A DNA stretch of 64,000 nucleotides from Lama guanicoe (Eukaryota): NCBI GenBank assembly GCA_013239625.1, contig MU053557.1:3068123-3132122 (forward strand). The letters run 5' to 3'. The notes under the pieces were generated by a model. The model was not told the origin of the DNA and did no database searches. It saw nothing but the letters and a program-made list of their open reading frames with translations. The position numbers and the translations under genes are program-made. Position 1 is the stretch's first letter. Each line of letters begins with the position of its first letter. Shown piece by piece: positions 1 to 64,000 of the stretch.

Positions 1-303
1 CATGCAAATCAAAACCACAATGAGACACCATCTCACACCTGTCAGAATGGCCATCATCAGAAAGAACACAAATAACCAATGTTGGCAAGGATGTGGAGAA
101 AAGGGAACCCCCGTACACTCTTGGTGGGAATGCAAAGTGGTGCAGCCACCATGGAAAACAATACGGAGGTTTCTCAAAACCCCAAAAACAGAGCCACCAC
201 ATGGCCCAGCAATTCCACTCCTGGGCAAATACCTGAGAAAAACAAAAACATTACTTCAAAAAGACACATACGCTCCACCATTACCAGCAGCACTATTTAC
301 AAC
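1..303 (+). mobile_element. LINE-1 ORF2 C-terminal fragment (cut by the window edge)
   Basis: ORF 2..325 reads [19 protein letters not shown]...[17 protein letters not shown], the L1 ORF2 Cys-rich region. Confidence 0.9.
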
Positions 304-1621
304 TGTCGTGGTCATTTTTCTGTAACACTTGCACAGTACATAATGCAAAACTCAGCCTTGTGTAATGAGTGTGAGGAAATCATTGCTTTGGTTCTGTCAG
401 TCTGAAACTTAAGAGAAAATTTATAAAAGTGTTTAAGGTATTTTGACCACAATTCACAGTAAAATAAACACTAACAAAATTATCTTGTGCTATAGTACAT
501 ATCTATCTACACACATAAAACCGAAACAAAAGTCTCAGGCGCAATGCTGCTGTTACTACAGTTGAGGCATTTTCTAGTCCATTCTATTCCATTTAATTTT
601 GTAATGATTTTTATTACCACTCAATGTATTTTATTAACTTATCGATGGGTCTTGACTCAGTTTGAAAAACACTTCCTTACAAGACCCAAATTCTCACACT
701 GCTCATGTTTACAAGCAGTGGTTATTTGGAGATTCTTTTGTATCTTTACAGTTTACTTTATTTGCTGAGGCTCAGTCATGTGTAAATCCCTGTAGCCGGC
801 TCTCTCAGAAATGCAGAGATGCTGTCCACTACTTCAAGCCAGGGATTTTGAATTGCCAGGAAAACCAGATGAACAAAACAGTATGTAATCTCTCCCCTCA
901 GAAAGCTTATGATCTAGTGGGTCAAAAAAACTCCCAACTCAAGGAGTCTGGGAAGATAATATATTTAGTCAAGTGAATAACTTAAGTAAGTAGATTGTTT
1001 GATCAGCATTTTCCTAGATAAAAAGGTGTTTTCTTAGCTAGCAGAGTCAGTCCCATTTTTATAGAGGAGAAAACAGAGACTCAGAGAATCTGTTATTTGT
1101 CAGAGTCCTGTCATTGTTTTCAGGCTGAGTCCAGGATTATTTGTAACAGACATGCTGCCTCACATGATTAAATGGGTTTTTTGCCGAAATAAAGTGACTT
1201 GCAAGTTCAGAAGTGATGATTAAGTCATATTATAAAAACATTTCAACCCTGAGAGAGCTTGGAAGATGAGAGGTGCTCCTTCCTTCAAGAGGAGCTAATT
1301 TAATTATTCTTGAAATTGACAAAATATGTCTTTTAAAGAGAAGACTGGTACCTTCTTGTATTTTGTAATCTTTTCTGATTAAATTCTTCAAACCCCTCAT
1401 TTGGAATTTTGCTCATCTCAGAACTGATTTCAAAAGCCAAGAAAGAAAGTGGGACATTTTCTGCAGATCATCAGGGCAGGAAACCAAAGACTGCCACCTG
1501 TCTGGAAGAATCTACACTTTGTTGTTCTCCTCCAAAAGCATTTCATCAGCACTGACCCAGGACACCCTGCTATCTATAAACTAAACATCTCTTCCTTCTG
1601 ACTTCTAAGAGTGGCAAAGTA

Positions 1622-1718
1622 ATTTTATTATTTTTTTTATTGATTTACAACCTTGTATTACTTTCAGGTGTACAACACAATGATTCAGTATTTTTGTAGA
1701 TTATTCTCCACTTAACGT
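1622..1718 (-). mobile_element. Short LINE-1 3' end fragment
   Basis: T-rich tail followed by ...tttcaggtgtacaacacaatgattcagta, an antisense L1 3' terminus pattern. Confidence 0.6.
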
Positions 1719-2389
1719 TTAGGAGGGGAAATATTTAAATGGCAGATGTAAGATCATCTCATTTTAAATGCAGCTTATACAGTAGACTTTTATACTCATG
1801 TTCATCCTCATCTGTTAGATGTCTGTGCCTTGGGGATCTGCTCATTCTAGGAACTTAGGTGTAATAGCTTCCTTCTTGGAAAAACTGAAATCACATAGAT
1901 ATGAAAGAATGGTTGCAGTGAGAACACAGGCAAGGAGAAGATTTTTAATGTGTGGATCCTTAGTGGAACTGAATGCACAGAGGACTAGTTTTCTTCATAA
2001 TCCTTTGTGTTCAGAGACACTCCTCCTGACCTTAGCACCTATGCGAAGCTCCCCTGTTACACTGACTTATAGTCCCACAACTTGTCTCCTTCTTAACATT
2101 CAGCAAGAGGTTTAACTGTACACTCCTTTTGCGACTACTGAATCCATGAGCATCTCTCTACGAAGCCCTCACTAGACTGCAGGCTCCATAAAGGCAGAGA
2201 TTTGAATTCTGCTCTGTTACCACTGTATCTCCCAGGACTAAGCAGTGTGATTAAGACATAATAAATGTTCAAGAAATATCTATTGGAGTAACGAATGGGC
2301 ATTTTAAGGTAGCCTGGAATGTTGTTTTCAACAAGGTGCTTCAGTTTAGCCCAGTCTTTATTACTTATGAGCTACTGAAGAGCAGTTGA

Positions 2390-2503
<114 letters not shown>

Positions 2504-3510
2504 TAGCAGGGTATAATAGCTCAGGGAACAGAAAGTCCAAGAGTGTTCAGATAATTTTATTACCTGGACCACACAAAATGATAATTCAGAGATGTTTTCA
2601 TCATGGATTTTTAGAAAATAATTACCACAGTTTCCGGAAAATATGTGACAGGCACCTGCATGGTGAACATATCCTGTTCTCAGAACTATCTCAAAGTCCC
2701 ATCAGTTTACTCACTAGACTTTCAGACTTTCTCTACACTAATGAGAAGAGCAAGATTTCATCATTTTCAGATTGTACCAGTACCTTCAGTATCAGTTATC
2801 TTGTCAGCATAAATTACATCATTTCATTTGGCAAAGAGGCCACCTGATTTCTGTGTTTTCCCCACTTGTACTATATTTTTATTTTTTAAAAAAACCTACC
2901 ATGAAACATATACATATCCAGTCTAATTTTTATGAGAATCTCGATTCATAGCCTCATGGTTAGTTTCTTGGTGGAGACATGCTTTAACAGACTATTTCAC
3001 ATTTCACATGGAACTTGCATTTTAGAATCATCTGCTGTTGACTTTATCAGACACTGTGTGAACCTCTAAAAGCATTTCAGAAATATGGACATCATGCTTA
3101 GAGTTTCCCCAATGCTTCAAGTTCTTTTTGGTTGTATCACCCATGGTTGTCAACAGAATTTCTCTGAACAGTAATGTTCAGCTTGGCAGTTGAGCTATGC
3201 CCATTTCAGTCACTGAAAGCAGAATAAGGATGTCTTTTGTCATTAGAAGACCACTGACATTGAGGCAGCTGTCTTCCCCAAAATGCTGTCTCTCAAAAAT
3301 CCCCAAAAGCAAAAACAGGAATACTTGTTTGAGAAAGCAGAAATTTAGAAATTGACCCAGTGCAGGGGAAGAAAACGGAATTTTTTTCCTCTGAAATCAA
3401 AGCTAAGTGGCAACTTGAACATCAGGGAATTTGCAAGTGATAAGGCCTCCAAACTATGCTGAGGAACGAGTCTAGCTCTATCTTATCTCCACCATCCGTC
3501 ATCTCCCTAA

Positions 3511-3693
<183 letters not shown>

Positions 3694-6443
3694 TGAGTGG
3701 TTTTACTGGACCCTGAATGGGACACTCCTACCTTCAGCCCCAAATCCTGTTACATCAACACATCCTGATTACCTGTGCACCTGCAAGGCTCTCATTACAT
3801 TCTTCGTCAGGACTTTGTTCTTGATTTCTTTGACTTTATAACAAAACAAAATTATTTTATTGTTGCCAATACACACTGCTCAGTTCAGCCGCCGTTATTT
3901 CTCCCTTGTTCTTGAGGTCAGTATTTAAAGCACTGTCATTACATAGGCTGACGAGTGAGTTCAGATGTCTTCTCATCATTAGACATTTTTCTTCACTAAC
4001 TGTGGGGCAGAGACTTTGAGAGCCAAGTATGGCATTGCTGGCAGACATGAGGTTGTTCATTCTCCTTGAAATGACTGGCAGCAAACCTGGTTTCCAGGCA
4101 GCGTATTTCTTAAGGAACCAAATGTACACCTGTGAGTTGGAAAAGGCACGTTGCTGCCTTTCTCACCAACGAAGTTTTAACACAACTGGAGCTAATTTAT
4201 GTCAGTAGCTAGACGTGAAATGACTGGGATCTGCTCTCAAAGCCATTATCATAATCCAAGGCTTGGAAGATAGTGGAGAAGCTTGCATTATCTATTACTT
4301 TCAGCTCTTTTCTTAGGTCTTTATGCACTCACTTATTTTGCTTTACATTTTAATGCATCTATTATGTTAAGAGCCAGTTCTTAAAGCTAATTCACTGTGA
4401 CTTATTTAAATATGCATACCAAACAGTTCTTACTTACTAGCACAGGGGAGAAAAAAGCCTTTATTCAGAGAATACTAATGGAAAAAAAAATCACTGAAAT
4501 GTCACTGTGTGTCTAGGCAGATTCCACTGGAGGAATCAGTGCATAAGACCTGTCTCCCTCCCTCTTTAATTAATACAGTTCACTTAATACACAATTTACT
4601 CAAAGACTCTGTGCCGCCATTGAGAAGAAGATGGTTCTGTGTGACTTGGAAATAGATCTATTAGAGTTTATGCACTACTCAGACATGGGAGGCTAATTTC
4701 GGCTCAGCCTCAGTGTATTTAATCAGTATTTCAGAGTGGCTTATTCAAAATGCTGCCTTGTAAAGAGTTAAATGGATGCAGCACTTTCTTTCCCATCCTT
4801 AGCAATCATCAAATTGCTGTTTTTCCCCCCTCTCTTCACCCCGAGAATGATAATCTTCCCTTTGTTCAGAGTCACATTTTCCTTCTTCAAAAGTTCAACT
4901 AAAAAACAAAAAAGTTCAACTAATTTTCTTTTTTTAAGACTTTGAACCCTTCAGAAGGACATACTTTGCATTTTGCCCTTTCATGCTTGTCTCTCATCGC
5001 TGATTAGGCAAAGTTGGTTTCATTCCATTCCCCTCCCTCTCCCCTCCTTAAAAAAAAATAACATTAGTGTTATGAGACTTTAAGCTGGCCAGAGTTTAGA
5101 GGTTTTGCTATTTGTGGTGTCATTCCAGACAGCATTCCTTCCCCCATGCATGCTGACTTGCTGATAACACAACATACATCCTCTTCTGCCCTTCTCACTT
5201 CTGACACTGAATCTTACAGTAGAACCCTGGTGCCACTGACAGAGGAGAGAGAACAGACAAGTCCACCCCCAAGATTCTAGCATCACATTCAGAACACGAA
5301 ACTGGGAAGGGAGCATTCCAGAAGTACAGCAGAAATCCCTTTTGTCTTTCAAACCTTGAGATACAAGAATTCAGAAAGCACTTTTATTCCTTCTAATTAA
5401 TGCCTTAGTACATACAGCATAGTAAATGTAAGTAACTCTCCACAACTATTAAGCACCTTGCAGCACTTCGAGAGGTGAGGCTATGAGTAATTTTATAATT
5501 TTTAAGTCACATTGATTAAAAAATGGTAAGGTAGGGTTACTGTGTGTAACTTGAGTGGTTTTGGTGAATCAAATGAGATTAAGTGCTCTGCCTGGTGACC
5601 AGCCCATCGTCAGCATCTCACGAACGGTAGTTTTTTGCTTCCTTGCTCCATTAAGGTGTAGCATTCTGAACATGCCCATCACTGATGGCCCGTGTGGACA
5701 CCCAAAGACAAGTTTGTGTGGTGCTTGGTCCCAAGGCATCTTGGAACGTGGTGTGTGTGGTGAGGGAAGGGGGTGAGTCTTTAACTCATTCTCCATAAGA
5801 GCTTTTCTTTTTTTTTTTTCCACCCTCTGACTATACAAATCAAAGGGAAAAAAAGACTCCCCAATATATTACATTCATTTTAATCACGATTTGTGTGTCC
5901 TGGGTTTAACTAGACTTATCTTTACATCCCCAAAGTTTCAGGAGCTGATTTTCTTAAGAAGCATTGATTAACATAAGAGCAATACTATTTTTTTTTCAAC
6001 TTCTCTGTAACCCCATTGTGTGCTTCATTTTACTAATATGCTACGTAGGTCTCTCAATTTTGCTTTCAATCATTTTCTAATGGATGCTCAAAAAGCTCCT
6101 AACCCCTGGGGATGTGTTCAGAAAATTCTGGTTGAAGAAAAACAAATTTTCTCTTTCAAACAGGTTTTACACTCATGTTGAGAATTGGTATATGTATATG
6201 TTGATATAAATACATATACACATGATCTTTGAAAACTGTCCTGCTCATTGCAACTTGGAAAACACAATCATACAGAAAAATGAAAATTCTCCAATAATCC
6301 TATCACCTCAAAACAACCACTCCTAACAGTGTGTATTTTCTGGTAAAATGTCTGCACTTAGTTTCTGATTTTGATTATGGGTAAGCCCCATTCATTCCTT
6401 TATTTGCATATACATATCCTGAGCATCATCAACAAATTGTAAT

Positions 6444-6624
6444 TAGGGTCACCAGATAAAATACAGGATGCACAATAAGATGTGAATTTCAGAAAAATAA
6501 CCAGTGATTTTTAGTATATGTCAAGTATCACACAGGACATATTTTAACTGAAAATTACTCATTAGCCAAATTTCTCATTTAACTGGACATCTTATATTCT
6601 TATTTGCTCAATCTGGGGATCCTA
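6444..6624. mobile_element. MER53-like hAT MITE (palindromic)
   Basis: Ends tagggtcaccagat ... atctggggatccta form imperfect TIRs. Flanks attgtaat/attgtacc look like a degraded 8-bp TSD. Internal ataaaatacaggatg...gaatttcaga is typical of MER53. Confidence 0.7.
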
Positions 6625-7434
6625 ATTGTACCAGAGACTTGTACCAGGGGGTTGCAGTGATGAGCAGGAACAAAGCCCCTGATCTGTCCCACATTATCAT
6701 GAACTCTGAGAGGCTGATTTTAGTCCAATGGCACATAAATATGTAAACTGAGAAGGGACCAAGTACAAAGAGGGGTGTGTATGTTGAGGGGTTTCAGGGA
6801 AGGAAGGTTGCTAGTCTGGGAGCAGCAGTGTTAAGGCTAAAGAACATTCTGAATTATGTCAGCCTCCCCAGTCTCCATGGACCTGGCCTTACTGAGAACA
6901 GAGTCATCAGATAAAGGCCATGTATAAAGTGAAGGCTGCCTGACAGGGCTGGCATCCAGGAAAAGCAAATAAAATCTTCCTGTGAGCCCCTCCCTGAGGG
7001 GGGGCCTCGAACAAAGCCCTGGCAACCCTCAGCCTGCAAACCAATCACCCCGGTCCTGCCCAGCCCAGCCAGGTCCCCAGGTGGCTTTTGTTAATTGAGA
7101 TTAAGCCTGCAGCTGCACACAGCTCCTCCTCTGAGCTCAGAGCTCTCCTCACCCCCGTTCTCTTGTTCCTGTCAACCTCAAGGGTCTGCATGTGGTTTCA
7201 AGAAATGAGAAGACAAGATGGTCTGTTTCAAGTGGAAAGGACCACTTGTACTGGGAGTGTGAAAAGGGAGTCCTGTCAGATGGCTGAACAAAGCCCCATA
7301 AATGGGTTCCCTGGAAGCAACTCCATCATCTGTGACTCAGAGCGCCAGCATCTCTTCACAGAATCAGACACTGTGAGAACTAGGGTAGCCTTCAGACCCC
7401 AGCATCAACCCTAATAGCTTCCTGGTTTTATTAC

Positions 7435-7650
7435 TTTGGGTTTTACATATATGACCTCATATTTGTCCCAAAGACCTAGGTGGATGAGGATTATTCTTCC
7501 CATTTTACACCTGAAGAAACTGAGGCTGAGAGAGGTTAAGCCATTTCCCCAGAGTCTCACAGCCAGGAACTGGGAGAGCCAGCATGCAAATCGAGGAATC
7601 CGGACTTCAAATCCCGGAATCCGGACTTCAAATCCCCTGCTCTCCCTGCA
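7435..7650 (-). mobile_element. MIR SINE
   Basis: Core cccattttacacctgaagaaactgaggctgagagaggttaag. Many other MIR fragments occur in the window and are not listed individually. Confidence 0.8.
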
Positions 7651-8456
7651 ACACTTGACCTCCCCCCAGCCCCCACCATGGACATCTTATGAGACTCCCT
7701 TACAAAATATCTAAAGAAGTGGAGTTTATTTTGTTTGTCATCCACATCCCACAAGAATACAAACTCCACGAGGCAGATTTGTTTCTACCTTGTGTTCAGC
7801 GCCTCATTCTCCAGTTCCTACAACAGTGCCCAGCACACAGTAAGTGCAAGATCAATGAACGAATGAATGAATGAATTGAGTGAATTAGCAGAGGGACTAG
7901 GCTCTGGCGCCTGGTTTTTTGCTCTTGTCCCTTCAGACCTCTGCCACCTCTGGCACACTCAATTAATCACACCTGTTCCAGGTTCTGTGCAGGTCCCCAG
8001 ATCAAAGGGACCAGAGTTTGAATCCCTGTTTCACCACTAAGTAACTGCAAATTAAGTACATGACATTGTGAATTTTCTTGGTTTCTTCATCTGTAATTGG
8101 GAATAACAGTATCTGTAGCAGAAGAAACCACTATGAATAAGAATACGTATATAAGGCACCTCACACACAGCAGCTGTTTAATAAATGACGGCTTGAAACA
8201 ACTCAGTGAGGCCCTGCCTAGAAATGGAATGTCCCCTCTGCCCCCATAGCCAGAGGCAATTCTCAAATTCCAAAGTGCACAAGTGCACCTGGACTTGAGC
8301 TGGCTGGGGCATTAGAAAGTCTTTTCTTCTAAATTTTTTTTAACTTAAACAAACTCTTTGAATATAACATACCTATTTTGTATAAAATATGGAAATACAG
8401 GAAGTTCTAATGAAGATAATAAATACCATATTCCATCACTCAGAAATAACTGCTCT

Positions 8457-9095
8457 TACTAGTTTCGTGTTGCTGTTGTAACAAATCACCACAAACTTAC
8501 TGGCTTAAAACAACATGAAGTCCTTGATGGTAAAGCTACTTTCATAATGTAATGAAGACATTATTTTCCTTTTGCCCCGCATGATCAGCCTGTGGTGAAG
8601 TTCACAGGCAAAACTAATCACAGCAATGATTATCTAGAAGGTGCACGTGGAGAACGTTTGGAGCAGTCGAAAGATTCTTTTATCTTGATTGTGCTTCTTA
8701 TATGAGAGTATGTATTTGTACAAAAATTTTTAAATGATAGACTTAATATCTGTGCGTTTCACTGCAAATGAATTTTCCCTCATTAAAAGAGCATGAAAAA
8801 TGTTTTAAAAGCACAAATGTAATATCTTACATTTCTGGAGGTCAGAAGTGCACAATCAGTCTCAGTGACTGTCAGCTGTCAGCAAGGCTGTGTTCCTCCT
8901 GGAAGTTCTAGAGAAGAAACGGTTTCCTGACCTTCTCCGGCTTCTTGGCCACCCACATGCCATGGTTCCCGGCCCCGTCCTCTGTCTTCAAAACCCGCAA
9001 CCTCGCGTCTCCAAAGCTCTCTGACTCTGACTCGCTGCCTTCCTCGTCCATCTTTTAAGGCCTCTTGTGATTGCATTGGGTTCACCTGGTGATGA
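8457..9095 (-). mobile_element. MaLR LTR (MLT1C/D-like), interrupted by an L1 3' fragment at about 8525-8810
   Basis: gctgttgtaacaaatcaccacaaacttactggcttaaaacaac resumes as tcttacatttctggaggtcagaagt...gctgtgttcctcctggaagttctag. Confidence 0.75.
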
Positions 9096-9099
9096 CGAT

Positions 9100-10135
9100 T
9101 CGCTCTGGGTCAAACTCCAGCCAGGATCAAACTCCCTCTTATCCACTAGGCCTCAACTTTGACCTATGAAGACTTGAACAAAACACCAACTCTGTTCCTA
9201 ACAGCTCAAGACCCATCCTTAGGATGACCCTAACCCCCTTAAAGTGCTTGCCTGAGAAAACTCAAGGCTGCCAGAAAAATTTACTGTTTGTTCCACCAAC
9301 ACCTAAGGAGAGGGCCCCGTCTCCTGGCCCCAGTGGGAAGGGAGGAGCCTAACTTCTGTCGAGTTTGTTAACAAACCAACCCTTCCTTCCTGGTTTTTGT
9401 AATTTTCCACTTCCCTGGCTCTCCTGAGCCTCCACCGGGCTCTCTGTCCTCCCTACTCCCTGATTCTCCCTTTAGAGTACCCAGTCACTTCTGTCCAAAT
9501 CAAAATCGAGTTCAGTTCACACTTGACTCTTTTCCTATTTTTTTTAATTTTATTTTTTATTGACGTCTAGCTGATTCACAGTATTAGTTTCAAGTGTTCA
9601 GAAAGTGATTGAGTTATACATTACATACATACATACATACATCTACTTTTAGACTCTTTCCATTCTATGTAGTCTTTATTTTTATTTTTTTAACTCTATC
9701 TGCTTTAGACAGTGTTATACTTAGTTTAAAAAAAGAATTTTGGAAGATCTGTTTTTTTCTTTTCAATGCACTGGAATAATTTCTAGAGCATTAGCTAATC
9801 TAATCTTTAACGATTTACTGTCATTCATCTGTGAACATTCCTTGCCATGGTGCTTCTATTGGGGGTAGTTATTTAATAAATTCCTCTATTTATCCAATGG
9901 AAATTGGTCTGCTTGAGCTTTTTAAACAAGTAAGATAACTTCTGGTAATTCTTACTTCCCTAAGAAAGTATCCATTTCATCTAGGTTTTAAAAATATTTG
10001 CAAATTACTCTCTTCTGGTTTAAAAATTTTTTTCTCTATTTCAATTGTTATGGACTCCTTTCCTACTGTAATAGGATATTATTGACTAAAATCTGTCCTT
10101 ACCACTTTAACTAGTATTCAGTTCTGTTATCTTAG
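9100..10135 (+). mobile_element. ERV1-type LTR (MER39/MER34-like), split by antisense L1 fragments at about 9540-10055
   Basis: gaaaactcaaggctgccagaaaaatttactgtttgttcc motif; the LTR 3' part resumes near 10060 (aaaatctgtccttaccactttaactagt). Confidence 0.6.
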
Positions 10136-10744
10136 AAAGAGATGATTAAATTAGGGATCTTGAGGTTAGCCTGAATTAACCAGTGTTGTCCTAGGAAGAA
10201 GTTGTCCTTGGGTATGGCCCTGATGAACTTGGATATGTGGGGAAGAAGGGAGCAGTCCCCAAAGAAGACCTGAGCAGAGAACAGTGTAATTGTGTGGCCA
10301 ATGCCTAGTAATTGTTTCATATAGTTGTTGACTGACTGACTGATGGACTAATGGCCAGGAAACTGGGTCTGTATAATGTAGACATTCACTTAGTCATTTA
10401 CTCATCAGTATTACAAAGGATTCCTTGATTGCAAACAACACAAGTTGCTATTAGAAAATTAAAGCGAAAAAAAAACTTATTAGAAGGATATGGGGTAGTT
10501 TACAGAGTAACACAAGTAAAGCGGAATAAGTAGGTGTCAGGAAGGTGAGCGACAAAGGCAGTTCTGGGACTCTAGGTAGCGGGAACTAATGGACAGGCTC
10601 TCAAGGCTGTCTCGGCTGGGATGCATCAGCTCCAAACAATTATTTAACCTCCATTATCCACTCAAGGTTCAAAGTCCTGGGAGAGAATCCAATTGGCCTT
10701 GCTCAGAAAACATGACTGCCCCTTGGCTAGAAGAAAGACTGAAA

Positions 10745-11330
10745 TAAATAATGACTCTGAGATTGTTGGCCGGAGCAACTTGGTGAATAATTGTGGCATT
10801 CACTGAGGTAGGAAGATCTGAAGAGGAGCAGAGTCATGAAAATCAAGAACTCTCTTTTAGCTATATGAATTGTGAGTTACATCTTAGTCATCCAAACAGA
10901 GCTGCTGAATTGGGGCTAAGTCTGAAGATCAGAAGTTCCAGAGTCCAATGGGAAGTCCAAAACACCACGAGTATGGGAATCACTGGTGTATGGATGCTGT
11001 TTAAACCAGAGACTTGGAGGGAGCATCTTTGGAAAGAGGTTAGAGAGATCAAAAGGCTGGGGACTAAAGACAGAGCATTTAATTGTTCTGACAAAGGAGG
11101 AAAACTTAGGAAATTAGACAAAGAAGGAACTGCCAGGAAGCTGGCCTTCAAGCTAGGGGTAAATCAGGAGAGGGAGGCATCCTGAAATCTAGAACAGAAA
11201 GTGTTTCAGAAAGAAAGGCATGTGAACCATTTCCACCGCTGCGGAGAAGACAGGAGTAAGGACACAAAGAACTGACCATTCACTTGGGAGGATACAGATG
11301 TTGTGACCTTGATAAGAGCCAACTCCAAAC
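10745..11330 (-). mobile_element. LINE-2 fragment (continues at about 13430-13690)
   Basis: Purine-rich antisense L2 motifs (gcattcactgaggtaggaag; gaactgaccattcacttgg). Confidence 0.6.
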
Positions 11331-11419
11331 GATTGTACCAAACACCAACGGAGTGGCTTCATGAGAATACAGGAACTGAGTCATTTTATTTTGGGATGGT
11401 GGAATGCAAAATGTTTTTG

Positions 11420-13310
11420 TTTGTTTTGAGATTAATTCACAGTGTCACAAGTAGCAATAGTATATTGCCACTTGTCTATCACATTTCATTGTATGAATAT
11501 CCCATGATTTACTTATATACCTCACTATCAATGGGATATCTGCGTTGTTTCCAGTTTGAGACTTTTACAGATAGTCTGGCTATTAACATTCTGGTTTGTA
11601 CCTTTTGGTAAACGAAAGTACACATATTTGGGGGCATAACACTAGAAATTAAATCACAGGATCCTAGGATTTATGTAGGTTTAGCTGACAGTTTCCCAAA
11701 GAAGCTGTACCCATTTATATTCACATCAGCAATGTTTAAGAATTAAAGTTACTCTAAAACCTCACTAACATTTGATATTGTCAGTTTCTTTACATGTAGG
11801 TGTTCTAGTAAATGTGTAATGGTATCTCCTGTGGTTTTAGTTTGGATTTCCTGGGTCACTTTGAGTTTGGGCACATTTTTACATGCTTATTGGCCATTTG
11901 GAATCCTCTTTTGAGAAGTGCTTTAGTTTTTTGTCCATCTTTCTATTGTTTGCCTTCTTTCCTCAATGATCCATAGAAGTTCTTTACATATTCTGTATAC
12001 AAGTCTTTTAATGGATATAAATTATTTGCCCAACCTGTGGCTTAACTTTTTAACTCCATTATCAAAAAGCTCGAAATTAAGTATGGTAGAACTTATCAAT
12101 CTTTTCCTTTATGGGTAGTGCTTTCTGTGGCCTCTTTAGGAAATCTTTGCCTATACCAAGGTCAAAATATCTATCCTGTTTCTTAGCAGCTTTGTGGTTT
12201 CAGCTTTTACATTTAGATCTATAATCCCGAGTCAAGATTCATTTTTCCCCCCATACGGATACCTAATTAACCCAACACCATTACTGAATCTTTAATGCTT
12301 TCCTTACTGAATCACAATAACACATTCGTTATTATTCACGCCATCATATATATGTGGGTTTCTAGACTTTGTTCCATTGATCTACTATGTACCTTTATAC
12401 ATTTATCACACTACTTTAAGTTCTATAGCTTTAGACTGGTAAAAGAATTCAGAAACATAATTATTCTTGATTATCTTATAGTTGGCCCTTTTCAATTCCA
12501 TATAAATTTCATAATCAGCTTGTCCATTTGCATTTTAAAGCTACTGGTATTTATATTGGGTGACATTGAAATTATAGATTAATTCAAGGAGAATTAATAT
12601 ATTTTTTAACTATTCAACTTTCCAATTTATCATACACATATGTATAATTAAAGTATCCATTAATTTCTCTCTTTGGTATCAGTTTTTAGTGTACAGCTCT
12701 AGCATGTCTGTCTTTAGATTTATTTCTAGGTATTTAATGTTTTTGACATGATTACAAATAGTAATTGTTTATCAGATTTAATTTTCTAGTAGTTTATTGC
12801 TTGTTTACCAAAATACAATTGATTTTTAATACTTTGTGTCCAGTGACCTTGCTAAATTATCTTATTCATTCTACCAGGTGGCCTGTAGATTCTTTTGGAT
12901 CTTCGATATTAACAATCATGTCATTAACTAATAATGACAGTTTTAGTGCTTCCTACCTTTTATTTTCCTGCCTATTGTATTTGCATTGAGAACGATGTTG
13001 CATATAGTGGACATCCTTGTGTGTCTGTCCTGATTTCATGGAGCAGGTTTTCAGGATTTCAAGATTTCATATGATGCTTGCTGAAAACTCTTTGTAGATA
13101 TCCATTAGGACAGTAAGAAAGTTTTCTTTCAGTCTGAGTTTGCTAGAAGTTTTTATCACAAATGGTTATTAAATTTTGTCAAATGTGTTCTTTTTAATCG
13201 AGATCATTTCTGTTATGTAGTGAAGTAAATTCATTCATTTGCCAATCTTAAAACAACCTCGATCCTAAAATAAACCCTAGTTGGTCATGTTCTATTATTT
13301 TGTAGATACC
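11420..13310 (-). mobile_element. Ancient degraded LINE-1
   Basis: Antisense ORF2/3' motifs (aatggtatctcctgtggttttagtttggatttcc; gtggacatccttgt; ttgctagaagtttttatca). Confidence 0.8.
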
Positions 13311-16249
13311 ACTAAATACTATAATATATATTTTTAAATTATAATTTAATATATTTTTATTTATAAACATTTATTTTATTATGTGTATGTTTATATTTTT
13401 AATGTGCATAAACGAGTTTGCATGCAGAGTATGAGCAAACAGGAAGGAACTGGTACTGCAGGCTAGAAAGGGGAAGGTAGGGGAACGAGCTACTGGAGGT
13501 GGTGAGATGGATGTGATTCAGAGCCCACGCAAATGGGCTGCCCTTAGGTAGGAGCCAGAACACTTCTCTCACTGAACCAGGAGGGAAGGCGGAGTGTGTA
13601 AGTGTATATATCCCTAAGGTGGTGGATTTGTAGGTAGGCAGATGAAGTAGGTCTCGTACCACTGCCTCTGTGACATGAGTCATCATTCTCTATTTTTAAT
13701 AGCGAATGAGAATTAGACTTGCTAAATATCTATTTGAGACTTGCGGTCCTAAATTTAAAGTGAATCCAATCAGCATTGTTTGTGTTTTTCTCCTTAGCAT
13801 GTACTTAATAGATATTGGTTGGTTTTTGTTTCTGTTTTAAAGTATATAGGTGTGTTTAATCAGGATTGATGTTTCATTGGGAGAGATACCCTCACTCTGA
13901 CAAAATCTGACGAACTGAAAAGTGTATTTTGAGGAAGTAGGCTCAAGAAGTAGATTCCTAGGGGAATCCTAAGAAAATCTAACATCCGTGAGGTCACTCT
14001 AAGCTAGTATTTTTGAGGGTTTATTTTTTAGCTGTTGTGCTAAAATATTACATGCATAATCTCATATATCTTCAAATGCTACTTCCTATAAAATAGGAAT
14101 AGTATTGGTCCCTTTATAAAGATAAGTAGGCTAAAAGATGAGAGGTTTGATTCCTTGCCAAACTACAGAACCAGAAAGTCATGGCAAATCTAGATTCTAA
14201 ATCCCACCTCTGCACCCCACCAATTATTTAAGATAATCAATGTTAACTTTTATTTTACTGTTACTTATATATGTGTCATTACTTCCAAAAATCTGAAACC
14301 AAACTTTACAATTTATACACAATTGCAAAATCAATTTTAAAAATTTCAAGGAGCCACTTAACTTCATGAGTTATAATGTTTTAGTGAAACAAAATCACCA
14401 CTTTTAACTTAATATATTCCAGTTTGACAGTATGACATGATGCCTATTCCTGCTTTCCTAGGAGAGTTCCAGGTACTGGGTATCAGAATTAGAGATGGAT
14501 GGAAAGCCTCAGGAGATGGGAGCAGAGGTGGGAAAGATCAAAACATTTCTGAAGATTCAGCTGGTCTAGTTTGACGCTTAAACACTAGTCAGGTGAAGGG
14601 AAGTCAGATGCATTAAAAAGGGCCAAACTGGGAGAAGAGCACAGAGGGCAAAGTAAGAATCTCTGTATTTGGTAGCAGTGCTGGAAGTCCTCCCGCTGCC
14701 CTGGAATTCTGAGACGGGGCAGCTAGATCAGTAAGGAAAGAAACTGCCTTTCTGGCTAGAGTTGCAGAGGGGCAGACAGTGCCATGTGCCGCGGGAACTC
14801 TTCCTCTAGCCAATCAAAATGTGTAACTGGAACCCTCTCGGCCCCGTCAGGGCCTGCCTAGCCACTCTCTGAATCACAAGTGGCAATTTGTGACCCCATC
14901 AATGACCCAAAGTCATCTCACTTAGACTGTCTCTCTGCAGGCGGTCTATGATCCCCACAAAGTGCAAAATTGTTCATTTTTCCTCTGGACCCCTGATAAA
15001 TTCTATGGGTAAGATTCTGATTTAATTGCTCCTTTTCCCCATCGCCTGTTTACTGGCTGTCTAATTCTCTGAGGTAACTATCTCAAGAGACTCTGGAGAA
15101 AATCGTAATAGTCGTCTCTTCCCTAGAGAAGCTTCATACATAACATCTCCAGAGACAGCACAGATGAGCTGACAGATCACAAAAGCATCCAAAGCTCAGT
15201 CCAGAGAAAGGTCAAAAGAAAATCAGCTACTCCATCAGCAGGTGGGGAAAATAACCTGCAGCCTGTTACGGGTGGTGCGTAAAAGTCATCCCCAGTCTTT
15301 TTCATTGTGTAAATTGTGTATTCTTGTTCAGTTTATGTGAAGTTACAGTTTATGGTTTGAATCAGACAAGTGTATTACTGTCTTTGAGGCTTGTATGACC
15401 CCCTGCGATCAAATTAGGTCCCTCTGATGGTCTCCTGCACCTTTCTTATACAGCCCTTACGGCATTTTATAACTACATGTTTGTTTGTGATGATTAGATT
15501 TAAGAAGGAAGCCATATTCCTTAGTTTACTCTTTTAGCCTCAGCACCCTGTACAAGTAAATAAATATACAATAAATAGCTGTGAAATGGCCACTGAATAA
15601 ACAAGTGTCCATTATGTACCAAGCTGTATAATGGAGTTACTGATGGGTAAGAATGCACAAGTTCCCCAAAGTGTCCAGTCAAATGAGGACTTCAGGCCAA
15701 AAATGTTACTGGTATGAACAATATAATACAATGCAACTCTCTCTAGTGAGGTTTCTATAATGTTCTATAACAGGGACTGGCTGGGTGCTGTGGAAGGGCA
15801 CAGAGGGACAGCATTTAAGTTATGTTCGGCAAGAAGAGGTCAGGAAAGATTACAGTAGAGGAGAAATGAACACAGACACTTCATGTCTCCTGAGATGTAC
15901 ATACAAGTTTCTTCTGGCTAAAAAGGAAGCTTTAATGAACACGTTTCATAACTATTATATGGGAGGCCCCTCAAATCCATTCTATTCACTGCCAAAAAGA
16001 TCTATGTAAACTCTAGATTTTCCACATTTATGAATTTTAGATGTATGAATATTGAACCTGGATGCACTGTACACACAAGATACACAAGCGTGGACGAGGT
16101 CATTTATGTGTGTTTTGCTGGGGGCGTTTAAGGTGTGTTTTTTTCTCTTGGAGAATATTATAAGGCTACTTATGAGACAGAGAAAAAGCACGTTATAAGT
16201 TTCAAATCTTCTTACTCAACTGTTGGGTTTTTCTGAAGAAGATGAAAAC

Positions 16250-17520
16250 GCCTGGAAGTTTGACAACATATTCTAGAGAGAGAACGTGGGGAAATGGGTG
16301 CTCTCATGTATTCCTGGTTGGAATTCAAAATGATAACACCCTCTATGGAGATAAACTTGGCAATATAGAGTCTCAAATTACATATGCCTGTACCCTTTGT
16401 TTTAACAAATCTTTATCTTAGCAAATCCACTTCTAGGAATCTACCCCAAAGTAATTCTGGCCGAAATACAAAAAAGACAACCAGGATTTTCAGTAAGGAG
16501 TAAGAGGCACTGGCATAATACTGATGAGATTAAGAGTTGCTATAGTCTTGAATATAAACTGAAAATATCATTAAGAATTTATGGTGCATTTATCTTCTGT
16601 GTCATTTGTGTATGTATGTGTACACTGTGCCTACACTTACGTCAAATATCTATGTCTATTCCCAGCTCTGTCCATTGAAAAGACCTAATAACAATGATAA
16701 GCCAGTTGCAACAAACACTTCTGTCACTCAGATAGTTTGGGGGAGGAAATGTATAAGATAACCAGGAATATCTTTTCATATCAGAAAGTCATAAAGCTAT
16801 CAAAACCTACTAGAGTCATGTCAAAATAACGTATGATCCAAACTGGCTATATTCCTACTGACCAAAGAATGGACATTATGAACATCATTAAGGGTGATGA
16901 CATGAAACCCATGAATTCATTATGATTTTTTTTTAAAGAACTTATTGATTGCGTTGGGAGGATTCTAGGAAACTAACAAACTATTTTGAAAAGTTGTAAG
17001 TAAAAGAAAGACTTCGAAGTATTTGTTTTACCTAACCTATATGAACTGTATCTCAAAGTAACGAAATAATTGGTGAAAGCCAATTTCTCTTTATGAAAAG
17101 TACTCGAGGTAAAATATAAATGAGAAATGGTAGGATTCAAATATTACAGCGCCAAAGGAATTTTTAGATCTAGACAGTCAGATGATTAGTGGCTGAAATA
17201 TCATGAAAAGATGGACTTATTAATTACATATCTCCTGATCAAAGTACACACCACCACCTGTAAAGCAGTCTTTCCTCCCTCCCCCAAATCAAACTGAATC
17301 TGAGTAAAACTTAAAATCTAACCGCCAATTTTCACAAAATTCAGAGTGTTGTGGAACATAGAGAAAGCCATGCCAGGCATGCAAACAACAAGTCAGACTG
17401 TGGAAGTGCCACAGGAAAAATGCTTTTGTTTCTTCAACAAAAAATTACTAGGAATAAAAGAAAAGTTGGTCAGGGAAACTACAGAATAAAAAAGATTTTA
17501 AAGGCACATACACCAGGGAC
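16250..17520 (+). mobile_element. Ancient LINE-1 3' region (L1MC-like)
   Basis: gtggggaaatgggtgctctcat...gcaaatccacttctaggaatctaccc followed by old L1 3'UTR-like sequence. Confidence 0.6.
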
Positions 17521-17600
17521 AAAATATGGACCTTCTTTAAATCTATTTAGAGGACCCAAATATTCTATAAAAGTTCCTTTTTTAAGAGCAAACATTTTTA

Positions 17601-17741
17601 GGGGGAGGGTACAGCTCAAGTGGTAGAGCGCATGCTTAGCATGCACAAGGTCCTGGGTTCAATCCCCAGTACCTCCTCTAAAAATAAATAAATCTAATTA
17701 CCTCCCCCTCAAAATAAAATTAAATAAATAAATAGGTAAAT
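17601..17741 (+). mobile_element. tRNA-Ala-derived SINE (camelid Vic-1-like)
   Basis: gggggagggtacagctcaagtggtagagcgcatgcttagcatgcacaaggtcctgggttcaatccccagtacctcc, then ctaattacctcc and an A-rich tail. Imperfect TSD aagagcaaacattttta/aaaagcaaactgtttta. Confidence 0.9.
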
Positions 17742-17884
17742 AAAAGCAAACTGTTTTAGAGAACAGTAAGGGAATTGTAAACATTGAGTTTTGGAAGAAA
17801 ACTAGTAGTCTAGATGATTTAAATAGTTTATAGATGTTGACTCATCTGTGTTAGTTCCTTTCCTGATGGGAAAACATGGATCAT

Positions 17885-18150
17885 TTTTCTTTTTTAAATT
17901 GAAATATATGTGACATATAACATTGTGTAAATTTAAGGTGCAAGCATGTTAATTTGACACACATGTATTATAATAGGGTTGTCATCGTGATAATTAGCAC
18001 CACTATCACATTACATAACGATCCTTTTTTTAGTGGTTGGATTCATTAAATTCTAACCAAGAGGCAAGTGTATTGATTATAATACAGTATTGTTGTATCT
18101 GTTCACTACACTGTGTTTTAGAGCTCTAGGCTTATTTACTACTTGTTGGA
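17885..18150 (-). mobile_element. LINE-1 3' end fragment
   Basis: ttttttaaattgaaatatatgtgacatataacattgtgtaaatttaaggtg, an antisense L1 terminus. Confidence 0.7.
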
Positions 18151-19837
18151 AGGAGACAGAATATATTAAGTCTATCAGAGTAGAAAGAAATATTCTTGTT
18201 GTATTTACTAGGCCTTTTAAATACAAAAATATAAATAAAAATAAAATGACTTATAATCCTACCATTTAGAGAACTGGTTATCTTATTTTTAGAAAAATGT
18301 TATGCACATAGCACCCTGTGTGTGTAATGTTTCTTTTCCTTTTGTGCTTGTATGTGTATATGTTTAATATATCCTTTTATGTATACTGTGTACTATAATG
18401 AATATTGCAGTATAAACACTGTCCTTTCCCTCATTTTGTCTCATAATGTAACACCTTGGAAAGCTTTTCATATCCGAATATACATCTGCTTTATTTTTTG
18501 AAAATTCCTGTATAATCAGGAACATGAATTTACCATAATTTATTCACATGCTCGCCTGTTGATAGGCATGCAGATTGTTTTGATTTTTGTATGATGCAAT
18601 GAGTATCCTTATAAGTACATCTTGATACAATTTTCCAAGTATATCCATGGTGAAAGTTTCTAGGGGTGAAATTATAGGGTCACATGCCGTATGTTTTTTA
18701 AAAAGGCATTTCCAAATTGTCCTCAAAGGCACTTTCACCAAACTGCCTTCCATCCAGAGCGTATGAGAGTGCCGGGTTCTCCTTGTTCACACAACCAGTG
18801 GCTCTCGCCAAGCCTTGATGGACATGTTCTCCCTCTGACACGCTAGTGAATAGGAGTCAGACACGCTTGTTTAGACTGTAAATTCCCTCCCTCCAAATTT
18901 ATAGCACAGAGAACTTAGATTCTTGTCTCAACTTGTTTCCAATGTTATCCAAGCCATTAACCTTTTTTTTTTACCTCAGTTTGTCATGCATGCTATGGCA
19001 TTTCAGTTAAAACACACACACACCAACAACAACTGGGAATGGTTTTTATAAACTACTGAAATCTGACTTTTGCAAACCTTGGGTTTTCTGGGTTGTCATG
19101 GTAAATTCATTAGGTAAAATAATACTAGTTTGGTTTTATTTTTTTATGAATTTCACACTAGGTACACTTTGGAAACTTACTGCAGAACCACAAGAGGAGC
19201 AATTTGGGCCACTGCTCCAAAGAAAGGTTTTAAAGTTCAAATTGGTATGTATCAAACGGTACAGTGTAGCCTAACCCACTCTTTGCCCATTCCTCAGGGG
19301 TCTCTTCTCACAAGGGTTAATGCTTTTCTTAACCTGTGAAAACCCTGCGGCGGTCACTCCCTGGTCAGAGTCTGGAAAACACAGGTTAACTGTTCCATCA
19401 GCTCAGTGCACAGGACAACATTGGTTTTTAACACTTCCATGGAGATCCCTAGCAGAAGATTGGAAATGTCCCACCATTGGAATGAGACTACCTAAGATGC
19501 ATACAAATTGAATTTTGAGAGTTGAACTGAAGGGCATTTAAATAATTATTCTAGTCCCTGACAGGATTTTATTATAAGCTTTAGATTTTTTTTTAGAGAA
19601 TATTAAAAGCAGCAAGGTCAAAGCAAAAAATAACACACACAGGGACTCCCATTGTATCAGCCGATTTTTCACTGGATGCTTTTTGTCTCATGAACTTTAC
19701 TGGTAACTGCAGATAGCACGTGTATTAACTGCGTGGGTTTAGATGCAATCCTGCCTCCACAATTTCCTAACATGTGATTCTAGAGCAAATATTTAACCTT
19801 TCTACACCATAACCCCTTTTTTCCCTAATCAATATGC

Positions 19838-22470
19838 TCTTTTTTCTGCAATAATTTTATTGAGATGTATTTTACACATCACAAAATTCACCCATTTCAA
19901 GGGTACAATTTAGTGATCCCTTTAAGTAGTTTTACTAAGTGATGCATCATCACTATAAATCAATTTTAGAAACTTTTATCCTCCCTGTAAGATTCCTTGT
20001 GCCATTTTAGTTAATCTCCATTCCCATCCTGAGCCCCAGGCAATTGATAATCTATTTACAGTAGATTTATATATATATAATATATTATATATATTTAATA
20101 TAGTTTTATATAATACATATAATACAATACTTATAAATATATAATATAAATATAAAATAAATATAAAAATAAATAATATAATAAAATATATATATATGTG
20201 TGTGTGTATATATATAAAGTATAAATTTGCCTTTTCTGACAGTTTTGTAAGTATGCAATCTAGTGCTTCTGGCTTCTCTCATGTAGCATGTTTATGGAGT
20301 TCATCCATGTAGCATGTGCTACGATTCCTTCCTTTTTAGTGCTGAATAGTATGTCACTATATGGATATACCACATTTTGTCCATCCGTTTACCAGTTGAT
20401 GGACATTTAGCTTGTCTCCAGTTTTTGGTGGTTACAAATAATGCTGCAAGAAATATCTGTGTACCAGTCTTTGCATGCAAATATGATTTTATTTCTCTTG
20501 AGTAGATACCTAAGAGCGGCACTGCTGGGTGATACGGTAATTTTATGTTTAACTTTTTGAGAGACTCACGAACTGTTTTCCACAGTGACTGCACCATGTT
20601 CACTCCCACCAGCGATTTATGAGGGTTCCTGTTTGTCCACATCCCAGAGCCAACATTTGTTATTGTCTGTTTCACGTATTATAGCCATTCAGGGGAGTGT
20701 GACATTTGTGGTTTTCATTTCCATTTCTCTAATGCCTAATGATATGGGCATCTTTTCCCATGTATCTTCTTTAGTGAAATGTCTTTTCGTATCTTTGTCC
20801 ACTTTTTTGGGTTATTTTATTGTTAAGTTGTAGTAGTCCTTTGTAAATTCTGGGTATAATCCTATATGTTACATATTTTGCAAATAGTTTCTCCTCGTCT
20901 GTTGCCTGCCTTTTCACTTTCTTTTTCTTTCTCAGTTTGATTAGGTAGAATTATTACAATTCAACTGCACATACACATTATATCACATGTAAATACATAT
21001 GTACAGTTGCTGTACATTTTTTTTAGTTTGCATATATGAACTGATTATTGTTTCTAAGAACAGATTAGAGCTTTGGCCTTTTCATTTTCTTATGATGTAT
21101 TTTGAAGTGGAAAGGTTTTGAATTTGGATAAAGTCTAATTTTTCAATCTTTTAATGGACCTTGCATTTGGTATTGTTTCTAGGGAAATTCTGCTTAATCC
21201 AACGTCTTAAAAATTTTTTCCCTATGTTTTATTCTAAAAGTTTTGTTGTTAAATCTGTGATCCATTTGCGTTCATTGTTCTGTATGGTGTGGAGGTCAAA
21301 GTTCTTCATTTTTGGAAGCAATATCTAATCATCCCAGCACCATTTGTTAAACCAATTGTCTTTTCCTGGCACCTTAGTCAAAAATCAATGGACTATAAAC
21401 ATAAAGATATATTTCTGAATTCTTAATTCTGTTCCATTGACCTATACATCTTTCCTTATGCCAGTACCAAACTGTGTTGATAACTATAGCTTTATAGTAC
21501 ATTTAGAAGCTGGGAAGTGAAAGTCCTCTGATTTTTTCTTCTTCAAAATTATTTTGACTATTCTAGGTGTTCTGCATTTCTTTATCATTTTAAGTGATGC
21601 ATGTCAATTCATTCAAAAACAAGAAACTGCTAGAAATTTAATACGAATTGCACTGACTATTGATAAATTTGGGCATAATTGATATCTTGACAATATTTGA
21701 GTCTTTCAGTCTATGAACATGGAATGTTTATCCAGTTATTTAGATCTTTTTTAATCTCCCTAAGCTTCGTAATTTTCTGTGGCTTGCTTTTCTTTGCTAA
21801 ATTGATTCCTAAGTATTTACAATTCTTGAAACTTTTGTGAATGCAATTGTATTATTAATTTTATTTCCATATTATTTATTGCTTGTATTAGAAAAATACA
21901 ACTGATTTTTGTATATCAACCTTATATCCCACAACCTTGCTATCTTGTTTATTAGTTCTAATAGTTTTTTGTAGATCCTTTTTGATTTTCTATATGCAGA
22001 ATCAGGTTGTCTGTGATTAAAGGAGGTTCTACTTCTTCCTTTCCAGTGTGCCTGCCACACCTTCCGGCCTTCTTTCCTTCCACTTGTCCTTTCTTTCTTC
22101 CACTGGCTAGGCTCTCCAGCACTATATTAAATAGAAGTGAGAGCAGATGTTCTGGTTTCTGACCCTAGAGGGAAAGTATTCATCTTTCCCTATAAAGTAT
22201 GATATTCACTGCAGATTTTGTTGCAGATACCCTTTATCAGACTGAGGAAGCTCCCTTCTATTCCAAGTTTAAGAGTTTTTATCATGAGTAAGTGTTGTAT
22301 TTTGTCAAAAGTTTTTCCTTTTGCTACTGAGATAATCATGTTTTGTCCTTTATTCTATCAATATGATGTACTAGATTAATTGATTTTTCAGATATTAACC
22401 CCACTTGGTCATGGTGTATAATTTTTTAAATACGTATGGATTTGGTTTGCTATTTTTTTTTTGAGGATTA
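19838..22470 (-). mobile_element. LINE-1 (about 2.6 kb, 5'-truncated, L1MB-like) inserted into a MIR; contains an AT-rich low-complexity patch at about 20068-20220
   Basis: Minus-strand ORFs 20319..20675 and 21872..22060 translate to L1 ORF2-like peptides. MIR halves flank it at about 19725-19810 and 22475-22615. Confidence 0.85.
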
Positions 22471-23329
22471 ACCCTAAATTCCCATCATCAGTAAAAATGA
22501 GGATAATGATATTACTTACCTCACAGGTTTTTAGTAACAATTTAATGCAATAATACACATAAAGGACCTAGCATGGTATCTGATACATAGTAAGAGCTCA
22601 ATTAATGGGAACCGTGTTGATTATACCATGGACAATAAATATCTTCATATAATTACTTCATATAAAATAATAGGAAAGAACTACATAAAATAAATTAATC
22701 TGCTTACTACCAGGACTATATTACATTCATGGATGGAAGAAGAAAGGTAATTATAATAGCTAACACCCATTACTTGCTGTCTTCCACATAGTGTTTTAAG
22801 CACTTTATGTATGATAACTTCATTTAATCTTCCCAACAGCCCTAGGAGGTATGTACCATTATAGGTGGGTATGCTGAGGGCATATATGTTATGAAGACAT
22901 TAACAGGCAGAGTTGGGATTTGAACACAAGTAGTCAGGCTCCTGACCACTATGCTGTAGTGCCATGCCTTGTGTTAATTACTTTGCAAACATGATATTTA
23001 ATTTACCCTTTGCCTCATGGTGCATTAAACTATTTCCAATGTACAAATATCTTCTCTGAGTTTCAGTTTCCTTTAAGGGACTTGCTCAAAATTCACATGT
23101 GATAATTTAAACCCAGGTTTATCTGAAGCCTATGCATTTTCCATTTGTATTTTACTTAAGTATGTTTTTAAAGTGATTCCACCTTTAATGAATCAGTGTC
23201 TTTTTCTCCAAATTCTGAGAGCTTTTAGAAGTGATAAATAATCTCACCATGCACTTCCTGTGCTTTGCTAGATGGAGACATCAGAACTGACCCTTGTTGA
23301 GGTCAAGTCTGAATGAGGATTTGACACAG

Positions 23330-23586
23330 TAGTTCTGGAATAGGCAGCAGGTTCCCCTAATGTCATGTCACCCACAGGAAGAAATGTACTTCTAATCACA
23401 ACCCAGTAGATATATTCACAGAAACACACTTCATACTCACAAAAACAATGTTTAACTTTCCATGTTAATAGCATTTATTCTGTTATTCAGTCTATCTGAT
23501 TTCTTCAAAAATAGTGCTTGTCGGAACCAAGCAAGGTGATTTCACAACACGTTGGTGGGTTATGAGCCACACTTTGGAAAACACTC
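23330..23586. mobile_element. hAT-Charlie-like DNA transposon fossil
   Basis: Ends cagtagttct ... cactttggaaaacact; a similar end (cagtttgaaaaacact) occurs at about 658-673. Confidence 0.4.
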
Positions 23587-24961
23587 ATGGGAAATTATGT
23601 TAGATCTCTTCCGCTCAGATTTAGATTTATCTCAGGGTGGCCTTCATGAGACAGTTTTAAGCTGGTGAGTGACTTCTCGGAACTGATTTGGTAATCATGT
23701 TAATTTCTAAAAATAGAACGTAAGGAATGGCTACCAGACCACCCAAACTTGAGTTTTCATCTTGCTCTTTCTCTTTCCTTTCTTTAGTTCATTCAGGAAT
23801 TTGTCACTTTTTCTATGACTATTTGTAGAGTCTACAGCATCCAGGTAGTCAAGGATGAGTAAAACCAGGCATGCATCCTGATGCCAGAGTGGGAAGGAAA
23901 GCAGTTAATCCACAGGAAAATATTATCCAAAAGGAAAACACTTTCAAATTCTGTTAAGCTGTGTGGACAGGAATATGGCGTGGTGTGTAACAGAGAGGCC
24001 TAATTCGCTATGGGGTGTTAGAAATGTCTCTGTGAGAAGTGCCGCTTGGGCTGAGACTGAAAGCTGAATAGAAAATAAGCAGACAGCATTGTGAGTGCAG
24101 GCCCAGGTCACACCATACACATCACAATCTTCTAGGGCTGGAGGAGGCATGAACTACTAGTTGAGAAATGGAAAGAAAAGATCTTCAAGCTAAGTCTGGA
24201 AAAATAAACTGGGCCAGACCACACAGGGTCCTGCAGACCATGGAAAAAGGTGTAGGGTTTTTATGAGGCTGGAAAACATAAAAATCACATTGTAGATGCC
24301 TGGTGTGTAGAACGGACTGGAAGGGTCCAAGATTACACAGAGAGAGCTATGAATAGTCTGTGGCAATAGTCTGGGTCAAACAGGATGGAATGGGGGTGGG
24401 TAGGGTGGTGGTTGTCTGTTACTTTTATCTTCTCTTACTGAGCAGACTTTACAATGCATTTCACATGCACTGGGACCAGACTTAATAATTTTGGAGCTGT
24501 CAATGAAGAAATAAATAAGCCATGATAGAGTATCACAAAAAAAAAAGCAATGGAAATGCAAAATGGCCAAGGTTTAGGGAAGCTCTTACTTTTTTATTTT
24601 TAAAAAATCAGATTATGAACCTTCATATCCTAGTTATCACCAAACGGTATGATGCCCACATATTTTACTGGATATAGGTCTGGAAATAAAATACTTATCT
24701 TCTCTCCCTCCGAGAGGATAGGATCTGTAATAGAGGGCTTCTGATCTGATGTGCTGAAAGAGAAGGATGATTTGTAACAGCCAAACCTGGCTCCAGGGTG
24801 AAATAAATGTCTAATCATACTGGGCAAGGGAAGCATGCTGCCTCTTGCCTGGGCTTCTTCTTTCTTTGATTAATAATCCCCCGCATGGTCGAACACTGTC
24901 ATTGTCATTAACTTGGCAGACTTTACCAGTCTGTTCTTGGAATAAAAATAGCTTAGCCCAA

Positions 24962-25834
24962 TAGCCAAAAGGTACATGAAAAAATGCTCAATATCGCTAA
25001 TGATCAAAGAAATGCAAATCAAAACTATAATGAGGGATCGCCTCACACCAGTCAGAATTGCCATCATTAAAAAGTCCATAAATGATAAATGCTCGAGAGG
25101 GTGTGGAGAAAAGGGAACCCTCCTACACTGCTGGTGGGAATGTAGTTTGATGCAGCCATTATGGAAAACAGTATGGAGATTCCTCAAAAGACTAAACATA
25201 GCCTTACCATATGATCCAGCAATCCCACTCCTGGGCATATACCCAGAGGGAACACCCCAATGTTCATAGGAGCACAATTTACCATAGCCAAGACATGGAA
25301 GCAACCTAAATGTCCATCAACAGATGAGTGGATAAAGAAGCTGTGATATGTTTATATAATGGAATACTACCATTCCCATAAAAAAGAATAAAATAATGCC
25401 ATTTGTAGCAACATGGATGGACCTGGAGATAGTCATTCTAAGAAAGAGAAAGAAAAATACCATATGATATCACTCATATGTGGGAATCTAAAAAAAGAAA
25501 AGAAGAGGACACTAATGAACTTATCTACAAAACAGAAAGAGACTCGCAGACATAGCAAACAATCTTATGGTTACCAGGGGGAAAGAGGTGGGAAGGGATA
25601 AATTTGGGAGTTTGAGATTTACATGTTAGCCACTATATATCAAAATAGATTAAAAAAAGAAACAAGTTTCTTCTGTATAGCACAGGGAATTATATTCAAT
25701 ATCTTGTAATAAACTTTAATGTAAAAGAATGTGAAAACAAATATATGTATGTATATGCATGACTGGGACATTGTGCTGTACACCAGGAATTGACACACTG
25801 TTAACTGACTATACTTCAATTTAAAAAAAAAAAA
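24962..25834 (+). mobile_element. Lineage-specific LINE-1, 5'-truncated (about 870 bp)
   Basis: ORF2 C-terminus, 3'UTR and poly(A). TSD aaaaatagcttagcccaa (24944-24961) / aaaaacagcttagcccaa (25830-25847). Confidence 0.92.
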
Positions 25835-26402
25835 CAGCTTAGCCCAAGCCACAATAAAAATGTCTGTCCGTTCAGGATGAATTTAATAAGAACACTGTCC
25901 CCTACTTAAGAGTTCAAAGTAATGGAAGAGGAGTCCTCTGGTCTTTCGCCACGTTCCTGACCTCCACCCTGCCTCCAGTGGGGAGCTGAATGCAGCCGAT
26001 CACTGCTCTGTATGCTACCCCAGTCTGCCTACACTGTTTCCAATGGCACAGAATTATGTTTATGGTTAGTACTCTATCCTCTCGTCTTTCGGTACCCAGT
26101 CCTCACCCATCTCATTTGCCAGCTATCTCAACGAGACCCATTTCACATTCCATGAGTCATCATTGTTTCTATTAGCTAAGGGCAGCCTGTGGTGCAATAG
26201 ATCCCAGACAGCATTACATATTAATTAGCACATTGTTGCTTCCTGAAAGACCTGTAAAACCCAACAGGTATAACGTGTAGTGGTGCAGCTGGGAGGACTG
26301 TGAACCAAAGAGCCCAGGTCCAGGCATCTATCCTGGTACCCCTTAAACCTATGACAGAGATGATCGGCCAGTCCCAGAATCTCAGTTCCTAAAAGACAAT
26401 AC

Positions 26403-26486
26403 AGTATGTACATATATGACTGAAACATTGTGCTGTACACCAGAAACTGACACATTGTAACTGACTATACTTCAATTAAAAAAAAA
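26403..26486 (+). mobile_element. Very short LINE-1 3' terminus (about 84 bp)
   Basis: Same 3' end as the 24962 copy (ctgactatacttcaatt + poly A). TSD aaaagacaatac / aaaagacagtac. Confidence 0.88.
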
Positions 26487-28162
26487 AAAAGACAGTACCA
26501 AAGATGCTCTTCTCACATTTTTACAAAGCACTTCCTGTGTTTCTGTCTAAATTCCCACCAGGGACGTAATTTCTGGTATCTTCTGTATGAATCAGTCTTC
26601 ACTGGTAAACAAAACTTCATTTATTGAACAAGCAGACAGCAAGGACCTAGTCTTCCTTAGAATGTTACTGCTTCAGATTAATGCTTCATTGGCTTTCTCT
26701 TCTTTTGTTTCCAAGTCCTCTCCTCCTCTACCTAGCACAGCGATCGCTATAAAGAAGAAAATGTACTAAGTACAGTTCTCCCATCGATAGTCTACATTTG
26801 TTTCCTAAGCAAAGAACTGGTCCCTAGGAATTGGTTTGCATACCTGGCCACTGCTTTGCAGGCTGTTAATTTTTTGATTCAAATAAAACTTCAATGTGTG
26901 ACCTCAGTGACGTGATGTAGAAAGAAATACGTCAAAAACAGTGTTGATACAGAGAGCCTTATTGTGACCAGAAATCATGCTGGTGCTTTGAGGAAAACAA
27001 ATCATTGTAAGAGGAACACATTTTTAAAGGAGGCTCTTTGCAAACAACAGAGACCAGTTCTGCCCACCTGGATCTCATTTCCTCCTCCCACCCCTCCAGC
27101 CCATGCTCCTTCAAGTGTGAAGCCCAAATCTGAGCATATGTCCTGCTGAAAGCTCTGCCGTGTCTCTCCAACATCTGCAGGCTCGTGAACAAGTTCCTGT
27201 CATGGGATCTTCCCTCAGTCTTCCTCTCCAGCCTCAAGCTTTCCCATCACACCTGTGATTCCAGTGAGCCCAGACTATGTTCTTTCTCACACCTGTGCAA
27301 AATCCATGCTGTTTCCCTCTTTTGGATCTTGCTTTTGGACCTGGAGAACCCTTCACCTCTACCGTTGGTGAGGTGTCTGATCTTGTACAAATGACTTAAA
27401 CTTCACTGGGCTTTGATTTCCTCGTTTGTAAAAACGGGAGCATAAGAGCAGTATTGTGGGGTGGGCTGTGGTCCCCTTGGACAGTGTAGAGCCTGCCCGG
27501 GGGAGTCACTCAAGGGAAAAGTCAGCAATGTCACCTTCATTTTGTAGTTACGATTATTGTCACCATCTTTCACAATTTAACTCAGGTTTCTCCTCTGCTA
27601 AAAAGCTTTCCCTCACATCCTCATCCCAAAGACTGGGTGCAATCCTTCCTTTTACTGTCCATCTACTTCTTCATTGCCCTTTTCACATTCTCTTCTTATC
27701 ATTAATTTGGGTCATGGTTTGTTATAATCTTGCTGCACAGTGAAGTTGTTAGTATGGGAAAATATGCATGAGATGGTTCAGGGAGGCCTCATAATTCATA
27801 GTTTACAGACCTCCTGCAACAGTACAGTTAGGATAGGCTCATGAATGATAAGTGAGTAAATGGGGTTTTAGTTCCTGGGCTTTATAGCTTTGCAAACTCT
27901 GTTAACGAGTGCTTGCTCTGTGCCAGGAATAACATTAAATATAATACTCATCATGTTTCATCTTTACTGTGATCCAGTGTGGAAGATATTGTTATCATTC
28001 CCATTTTACACACATGGAAACTGAGGGTCTACACCTCGTGATGATCAGTACTCCCAAAGCCTGACCTCTTAGCTCAGGGATGCTCTGCCCTGATCTGTAA
28101 GGTGTCATTTGCCTCTAGGACTCTTTAGTGTGTAAATGTACTTAACCCACTTTCATTTCTAA

Positions 28163-28441
<279 letters not shown>

Positions 28442-30154
28442 TAATCTTCACTTAATTCTTACAGTAGTTCCTTACGGTAGGTTTACTATCCCCACTTTGC
28501 ATATTTGAAAAAAAAACAATTGAGTATATTGAGTTTAATTTGCCCAAGATCACAGCTGCAAAACAACAAGACCAGAATCAATGAGCGTTGGTACCGTCTT
28601 ATAACTAAGCCTTGACAAAGAGAAGAAAGGGGGCCATATAGGAACTTAATAAATATTAAATGAATTAATTTTAAAAGAAATGGAGGAAGTACTTGGAGGG
28701 AAAGAAATAGAATGGAAAGGAACAAAATTCTTAGGGGAGAAAATGTGAGTCCTGACATCTGTCTGTTACCCACTCTACATCAAGTCCCTGTAGTGTGTGG
28801 GCTGCAAACAGAAGTCAGCAGAAGCAGTGTGTCTCCTTCACTAGGGGCCTTTGGGTAAAAGACAAACAAACAACAATAGTAGCTCTAAACCTAGACAGAC
28901 ATTAGAGAGAAAAGGCTAATACTTTACATTTATGAAGACATTGGTAGTTTTGATGGCGATTTCCTATATAATATCTCACTTGACCTCTACAGTAAGTGGT
29001 CAGTGATCAGAGCAGGTATAGTTAGACTAGTATTAAATATGTGGTAACTGTGATTTGGAGACATGAAATTATCATCTAGGTTATTTATAAGAATTTCAAA
29101 CCTAATCACCATCAAAGCAGCTATCCTTTACCTGGTTTTCTCTATATATATACCAGGCACTGCTAGGTACTCTCATATATTATCTTATTAAATTCTCAAA
29201 ACTCAAGGAAGACTCCACATTTCATTATAATATCCCCATTATACAGATGAGAAAACTGAGGCTCAAAGATTTGCCAAGGATTTAGTCTCTCCAATCCTAA
29301 AGTCAGAGCTCTGTCTACTAGACTACCCTGTACAGATATGAGATATGTACACGAATTAACGATACACTAGATGAACAATCAACACGTGTGACTCTGCCAC
29401 TGTCATTTCTAATCCTTGAAGAATTTACTGAGTTTTTAAGTTTGATTATGTCTCCTTTCGTAAAAATTTAGCTAGATAAAATATTTACCCACCACTAGTG
29501 ACATTCTTCTGGAATTTATCAGGACCAGTACAGAGCCTGTGGTTGAAGATTTAGCACCATACTTTATAGATTCTCTGTGCAGGTTGTATGGAGCCATTCT
29601 TTCTTTTCCCCCCCACTTTTGGCCTTGGCGCTATGCACTTCCGTAATTATTATTTAATTTCCTACCTTTGGAAGGGCTTATTTGTATTGGAAATGTCATC
29701 TTCAGGCAGTGGATAAATGGAAAGCAGACTAGTTCATCACATATGATCTTGGAAGTAAATTTACACACCTAGTGTTTTGTCAATAACTGGGAATCCCGTT
29801 GATATAGAGATTTTTCTCCCATCTTGTCTTTCTGGTCCCCCGAGTTCTTTCAGGGGAGAAACTTTTCATATTTGTAGCCTACGCAGTCCCCTCAAAGTCT
29901 TCATGCTCACCCCCATCCTCCCCGACATTGTCAAACCAGTCTGTTCGGGTTGCTGGTGTTGAGCCTGTCAGGAAGAAGGAGTCAGGGACTATGAGAAGCC
30001 AGAATGGCCTGAGGGCACCTTTAAATTTTCCCCTGTTTCTGTTTGAATCTGAGTTCTGAGCCTTCTTTCTCTGAGCTTCATTTTCTCTGTTATCACAAGT
30101 TAAGATGCTGTTAGCATTTCTGCCGTGTCTTAGAACCATGCTCCAAGAAGGCAG

Positions 30155-30189
30155 AAAAACAACAACAACAACAACAACAAAAAACAAAA
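30155..30189. repeat. (CAA)n/A-rich microsatellite
   Basis: aaaaacaacaacaacaacaacaacaaaaaacaaaa. Confidence 0.9.
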
Positions 30190-33100
30190 TAGAAAACTGG
30201 ATACAGTTTTCACCCTCCAGGAACTTAATAATACCAAATGCCATTGTTCTGTCCTTCTCCCCCTTGCTGTTTTTTGCTCCCATCCTGGTTTTGCCACTTC
30301 AGTGAGAAACCAAGGATTAAGCGTCTGCTCCTCGCCTTGTACCCACTCACAGTATTCCATAGTGCCCATCTTCAGAGGGCCTCCTCATACTGACATGTCT
30401 CCTCACCATGGCAGTTGAGTGGGAGGCAAACAAACGGTGATGTTACGAATGCTGTGTTAAAATGAGATGGCATCCTCTTAGGATCACAGAACAATCCAGA
30501 TGTATTTTTACTGCCTGTATGTCCCACCTTGCCTCCCTATGGGCTTTAACAGGCAATCATAGCATCTTGTACCTCTCCTGAGGAGTTATGATGTTTTGGA
30601 GTGTAATTACCTAATGTCTGTGTGCTCTCCTAAGCTGTAAACTCCATGAATTAGGGCCACGTATGTTTGACTTCTGACTGTATAACCAGTATGAGGCAAA
30701 AATCTGAGGGAGTGAACACTGCCTGAATCACATGGATGACTAATTGACTAAAAGCCCAGGTTTACAAACAGCAAAGACAAAATTAAAATACAGGGCATTA
30801 AAGCCATACATTTTAGACCTACCTTGGTCTTCACACTGGGTAATCATATCATTTATCACCCCAACCAGGGTACTCCTAAGAATGAAAGGAGTTGCTGTTG
30901 ATAATTATGCTGGGACAACAAGGCAAAACTCATAAATGTTTTGGGGAAATCAGGACATACACCAATCTTATTAGGGCTTTTGAAGACAGTAGTGACCAAG
31001 CAGGTGCCTTAATTGTGAAAGAGCTCTAATAAGCAGGACTTCCCGCCTTTGGAGTATCAGATATCAGTATGAAGTGATTTCAAACTGAAATGATATCAAA
31101 TAGCTTAAAAAAAACAAGTACAAGCTGAAATAAGCAGTGTCCCTCTGTCTGCAGCACCTAAAGGATCATCATGGTGGTGGTATGAGGCTGGGTCTCCTGG
31201 GGCAGAGTTAAAAGCACAGAAGAAGAGGTGGAGGCTTCTGAATCTTGTCATGCTCTTCCTAAATCTCTTTCTTCAAAAGAATCTGCAAAATTCACGCTGC
31301 GTTTGATAGAACCTAAGATAACAAAACAAAACATTTTTCAGCTACTTAGAAGACTGGCTTGTCAGACACATCCTGAGTTCCAAGGTATTAAAATATGATT
31401 GAAAACAAAAAAGAATCAACTAAGTAGAGTAGATTCCTCAGGCAAGGAAAGACCATCTTCCTAAAAGTGCAGATATAAAATATGTGACTTTCTAATTTCA
31501 GTCTTCAAATAACATTTTTGTCTCTGGACACGGTAGAAGGCTCCAGATTATCCGTGGAGCAGGAGCAGTGATGGTCGGTCATTCCTGAGGCCCTCCTGGG
31601 CACCAGGCACTCTGCTCATGAGCACTTGTGGTGAATTATTTCACTTGGTCTGTGCACAACTCCAGGAGGTTGATGGTGTGATTGTCCCCATTTCACATCG
31701 GATGAAACTTCGGTTCAGCAAGTAACTTGGCTAACATGCAGGTGAGGCATCACGTGAAGGAAATGCAGAGCTCTAGCCAGTCTCCACGCTGCTGATGTTC
31801 AGCAAGGCTGTGGCCCTGAGGAGGGCGTGGTACCCACTGTCAGGCTGCACGAGGGATAACAACGTACACAGGACCAAGAGACGACAGAAGAGCCTACAAC
31901 TAGAAGCTGAATTGAGTGAGAAAGACTAAAGTACTTCAGAAGAGAAGATGGTCTGGGGTAACAAAACAAAGTGTCTTGAGAGCTCAGAGTGTTTAAAAGG
32001 GATTTTAATAACCAAAGCAGGAAGGAGCGTTTAGTCCATTTAAGAGGAACTGTACTCTGAATGAAAGTATTCATTTGTCTCCCTGTGGTTACACAGAATG
32101 GGCTTTGATTTTTAATTTTTTGTTCACGTTGACTTTCGTGCCATCAAGGTCTAGCTTAGTTATTTATTTTTTAAACACCGTAAATCCTATTTCTGCCATA
32201 AATTTTAAGTGAGACATAAAGGGGGCTTTGTTTTATTTTGTTTGTGAAATTTTTTAATCCACAGACCTGAATTTTTTTGGTAATTTCCTAAATATGTTGA
32301 CTATTTAGGTTATTTTCCTCAATTTTAGAATCTTTCTTTTCTATAGTTGTGAAAAGATACAGGATTGCACAGTAACCATTCATTCTGAATTGTGTAATTA
32401 GACATTTTTCTTATTAGACAAGAAGTCAAACATTTTTCTGTGAGTACAGCTTGAAAATCATCTTTATTTTCTAAATTATGGCCAGTTTCTAGTTTAATGT
32501 TCCCCTTTGCTTACATTAAATCAGTGAAGGAAGATTTTAAAATAGGGATACAGTGATTATTTCCTTTTATTTTTAAAAAAATAAGGAAAATTAAACACAT
32601 TACAATTCTTCCTGTGGGACAAGTACTCTGTGCTGATTGCAAGTCTCTCCAGTGAATAATGTGGTGGAAAGTTAATTACTACAGTCCAAAGACAAATTTG
32701 TACTCATTCCTCGTCCGATGTTAAAGACTCACTGATGAATTTAAGCTAATGAGATGAATTGTTTGGGAAACTTAAATACTAGAGTCATCTTGGGTCAAAA
32801 TACCATTTGAGTGGATGTTTGATTGCTTTTCTCTCCTTCTAAGAATTACCCTACTCTAATGAAGCCTTAACTCACTGCTTTCTAAATTCCTACAGGAATA
32901 AGAAAAAAATCTAATTAGGCAACTGGTGTAAATAATTGCAGCACAGCAGAGCGAGTTGCAAAAGTTAACCTCCTGCTGATTACAGATATATTGAAGTAGG
33001 AATAAAAGAAAATGTATGATTGTCAAAAAAAAAAACCAGTAGGACGATATTTTTATTCATCACCTTTGTCTTCTTTGCTATAATCGTAGAAACCAGTAAC

Positions 33101-33861
33101 TGACACCCGGGTCCATCTCAGAGCCTCTGTAAAATACACAAAGGAATTAGTTTTCACACATCTCTTCTTGGACCGAAGTAGCTACTTGCCAGGAGTTTTT
33201 ATCATTCTTCTAGAAATCAGCATCTTGATGGTGAAGAAAAAAGTAGGGATAATGCTTCTATCATAAGAATCCATTCAAACGCTGTTTCTCATGTCTCATG
33301 TACCTGTTTGCCAGACAGTGTCCTCAGTGTTGACCTTCAGTGGTGAAAGGACAGACCACTTCCTTGTCATCCAGAGTTGATAATATAATGGGAAAGGGGA
33401 TCAAGCAAACATTTCAACACTTAGACCAAAAAAGGCATGTAAATTCTGCAGCATGTACTATGAAGAAAACAAGCAGTTAATGTGTGTATCCTGAGACACA
33501 CACACATGTCACTCACACTCGGTGCATCTTCACAGTGGTCCTGATCATACTTCTAATGGTAGCTCCTGGATCACAACATCCTTTATAAAAGGCTGTCTCT
33601 CCCTCCTACATTGAAGCCCTGCTGGATGAAAAGTACTTCTCACTCGTGTTCCAATTCCCAGCACATAGTCTAATCCAGAGTGGTTGCTGAATAAATCAGT
33701 GACTGAACCAATGAATGAGGACAGAATATACACATGATCCTTGGGTGGGTGTGGAAGGTAAAGGATGCTGCGGATTATGTCTTCAGCATCTTTTGAATTT
33801 ATTCCACCCCATTCCTATTGCGTGTCCATGGTGTGGGGCCATGTGCTGCCTTTCCTCCATG

Positions 33862-34125
33862 CCATATTAATTTTTATGCCACGTAACAAATCACCAGAGA
33901 TGGAATGATTTAAAATAACACCTGTTGATTACCTCACAGTTTCTTTAGGTCAGGAGTCTGAGCACATCTTAGCTGGGTTCTCAGAAAGACTGTAATCAAG
34001 GTGCTGGCCATAACTTGGGTTCTGGTGGCTGGACTGGGCAGGGGTCCACTTCCAAGCTGAGTCAGGATGTTGGCAGAATTCATTGACTTGTGGCTGTAAG
34101 ACTCACGACAGCTTCATTCATCAAT
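33862..34125 (-). mobile_element. MaLR LTR fragment (MLT1-like)
   Basis: gtaacaaatcacc...ctcacagtttctttaggtcaggagtctgagcacatcttagctgggttctc. Confidence 0.7.
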
Positions 34126-35109
34126 TTCCTCTATGACCTTAAACATAGGGACCTGAACGTCCCTGTCAAGGAAGAGGTGAGGAGGGTTAACCAAGTGCAC
34201 AGGGATGGCTCTTTCATACCTGACAGTCTAGGGTGATTCCTGTCAGCACTGCTAGGATGATGTTCTTCAAAGTATAACGTCTTTCTCTGCTCTTGACCAC
34301 ACACCCACTTCTCCCCAGGAAGGCTGTATGACTGAAATGAACTGTCTAAAGGGCATGTGGCAGTGAGGAGGGATAAACAGCCTTTAACACATTTACTAAT
34401 CAAGGCCTTTTTGCAACTCAGTTGTGAACCAGAATTCTTCGTTTCAACCAAAGTCTTCAGTTTGTTACAGGCAGGGACCTCCGAGGCTAAGATGTCACCT
34501 TTTCGTCTGATTCATACACACTGCAGCACCTTGGAAGTCCCATCTTATTTTCCTGGGATGATAATTCATAGGAAAAAAGTAAGATCTTTCTGCAGCTAAT
34601 CATTTTAGTCAATGATCATTGCATGACAGAGGAGCTTCTGATGAATGAACTTGCCAACACAGTGACAGCCCAGCGTTCTGAAGCTGTGGGCATGAGCCAT
34701 CTGGAAAGATGCTTTTCTAGCTGCTGAAGGTGTTTCATTCCTCTCTGTTCACCGGGTAGTTTATACCACGGGTACATACCTATCTCATTTTCTTAATGAC
34801 TTAAGACTAGGTATCAATTCTTATACATATGCCAAGAACTAGGCACTGTGCTAGTAAACGTTACCCACACGCTGCCTAACCTGACAGTCTGTGATACTAT
34901 GACAGGCTTAACTAACTTGCCCAGTACCACACAGTTGAGTATAAAGGCCAGATGCAAAAGTAGGATTCAAAGATCTTCCTCTTAATATAGGTAGTCTGAG
35001 TTTCATTCTTCTGAAAATAATAGACTTCTTCAAGTTCAGATGAGCTATTCAGTGCTGTTTACCCAAGAGCAACAAACATTAGTTTAGATATATATTTTTA
35101 GTTGGTATG

Positions 35110-35769
35110 TGTTATGGGTTCAATTTTATGTTCCCTTCAAAAATTATGTTGAAGTTCTAATCGCCAGTATCTCAGAACGTGACCTTATTAGGAAACGGGG
35201 ACTTTACAGAGGTACTCAAGTAAAAATGAGTTAATCAGAGTGGGTCCTAATCCAATGTAGCTGACGTTCTTACCAAGAGAGGACATGTGGACACAGAGAA
35301 AGACATTCACAGTAGGATGATGATGTGAAGAGACACAGAGATAACTCCGTGTGAAGACGGAGGACTGCAGTGATGTGTCTATAAGCCAAGGAACGCTGAA
35401 TATTGCCAGGAAACCAACACTAGCAAGGCAGAAGAGAAGAAGGAGCCTCACCTACAGGTTTCTAAAGGAGCAAGGCTCTGATAACACCTTGATTTTGGAC
35501 CTATAGCCTCCAGAAACGTGAAACAATACATTTCTGGCTTTTAATTATTAATTACTTTTAAATTACTTATTTATCAGGGGGAGGTAATTAGGTTTATCTA
35601 GTCATTTATTTTTAGTGGAAATACTGGGGATTGAACCTAGGACCTCATGCATGATAAGCATGTGCTCTACCACTGAGCTCTACTCTCCCCCACCGATTTC
35701 TGTTGTTGTTTTTTTTTAAGTCACTTGGTTTGTGGTACTTTGTTGTAGCAGCCCTAGCAAACTAATACA
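35110..35769 (+). mobile_element. MaLR solo LTR (MLT1B/C-like) carrying a nested SINE
   Basis: TG...CA ends (tgttatgggtt ... gcagccctagcaaactaataca) with 5-bp flanks gtatg/gtgtg. Confidence 0.85.
35539..35691 (-). mobile_element. Vic-1-like SINE nested in the MLT1 LTR
   Basis: Reverse complement of the tRNA-Ala head (ggggattgaacctaggacctc...gctctaccactgagct), flanked by atttctg on both sides. Confidence 0.88.
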
Positions 35770-38463
35770 GTGTGCTTTTACAATTTTCTTCAGTGCTAAA
35801 ATTTCATTCTTTGCATCTCTAACACGTGCTCCTCAGAGCAGCTCTGCCTTCACTCCTGACACACTGCTTCAAACACATTATGGGATGGGAGACCAGATAA
35901 CAAACTTGTTAGAATTCTTTATTAAATTATGCTGAAAAAGTCAAATCTGTTAGCCTTAGTATATGGTAACCTATTCTCCATTGCCCAGAGTGTCTCTGCT
36001 TACTTTCATATTTCAGATTTGGTGAGACAGTTCAGATAGCTGTGGCTTTTTAATAACGTGTCATTGGTCCGAAGTGTTTTGTTTTGCCCTTGAATATCTC
36101 TAACGGAAGTTAAACCTTTTCCAATTTATCAAAGCAGCATGTCCATTATGAGAAACTTAAAAGTCCAAAGATAATTGTAGACTGATTATCTGATTACTTA
36201 CATTGTCCCTGCTCCACGTGCTGCTGGCTTTGTTCCTTTCAGTGTATTGATAATATTTTCTGTTTATTGCAGTGGGGTAATAGATTTTGGCTTCAGGCTG
36301 CCATTTTCTGTGGCGTGGATACAAAACGCCCTTTCCTTTTGTTTTGGTAAATCTTCCCTTCAGTAGATCACAAGCCCTTGCAAATATTCTCCAACTCCCA
36401 CAGCAGAAGGGCCACTTGAGCCTCCAAAACAAAACGGCAGCGTAGTAATGAGGGTATTAGGTTGATGTGTTCTATTCAGCACCTGCTCCCAAGCTACAGA
36501 ATAATGAATGAGCATGAATTACACATTGTGAAAACAGGAGACTCTGCCTTCTCTGTATTGTGCGTCAGGCAGTCTCGAAAGGGGCTTTGAAATTGTGCTG
36601 CTCACACAAGGGCACCCATTTGTGAAAAGCCAGGTGAAAAAGGCAAAGAGCTGCTCATCTGCAGATTAACATTTAACTAGTCTGTGCTGAGCTTTTAATA
36701 ATTTCTATATGGTAAAGAGTTTCATTAATATGCAACTGGTGACTTGGTCCAAATTCAGTTTTGCTTTGCCTAACATACATCTTAGTACAAAGCTGAAGGG
36801 TCATTCTTTCAAGTTTAGTCATTGAACATAGTATTATTTATATGTATACATACTTATCATCTAATACAACCATTCAGAAAAAAACAATATTCTCGTTAGA
36901 AAGCAGAGTGCCACACAGTACAGAGGATGCGGGGCTTTGGACTAGTCAGCTCAGGGCTCAGTGTGGGGCTTTGTCCACTTGCTAGCTGCAGGACTTTAGG
37001 CAAATTAGACTCTGAGATTTCTTTCTTTAACGTTAAAATCAATTTAATAGTGTCCTATATAATCAAGAAGGAAAAATACGAAAAGCTCCTATTATAGTGC
37101 TTGGGAAATCAGAGATGGCTAAGAAAAAGCAGCCATACTGTTGTCTTCCTGACAGTTGCAGAACAACTACGGGCTGTTATAAGACCATGGGATGTTTGGA
37201 GTGAAGGTTCACTCAGCGGTAAAGTCCTACCTCCACCCAAAGGCAGAATTTCTTCCACAACCTCCCCAATAAGGAAATGTCTTCCTAGCTTTTAAATAGT
37301 TCAGGGATGGGACACTCACTACCATGCAAGGTAGACGATTTCATTTTCAGACATGCCGAATTATTAGAAAGTTCTTCCTTCTGCTGACTCCTGATTAGCT
37401 TTGTGGTTCCACTGCTGCCCACTGATGGATGCTGGACTAAGCAAGACCTCAGGTCAGACGGGGCTTCTGTTAGTCATCACCCACTGGTAGTCTGACTGGT
37501 AATTTATCAGTAGCCTCCAGGGTTCTTACTGGTCAGTGCCCTGTTCTGATTAATCAGTGTTTGTGCCCTGTTAAATATTTTGAATATCACTCTGGTGTCA
37601 GGTAAACAAGAATTGGAGACCGGACTCTTCTCATGATAATGGGTGACAGTGGGATAGCTACCTTAGCTCTCTGTGCCTCAGTGATCTCATCTGTGAAACA
37701 GGGGATAATCACTGTACCTACTTCATCGGGTTTTTGAGGATAATATGGAATAAAGTATGTAAAGCGCTAATCCTGGTTTCTCACACATTCCATTAAATGA
37801 AATCTATCATCGTTACTACCTCGCAAAGGTTCAGTGGTAGTTGAAAACAACTGTTCATCATTTACTCTTCTCAGTTTAACATCAGTTTCTTACCAACTAG
37901 CCCTTCCTGCACTGGACACTTCCTAACGATTAGTTCAGTATTTTCTGAAAGTTAGTTGAACAAATATTATGTGCCAGATACTAAAGTTTTTATAAGCACC
38001 ATCTTACTAAATCTTCACAACAGCTCTAAAAAGGTGTTACTTTTATGGTCCTCAATTTATAGATTCAGGGGGTCGAGTCACTGGACTAAGTCAGAGGGGG
38101 CCTCAACAGAAAACCTAACTCACATGTGATGACAAAATAAAGGGCATTTATTATTTTATGACACTTGAAAGTCCAGATGTATGCCAGACCTGCAGGCTGT
38201 CTTGATTCAACACCTCAGCCCACGAATCTATGCTAACTCCTTTAAATCCAGTATATCACGATACTCCTGGAGAGCAAGGAAGCTTCTTCCTCAGCCCATA
38301 GCATAACTCTTCTTCCTATTAAATTGGATTATCAGCCCATCTTCAAACCAATAACTGGGACAGTGGAGTGGCATAACTCTTAGTAGGTTAGGCGTGAGTC
38401 ACAGAACCCTCCCTTTAAGTCAAGGGTGGGATAGATTTTCCAAAAACAAAGGGATTACAGTGG

Positions 38464-38465
<2 letters not shown>

Positions 38466-38498
<33 letters not shown>

Positions 38499-38506
38499 TG
38501 TGTGTG
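38466..38506. repeat. (GT)n microsatellite with one interruption
   Basis: Direct reading. Confidence 0.95.
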
Positions 38507-39519
38507 GCAGAGAGGTTAAACACCCAAATAAAATTTGAAATAATCAAAGAATAAAGAATGCATGTTCAGAGGCAACCACAATGTACATTATACAAGGTTA
38601 TAATTTGTCTGATGTCCCAGAACTAGTAAATTCTCTGCTGAGATTTAAAACTGGGCCATCTGACTCCAAAGCCCACTCTCTTTACATCTAGGACCTACTG
38701 CTTTTCAACTAAACCTAGTAACGCCTGGGGTTAGATAGGACCATTTGTGGTTGAGACTATTAGCAACTTTGTTCTATACAAACATGTGCACGCACGCGCA
38801 CACACACACTCACACACTACATGATACAATACATTTTAGCATACACAAGCTCCATATACTAGTATAGCCATACCCATTGTAAAAATACTAGAATTTCCTG
38901 TGTTTCAGCATATCGGTTGATGAAGGGTTGCTGCCAGAGCCTTCCTGCTACCCAATCCCTTTCCTGTCCCCCTACCCGCTCCTCCTGTCCTCTACTCTCC
39001 CACCCACCCACTAAGTCCCTCGATCCAGAGCTAAAGTGCTAACTCCCTGGCCCAACAGAGGTCTCTCAAGGTCCTGTTCCTGCGTCTCCACCAGCGTCCA
39101 TTCTAATTAGCTGATGACTGTGCTGTTCTGGTTATCAAATATTTTGAATATCACTTCTGACTGCCCATAAGTACATACATATACTTGTAGAGGATATTGT
39201 ATATGCCCATAATACTTAAATAAAATACAGCAAACTATACCATATGTAAAGCTAACTCTTACTAGTAAGCGCTATCATTAATTGACTGGTTAGGTACACC
39301 AGGCACCATTCTAAGTACTTTACAAGTATTACTATATATACTCTTCACAGCAACTCTAGGAGGTAAGTATTACTACAATCATCCCCACCTGACAAATGAG
39401 GAAAATGGGGCACAGGGAAATTTAGTAAGGGTCAAAAAAGACCAGCCTGGAGTTCAGTCATGTTGGTGTCAGCGTCTCTACCCTTTACTGAGTTCTCATA
39501 CTGCCTAACCATAGGAGAT

Positions 39520-40550
39520 GCTGAAATTCGCCTTGCCTTCTTCCTTGGTATTAGAACCTCAATTTGATAGCACTGTGCTCAGTCCAGGTTAGGGGATGAC
39601 TGGCCTGTATTGGTCATGATGTTCCCTCTTCACACATTCTCTAAAGTGGGGCATGAGCCAGTATGGCCAATGAGAACTAAAGGGGATTCTACTGTACGGG
39701 CCTTCAGAAAAGCTTTTGATCTCCTAATAAGACTATAAACCCATTTGTTGCTGCCCGTCTCAGCTTCTTCTTGCCCTAAAGGCATATGTGAAGTCTGGAG
39801 CTGAAGCAACCATTCTGAGACCATGAGACAACAAGCCAAATTACTAAGTTGGCAGAGTGGAAAGACAGAATGAGGCTGGGTCTCTGATGATAGTGTGGAG
39901 CTAATTCATGGACCCTGGACTTCCCTCAGACTATTTATGAGAAAGACATAACATTTGCTAATACCCAGCTGCCAAAGACCATCAAGATCACACTTGTTGT
40001 TCAACAAAGTTAGGTTTGTTGGCATTTGTTCCAAAAGGAAGACTGCATACATGGGGAACTGTGGGGCACCTCAGAAGAGAGTATTAGGAATGGCTTGAAT
40101 AGGATTGAGGCTGTAATAGGTGATTCGGAGAAGGTTTGAGGAAGCATCATTTTCCTCATATTTAGGTGCAATCACAAAGAGGGGCAGTTCTATGACTGGT
40201 CATCCTAGTAGTTTTTTATCTAGGAGGCAGGAGGAATGGAGTAGGCAAAGCTGTCACCAGCAGAGACACAGCAGTCACTCCTGGTGGCCAGGGTAGGGGA
40301 TGTATGGTCGGTCTGAGGTATGTACAGTGCTCTTGCTTTTGGGCTCAAACATGGTTTCATGATCCATGGCTGTTTTTCCCTTCAATCACAGTCACAGAGT
40401 GACCTTGTCCAATGCCAATGTTCAACAAAGCCTGGCTCTTTGCAGCAGCTGACAGCTGTCTGGGGCTCCCCTTTGTGTTCTCACACTCTTCGCTTAAGCC
40501 AGTGGAAGTCAGGGTTTCTGTCACCTCTAACTAATACACTAATTAACACA
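39520..40550. mobile_element. Old MaLR LTR (MLT1H/J-like) interrupted by a second LTR-like element at about 39955-40430
   Basis: ctggagctgaagcaaccattctgagaccatgag...gggtctctgatga resumes as gcttaagccagtggaagtcagggtttctgtcac. Confidence 0.55.
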
Positions 40551-42654
40551 AGCCTGAACTAACCATCCCACACTGCAGTGTTGCTCATCTGAGCCATTTA
40601 CATTCCTTCTCAAGCCCTCTTTGGCTGCAGTATCTGCCAAGAGTTTTCCTACAGGGTTCTGGTCCGTGACATCTGGTCTCCCCTGTTTGGCCCCCTTCCT
40701 CTGTTTACCCTTATGACCACATACTCATCTATCTGCAGCCCATCACTATGTCTCCCTTGCTGGCTCTCCTGTGTTCTGAAAGAATGCCCCTTGTGTTGGT
40801 AATCCTCCACCTCATCCGCCAGCGCACTGTTTACCCTTATGACCACATACTCATCTATCTGCAGCCCATCACTATGTCTCCCTTGCTGGCTTAAGAACCA
40901 GGGTCTGGATTCACATAGCCCATGCTCAAAAGCCAGGGACCACTGTTCAGGAGCTACATGACTTAGAAAGCTGCCCAGTCTCTCTAGAGCTCAGTTCCAT
41001 TGTTTGGAAATCTGGTAGTACTAGTACATATTCCCAAGGGGTTTGGGGGGGACAGTGAGAAGGGAAAAATTATATGAAATAATACTTGTAAAACATTTAG
41101 CATGGTTTCTGACACATGATACAGAATCAGTGTTGCCACTTTATTTTATGTTTTTACCACTTACAAGATAGTAAAGCAAACCACCTTAGGGAATGCACTA
41201 GTTAGTTTTATTTTGTGACTTTTTGTGGGGCAGGGCCAGGCACAGTGCCTGAATACATTCTCCCACTTTCCAAAAGCTAATGGGTTCACAGTTGGTTCTG
41301 GAAAGATTCAGAAGTTCTTTCAGATTTATTTTTTATTCTCTTGGTGCCTTAGACTGTTCATTTGTTTCAAGTGGCAAGTTTATTATTCCTACTGCTAGAG
41401 AGGATATCTTCAGGTCTGGGGGTCTTGGGATGAAATCAAACCAATTACTTTCCACCTCTAACTGGCTACCACCCCTTTCCTTAAGTTTCATCAGTGAAAA
41501 CAAAACAGAACAAACAAGACCCTTTCCTGACTTTATCTGTTACCATCAACAGATCACAACTGGTTTTGTTCTAGTTCCTCTTACTCTGTGGACTCTTTTC
41601 CCTCCTCTAACTAGTACATCTCCTTACTTAAAACCTCCTGGGGGTTGAGTGGAAGGCCCAGGAGACCCGAGTTCAGGCTGGTCTCTGAGTGATTTGGTTC
41701 GGGTCTGGAATGCTCTGTTCCTGCCTCCCTGGGTGCAGAATGCATTAATGTGACCTAGGATTCCAGCTGGGTGAATCCAAATTAAAGAAAACAGTGGTAA
41801 TGAATGAGCATGGACTAAACTATGTGACAGAAAGCCTTTTTATCTAAACATTCTGCCTCCAAAAGACTACAAAATGGCTAAAAATCCCAAGTTTCTAGGA
41901 TGGTGGTATATAGGCATACTTCTCAAACTGGAGTGTCTGCTGGGGATTCACCTTCCTAGAACAACAGATTTATCCACAGGAAGAAAGGTGGAATTTTACT
42001 TTTCTATGAAAAGAGTCATGGATATATTATAGAGCAGGGCGTAAGATCTACATGATTTTCAAATATACAATAGAAACTATGAAAAAATTAAACTTGCTGC
42101 AGACCAATTTCAACCATACCCAAGGCCCCTGGGTATGTGAGGACATACTCTCTCCTTACAGGAAGTAAGATATGAGCATTAGAGATATAAACTAAGATTG
42201 CACCTTGCAGTCTTTGCTTGTAATCCCGGCTCTGTCTGTTACTTGTCATCTTGGACCACCTCTGAGCTCCCCCTTCTTCCTCTGTAAAAATGGGTGTAAT
42301 ATCTAAGTTACAGAGCTGCTGTGAGTGATAAGAGAGATGCTGTCTCTCTAGTGCCTGTCACGTGCCTGCCACAGCATGGACAATAAATGGCAGTTATAAC
42401 CATTCTCATGACTCATGGGAAGGACAGCAGTTTGAAAGCATTTTTACAGACTCTCCTCAACCAACTCTTCGTGTGGCCTTGAAAGCACTGCTGATCAGTC
42501 TTTTCCCCCGAACATGGAGGTCTTCCTTATCCACACAAGCTAAAAGCCCTTGGTCCCTTTACTTCATTTCCTTGTAATGGCTTCTGTAACTAAGACTCCC
42601 TCGAACACACTGTGGGAAATGCAGGAGTTGAACAATGACAACAAAAAAGAAGTG

Positions 42655-42865
42655 GCCAGAAAGTTGCTAAGAGTAGATCTTAAACGTTCTCATCACAAGA
42701 AAAAAAAAATCTGTAACTACGTGCAGTGATGGACACTAACGAGAGTTACTCTGGTGATCACATCACAATATACACACACATCACAATACACAATCCTGAA
42801 TCATGGTGATATACACCTGAAACTAGGTCAGTTACAGCTCAGGTTTAAAACAAAACAAAGAAAAA
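42655..42865 (+). mobile_element. LINE-1 3' end fragment (L1MA-like)
   Basis: aaagttgctaagagtagatcttaaacgttctcatcacaag...tatacacctgaaacta plus an A-rich tail. Confidence 0.75.
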
Positions 42866-43739
42866 GTAGCAGCATCCAGTTGGCAGAAAAGTTGGAGGAT
42901 GTTACCTGCTCCTCAGCCCTGGCAGCTTTTTACTTCTGCCTCCTGTACTTTTACTTAGAATTTCCCATCATGCTCGCACACTGCTGTCCCACTCTTTTCT
43001 TAATGCAGGTCTGTTTGTGTGACCAACAGCTTTGTGTGATACCCTAGTTAATATATTATACAGATAATAAATACAATATTATGGAATATTCTATAAATAC
43101 ATATATATAAATAAAACATTATACATATAATATTTTTCCCCTCTCCAGAACTTGGAGAGGACCCAATCTAGGAGAACATTATGTAGCAAAGAACCAAACC
43201 CAAACTGTGGACGTGTCAGAAAGCTGTGGGACCTCGAAGGAGTTGAGCTGGTTTTGGATATACTCATTTTCTTGTCCCCTCTTCTCAACAATACAGGGTG
43301 AGCAACCTGATTCCAGGGTAGGAACACGGAGGGATGTAATTAGCCTATTAAGTTCTGCTAATGTCTTGTTAAAGTCATTCAAGTGAGAACAGATATATCG
43401 GTTCTGCCTTGGACCCTGCCACAGGGAGCATTGTATTTCCACGCTGCTATTTGCAGTTACACAGTAGGCATCAGCTGATCCAGCAGGACCTGTCCTCTCC
43501 TGTTTCATCAAATCAAGATGCAGTGAAAGATTCCTACAGAATGTGTATGTTCCTGGAGCACTTTACCACTCCCCAGAATGACAGTTTTTGTAGCTGCCCA
43601 CCATCCACAGAGCATCTGGCACAGATGGAGGGTGTGTTACGGTGGTTGTTCTTTTGTTTTTATTTTTTCTTCTTTGGGAGAAAAAAAAAAGAAATACTTG
43701 GGTTATTATTCCCGAAGTTTAAGAAGCCAATGGGCCAGA

Positions 43740-44420
43740 TTCATTCATTTTTCTGACAATTTTTTTATTTATTTAAGGACTGACTTTGTTCTGGGCACTT
43801 GGATGAACCTGGGATCTCCAGCACTGAACAGTACAGAAAAGTACAGTCCTTCCTCTGAGAACTTACATGGAGTGGGGGTGGGAGTGAGGGAGACAAATCA
43901 TGAACAAATGCAGAAGAAAACAGGTAATGACAGTGCTGTACTGAAAATAAGATGGAGGTGACGAAATGAGGGTGGAGAGGGATGCCGCTCCAGATGGAGT
44001 GGTCAGGAAAGAACCTGGAGGACGTGGCATGTTAGCTGAGATCAGAAGGACACAAAGCAGCAAGCCACGTGACGGTCTAGGGGGACAGGACTGCAGGCAG
44101 CGGGGACAGCATGTAAAAGAGATGAAGAAGACCAGTGTGGCTGGAGCATGGTGGGTGGCAGGGAGAGGACACTATGAGGTGTGGCTCAGGGCTCTGCAGG
44201 ACCAGAGCACATGCGGGTCATACGAAGCCAGGGGTAAAGAGTTCGGAGTTTATTCCATGTGGGTTGGGAGCCAATGGAGGACATCAGGCAGGGAAGATGT
44301 GTGTAATGAAAAACACCACTCTGGGTGCTATGTGGATAATGGATTGTCAGGAGAAGCAAGAACAAGGTTACTGTTTCAACTTTCAACTGAAAGATGATGG
44401 TGGTAGCATTGGAGGTGGTC
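43740..44420 (-). mobile_element. LINE-2 3' region (continues at about 45185-45680)
   Basis: Starts with an (attc)n tail, then gttctgggcact...gtggtcaggaaagaacct...gggagccaatggagg. Confidence 0.75.
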
Positions 44421-44423
44421 ATT

Positions 44424-44470
<47 letters not shown>

Positions 44471-44607
44471 ATTTTTTTTTACTGTAGTAAAATAAGGTTA
44501 CTGTTTCAACTTTCAACTGAAAGATGATGGTGGTAGCATTGGAGGTGGTCATTCTAGTGTGTGTGTGTGTGTGTGTGTGTGTAATTTTTTTTTTACTGTA
44601 GTAAAAT
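44364..44607. repeat. Tandem duplication (130 + 114 bp), each unit holding a GT microsatellite
   Basis: Units 44364-44493 and 44494-44607 are identical except for (GT)21 vs (GT)13 and the adjacent T-run. Confidence 0.95.
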
Positions 44608-45175
44608 AATCCATCACATAAAATTGATCATTTTAACCATTTTTAAGTGACAAAGTACATTAAGTACATTTACACTGTTGTGCAACCAACACCACTGTCC
44701 ATCTCCAGAACTTTCTCATTATCCCAAACTGAAACTCTGTATCCATTAAACAATGAATCATCAATCCTTCCCCTCTTTCCAACCCTTGGTAACCACTATT
44801 CTATTTTCTGCCTCTGTGAATTTGACCACTCTAAGAACCTCATAAGTAGAATCATGCAGTAAGTGCCCTTTTGTGCCTGGCATATTTCATTTAGCATAAT
44901 GTCTTCAAGATTAATCCATGTTGCAGAATGTATTAGAATTTTATTCTTTTTTAAAGCTGAATAATATTCCATTGTATGTATAGACCACATTCATCCATCG
45001 ATGGTTTACCTGAGTGGTTTCCACCTCTGAGCTGTTGTAAATAGTAGTGTCACGTGTGTACAAATACCTGCTTTCACATCTTTTGGGTACATACCCAGAG
45101 GTGGAATTGCTGGATCAAGTGTTAATTTCATGTTTAATTTTTTTGAGGAACCACCATACTGTTTTCAATCATTAT
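44585..45175 (-). mobile_element. LINE-1 3' fragment (L1MB-like)
   Basis: ORF 44796..44990(-) MWSIHTMEYYSALKKNKILIHSATWINLEDIMLNE is the L1 ORF2 end. Confidence 0.88.
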
Positions 45176-46574
45176 ATTTTAAAGTTATCAAGAGTTGCTG
45201 TGGGACTGGTGTTACGAGTTAAGAGAAAGAAAATAAATAAGAATTATCTCAAGATTTTCACTTTTACAGTAGAATATTGGCACCACACATGGGGCTTTTG
45301 AGATAAGAGGGTTTTGGTATATGCGTGATGTAATGGATATAGTAAAGGTTCTCTTTAGGACATATTATATTTATATTTATCATGACTGTTAGACATACAG
45401 ATGGGAACATCAGGCAGGAAGTGTTATATATTGTTAGTCTAGAGTTCCAGGGTCAGTGCTGGTGACCAAAGGTGTATGACAGAAGGTCGTGTTGGCCAGG
45501 GGGTAGGCTGGAGTGATGACAAAGGAATGATTAAGGAAACAGCTGGGGTGCATGTGGTTCTAAGCTCCCCCAGGTGATTATCTAAACATATCCAGATTCG
45601 GTGACTACCAAGTGATACCATCTTAGAGATTGCCTTAAATGAGGGAAACAATTTAGGATTATTGGAGAAGACAGAAAAGATGAGAAAGTGATGCTCAATT
45701 TCTGAGCTAGAAAAATCTCAACTTGTTCTAGCAGGAATTTTAATATAGCCCCTGGGTTTATTTTCATTTCCTTTATCCTACTACATGAATAAACAATCTT
45801 ACTATATTACTGTTCACCCTGTAGTGACTTAAAGTTTATCTCATTACATTTTGGAGAAACTATGCACTTACAATCTATGCTTATACACTTTATTTTTCTG
45901 TTAAAAGTCCACTTTTTCTTTTACATTTTCTGAGATTTTCCTCATATCCTTTTCTCTGAATTTAGTAATAAACATGCTCCTTTACCATTTCAAACCCTTT
46001 TGGCATGGTTCCTTATGAACCTTTCTTATCCTCTGCATCCCGGAGGGAACTATATCTCATCCATCTTTATATTTCCTATATCATAACACAGTGACTTATT
46101 AAAGTAGATAAATATTTGAAGAATAAATGAACAGAAGAGTGAAAAGTAGAACATACCACCTGTTAAAGTGTTACCTCCCTGACCTCTGTATTGTTCTTTA
46201 AGCTTTGAGGGAGTTTCTGACGAAAGTAGTGGATATAATGATACATCGTGGCTTTAATAAATTTTTTAAATGATGTCTAGGAATTTAATAGAAAGCTGGT
46301 AAAGTGCCAAGCTCAAAGCAATTCATTTTTCCCAAAAAGCCTTCATACATTCAAGCCAGGAAATCATTCTGCTCAACTTGCCACACCCAAGTCCCTTCTC
46401 ACCTGGCAGGGCTCCTTGGAGCCTTCTCCTCACCTGGCAAACACTCTCTGATGCTCACTGGATGCAGGTCTGAAAGAGGCGGCAAGAGCCTAATGCCTGG
46501 TTTGCCTCGAGCTTTAAATCGCAGAAAGTGTTTGATGGTGCACTGGAGTGCTCTGCTGTATACTGATTTAGAAA

Positions 46575-46864
46575 TTAATCAAAAAACCAACAAACTTATG
46601 GTTACCAAGGGGGATGGGGGTGAGAAGGGATAAATTGGGAGTTCGAGATTTACAAATACTAACTACTATATATAAAGTAAATATACAACCAGTTTCTTCT
46701 GGATAGCACAGGGAACTATATTCAACATCTTGCAGTAACTTACAATGAAAAAGAATATGAAAATTAATATACATATGTATATGTATGACTGAAACATTAT
46801 GCTGTACATCAAAAATTGCCACACTGCAAACTGACTATACTTCAATTTTTTTAAATTGCAAAAA

Positions 46865-46912
<48 letters not shown>

Positions 46913-46914
46913 AA
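46575..46914 (+). mobile_element. Lineage-specific LINE-1 3'UTR with a (GAAA)12 tail at 46867-46914
   Basis: Aligns by eye to the 3'UTRs at 25555-25825 and 54875-55155. Confidence 0.9.
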
Positions 46915-48140
46915 CCATCCCTGCCATCAAGAAGTTTATGATCCAGTTGGAGAAAAAATGAATGTTAAGTGTGATAAATATTATGGTGAAATAAGTCTAC
47001 CATGCAAATCACGTAGGAGGGGCCATTAACTCAGAAGTGGAAGATCATGGAAGGCTCCCTGCAGGACGTGGCATCTGAGCTAATTGGTGAGGGATGAATC
47101 TGCATTTTCTGGGAGCAGTAGTGGAAGGGCTCTGATTCAGGCAAAGGAACAGCAGAAGTTGAGGGGATGCAGGGAGCATTCAGGGGACTCCGTGCACTTC
47201 CATGTGGCTGAAGCACAGGAGCCTGATTAGGAAAGGGCCTTTATTCTGTATGAGTGAGTTTGGGCTTGATCATCTTTGAAATAATGAAATTCATCAATGG
47301 GGTCGAGGTGGAGTCTGCAGTATTAAGTGGTTAGCCATGGAAACATGCAATTCAAAATCCCCTTGCACTCTATATTTTTAAGCAAATTGTACACTGAATC
47401 AGAGAAACATTTGCCACAGCTACAGATGACCACTTATGAGTCCAGAACTAATTTTTAGAACCTAATAAACCAACAGAGAAGATATTCAAAGTCTATGGAA
47501 CCACCCATACACCTGCCTGTTGGATGTGACATATACTTGATTCTCTTTGTAGGTAACAGGCTGGTTATTCATTAATACTTTCAAAAAAAAGAGGATTGTG
47601 ATGGCCTCGGTATGTCAAAGACTAAGGTCACCTTATTCTAGCAACATAAAAGCCACCTGACTAGGCTGAAAATGTGTTCCCAAACCTATTTCAGAACTTA
47701 TTCCCTGATGGCTTCTGTGAATTTGGGTTGAAGGGTTTTAACGGTCCATTAGGGAAAGGCAGTAAAAACCGGAGAGTGGGAGAGTGAGGGCTGTTACAAA
47801 CTGCAGTGCTGTGCTTGGATCGCGGAGCACTGCTTACAGTAACATTTGTTTCACGAGAACTTTTAAAACTCTACAGGCCATTCCTCCAAGTATTTACCAT
47901 CAAACCTCTAAGTATTTACCATCAAACTACTCCCTTCATTGGAAGAGGGTAGACTGTGTTCCCGCCTATGGATTTAAGGATCTCACCAATGCATGGAAGA
48001 TTGGTCCAAGTTCTTCAATTAACATCCCCAGGAATAATATTTATTAAGTAACTAGAGACATTATAGCATATCCTAGAAAAGATTCTTATCTCTGCAAGTT
48101 TAAAATACAATCACATTTTCTTTCTCATTTTATAGTCTTT

Positions 48141-48299
48141 TTAACATTTTTTTATTTATTTTCATTATTTGGGGGGGGTAATTAGGATTGATTGATTGAT
48201 TTATGTATGTATGTATGTTTAGAGGAGGTACCGGGGATTGAACCCAGAACCTGGTGCATGCTAAGCATGGGCTCTACCACTTGAGCTGTACCCTCTCCC
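48141..48299 (-). mobile_element. Vic-1-like SINE
   Basis: Reverse-complement tRNA-Ala head; ttatagtcttt is repeated at 48130-48140 and 48313-48323. Confidence 0.9.
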
Positions 48300-48770
48300 T
48301 CTCTGCGTCGTGTTATAGTCTTTAAGTTCACTTCGTCAGTGTAGCTCTAGAGTTCCATAGCTGAAAATATGATTAGTACCATTACCTTACGACAATTTAA
48401 ATGCCATATGCCATATGTAATATTTACATTCTTGGGTGTAATATGTTATAGACATTAAGATACTAAGCTTTGGAACCCAGAGAGACCCAGGTTCAGAGCC
48501 CAGCTCTTCCATGTGTGAGCTCTGTGACCTTTAATTAAATTACTTAAACCTCTTTAAGCTTTGGTTTTCTGATCTAGAAATTGAGGGTATCAGTGGTAAG
48601 CATCTAGTCAATTCATTGTGAGAAGTGAATGAGACTGTGAGTAATGTGGGGCTAGTACAGTTTCAACCCGAGCTACCATTTCTGAGCATGTTCACCTTTC
48701 TCCTTTAGTTCTGTTTGTTTCTTTCTCATCTTATTATAAGCAACTTTCTTCTTTCTTTTTACTCCCTTAG

Positions 48771-48808
48771 GGATATGAAGCCTGACAACATTTTGCTTGA
48801 TGAACATG
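48771..48808 (+). CDS. STK32A: STK32A coding exon (38 nt): (R)DMKPDNILLDEH(G), catalytic loop
   Basis: Long pyrimidine tract ending cccttag at 48770; donor G|gtaagt at 48809. Completes HRDxKPxN across the splice junction. Confidence 0.95.
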
Positions 48809-51800
48809 GTAAGTAAATGATTTGTTTGCAATCAACTACATGACATGCATGCGGAACAAGCTGATTCTCCCCAGCAAAGGAGTATTACGTGTGGGAAAAG
48901 TGTCTTGCTCGATTCAGTTGAATTATATGTGCAAACTCAATTTTATGGTGGGAGGGACAATCACTCACTGCAGTGGCATACTAAAACAGTATACAATTTT
49001 CTTCCACTCCTACTGAATTTTTCAAGAAAACCACCCCAGTTTTGTTTGTTTTTTGATGCTGATTTGACTTAATACCTCTCTAACAATCATCTCCCTTTTT
49101 TTTCATAAAGACGAAACAAACCTTAAGATTAGAGCATTTGGCAGGCAATAGTATTTACCTAGAGATTCATGACACTGTTTTGTTCTCACTGCATCTACTT
49201 TCATGTTTTCCAACTCGTGAGGACAAATTGGTTTTTCATGTACAGAAGAGAGATCAAGGTCTCTGTTCAAAGATTTTTTTCCGTTTAAAAAAAATCAGCT
49301 TATTCAAAGACACATATAAAGCAGATCAGAGTATCTGTGGTACCCAGCTATGAAAGTGACAGACGGATATGGCAGTGACCATGAAGGTGATAAATGAATG
49401 TTCAAGAAACACTGATGGGAGATGTCCTGTAGAACAAATTTTGACCAACAATGATTAAATATGTATAATCTTTTCCTAATATTAATGTACATTTGGGATG
49501 TACTGGTCCCTCAGAGCAGACTTGTAGGACACACAGCCCGCATGGCATAAATGGTACAGAGGCAGTAGGATCCTTGTTAAGATTTTTAGAAAGCCACTAG
49601 GTGAGGGAGTCCCAGATCTGCAAAGCTCTGTATTCATTTTGCTTTTACAAAAGGGATTTGCAAGTGGGACTGAAACTCCATGGACCATCCATCACTCATT
49701 ATTTATTTACCTAGTTGCATTTTAAACCTGACTTGCCAGACTGCCACATGTGCTCAGAGGGTTAAGAAACACGTTTGCGTGTGACCTCCGATTTCAGAGC
49801 TCAGGGTCATCATTTATTTATGAGCTGTCTAAAAAGATTTTTTCCACTTTCTTCCAGTGCCTTATTTCTTCCTTCCCTTTACGGCTTCTGACACTGGGGA
49901 ACAGATTCTCTGAATCTCAGAAATGTGGGCAGTGGTGAGACTTATCATGAAGGTGACTTTCATCAAAACACCAGGAATCTCTGCCTCAAATAAGAAGCAG
50001 GATCCCCTCTCCTGCTGATGCAAAGAAACCCCACATAACCTTGTGAAGGCGCAGGCTGGTCAGGCAGACCTGGTTCGAGCTTGTCCCTGCTTCCCCCTCA
50101 ACCACTCACTTCTGTGCCCAATATATTTCTCCATCATTTGTTGGGGCCCTGAATGGAGACATATAGGTCTTGTCAATCGAAACCTTTTCAAGATTTACCT
50201 TCCATCCAGGGAACAGTGCTTCCATTTCAGGTCTCAAACTTGGTTTCATCTTACCTTGACCATGAGGTCGTCCTGTTCAGCTTCTTTCTCCTTGTCATTT
50301 TCTTGTCAACTTGGTGATGGTAAACTAGGAGAAAGGTTCAGAAATGAATTAATCTTCAAGTTTAACTACCCTCAGACTACCCTTGGGAAAGAGTAATTAG
50401 GGGATATCGTCGATAAGAGCGTGGGTTCTGGAGACAGACTGCCTGAGCTCGAAACCTAGTTTGCTCACTCAGCAGCTCTGAGAGTCTTAGCAGATTGCCT
50501 AAAATTTCTCTGCTCCTTAGATTCTTCAGGGATCAAAAGTTCTTATTTCTTAGGGTTGTTGTAAACACTGAAATACTATTCATAAAGTGCTTAATTGCCA
50601 TGTGCACAGGGAACTTACTCAATAAAAGTTAAATACTGCTGTGACCCCATGAGGTAGCAGGGGCTTTCTGCCCCACGGAGGGAAGCTTAGACGACTTCAC
50701 CTTGCTTTATGTGACTCTGTCTGTATCAGATAGATAGAATCGGTGAAAGCTGGGGACCTTCCTGTCTTTACTGAAGAATTCTTTTGATTCCAGAAGGGAT
50801 ATACCAAAGATGGTATGTCTACTTGTTAGGTCTTGTGTTTAAAAAATTTTGTGTGACCCTTTACTGTCTGGCAGCTACACTTTCAGCAGCCCATTCTGCC
50901 TTTCCTTCATGCGTGCAGGGGGCTAAGTCCACTTGTCCGGGCCTTTTATTCTTGGTTGGACTGGGACTCTGTTGCTTAGGGACAATGAACTGTTCTCCCG
51001 TCTGCCTATGGGGCCAGTCCCAGTCTACACCTGTTATCTGCTGTACCATTTACAAAGACCCTTTTCACTCTTAAATTTGGGGGGTTGGACAATGACTTAG
51101 GGGTGGGTTTTTCTGTATTTTATTCCCATCCTAAACTCAACTGAAGAATCACTCCAGCCAAGAAGAGAAACATTGCTTTGGGAAGGACTGGATATGTGAA
51201 TGAGATAGAATCAAACAAGCAAAGAAGACTGAGAGCCACACTCTAAGCATTGTCCTGGGAACCCTTTCTGGAGATGATCATTTCTTGAGGTTATCTGTTT
51301 TCTGTTTATTCAGATTCTGAAAAGCTAAGACTTTCAGGCATTGCTCAGGGACCATAATTAACTACTTTTAAATGAAGAAATTCCTGGTGGCCCCCACTCC
51401 CCAGCTCATTGTGTAGAGCTGCTCCTGCAAAAGCCAACAGACCAGAAACCAGTGCCCGCCTCTTGGAGTATTTTCTGGTGCGATTTTCCCTGTCTCATAT
51501 TTGAAAGCCTCATTTGTCTCCTCTGTCCACATTTATAACATTTCACACCTTACGGACCATCACATGTTCCTCTTGCATGGGGAGTTAGCAACTGTGAAGG
51601 ATAATCGCTTATCTCTGATATGCCTCCTATAATCATTCCTCCAGCTGAGCTGTGTATGACACCACGTGACTTATATTTTAACTCACCACCATGACTAACA
51701 GGCAGAAACTTTATTTTATTCTTACTGATTCATATTGGTTCGTGTTCATCAGAAAAGATGGAAATTTAAAGGAGCTAAATTCGTCTGTAAATGGAGACTC

Positions 51801-52724
51801 CTTCCACTGGTGTGAATGAACATTTCTTACACATCAGAATTGGACTTAAAAAAAGTTTTTAATTTAAAGCATACCTGTTACTTTTCTCCCCAAATGTCTC
51901 ACGCACTAGTTCAGAGCCCAAGATGGCATTAGATCTTGGATGGCTCATAACCAACCACCCTGATACATATGTTTCATATCCTACCAACTTAAGTACCCTA
52001 TCCAATTCTATTAGTGTTTCAGTATCTAAAATTCTTGTGTTTTCCCTACAGTGTTCAGGAAATAAATGCTGCAGACAAAGGAACAATAATGCCTCTCTGG
52101 TATATCTGAGAGAATGACAATTAATGCATAATCCATAAGTTAGGTTTCTTAATATCATCCCTAGTCATAGGGAACAAGAGAAGGGCAAAAACTCAGTTTG
52201 GGGGTTGTGAGGAAGAACTAAGCCTGCTACCTTAACAGCTTCTCCCCTGCAGAGTCCCAAAATGTACCTAAAAATCAAGTGGGTAGCACCTTAAAAACCA
52301 TACACACACTCTCACACACACAAATAGTAGAACACTGTACCCTATCCCCAGATAATTAGATTTATAAGCCTCAGTGCCTAAGGAGATGCGTTTTTAATAG
52401 GAATCCTAAAAAAACGTGGCACACAGAATCTAAACATTTTTGAGTTCGGGAAATTCTGAAAAGTTAGGGGCAATGCCAACCAATTGGTTGGTGTCTGTGA
52501 GTGCTGTGTTGAGAAGGATCCTCAGGCTAAATACAGGCACAGTGAGAAAGAGGATAAATAATGACCAAGATGATGACTAAATTCAGTGACTCAATACTAT
52601 GAACTCCGATTTTTAATGTGATTCTGCACCACAGGGTACCGAGGTGAAAGAACAGGCAAATCACCCCCTCGGGTGCTCAGTCAGGCCATTCTGAGCCTGG
52701 TACCTGAAAAACTTCACAGTAAGG

Positions 52725-52955
52725 CAGTGGTTCTAACTGTGGATGCTTTTGCTCTACTGCCTCTCCCCGCAGGCATGGAGAGATATCTGGAGAGACTTTT
52801 GATTGTCAGGGTCCCAGCCAGGAGCAGGAAGTGCCTTTGGCATCTAGTGGGTAGAGGCCAGGGAGGCAACTAAGCATCCATGATGCACAGGACAGCCTTC
52901 ACAGCAAAGTGCAACTGGCTCCCAGAACTTAGTGGTGCCAGGCTGAGAGACTCCA
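52725..52955. mobile_element. MER20-like hAT DNA transposon
   Basis: cagtggttctaac...tggcatctagtgggtagaggccaggga...atgcacaggacagcc, diagnostic MER20 motifs. Confidence 0.8.
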
Positions 52956-53062
52956 TTCTAAGGGTCCCGCAGGACCTGGGCTTCTGGAAGAGGCCAGAGT
53001 GGTCCCTCAATCAGCAGGTCTAAGACTAAGTCAGGTCTTCTTTTAAAATCACGGGACCTTCC

Positions 53063-55160
53063 ATTATATGCGGATGGCATGATACTACTATATATAGAAA
53101 ATCCTAAAGGCTCCACGCAAAAACTTCTAGAGCTGAGAAAAGAATTTGGCAAGGTAGTAGGATACGTGATAACATACAGAAATCAATGGCATTTCTTTAC
53201 ATTAACAATGAAATATCAGAGAAGGAGAGTAAAGAAACAATCCTTTTTAAAATTGCATCCAAAAAAATTAAATTCTTTGGAACAAATCTGACCAAGGAAG
53301 TGAAAGATTTATACATGGAGAATGACAAAACACTGAGTAAGGAAACTAAAGATGACTTAAAGAAATGGAAAAGAAAAAAATAAAGATAGAAATGGAAAGA
53401 TATCCCATGTTCTTGAATTGGAAGAATTAATATTGTTTAAATGGCCATACTACCCAAAGCAATCTACAGATTTAATGCCATCCCTATCAAATTACCTGGG
53501 ACATTTTTCACAGAACTAGAATAAATAATCCAAAAATTTATATGGAATCACAAAAGACCCAGAATTGCCAAAGCATTACTGAAGAAAAAGAATGAAGCTG
53601 GAGGAATAACCCTCCCAGACTTCACACAATACTACAGAGCTACTGTAAACAGAACAGCACGGCACTGATACAAAAGAAGACATATGGATCAATGAAACAG
53701 AATAGAGATCCCAGAAATAAATCTACAAACTTTTGGTCAACTAATCTTCAACAAAGGAGACAAGAACATACAATGGAGTAAAAGACAGTCTCTTCAGAAA
53801 ATGGTGTTGGGAAAACTGGACAGCTGCATGTAAATCAATGAAGTTAGAACAGTCTCTCACACCATATACAAAAATAAACTCAAAATGGCTTAAAGACTTA
53901 AACATAAGACAAGACACTATAAACCTCTTAGAAGAAAACATAGGCAAAACATTATCTGACATACATCTCAGCAATGTTCTCCTAGGGCAGTCTACCCAAA
54001 TGATAGGAAAAAAAAGCAAAAATAAACAAATGGGACCTAATTAAACTTAAAAAGCTTTTGCACAGCAAAGGAAACCATAAGAAAAACAAAAAAAAACCAC
54101 CTATGGAATGGGAGAAAACATTTGCAGGTGATATGACTGATAAAGGTTTAACTTCCAAAATATATAAACAGCTCATACAACTTAATAACAAAAAACAAAC
54201 AACCCAGTACAAAAATGGGCAGAGGACCTACAACAAGCAATTCTCCAATGAAGACATATAAATGGACAACAGGCACATGAAAAAATGCTCAATATCACTA
54301 GTTAACAGAGAAATGCAAATCAAAACTACAATGAAGTATCACCTCACACCAATCAGAATGGCCATCATTCTAAAGTCCACAAACCATAAATGCTGGAGAG
54401 GGTGTGGAGAAAAGGGGACCCTCCTACACTGTTGGTGGGAATGTAGTTTCAGGCAGCCAGTATGGAAAACAGTATGGAGAGTCCTCAGAAAACTAAAAAC
54501 AGACTTACCATGTGATCCAGCAATCCCATTCCTAAGTATATATCCAGAGGGAACCTTAATTCAAAAAGATACGTGCACCTCAATGTTCATAGCAGCACTA
54601 TTTACAATAGCCAAGACATGGAAGCAACCTACATGTCCATCGACAGTTGACTGGATAAAGAAGTTGTTTTATATTTATACAATGGAATACTACTCAGCCA
54701 TAAAAAAGAATAATATAATGCCATTTGCAGCAACATGGATGGACCTGGAGATTGTCATTCTAAGTGAAACAAGCCAGAAAGAGAAAGGAAAATACCATAT
54801 GATATCACTTACATGTGGAATCTAAAAAAAAAGACAAACTTATTTGCAAAACAGAAATAGACTCTCAGACACAGAGAACAAACTTGTGGTTACCAGCGGG
54901 GGAGGGAGGTGGGAGGGGATAAATTGGGAGTTAGAGATTTGCAGATACTAACATACATATATGTATGTGTGTGTATATATATATATGATAAACAACAAGT
55001 TCATGCTATATAGCGCAGGGAAATATATTTGATATCTTGTAATAACTTCTGGTAAAAAATATGAAAATAAATACATGTATGTTCATGTATGACTGAAGCA
55101 TTATGCTGTACACAAAAAATTGACACAATATTGTAAACTGACTGTACCTCAATTAAATAA

Positions 55161-55198
<38 letters not shown>
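53063..55198 (+). mobile_element. Lineage-specific LINE-1, 5'-truncated (about 2.1 kb), disrupted ORF2, (AT)16 tail at 55165-55196
   Basis: Several ORF2-like ORFs between 53079 and 54825. TSD ttaaaatcacgggaccttcc (53043-53062) / ttaaaatcaccagaccttcc (55199-55218). Confidence 0.95.
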
Positions 55199-55204
<6 letters not shown>

Positions 55205-56837
55205 TCACCAGACCTTCCTTTGGGGACCAGCTCTCAGATTCATTCCCACCTGGCACAGAAGGGAACCTGGCAGAAAGAGCCTCAAGGTGAGCAGAGGGAA
55301 GCAGGGCAGCATCCTGGACTTGGAATTGAGACTTTGGGCTGGTGGCCACCGGCTCCGTGAAGCTCTGCTTTACTTGTTCACCTTGAGGGCTCAAGGCTAG
55401 AGGTTCTGCTAGATCCTGACCCTTAAATAATTCTTTCCCATCATTTCCTATGCATTCTGTCGGGAGAACTAAACCCTGAGTCAACCAGAAGGTAGTTCTT
55501 TTAGTTTGTTCAGCTCTTTGGTCTCTTCATATAGCACAAAAAGTTTTGGGGAGATTGATCACTCACCAAAGAAGTCCTGGACCAAATTCTACATCTTAAT
55601 CCTAGCTCTGCTACTGCTGAGCCCTGAAAACTTAGCCACAAACAGGTCTTCTATAAAACAGGGACTACTTTGCTAGCCTAAAGTGAGAAAACCAAATGGC
55701 TCTACAACATCCTCGTCCTTCTACTGCTACACGAGCACAGACAATCTCAGGACTGAGACGGCTTAGAACACCTGCCAGGCTCAAGGAGAGGGTCCCATGC
55801 CTGGCTGCCCATCTGAATTACTGGTGGAGTTTCCTGTTACTGTTTTTAACGTGGATGCCTGGCTCTCCTATCAGTCCCACTGCACTGGCGTCTGAGGAGA
55901 GTCAAGTCGGGCAGGTGTGTTTTGCAAAATGACACTGGAGTTTCTGATCATGACAAATACCAAACAATTGGATACTTACTTCCTGCCAAATGCTAAGTCT
56001 TCCACAGCCTTATTTCATCTGATCCTCCCAACAACCTCATGAGAAGACTATTCCTATATTCCAGCTTTACAGAGACAATAAGTCACCTGAAGGAGGCACA
56101 GCTAGTTAGGGGTAGAACCTGGGCTAGAAGCCACGAAGTCTGACTCCAGAAAACAGGCTCTTCTCAATCACTAAACCTCCAGGCTGACCTATTTTGTATC
56201 AAACCTTGTGAATCATTGATTCAGTGCGTTGGATGCGACCCAGGGAGAAGAAACAGAGAAAGAAAAAACTGAGACGACCAATATTACAAAAGGGTGAGTT
56301 CTTGAAATCCTCTCTTTTGGTACCATTTATGCAAGAATACCTCATCTTTCAGCTCAGTGAGTGCTGCTTTTGCTTTATTAGAATGTCATCTGATAAAAAC
56401 AAAACACCTTTTGCACAAAACAAAACCCTGGTGATGAAGAGCAGTGAGATTTACCGTTAGAGCAAGCTGGGTGCTCTCATGGAGTAGGTAGTGAAGTTGG
56501 CAGAGGGGGAGGTGGACTGTGAGACGTGGAAAAAGAATCCGGTGACATCCTCTCCAGTTACCACCATAGCTCATCAGAACCACAGAAGCACGCAAATGGA
56601 AATGCCAGCACTTCAAGATCCTCTCAAAACAGGTGACCCTCGTGCCAGCAGCTAACAGGACGGGCCGGTCTGCCTGAGCTTCTGGCACCGCCCTTTTCCC
56701 ACTCCTCGCTATAAACCCAAGGACCCTGATACATACACCTTGTAGGGTGCGCGCCCTGATGAAATCAAGTGTGAGACCCGGTGTTTGTCGCCATGAATAT
56801 TTAAAACTGAGGAGAGATCCTAGAGGACAGCTAGTCA

Positions 56838-56839
<2 letters not shown>

Positions 56840-56868
<29 letters not shown>
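56840..56868. repeat. Poly(T)29 run
   Basis: Direct reading. Confidence 0.95.
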
Positions 56869-57479
56869 GGACAACTCAATTTCACAAACAGTAGAGAGAC
56901 TTCAAATCTACAGTGTATTAGGCGCAGAATTCCGGGCACGACCCACGTGTCCTCGCTCCCAGTCTAGGGCTCTTTATTCATACAGCCTCTTTAAAAATAA
57001 AACTTGACTTCCCCCTGCCCCCGCCCCCGCTGCTTTCCCTTGATGCGTTATTTTGTTGGGCATCACTGCGGGACAACCTGAACTCTCAGACAAAAAACAA
57101 AAAACAAAAAACCAAAAACAAAAAAAAACTACTAATGATATTTAGGAAAAACAAGGAGAAAAAAGAACTCTTTCTTGGCAAAGAAATAAATATATGTATC
57201 CGTATTCGGGTCCGCTTTGTATTAACAACGTCTGTCTCTTTAAAAAAAAAAAAAGGATCCCGTCAGAAGTGCCTGGAAAGTTGGCACTTCGGCTAGCTCT
57301 AGGCTGCAGCAACTTAAAATGCTGCCGACAGACAAAGATTGCCCACGTAGAATTTACCAGAGCGTAAGCTCTTCACCACCGAGGTGAAAACTTTCTGAGG
57401 CTTAACTACAAATTTACAACCAGACACTAACCTTTTCCTGTCAGGTTCTGGCCGCTGGAGGGTTGCTGGTTTAAGACTA

Positions 57480-57800
57480 TTCGAGGATACAATAATTGAG
57501 CTTTTAACTGCGTGTGCCCGGTTGCCGGGTGCGCACAAGAACTGACGGACGAAGCTTCCAGAAGCTTGGGGGGAGGCGCAGGGCACGCCGCGCGGCTGGG
57601 CGGGGCTTGACTTCTCTGTGGCCCTCCTCTCTCGCAGGGCACGCGCACGTCACGGACTTCAACGTCGCCACCACGCTGCCCGCGGACGTGCGCATCACCG
57701 CCGTGGCCGGCACCAAGCCGTACATGGGTAGGCGCCCCTCCCCCCAGCCCCCACCCCGAGCCGCTGTCGTGACCCGGCGCTGGGGTTTGCTTTTCATTGC
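57480..57800. promoter_or_regulatory. Intragenic CpG island core over the activation-loop exon, with a CpG-enriched shoulder from about 56640
   Basis: The exon alone has 15 CpG in 90 nt and about 71% GC (hand count). The flanking intron is also CpG-rich (gggcacgccgcgcggctgggcggggc), while the rest of the window is AT-rich and CpG-depleted. Confidence 0.75.
57638..57727 (+). CDS. STK32A: STK32A coding exon (90 nt): (G)HAHVTDFNVATTLPADVRITAVAGTKPYM, DFN motif and activation segment
   Basis: Acceptor ctctctcgcag ends at 57637; donor G|gtaggc at 57728. Carries TDFN and AGTKPYM, typical of the STK32 family. Phase 1-1. Confidence 0.93.
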
Positions 57801-60473
57801 TGTGGGCACTGTGATAACGGGTCTGGTCATCTGCAGGGACCTGCAGCTAGAAATAAGGCCCCCTCTGACTTTACCTGCGCAGCTTCTGGTTTCCCAGGTC
57901 TCACGTGAGCCTTGGGAGTCGCCTTTTAGCCAAGCACCCAGTCTGATCTTGACTCGGGAGGGCCCTGGGTTACATGTGAAAACACTATTCTATGAGTTAT
58001 TTAGGACTCATCAGGAAGGACTCCCTCCTTCCTGATGAAGAATATTAGTAATTAATTCAGTAAATACCTACTGCTTGCTTCTGTGTGCTCAGCACTGTTT
58101 CAGGTGTTGGTGATCTTACAGGGAGCAAAACAGACTGGGGCTCCAGCCTAAGGAGCTGACTTTCTAAATAAAACGAGTTTAGCAAAATGGAATCAAACAG
58201 AGAGGATGCAGCAATAAGAAAGATGGTAATAAGTGACAGTATTATCATAACCGTGATTTACATAATACTGCATAATATGCACAGGGCTATATAAAGTTCG
58301 CAAAGTGCCTTCCAGTTACAATGTTGGTTTTAGGTTTATCACAACAATCCTATGAATTATCCTTTTTAAAGAAGAGGACCTGGACTTTGCTTGAAGATTT
58401 GAAACTTATCCAAAGGGTGACTGAAAGGTAGCATTAGGTGCCCAAATTGTCAAGTAGGTCTCACAATTGTGTTAACAGTCACAAAGTAATACAAATTCTA
58501 AGTTCTGTTGTTGAAGGCGGCCAACTCTGAGTAGACATCATTGTAGCAGAACTAGCCCTACCTCCCATCCACCCCAGGGATATAAAGGGAGAAGCCTTGC
58601 CCTTTGGGGGCACCGGGTACCTCCCCTCCCCCCCGGCTGTTCCTAAGGCAGGTAAGTCAGAGCTCAAGAGAATTCTCTGTCGAGTCTGGGCGTGGCTGTG
58701 AGGAGAAGCACCTGGGGTTCCATTCTTTCGTCACTTTGCTTGCTGACTGCTCCCTGGGCTCACAGAGCCGGAGTTGGCCACAGTGGGTTGGTAGTTTGGA
58801 GTCAGGTCTTGCTGGGGACCATGGCAGTAGCGGGCAGAGATATGCAGCAGTGCGTGGGAGTGTCGGGAAGCTGGAGGGAGGCGGATTAGCCAGAGGGTGT
58901 GGTCCAGCTTCCTAGCGGGCCCTCCACTGCCTAGGGGTGTGCAGCCTGGAAGTGGAGGGAGGGAGGCTCCCGTCAGCGTGACCTAATGGCGACACCACCA
59001 GTCCTAAGAGAACCCAGCTGTATCAGACTCTCTGGAGGTGACACCCGAACATAGGGGTGGTTTGAAAGCTCTATACATATGCAGGCAGGGGTGAGCCTTG
59101 TCCACAGACCATGAACTTTGAGCTATCAGAAGCCACTAGAGAGAGATCATCCCGGGGACCAAGCAGGTTACCTGTGTTAGGATTCCTCTGCCTCTTCTAT
59201 TCCCTTTCCACAATCTAAATCAAACAGTGCTCTCCCTGAGATGGAGGAGGAGGAGGTGTGAGAGCCACTTCAGCCGTCCATCCCGACACCAGGGTGGCTG
59301 AATCCAGCCTGGCGGGGTGGGTAAGCTTTGACTCAGATATGAGACTCATTTTAATATTTCACAGGGCTGAATTTTAAAATATGTAAATGTTTTAATACGC
59401 AAAAGGGATTCAACTGTATTAGGCAACAGAATGAGTTATTATTAAAGGAGCCCTGTCCGTACCCAGCAAAAACGGGCAGCTAAACACTGCATAGTTGTTA
59501 GCGGATGACAGAAAAGTCAAAACTGTTCAGGCTTCTTACCCTAATTAGTTGAGATGCTTTAAAGTGGGAGATGTTGCTGGTTAAACCGGTGGAATTAACT
59601 CTGGGGTGGAACGAATTGCTAGCTATGGCATGCCATTTGCAGCCAAAGTATTTGAGCTTGAAGTTAAGGATAAGAGCAATGCCACTTCCTTTTAATATGT
59701 GGCTGTCTTCCTCGTGGAACTAAAGAGAGAAAGGAAAAGAGAACCCCACCATGCCGGGCCACCTCACTTCCCCAGAGAAGATTTCTTTCTCTGGGGAAAA
59801 ATGAGCCTTATTTTATATGGTATTTGAACAACTGCAAATGTCCTGGCTTCCAATTATCAGTGGGAGGGAAAAGTCTCTTTTGTTACTTCAGAAATAATGG
59901 GCACATATAATTCAGCCCATTTTTCTGCCTAAAACCCACGGTGCTCAGCTGATAAAAAGGAATCTCTGAGCCTGCTGGTCTGATGAGTTGATTCCCCAGG
60001 TTTCCTGGGTTTCCACATTAAGGGCTATTTTCTTGGAGCCAAATCAGAAAATGTGCATCTGGGTTTTCTAGGCCTGGTTTCCATGGTGAGAGGAGTAAAG
60101 GAAGACCATCTTTCTTTTCTCTCAACAGTGATTTTAAATACAATATCTGTATAATTTAATTCTCCTCAAAATTGTCATTTCCAGCCTTTTCACAACATAG
60201 AGCTGGGAAATTGGAATCCAGTCAAGGTTCCCTGCACCTCTCCACCTTCACCCTTATAATAACAATGACTAATATTTATTGAAAGCCTTCTAGGGACCAG
60301 ACAACATGTTAAGTGTTTTACGTTCATTCACTCATTTATTTTTTCTCAATAAGCCTGCGAGGCAGACTATAATTATCACCATTTTAGAACGAGGAAATAA
60401 GAAGCAAAGCAATTTGCCCAAGATTACATGGCTAATAATGGAAAAAGCCTAGATTTAAAGCAAGCTCTTTCTG

Positions 60474-60569
60474 GGCAGTGAGGTGGGGTATAGCTTAGTG
60501 GTAGAGCATGAGAGGTCCTGGGTTCAATCCCTAGCACCTCTATTAAAAAACTTAAATAAAAAAAAAAAG
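60474..60569 (+). mobile_element. Internally deleted Vic-1-like SINE inserted in a MIR
   Basis: Perfect 16-bp TSD aagcaagctctttctg at 60458-60473 and 60570-60585; A-box and B-box-like parts present. Confidence 0.88.
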
Positions 60570-61406
60570 AAGCAAGCTCTTTCTGACTTTAGAACTCCCT
60601 GACAGAGAGAGAGAGAGATTTAAAAAAAAAATTATTTGTGGTTCTTAAATGGTTGTAAGCTGATGTAGGCAGGCCAAGCTATTAGAAATGTTTCTTCTTT
60701 AATTAAACAAACATATAGCTGAGTGTCAACACTTATCTCTTTATCCAGAAGTTGTCCTTGCCTTTGATTTTTGGATGGGAGGCTCTCTAAGAGAGATCAT
60801 GGATGGAAAGTCTGCTTTCTCTTCTTAAAAATTATGGACCCAATAACTTGGTAAAATCTAACAGACATTCCCAGCACCCATTTTATCGTGTTCCCATAGA
60901 ATATAATTAGCAATTAACCAGAAAGGAATAGAGATTCTAAAAAGAAAGAAAACTAGGATGAAGTATGGAACGAAGATCACAGGAACATCAACATCTTCTA
61001 ATGTAAGATGCTGAGCACCTTATGCTGCAGTCCCTAGGCCCTGGCCGGGAGATGAACTGTCCACCAGCTCTTAAGCACCTGCCGCCCAACAAGGAAGTTT
61101 TGCTTTTTTTAATTCATAATCCTCTACCTCCACGCTCTTTCCAAACACTCCAGTCCTTCCTTCTCCCTACCCCTGGTCTGTCTGAATATTATCCACATCG
61201 CTCAGAGCGTAACCAATGAAAACATTTTTCTCCAAATTAGAAACCAAACCTAACAAATACATATACTAGGACAAATGTGTAAAATGCTCACTAAGCGAAG
61301 GGGAAAGTCATCTCTCTACTTGTAGATATTTATGGTTTCCTGGAAGAGCTTTATTCTATACACACAAAAACACATATACATTTTTTAGAAGTCAGATTAT
61401 ACTGGA

Positions 61407-61547
61407 TTTTTTTGTTGTTGTTGTTGTTGGGAGGAGGTAATTAGGCTTATTTATTTATTTATTCTTAGAGGAGGTACTGTGGATTGAACCCAGGACCTCA
61501 TGCATGCTAAGCATGCACTCTACCACTTGAGCTATACCCTGCCCCCC
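61407..61547 (-). mobile_element. Vic-1-like SINE
   Basis: Reverse-complement head; flanking tatactggatttt / tatactgtatttt. Confidence 0.9.
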
Positions 61548-61616
61548 ACCTATACTGTATTTTGGCAACCTAAATTTTCACTTTATAATGTAATAATAAC
61601 AATAAGAATAGGCATC

Positions 61617-61744
61617 GGGGGGGAGGGGATAGCTCAGTGGTAGACTGTGTGCTTAGCGTGCACGAGGTCCTGGGTTTAATCCCCAATGTCTTCATTACAT
61701 AAATAAATAAGCCTAATTACCCCCCCAAAAAAGCCAAAAATAAA
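61617..61744 (+). mobile_element. Vic-1-like SINE
   Basis: tRNA-Ala head. TSD aataagaataggcatc (61601-61616) / aataataataggcatc (61745-61760). Confidence 0.9.
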
Positions 61745-62234
61745 AATAATAATAGGCATCATTCAGTGAGCATCTGCTGTCCCAAGCACTTTGCTAAGTT
61801 TTTAATAAATTTAATAAATTCTCAGAGCAACCCTATGAAATAGGTTTTACTATTATTCTATTATTCATAGATTAAAAAACAAGCAGGCCTACAGGGAAAG
61901 TGACACGGTCACAATCACACAGCAAGCAACTGGTAGAGCACGAAGTTAAATCCAAATGTAAAAACATCTCAAGTCTGGAACTTTGATAGTGGGTGATGAC
62001 AATGGCTCAGGGCGCATAATGGCAACATTCACTGAGCTCTTCCTGTGGGCCAAGCACTGCTCTGAGTACACGTGTTACATTGTTTAAGCTAAAGGCCCTT
62101 CTGTGAGGCAGGTCAGAGTCTAATTCTCATCACTCCGCTGTGCTGCCTCTCTGCCTCCTGTCAATTAGCATGTCTCAGCCAGAACCCAAACCGCTTCTCT
62201 CTGACACCAGAGCCCGGGTCTTGACAACGGACAC

Positions 62235-63345
62235 TACTTATTTTTCCAGGCCCACATATTAACTATCATTTTGAATGATCACATGCTCCCAAGTTAGAAG
62301 GCTGCATTAAAATCTATTGAACCAATTCTTGATTGTTGAATGTTAGGTTGTTTCTCACTTTGAAATATAAATAAATTTGAAATAAAAAATCCTGTTAGCA
62401 GAAATGTGCACTGCAACTTGTTTCCTGTGATAAATCCTCAGTGGTCAAAGGGAATGTATACATTGATGCATTTCCCTCCTGCAAGTTTGCAAGGATTTTT
62501 ACTCATTTGGTCTGGAAGTGTCTGAGGATGTCCACTTCCTTGCATTCTCACCAGGGCTGCACTGTCAATTATATCTCAATCTTCCCAAAAAGATAAGTGA
62601 AGGTGGTACCTCATTACGACATGAAAATTGTATTTTTTCAGTTCTTTTGTAAATTGCCTGTTCCTGTTCTTTCCCCATTTTTCTATTGGGGTCTTCATAC
62701 ACTTTTCCTATTTCTTATTGATTACATAAATAATTCTTGTCCTTTAGATATAAAGGATATTAAATTCTAATGTATCATATATGTTGTGTAAATATGATTT
62801 CCTACTTTTTAGTTGATGTTGTTCTTTTTTTTGGCATTTTTGACATGAAGAACTATGTTCCTAACATCAAACCATTAGTCTTTTTACTTTATAGTTTCTA
62901 CCTTTGATGCTACTCTTAGCAAGACCTTCTTACCTCCAGATTTTAGATATGTGACCTATATTCTTATTGTTACAGTTTAATTTTTCTTAATCCAGCTATT
63001 AATATTATCTTGACTGAAGATATGTGGTAAGGATCTGATTTCATTGTTGTTACAGTATCAAACAATTATTTTGCGACCATGTGTCAAGTAAGGTCCTTAA
63101 CATGCTGATTTGAAATATGTTCTTCATAAACCAAGTATTTTTATGAACTAGTATCTATATTATGTGGCTTTCCAATCTTAATTTATTATAGCTTTATAAT
63201 AGAGTTTAAAAAATGGAATGCAAGTCCTTTATTATTTTGAAGAAATCCTTTCTCATTCATACATTTTTATGGATGAAATTTAGAATCACTTTTGTAAATT
63301 CCAGGAATTATTTCCATTGTATTACATTTCTCTATTAGTTTTTGG
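62235..63345 (-). mobile_element. Ancient degraded LINE-1
   Basis: Antisense motifs ttaggttgtttctcactt, ggtggtacctcatt, tttagaatcact. Confidence 0.65.
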
Positions 63346-63404
63346 ACCCTTTTTTTTTTATGTCCTGACCAGAGTCTACCGTCCAGTTGTTTTAAAATCT
63401 GAAA

Positions 63405-63940
63405 ACCAAATGATGGAAATCTAAATAGCTAAGAAACATATTAAAATGTGGGCAAGCTTATCAGCAATCAGGAGAATGCTAATTTAAACACAAGAGATCA
63501 TTACGTCACTAGACTAGCAAGTCTAAAGGTTGGTTAATACCAAGTAGGGATAAGGAGGTGGAGCAAAACCAAGTCCCACGCATTGCTGGTCACAGTGTTA
63601 ATTGGTGCAACCACCTCAGTAAATCACTGGGCATTATCTAGTATGTATGGACATGCACAGCCCATCCCCTGTGTTCCCCCTCCCAGAAATGTACCCTACA
63701 GAGGTGTGGGCTAGAGAGGTCTTACACATGCAGAAATGTTCGTGAGAATGTGGTTCAAAATTCTCCAAACTGAAAATTACTTAAGTGGCTATTAACAGTG
63801 GGAAAAGTAGGTAAATTACAGTGTATTCCTGTAACTTTGAATGTGAACCAACGATGTACAGTGAGTTAGATAGATTTTTATACACATAATGCTGAACAAG
63901 AAAAGCAAGACACTAAAGAAAACAAGGAGTGAGATTTCAC
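63405..63940 (+). mobile_element. Ancient LINE-1 (L1ME-like) ORF2 end/3' region
   Basis: gcaatcaggagaatgctaattt...cattgctggtcacagtgttaattggtgcaaccac...ataatgctgaacaagaaaagcaagacac. Confidence 0.65.
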
Positions 63941-64000
63941 ACACACATACCCATGTTATATACATAAATACATGTACATATATGTTACATACACATCTAT

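Follow-up and report, generated by a model that had tools for sequence, protein, structure and literature searches.

An STK32A exon saturated with G and C, probably shaped by local GC-biased gene conversion, has lost an activation-loop threonine in camels

Why should one 90-nt exon of a conserved kinase gene be filled with G and C, and is this composition connected to the changes in the protein that it encodes? Exon 7 of STK32A raises this question. In the kinase, it covers beta-8 together with the DFN motif and the activation segment, and it lies in the window, the whole 64-kb stretch of DNA that was analysed. The original prediction was that a GC-biased process, or else a new unmethylated island, had rewritten this segment locally. 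The exons, the CpG-rich zone and the amino-acid changes are listed in Table 1.

The locus is the orthologue of STK32A (YANK1). STK32A is the best match across the exons, human STK32A (PDB 4FR4) is the only match to exon 7 among solved structures, and the HRD, DFN and GTKPY motifs are intact, in agreement with the claim that DFN and GTKPYM had stayed unchanged. STK32A was found at a single locus, with both paralogues at separate loci (contigs C55224 and C5617). Exons are numbered on the assumption that translation starts in exon 2, which is described for the mouse gene (PMC10202454). The exon 7 peptide is identical in the Camelus ferus record and in two Camelus dromedarius records. Thus, it is not an assembly artefact, and it predates the split between these two species. 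The Camelus bactrianus model (P0003) contains only the first 20 residues of exon 7 and then runs on into intron-derived sequence; the probable cause is a fault of assembly or annotation at this GC-rich exon. An alpaca or llama STK32A protein was absent both from the homologue matches listed (120 of 1169, 3 of 3, and 120 of 599) and from the cluster members listed in three look-ups (at most 15 per cluster).

The other exons serve as controls. Exons 3, 4, and 6 have no differences from human, as had been stated in the original prediction. Exon 5, which that prediction overlooked, differs from human at five sites, one of them changed on the camel branch, and is identical to the Camelus ferus, dromedarius, and bactrianus proteins. 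GC3 in the other STK32A exons ranges from 0.33 to 0.80. The contrast that had been drawn with the preceding exon is therefore only partly a fair one. Exon 6 is AT-rich, but it is the most AT-rich exon of the gene, whereas exons 4, 5, and 11 have GC3 of 0.76–0.80.

Table 1. Positions in the window of the STK32A exons, the CpG-rich zone, and the amino-acid replacements placed on the camel branch
Feature	Position	Strand	Remarks
Exon 3 (control)	2424..2479	+	GC3 0.55; camel change 0
Exon 4 (control)	3541..3692	+	GC3 0.76; camel change 0
Exon 5 (control)	28174..28347	+	GC3 0.80; one camel-branch change, S139G
Exon 6 (control)	48771..48808	+	GC3 0.33–0.38; 0 CpG; camel change 0
Upstream CpG-enriched shoulder	56450..57450	.	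Ordinary GC; o/e 0.49–0.75; 29-T tract at 56840–56868; A-rich tracts
CpG-island-like core	57374..57956	.	583 bp; 200-nt windows with GC at least 0.5 and o/e at least 0.6
STK32A exon 7	57638..57727	+	90 nt; AG before, GT after; equal phase at both ends, therefore skippable in frame
Ala179 codon (GCC)	57700..57702	+	Canonical AGC activation-loop phosphosite position; Thr in other mammals, Ser in echidna
Other camel-branch replacements (parsimony)	V160A 57643; I162V 57649; I167V 57664; M170T 57673; E174D 57685; M175V 57688	+	

All 29 complete codons of exon 7 end in G or C, and the exon holds 15 CpG at a GC content of 71.1%. The values first given (GC3 of 100%, 15 CpG in 90 nt, about 71% GC) and the peptide were reproduced on recount. 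This pattern exceeds chance. The probability that 28 of 28 degenerate codons would end in G or C is 2e-6 at a GC3 of 0.63 and 0.002 at a GC3 of 0.80, the highest among the other STK32A exons.

The GC peak today spans exon 7 and the non-coding DNA on both sides of it. The intron directly 5' of the exon has a GC content of 0.61 and a CpG o/e of 0.89, and the intron directly 3' has 0.66 and 0.63. The window overall has 0.40 and 0.24. This is the strongest CpG peak in the 64 kb, with 35 CpG in its densest 300-nt window, 13 in the next peak, and 2.8 expected. The 100-nt introns beside exons 4 and 5 hold 0–2 CpG. By the loose criteria for a CpG island (at least 200 bp, GC at least 0.5, o/e at least 0.6), the 583 bp of the core around exon 7 qualify. 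By the strict criteria (at least 500 bp, GC at least 0.55, o/e at least 0.65), the composition holds over 57403–57886, and these 484 bp fall narrowly short in length. Upstream, the shoulder reaches an o/e of 0.75 at a GC content of only 0.42, and the CpG-rich zone totals about 1.5 kb and is asymmetric about exon 7.

The protein was compared next to this DNA pattern. About 11 differences from human had been estimated for exon 7, and there are 11 against both PDB 4FR4 and the human protein (P0284), but only seven are unambiguously on the camel branch. Parsimony was applied to 45 mammals, each represented by a single protein, on an assumed species tree, and it places V160A, I162V, I167V, M170T, E174D, M175V, and T179A on that branch. 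R176 and V180 differ from human but are common to many mammals, and the ancestry of T169 and A173 is ambiguous. Seven is the largest number of exon 7 changes on any branch of the 45-mammal tree, and the next highest is four.

On the camel branch, 7 of 30 residues changed in exon 7, compared with 4 of 255 in exons 3–6, 8, 9, and 11. The latter is ordinary for a branch, and the rest of the gene carries no sign of relaxation. Exon 7 is also the most variable exon of the kinase core across mammals, at 2.67 parsimony steps per site. After allowing for this variability, the camel excess is about 4–5-fold, with a Fisher p of 0.03 for all steps and 0.015 for unambiguous steps in a comparison that omitted two changes with ambiguous parents. 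These counts support an acceleration on the camel branch that is local to exon 7.

The camel residues at 160, 162, 167, and 179 are absent from all 47 distinct non-camel mammalian loops, which were drawn from 143 records. The original prediction had depended on other mammals having other residues in this segment, and this is what the 47 loops contain. Measured against the mammalian majority, the camel loop differs at 9 residues and 46 of the 47 others at no more than 5; only the echidna is equally far. At the same positions, six of the seven camel residues are present in other STK32 sequences examined, and alanine is found at 179 in STK32C. The camel changes therefore look tolerated.

Each of six camel-branch replacements requires a single A/T-to-G/C (W>S) step, four of them A>G and two T>C, while E174D may be S>S or W>S. 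It had been suggested that several changes can be such single steps. This is true for six of the seven, and for these the step is obligatory. Edited RNA copied back into the DNA was considered as a source and ruled out by the presence of both A>G and T>C and by the affected introns. The ratio of W>S to S>W replacements is 6:0 on the camel branch and 72:37 on other mammalian branches (p 0.08–0.09), which by itself is a weak indication of direction bias; a change of Ala169 to Thr, whose placement is ambiguous, would run the other way (S>W) had it occurred on the camel branch.

Each of the six W>S replacements gives rise to a CpG. Codon positions 1 and 2 hold 26 further A/T sites, at 15 of which such a step would also produce a CpG, and the comparison of 6/6 with 15/26 gives a p of 0.06. 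With 32 W sites available, six W>S changes are more than would be expected even without constraint (Poisson 0.0005–0.014), where a neutral W>S transition distance of 0.03–0.06 per site on the branch is assumed rather than measured. With this assumed distance, the excess disfavours relaxed selection alone. On each of five separate branches elsewhere among mammals, Arg176 has been replaced by C, H, or Q, a pattern that fits a methylated CpG codon. Thus, the island is probably new in camels and not ancestral.

The threonine pattern of the activation segment was also predicted to be altered. It is altered, and more seriously than was claimed, as Thr179, which has been lost, occupies the canonical AGC activation-loop position. 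Counted back from the APE glutamate as 1, residue 179 is the twelfth, and it aligns with the PKC iota threonine that most closely precedes FCGT. A common Ser/Thr site at position -12 from this glutamate is described for activation loops in PMC6930252. At the phosphosite, STK32A is reported to have Thr, STK32B Ser, and STK32C Ala (PMC12681871). STK32C of the same genome has Ala at the equivalent of 179 and Thr at the equivalent of 178, so the phosphosite is 179 and not 178. The neighbouring Thr178 is retained in camels. Among the 47 distinct non-camel mammalian loops, position 179 is Thr in 46, Ser in 1, and Ala in 0, and Ala179 occurs in 0 of the 98 distinct non-camel loops examined. The AGC phosphoacceptor, a Ser or Thr at the twelfth position from the APE glutamate, is absent from the camel exon 7, which has Ala179 instead.

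The importance of this loss for the kinase can be judged in part from previous studies. Ten in vitro autophosphorylation sites of STK32A are listed in one report, in which Thr163 is included and Thr179 is not, and peptide coverage may have missed Thr179 (10.1101/2020.03.04.976555). According to the same report, dephosphorylated STK32A is active in vitro, and the role of PDK1 is left open. Activity in the dephosphorylated state and the missing Thr179 both argue against much functional weight for T179A. The kinase activity of STK32A is described as required for hair-cell reorientation in mouse (PMC10202454), and its loss is reported to alter sleep in fish and mice (10.1101/2025.09.09.675098). 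Camels carry a fixed, natural T179A in an otherwise conserved kinase, and the need for loop phosphorylation is thus directly testable. No paper on STK32A in camels and none on T179 of STK32 was found in the open-access literature. More distant STK32-like kinases, apparently fungal and invertebrate, were collected from metagenomes (L034–L146). They retain the DFN motif, and the equivalent of 179 is Ser or Thr in 28 and Ala in 3 of the 37 distinct loops scored. A scan of the metagenome contigs with a degenerate pattern found 113 loci, and a mammalian STK32A loop was present at none of them.

A local episode of GC-biased gene conversion (gBGC) before the Camelus species split is the likely explanation of the exon. 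The features observed directly, namely the composition peak, its reach into the introns, the excess of camel-branch replacements, and their obligatory direction, point to it, and exon 7 probably belongs among gBGC footprints. A meiotic recombination hotspot, or successive hotspots at one place, would have covered exon 7 and roughly 1 kb of the intron upstream of it in the camel lineage. Repair of mismatches in heteroduplex DNA would have been biased toward the G/C alleles. Over time, every third codon position could have been filled with G or C, and a small CpG island could have been built across the exon and its introns. Six A/T-to-G/C replacements that are conservative or tolerated elsewhere in the STK32 family, the loss of Thr179 included, would have been fixed in the process. 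We infer that the synonymous and intronic G/C is derived, that recombination was the driver, and how long the process lasted.

The coverage of both coding and non-coding DNA over about 0.5–1.5 kb was counted for gBGC. The GC3 of 0.76–0.80 already present in exons 4, 5, and 11, the long A and T tracts within the zone, and the asymmetry about exon 7 were counted against it. The proposed local rewriting by a GC-biased process holds with regard to the exon-local acceleration, the six obligatory steps, and the extension into the flanks. Its extent was overstated, since 7 and not 11 residues changed on the branch and the exon is variable in all mammals.

Such episodes are known from other lineages. 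Accelerated human exons were reported in 2009 to carry W>S clusters that extend to the flanks (PMC2631073), and Riffis et al. (2025; PMC12290510) report 29,845 gBGC episodes among about 70,000 murine exons. As described in these two papers, the episodes resemble exon 7 in being limited to one exon and to one branch, in their clustered A/T-to-G/C changes including replacements, and in the affected non-coding flanks. Their equilibrium GC3 in punctual episodes, near 94%, is comparable to the saturation seen here. The camel case differs from them in lineage and gene and in its fully saturated third positions, and it was read from proteins and present-day DNA composition. It also packs six W>S replacements into 90 nt, in contrast to most punctual rodent episodes, 5,413 of 7,572 of which are reported to have none (PMC12290510). 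The process is thus well known, and the case is new, unusually saturated, and touches a regulatory residue. It calls for caution in scans for adaptation in camels, where exon 7 would look positively selected. The pattern probably arose as a by-product of a recombination hotspot and not as an adaptation.

Other explanations have to be weighed against gBGC. Hypomethylation may have come first, with a new intragenic regulatory element in camels (an orphan CpG island, or an internal or antisense promoter) whose CpGs were protected or selected, so that the protein changes would be by-products. The 583-bp island, the high o/e of the shoulder at low GC, and the CpG created by every one of the six W>S replacements are in its favour. 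Kocher et al. (2024; PMC11170920) describe many species-specific orphan islands, with frequent overlap between these and gBGC tracts, and gBGC is proposed there as a source of such islands. Like those that overlap gBGC tracts, the camel island is small, intragenic, far from a promoter, and probably lineage-specific; it differs from them, as they are described, in overlapping a coding exon. However, protection from decay alone does not raise the rate at which A/T-to-G/C changes are fixed, and the 15 other A/T sites that could also create a CpG leave the six of six not clearly enriched. Hypomethylation may also be a consequence or a partner of gBGC and not an alternative to it. As the sole cause it is unlikely. 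Positive selection on the activation segment, for example for independence from loop phosphorylation, with the GC content incidental, appears more doubtful still. The four sites with residues found in none of the other mammalian loops would fit it, as would the roles of STK32A in vestibular hair-cell polarity (PMC10202454) and sleep (10.1101/2025.09.09.675098). Yet it leaves the saturated third positions, the intronic peak, and the one-way direction unexplained, and the changes look tolerated.

About as improbable as selection is a combination of relaxed selection and chance in an exon that was already GC-rich, weakly constrained, and skippable. Exon 7 does have the most parsimony steps per site in the kinase core, other exons of the gene reach a GC3 of 0.80, and it is exactly this exon that is missing from a number of mammalian proteins. 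The distance of the camel loop from the majority is nevertheless matched only by the echidna, the excess persists with the variability of the exon allowed for (p 0.015–0.03), the rest of the gene is without relaxation, and the intronic island is unexplained. Least likely by a wide margin is the import of a GC-rich exon, whether from the paralogue STK32C, from a retrocopy, or from a mobile element. STK32C (YANK3) of the same genome is itself in GC-rich DNA and, like the camel exon, has Ala160 and Ala179, the latter in agreement with the alanine reported at its conserved phosphosite (PMC12681871). However, the two exons are identical at only 61 of 87 nt, with a longest common run of 9 nt, and the gene is an STK32A orthologue in all other exons. 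The match is convergent and not copied. Genome searches with 56780–57500, 57400–58000, and 57900–59400, in which very common words were skipped, each matched this locus only. In these searches and in the direct comparison with the STK32C exon, no near-identical donor tract for exon 7 was found, and copying from the paralogue or a retrocopy is judged unlikely from the alignments.

If gBGC shaped the exon, the kind of hotspot can be considered. The full saturation suggests a strong or long-lived source in preference to a single short episode, and hotspots directed by PRDM9, which are short-lived, fit it less well. Camels probably have PRDM9, since open SSXRD, PR/SET, and zinc-finger exons are present in the same genome. 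This PRDM9 (L149 and L151, contig C9322) has a short zinc-finger array with five complete C2H2 matches in its last exon, and a second SSXRD locus is present at L150 (contig C1178). A human PRDM9 13-mer had no match near exon 7, and as a human motif it is uninformative for camels. Hotspots that do not depend on PRDM9 and lie in hypomethylated regions (Joseph et al., 2024; PMC11161765) would, by analogy, account for the long life of a GC peak at a CpG island despite PRDM9, as well as for parallel changes in canids. The word "camel" is absent from the main text of that paper.

Canids are described in the same paper as being without PRDM9. Dog and arctic fox (P0122 and P0124) have four changes of the A/T-to-G/C type in exon 7 (T163A, M170T, M175A, and K184R), which also counts in favour of gBGC at this site. 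T163A affects a reported autophosphorylation site, and K184R is inside the otherwise invariant GTKPY motif. It is tempting, but speculative and on balance unlikely, to imagine a latent PRDM9-independent hotspot that was active for a long time in camels and separately in canids through a feedback of CpG gain, hypomethylation, and recombination. STK32A in camels, with its phosphosite lost, might then resemble STK32C in its regulation, and vestibular hair-cell polarity or sleep might be affected.

Exon 7 is also an in-frame cassette, and its skipping removes the DFN motif. Isoforms that are missing exactly this exon were found in 20 collected proteins, 17 of them mammalian and mostly predicted (P0011, P0012, P0024, and P0169–P0182; the non-mammalian ones are P0029, P0085, and P0105). 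They are annotated in many mammals and in some reptiles and birds. The form that lacks exon 7 is possibly a conserved, kinase-dead splice form, and the status as a cassette may loosen the constraint on the exon.

Several other features were noted around the exon. No Rfam match was found within 55000–60000. Inside the CpG-enriched shoulder, at 56840–57260, are a perfect tract of 29 T and A-rich tracts, whose parent sequence was not found by genome search. A retrocopy origin of this stretch was rejected, as it had no such parent and no convincing target-site duplication. Its T and A tracts could hold chromatin open. Downstream of exon 7, 58550–59300 is GC-rich yet CpG-poor, and a second, weak CpG-island-like stretch is present at 8847–9195. 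By eye, both resemble what we take to be old repeat relics. Finally, 57577–57588 is an exact 12-nt copy of the exon 7 acceptor junction (57633–57644). It lies 56 nt upstream, has no pyrimidine tract, and is a possible cryptic, out-of-frame acceptor.
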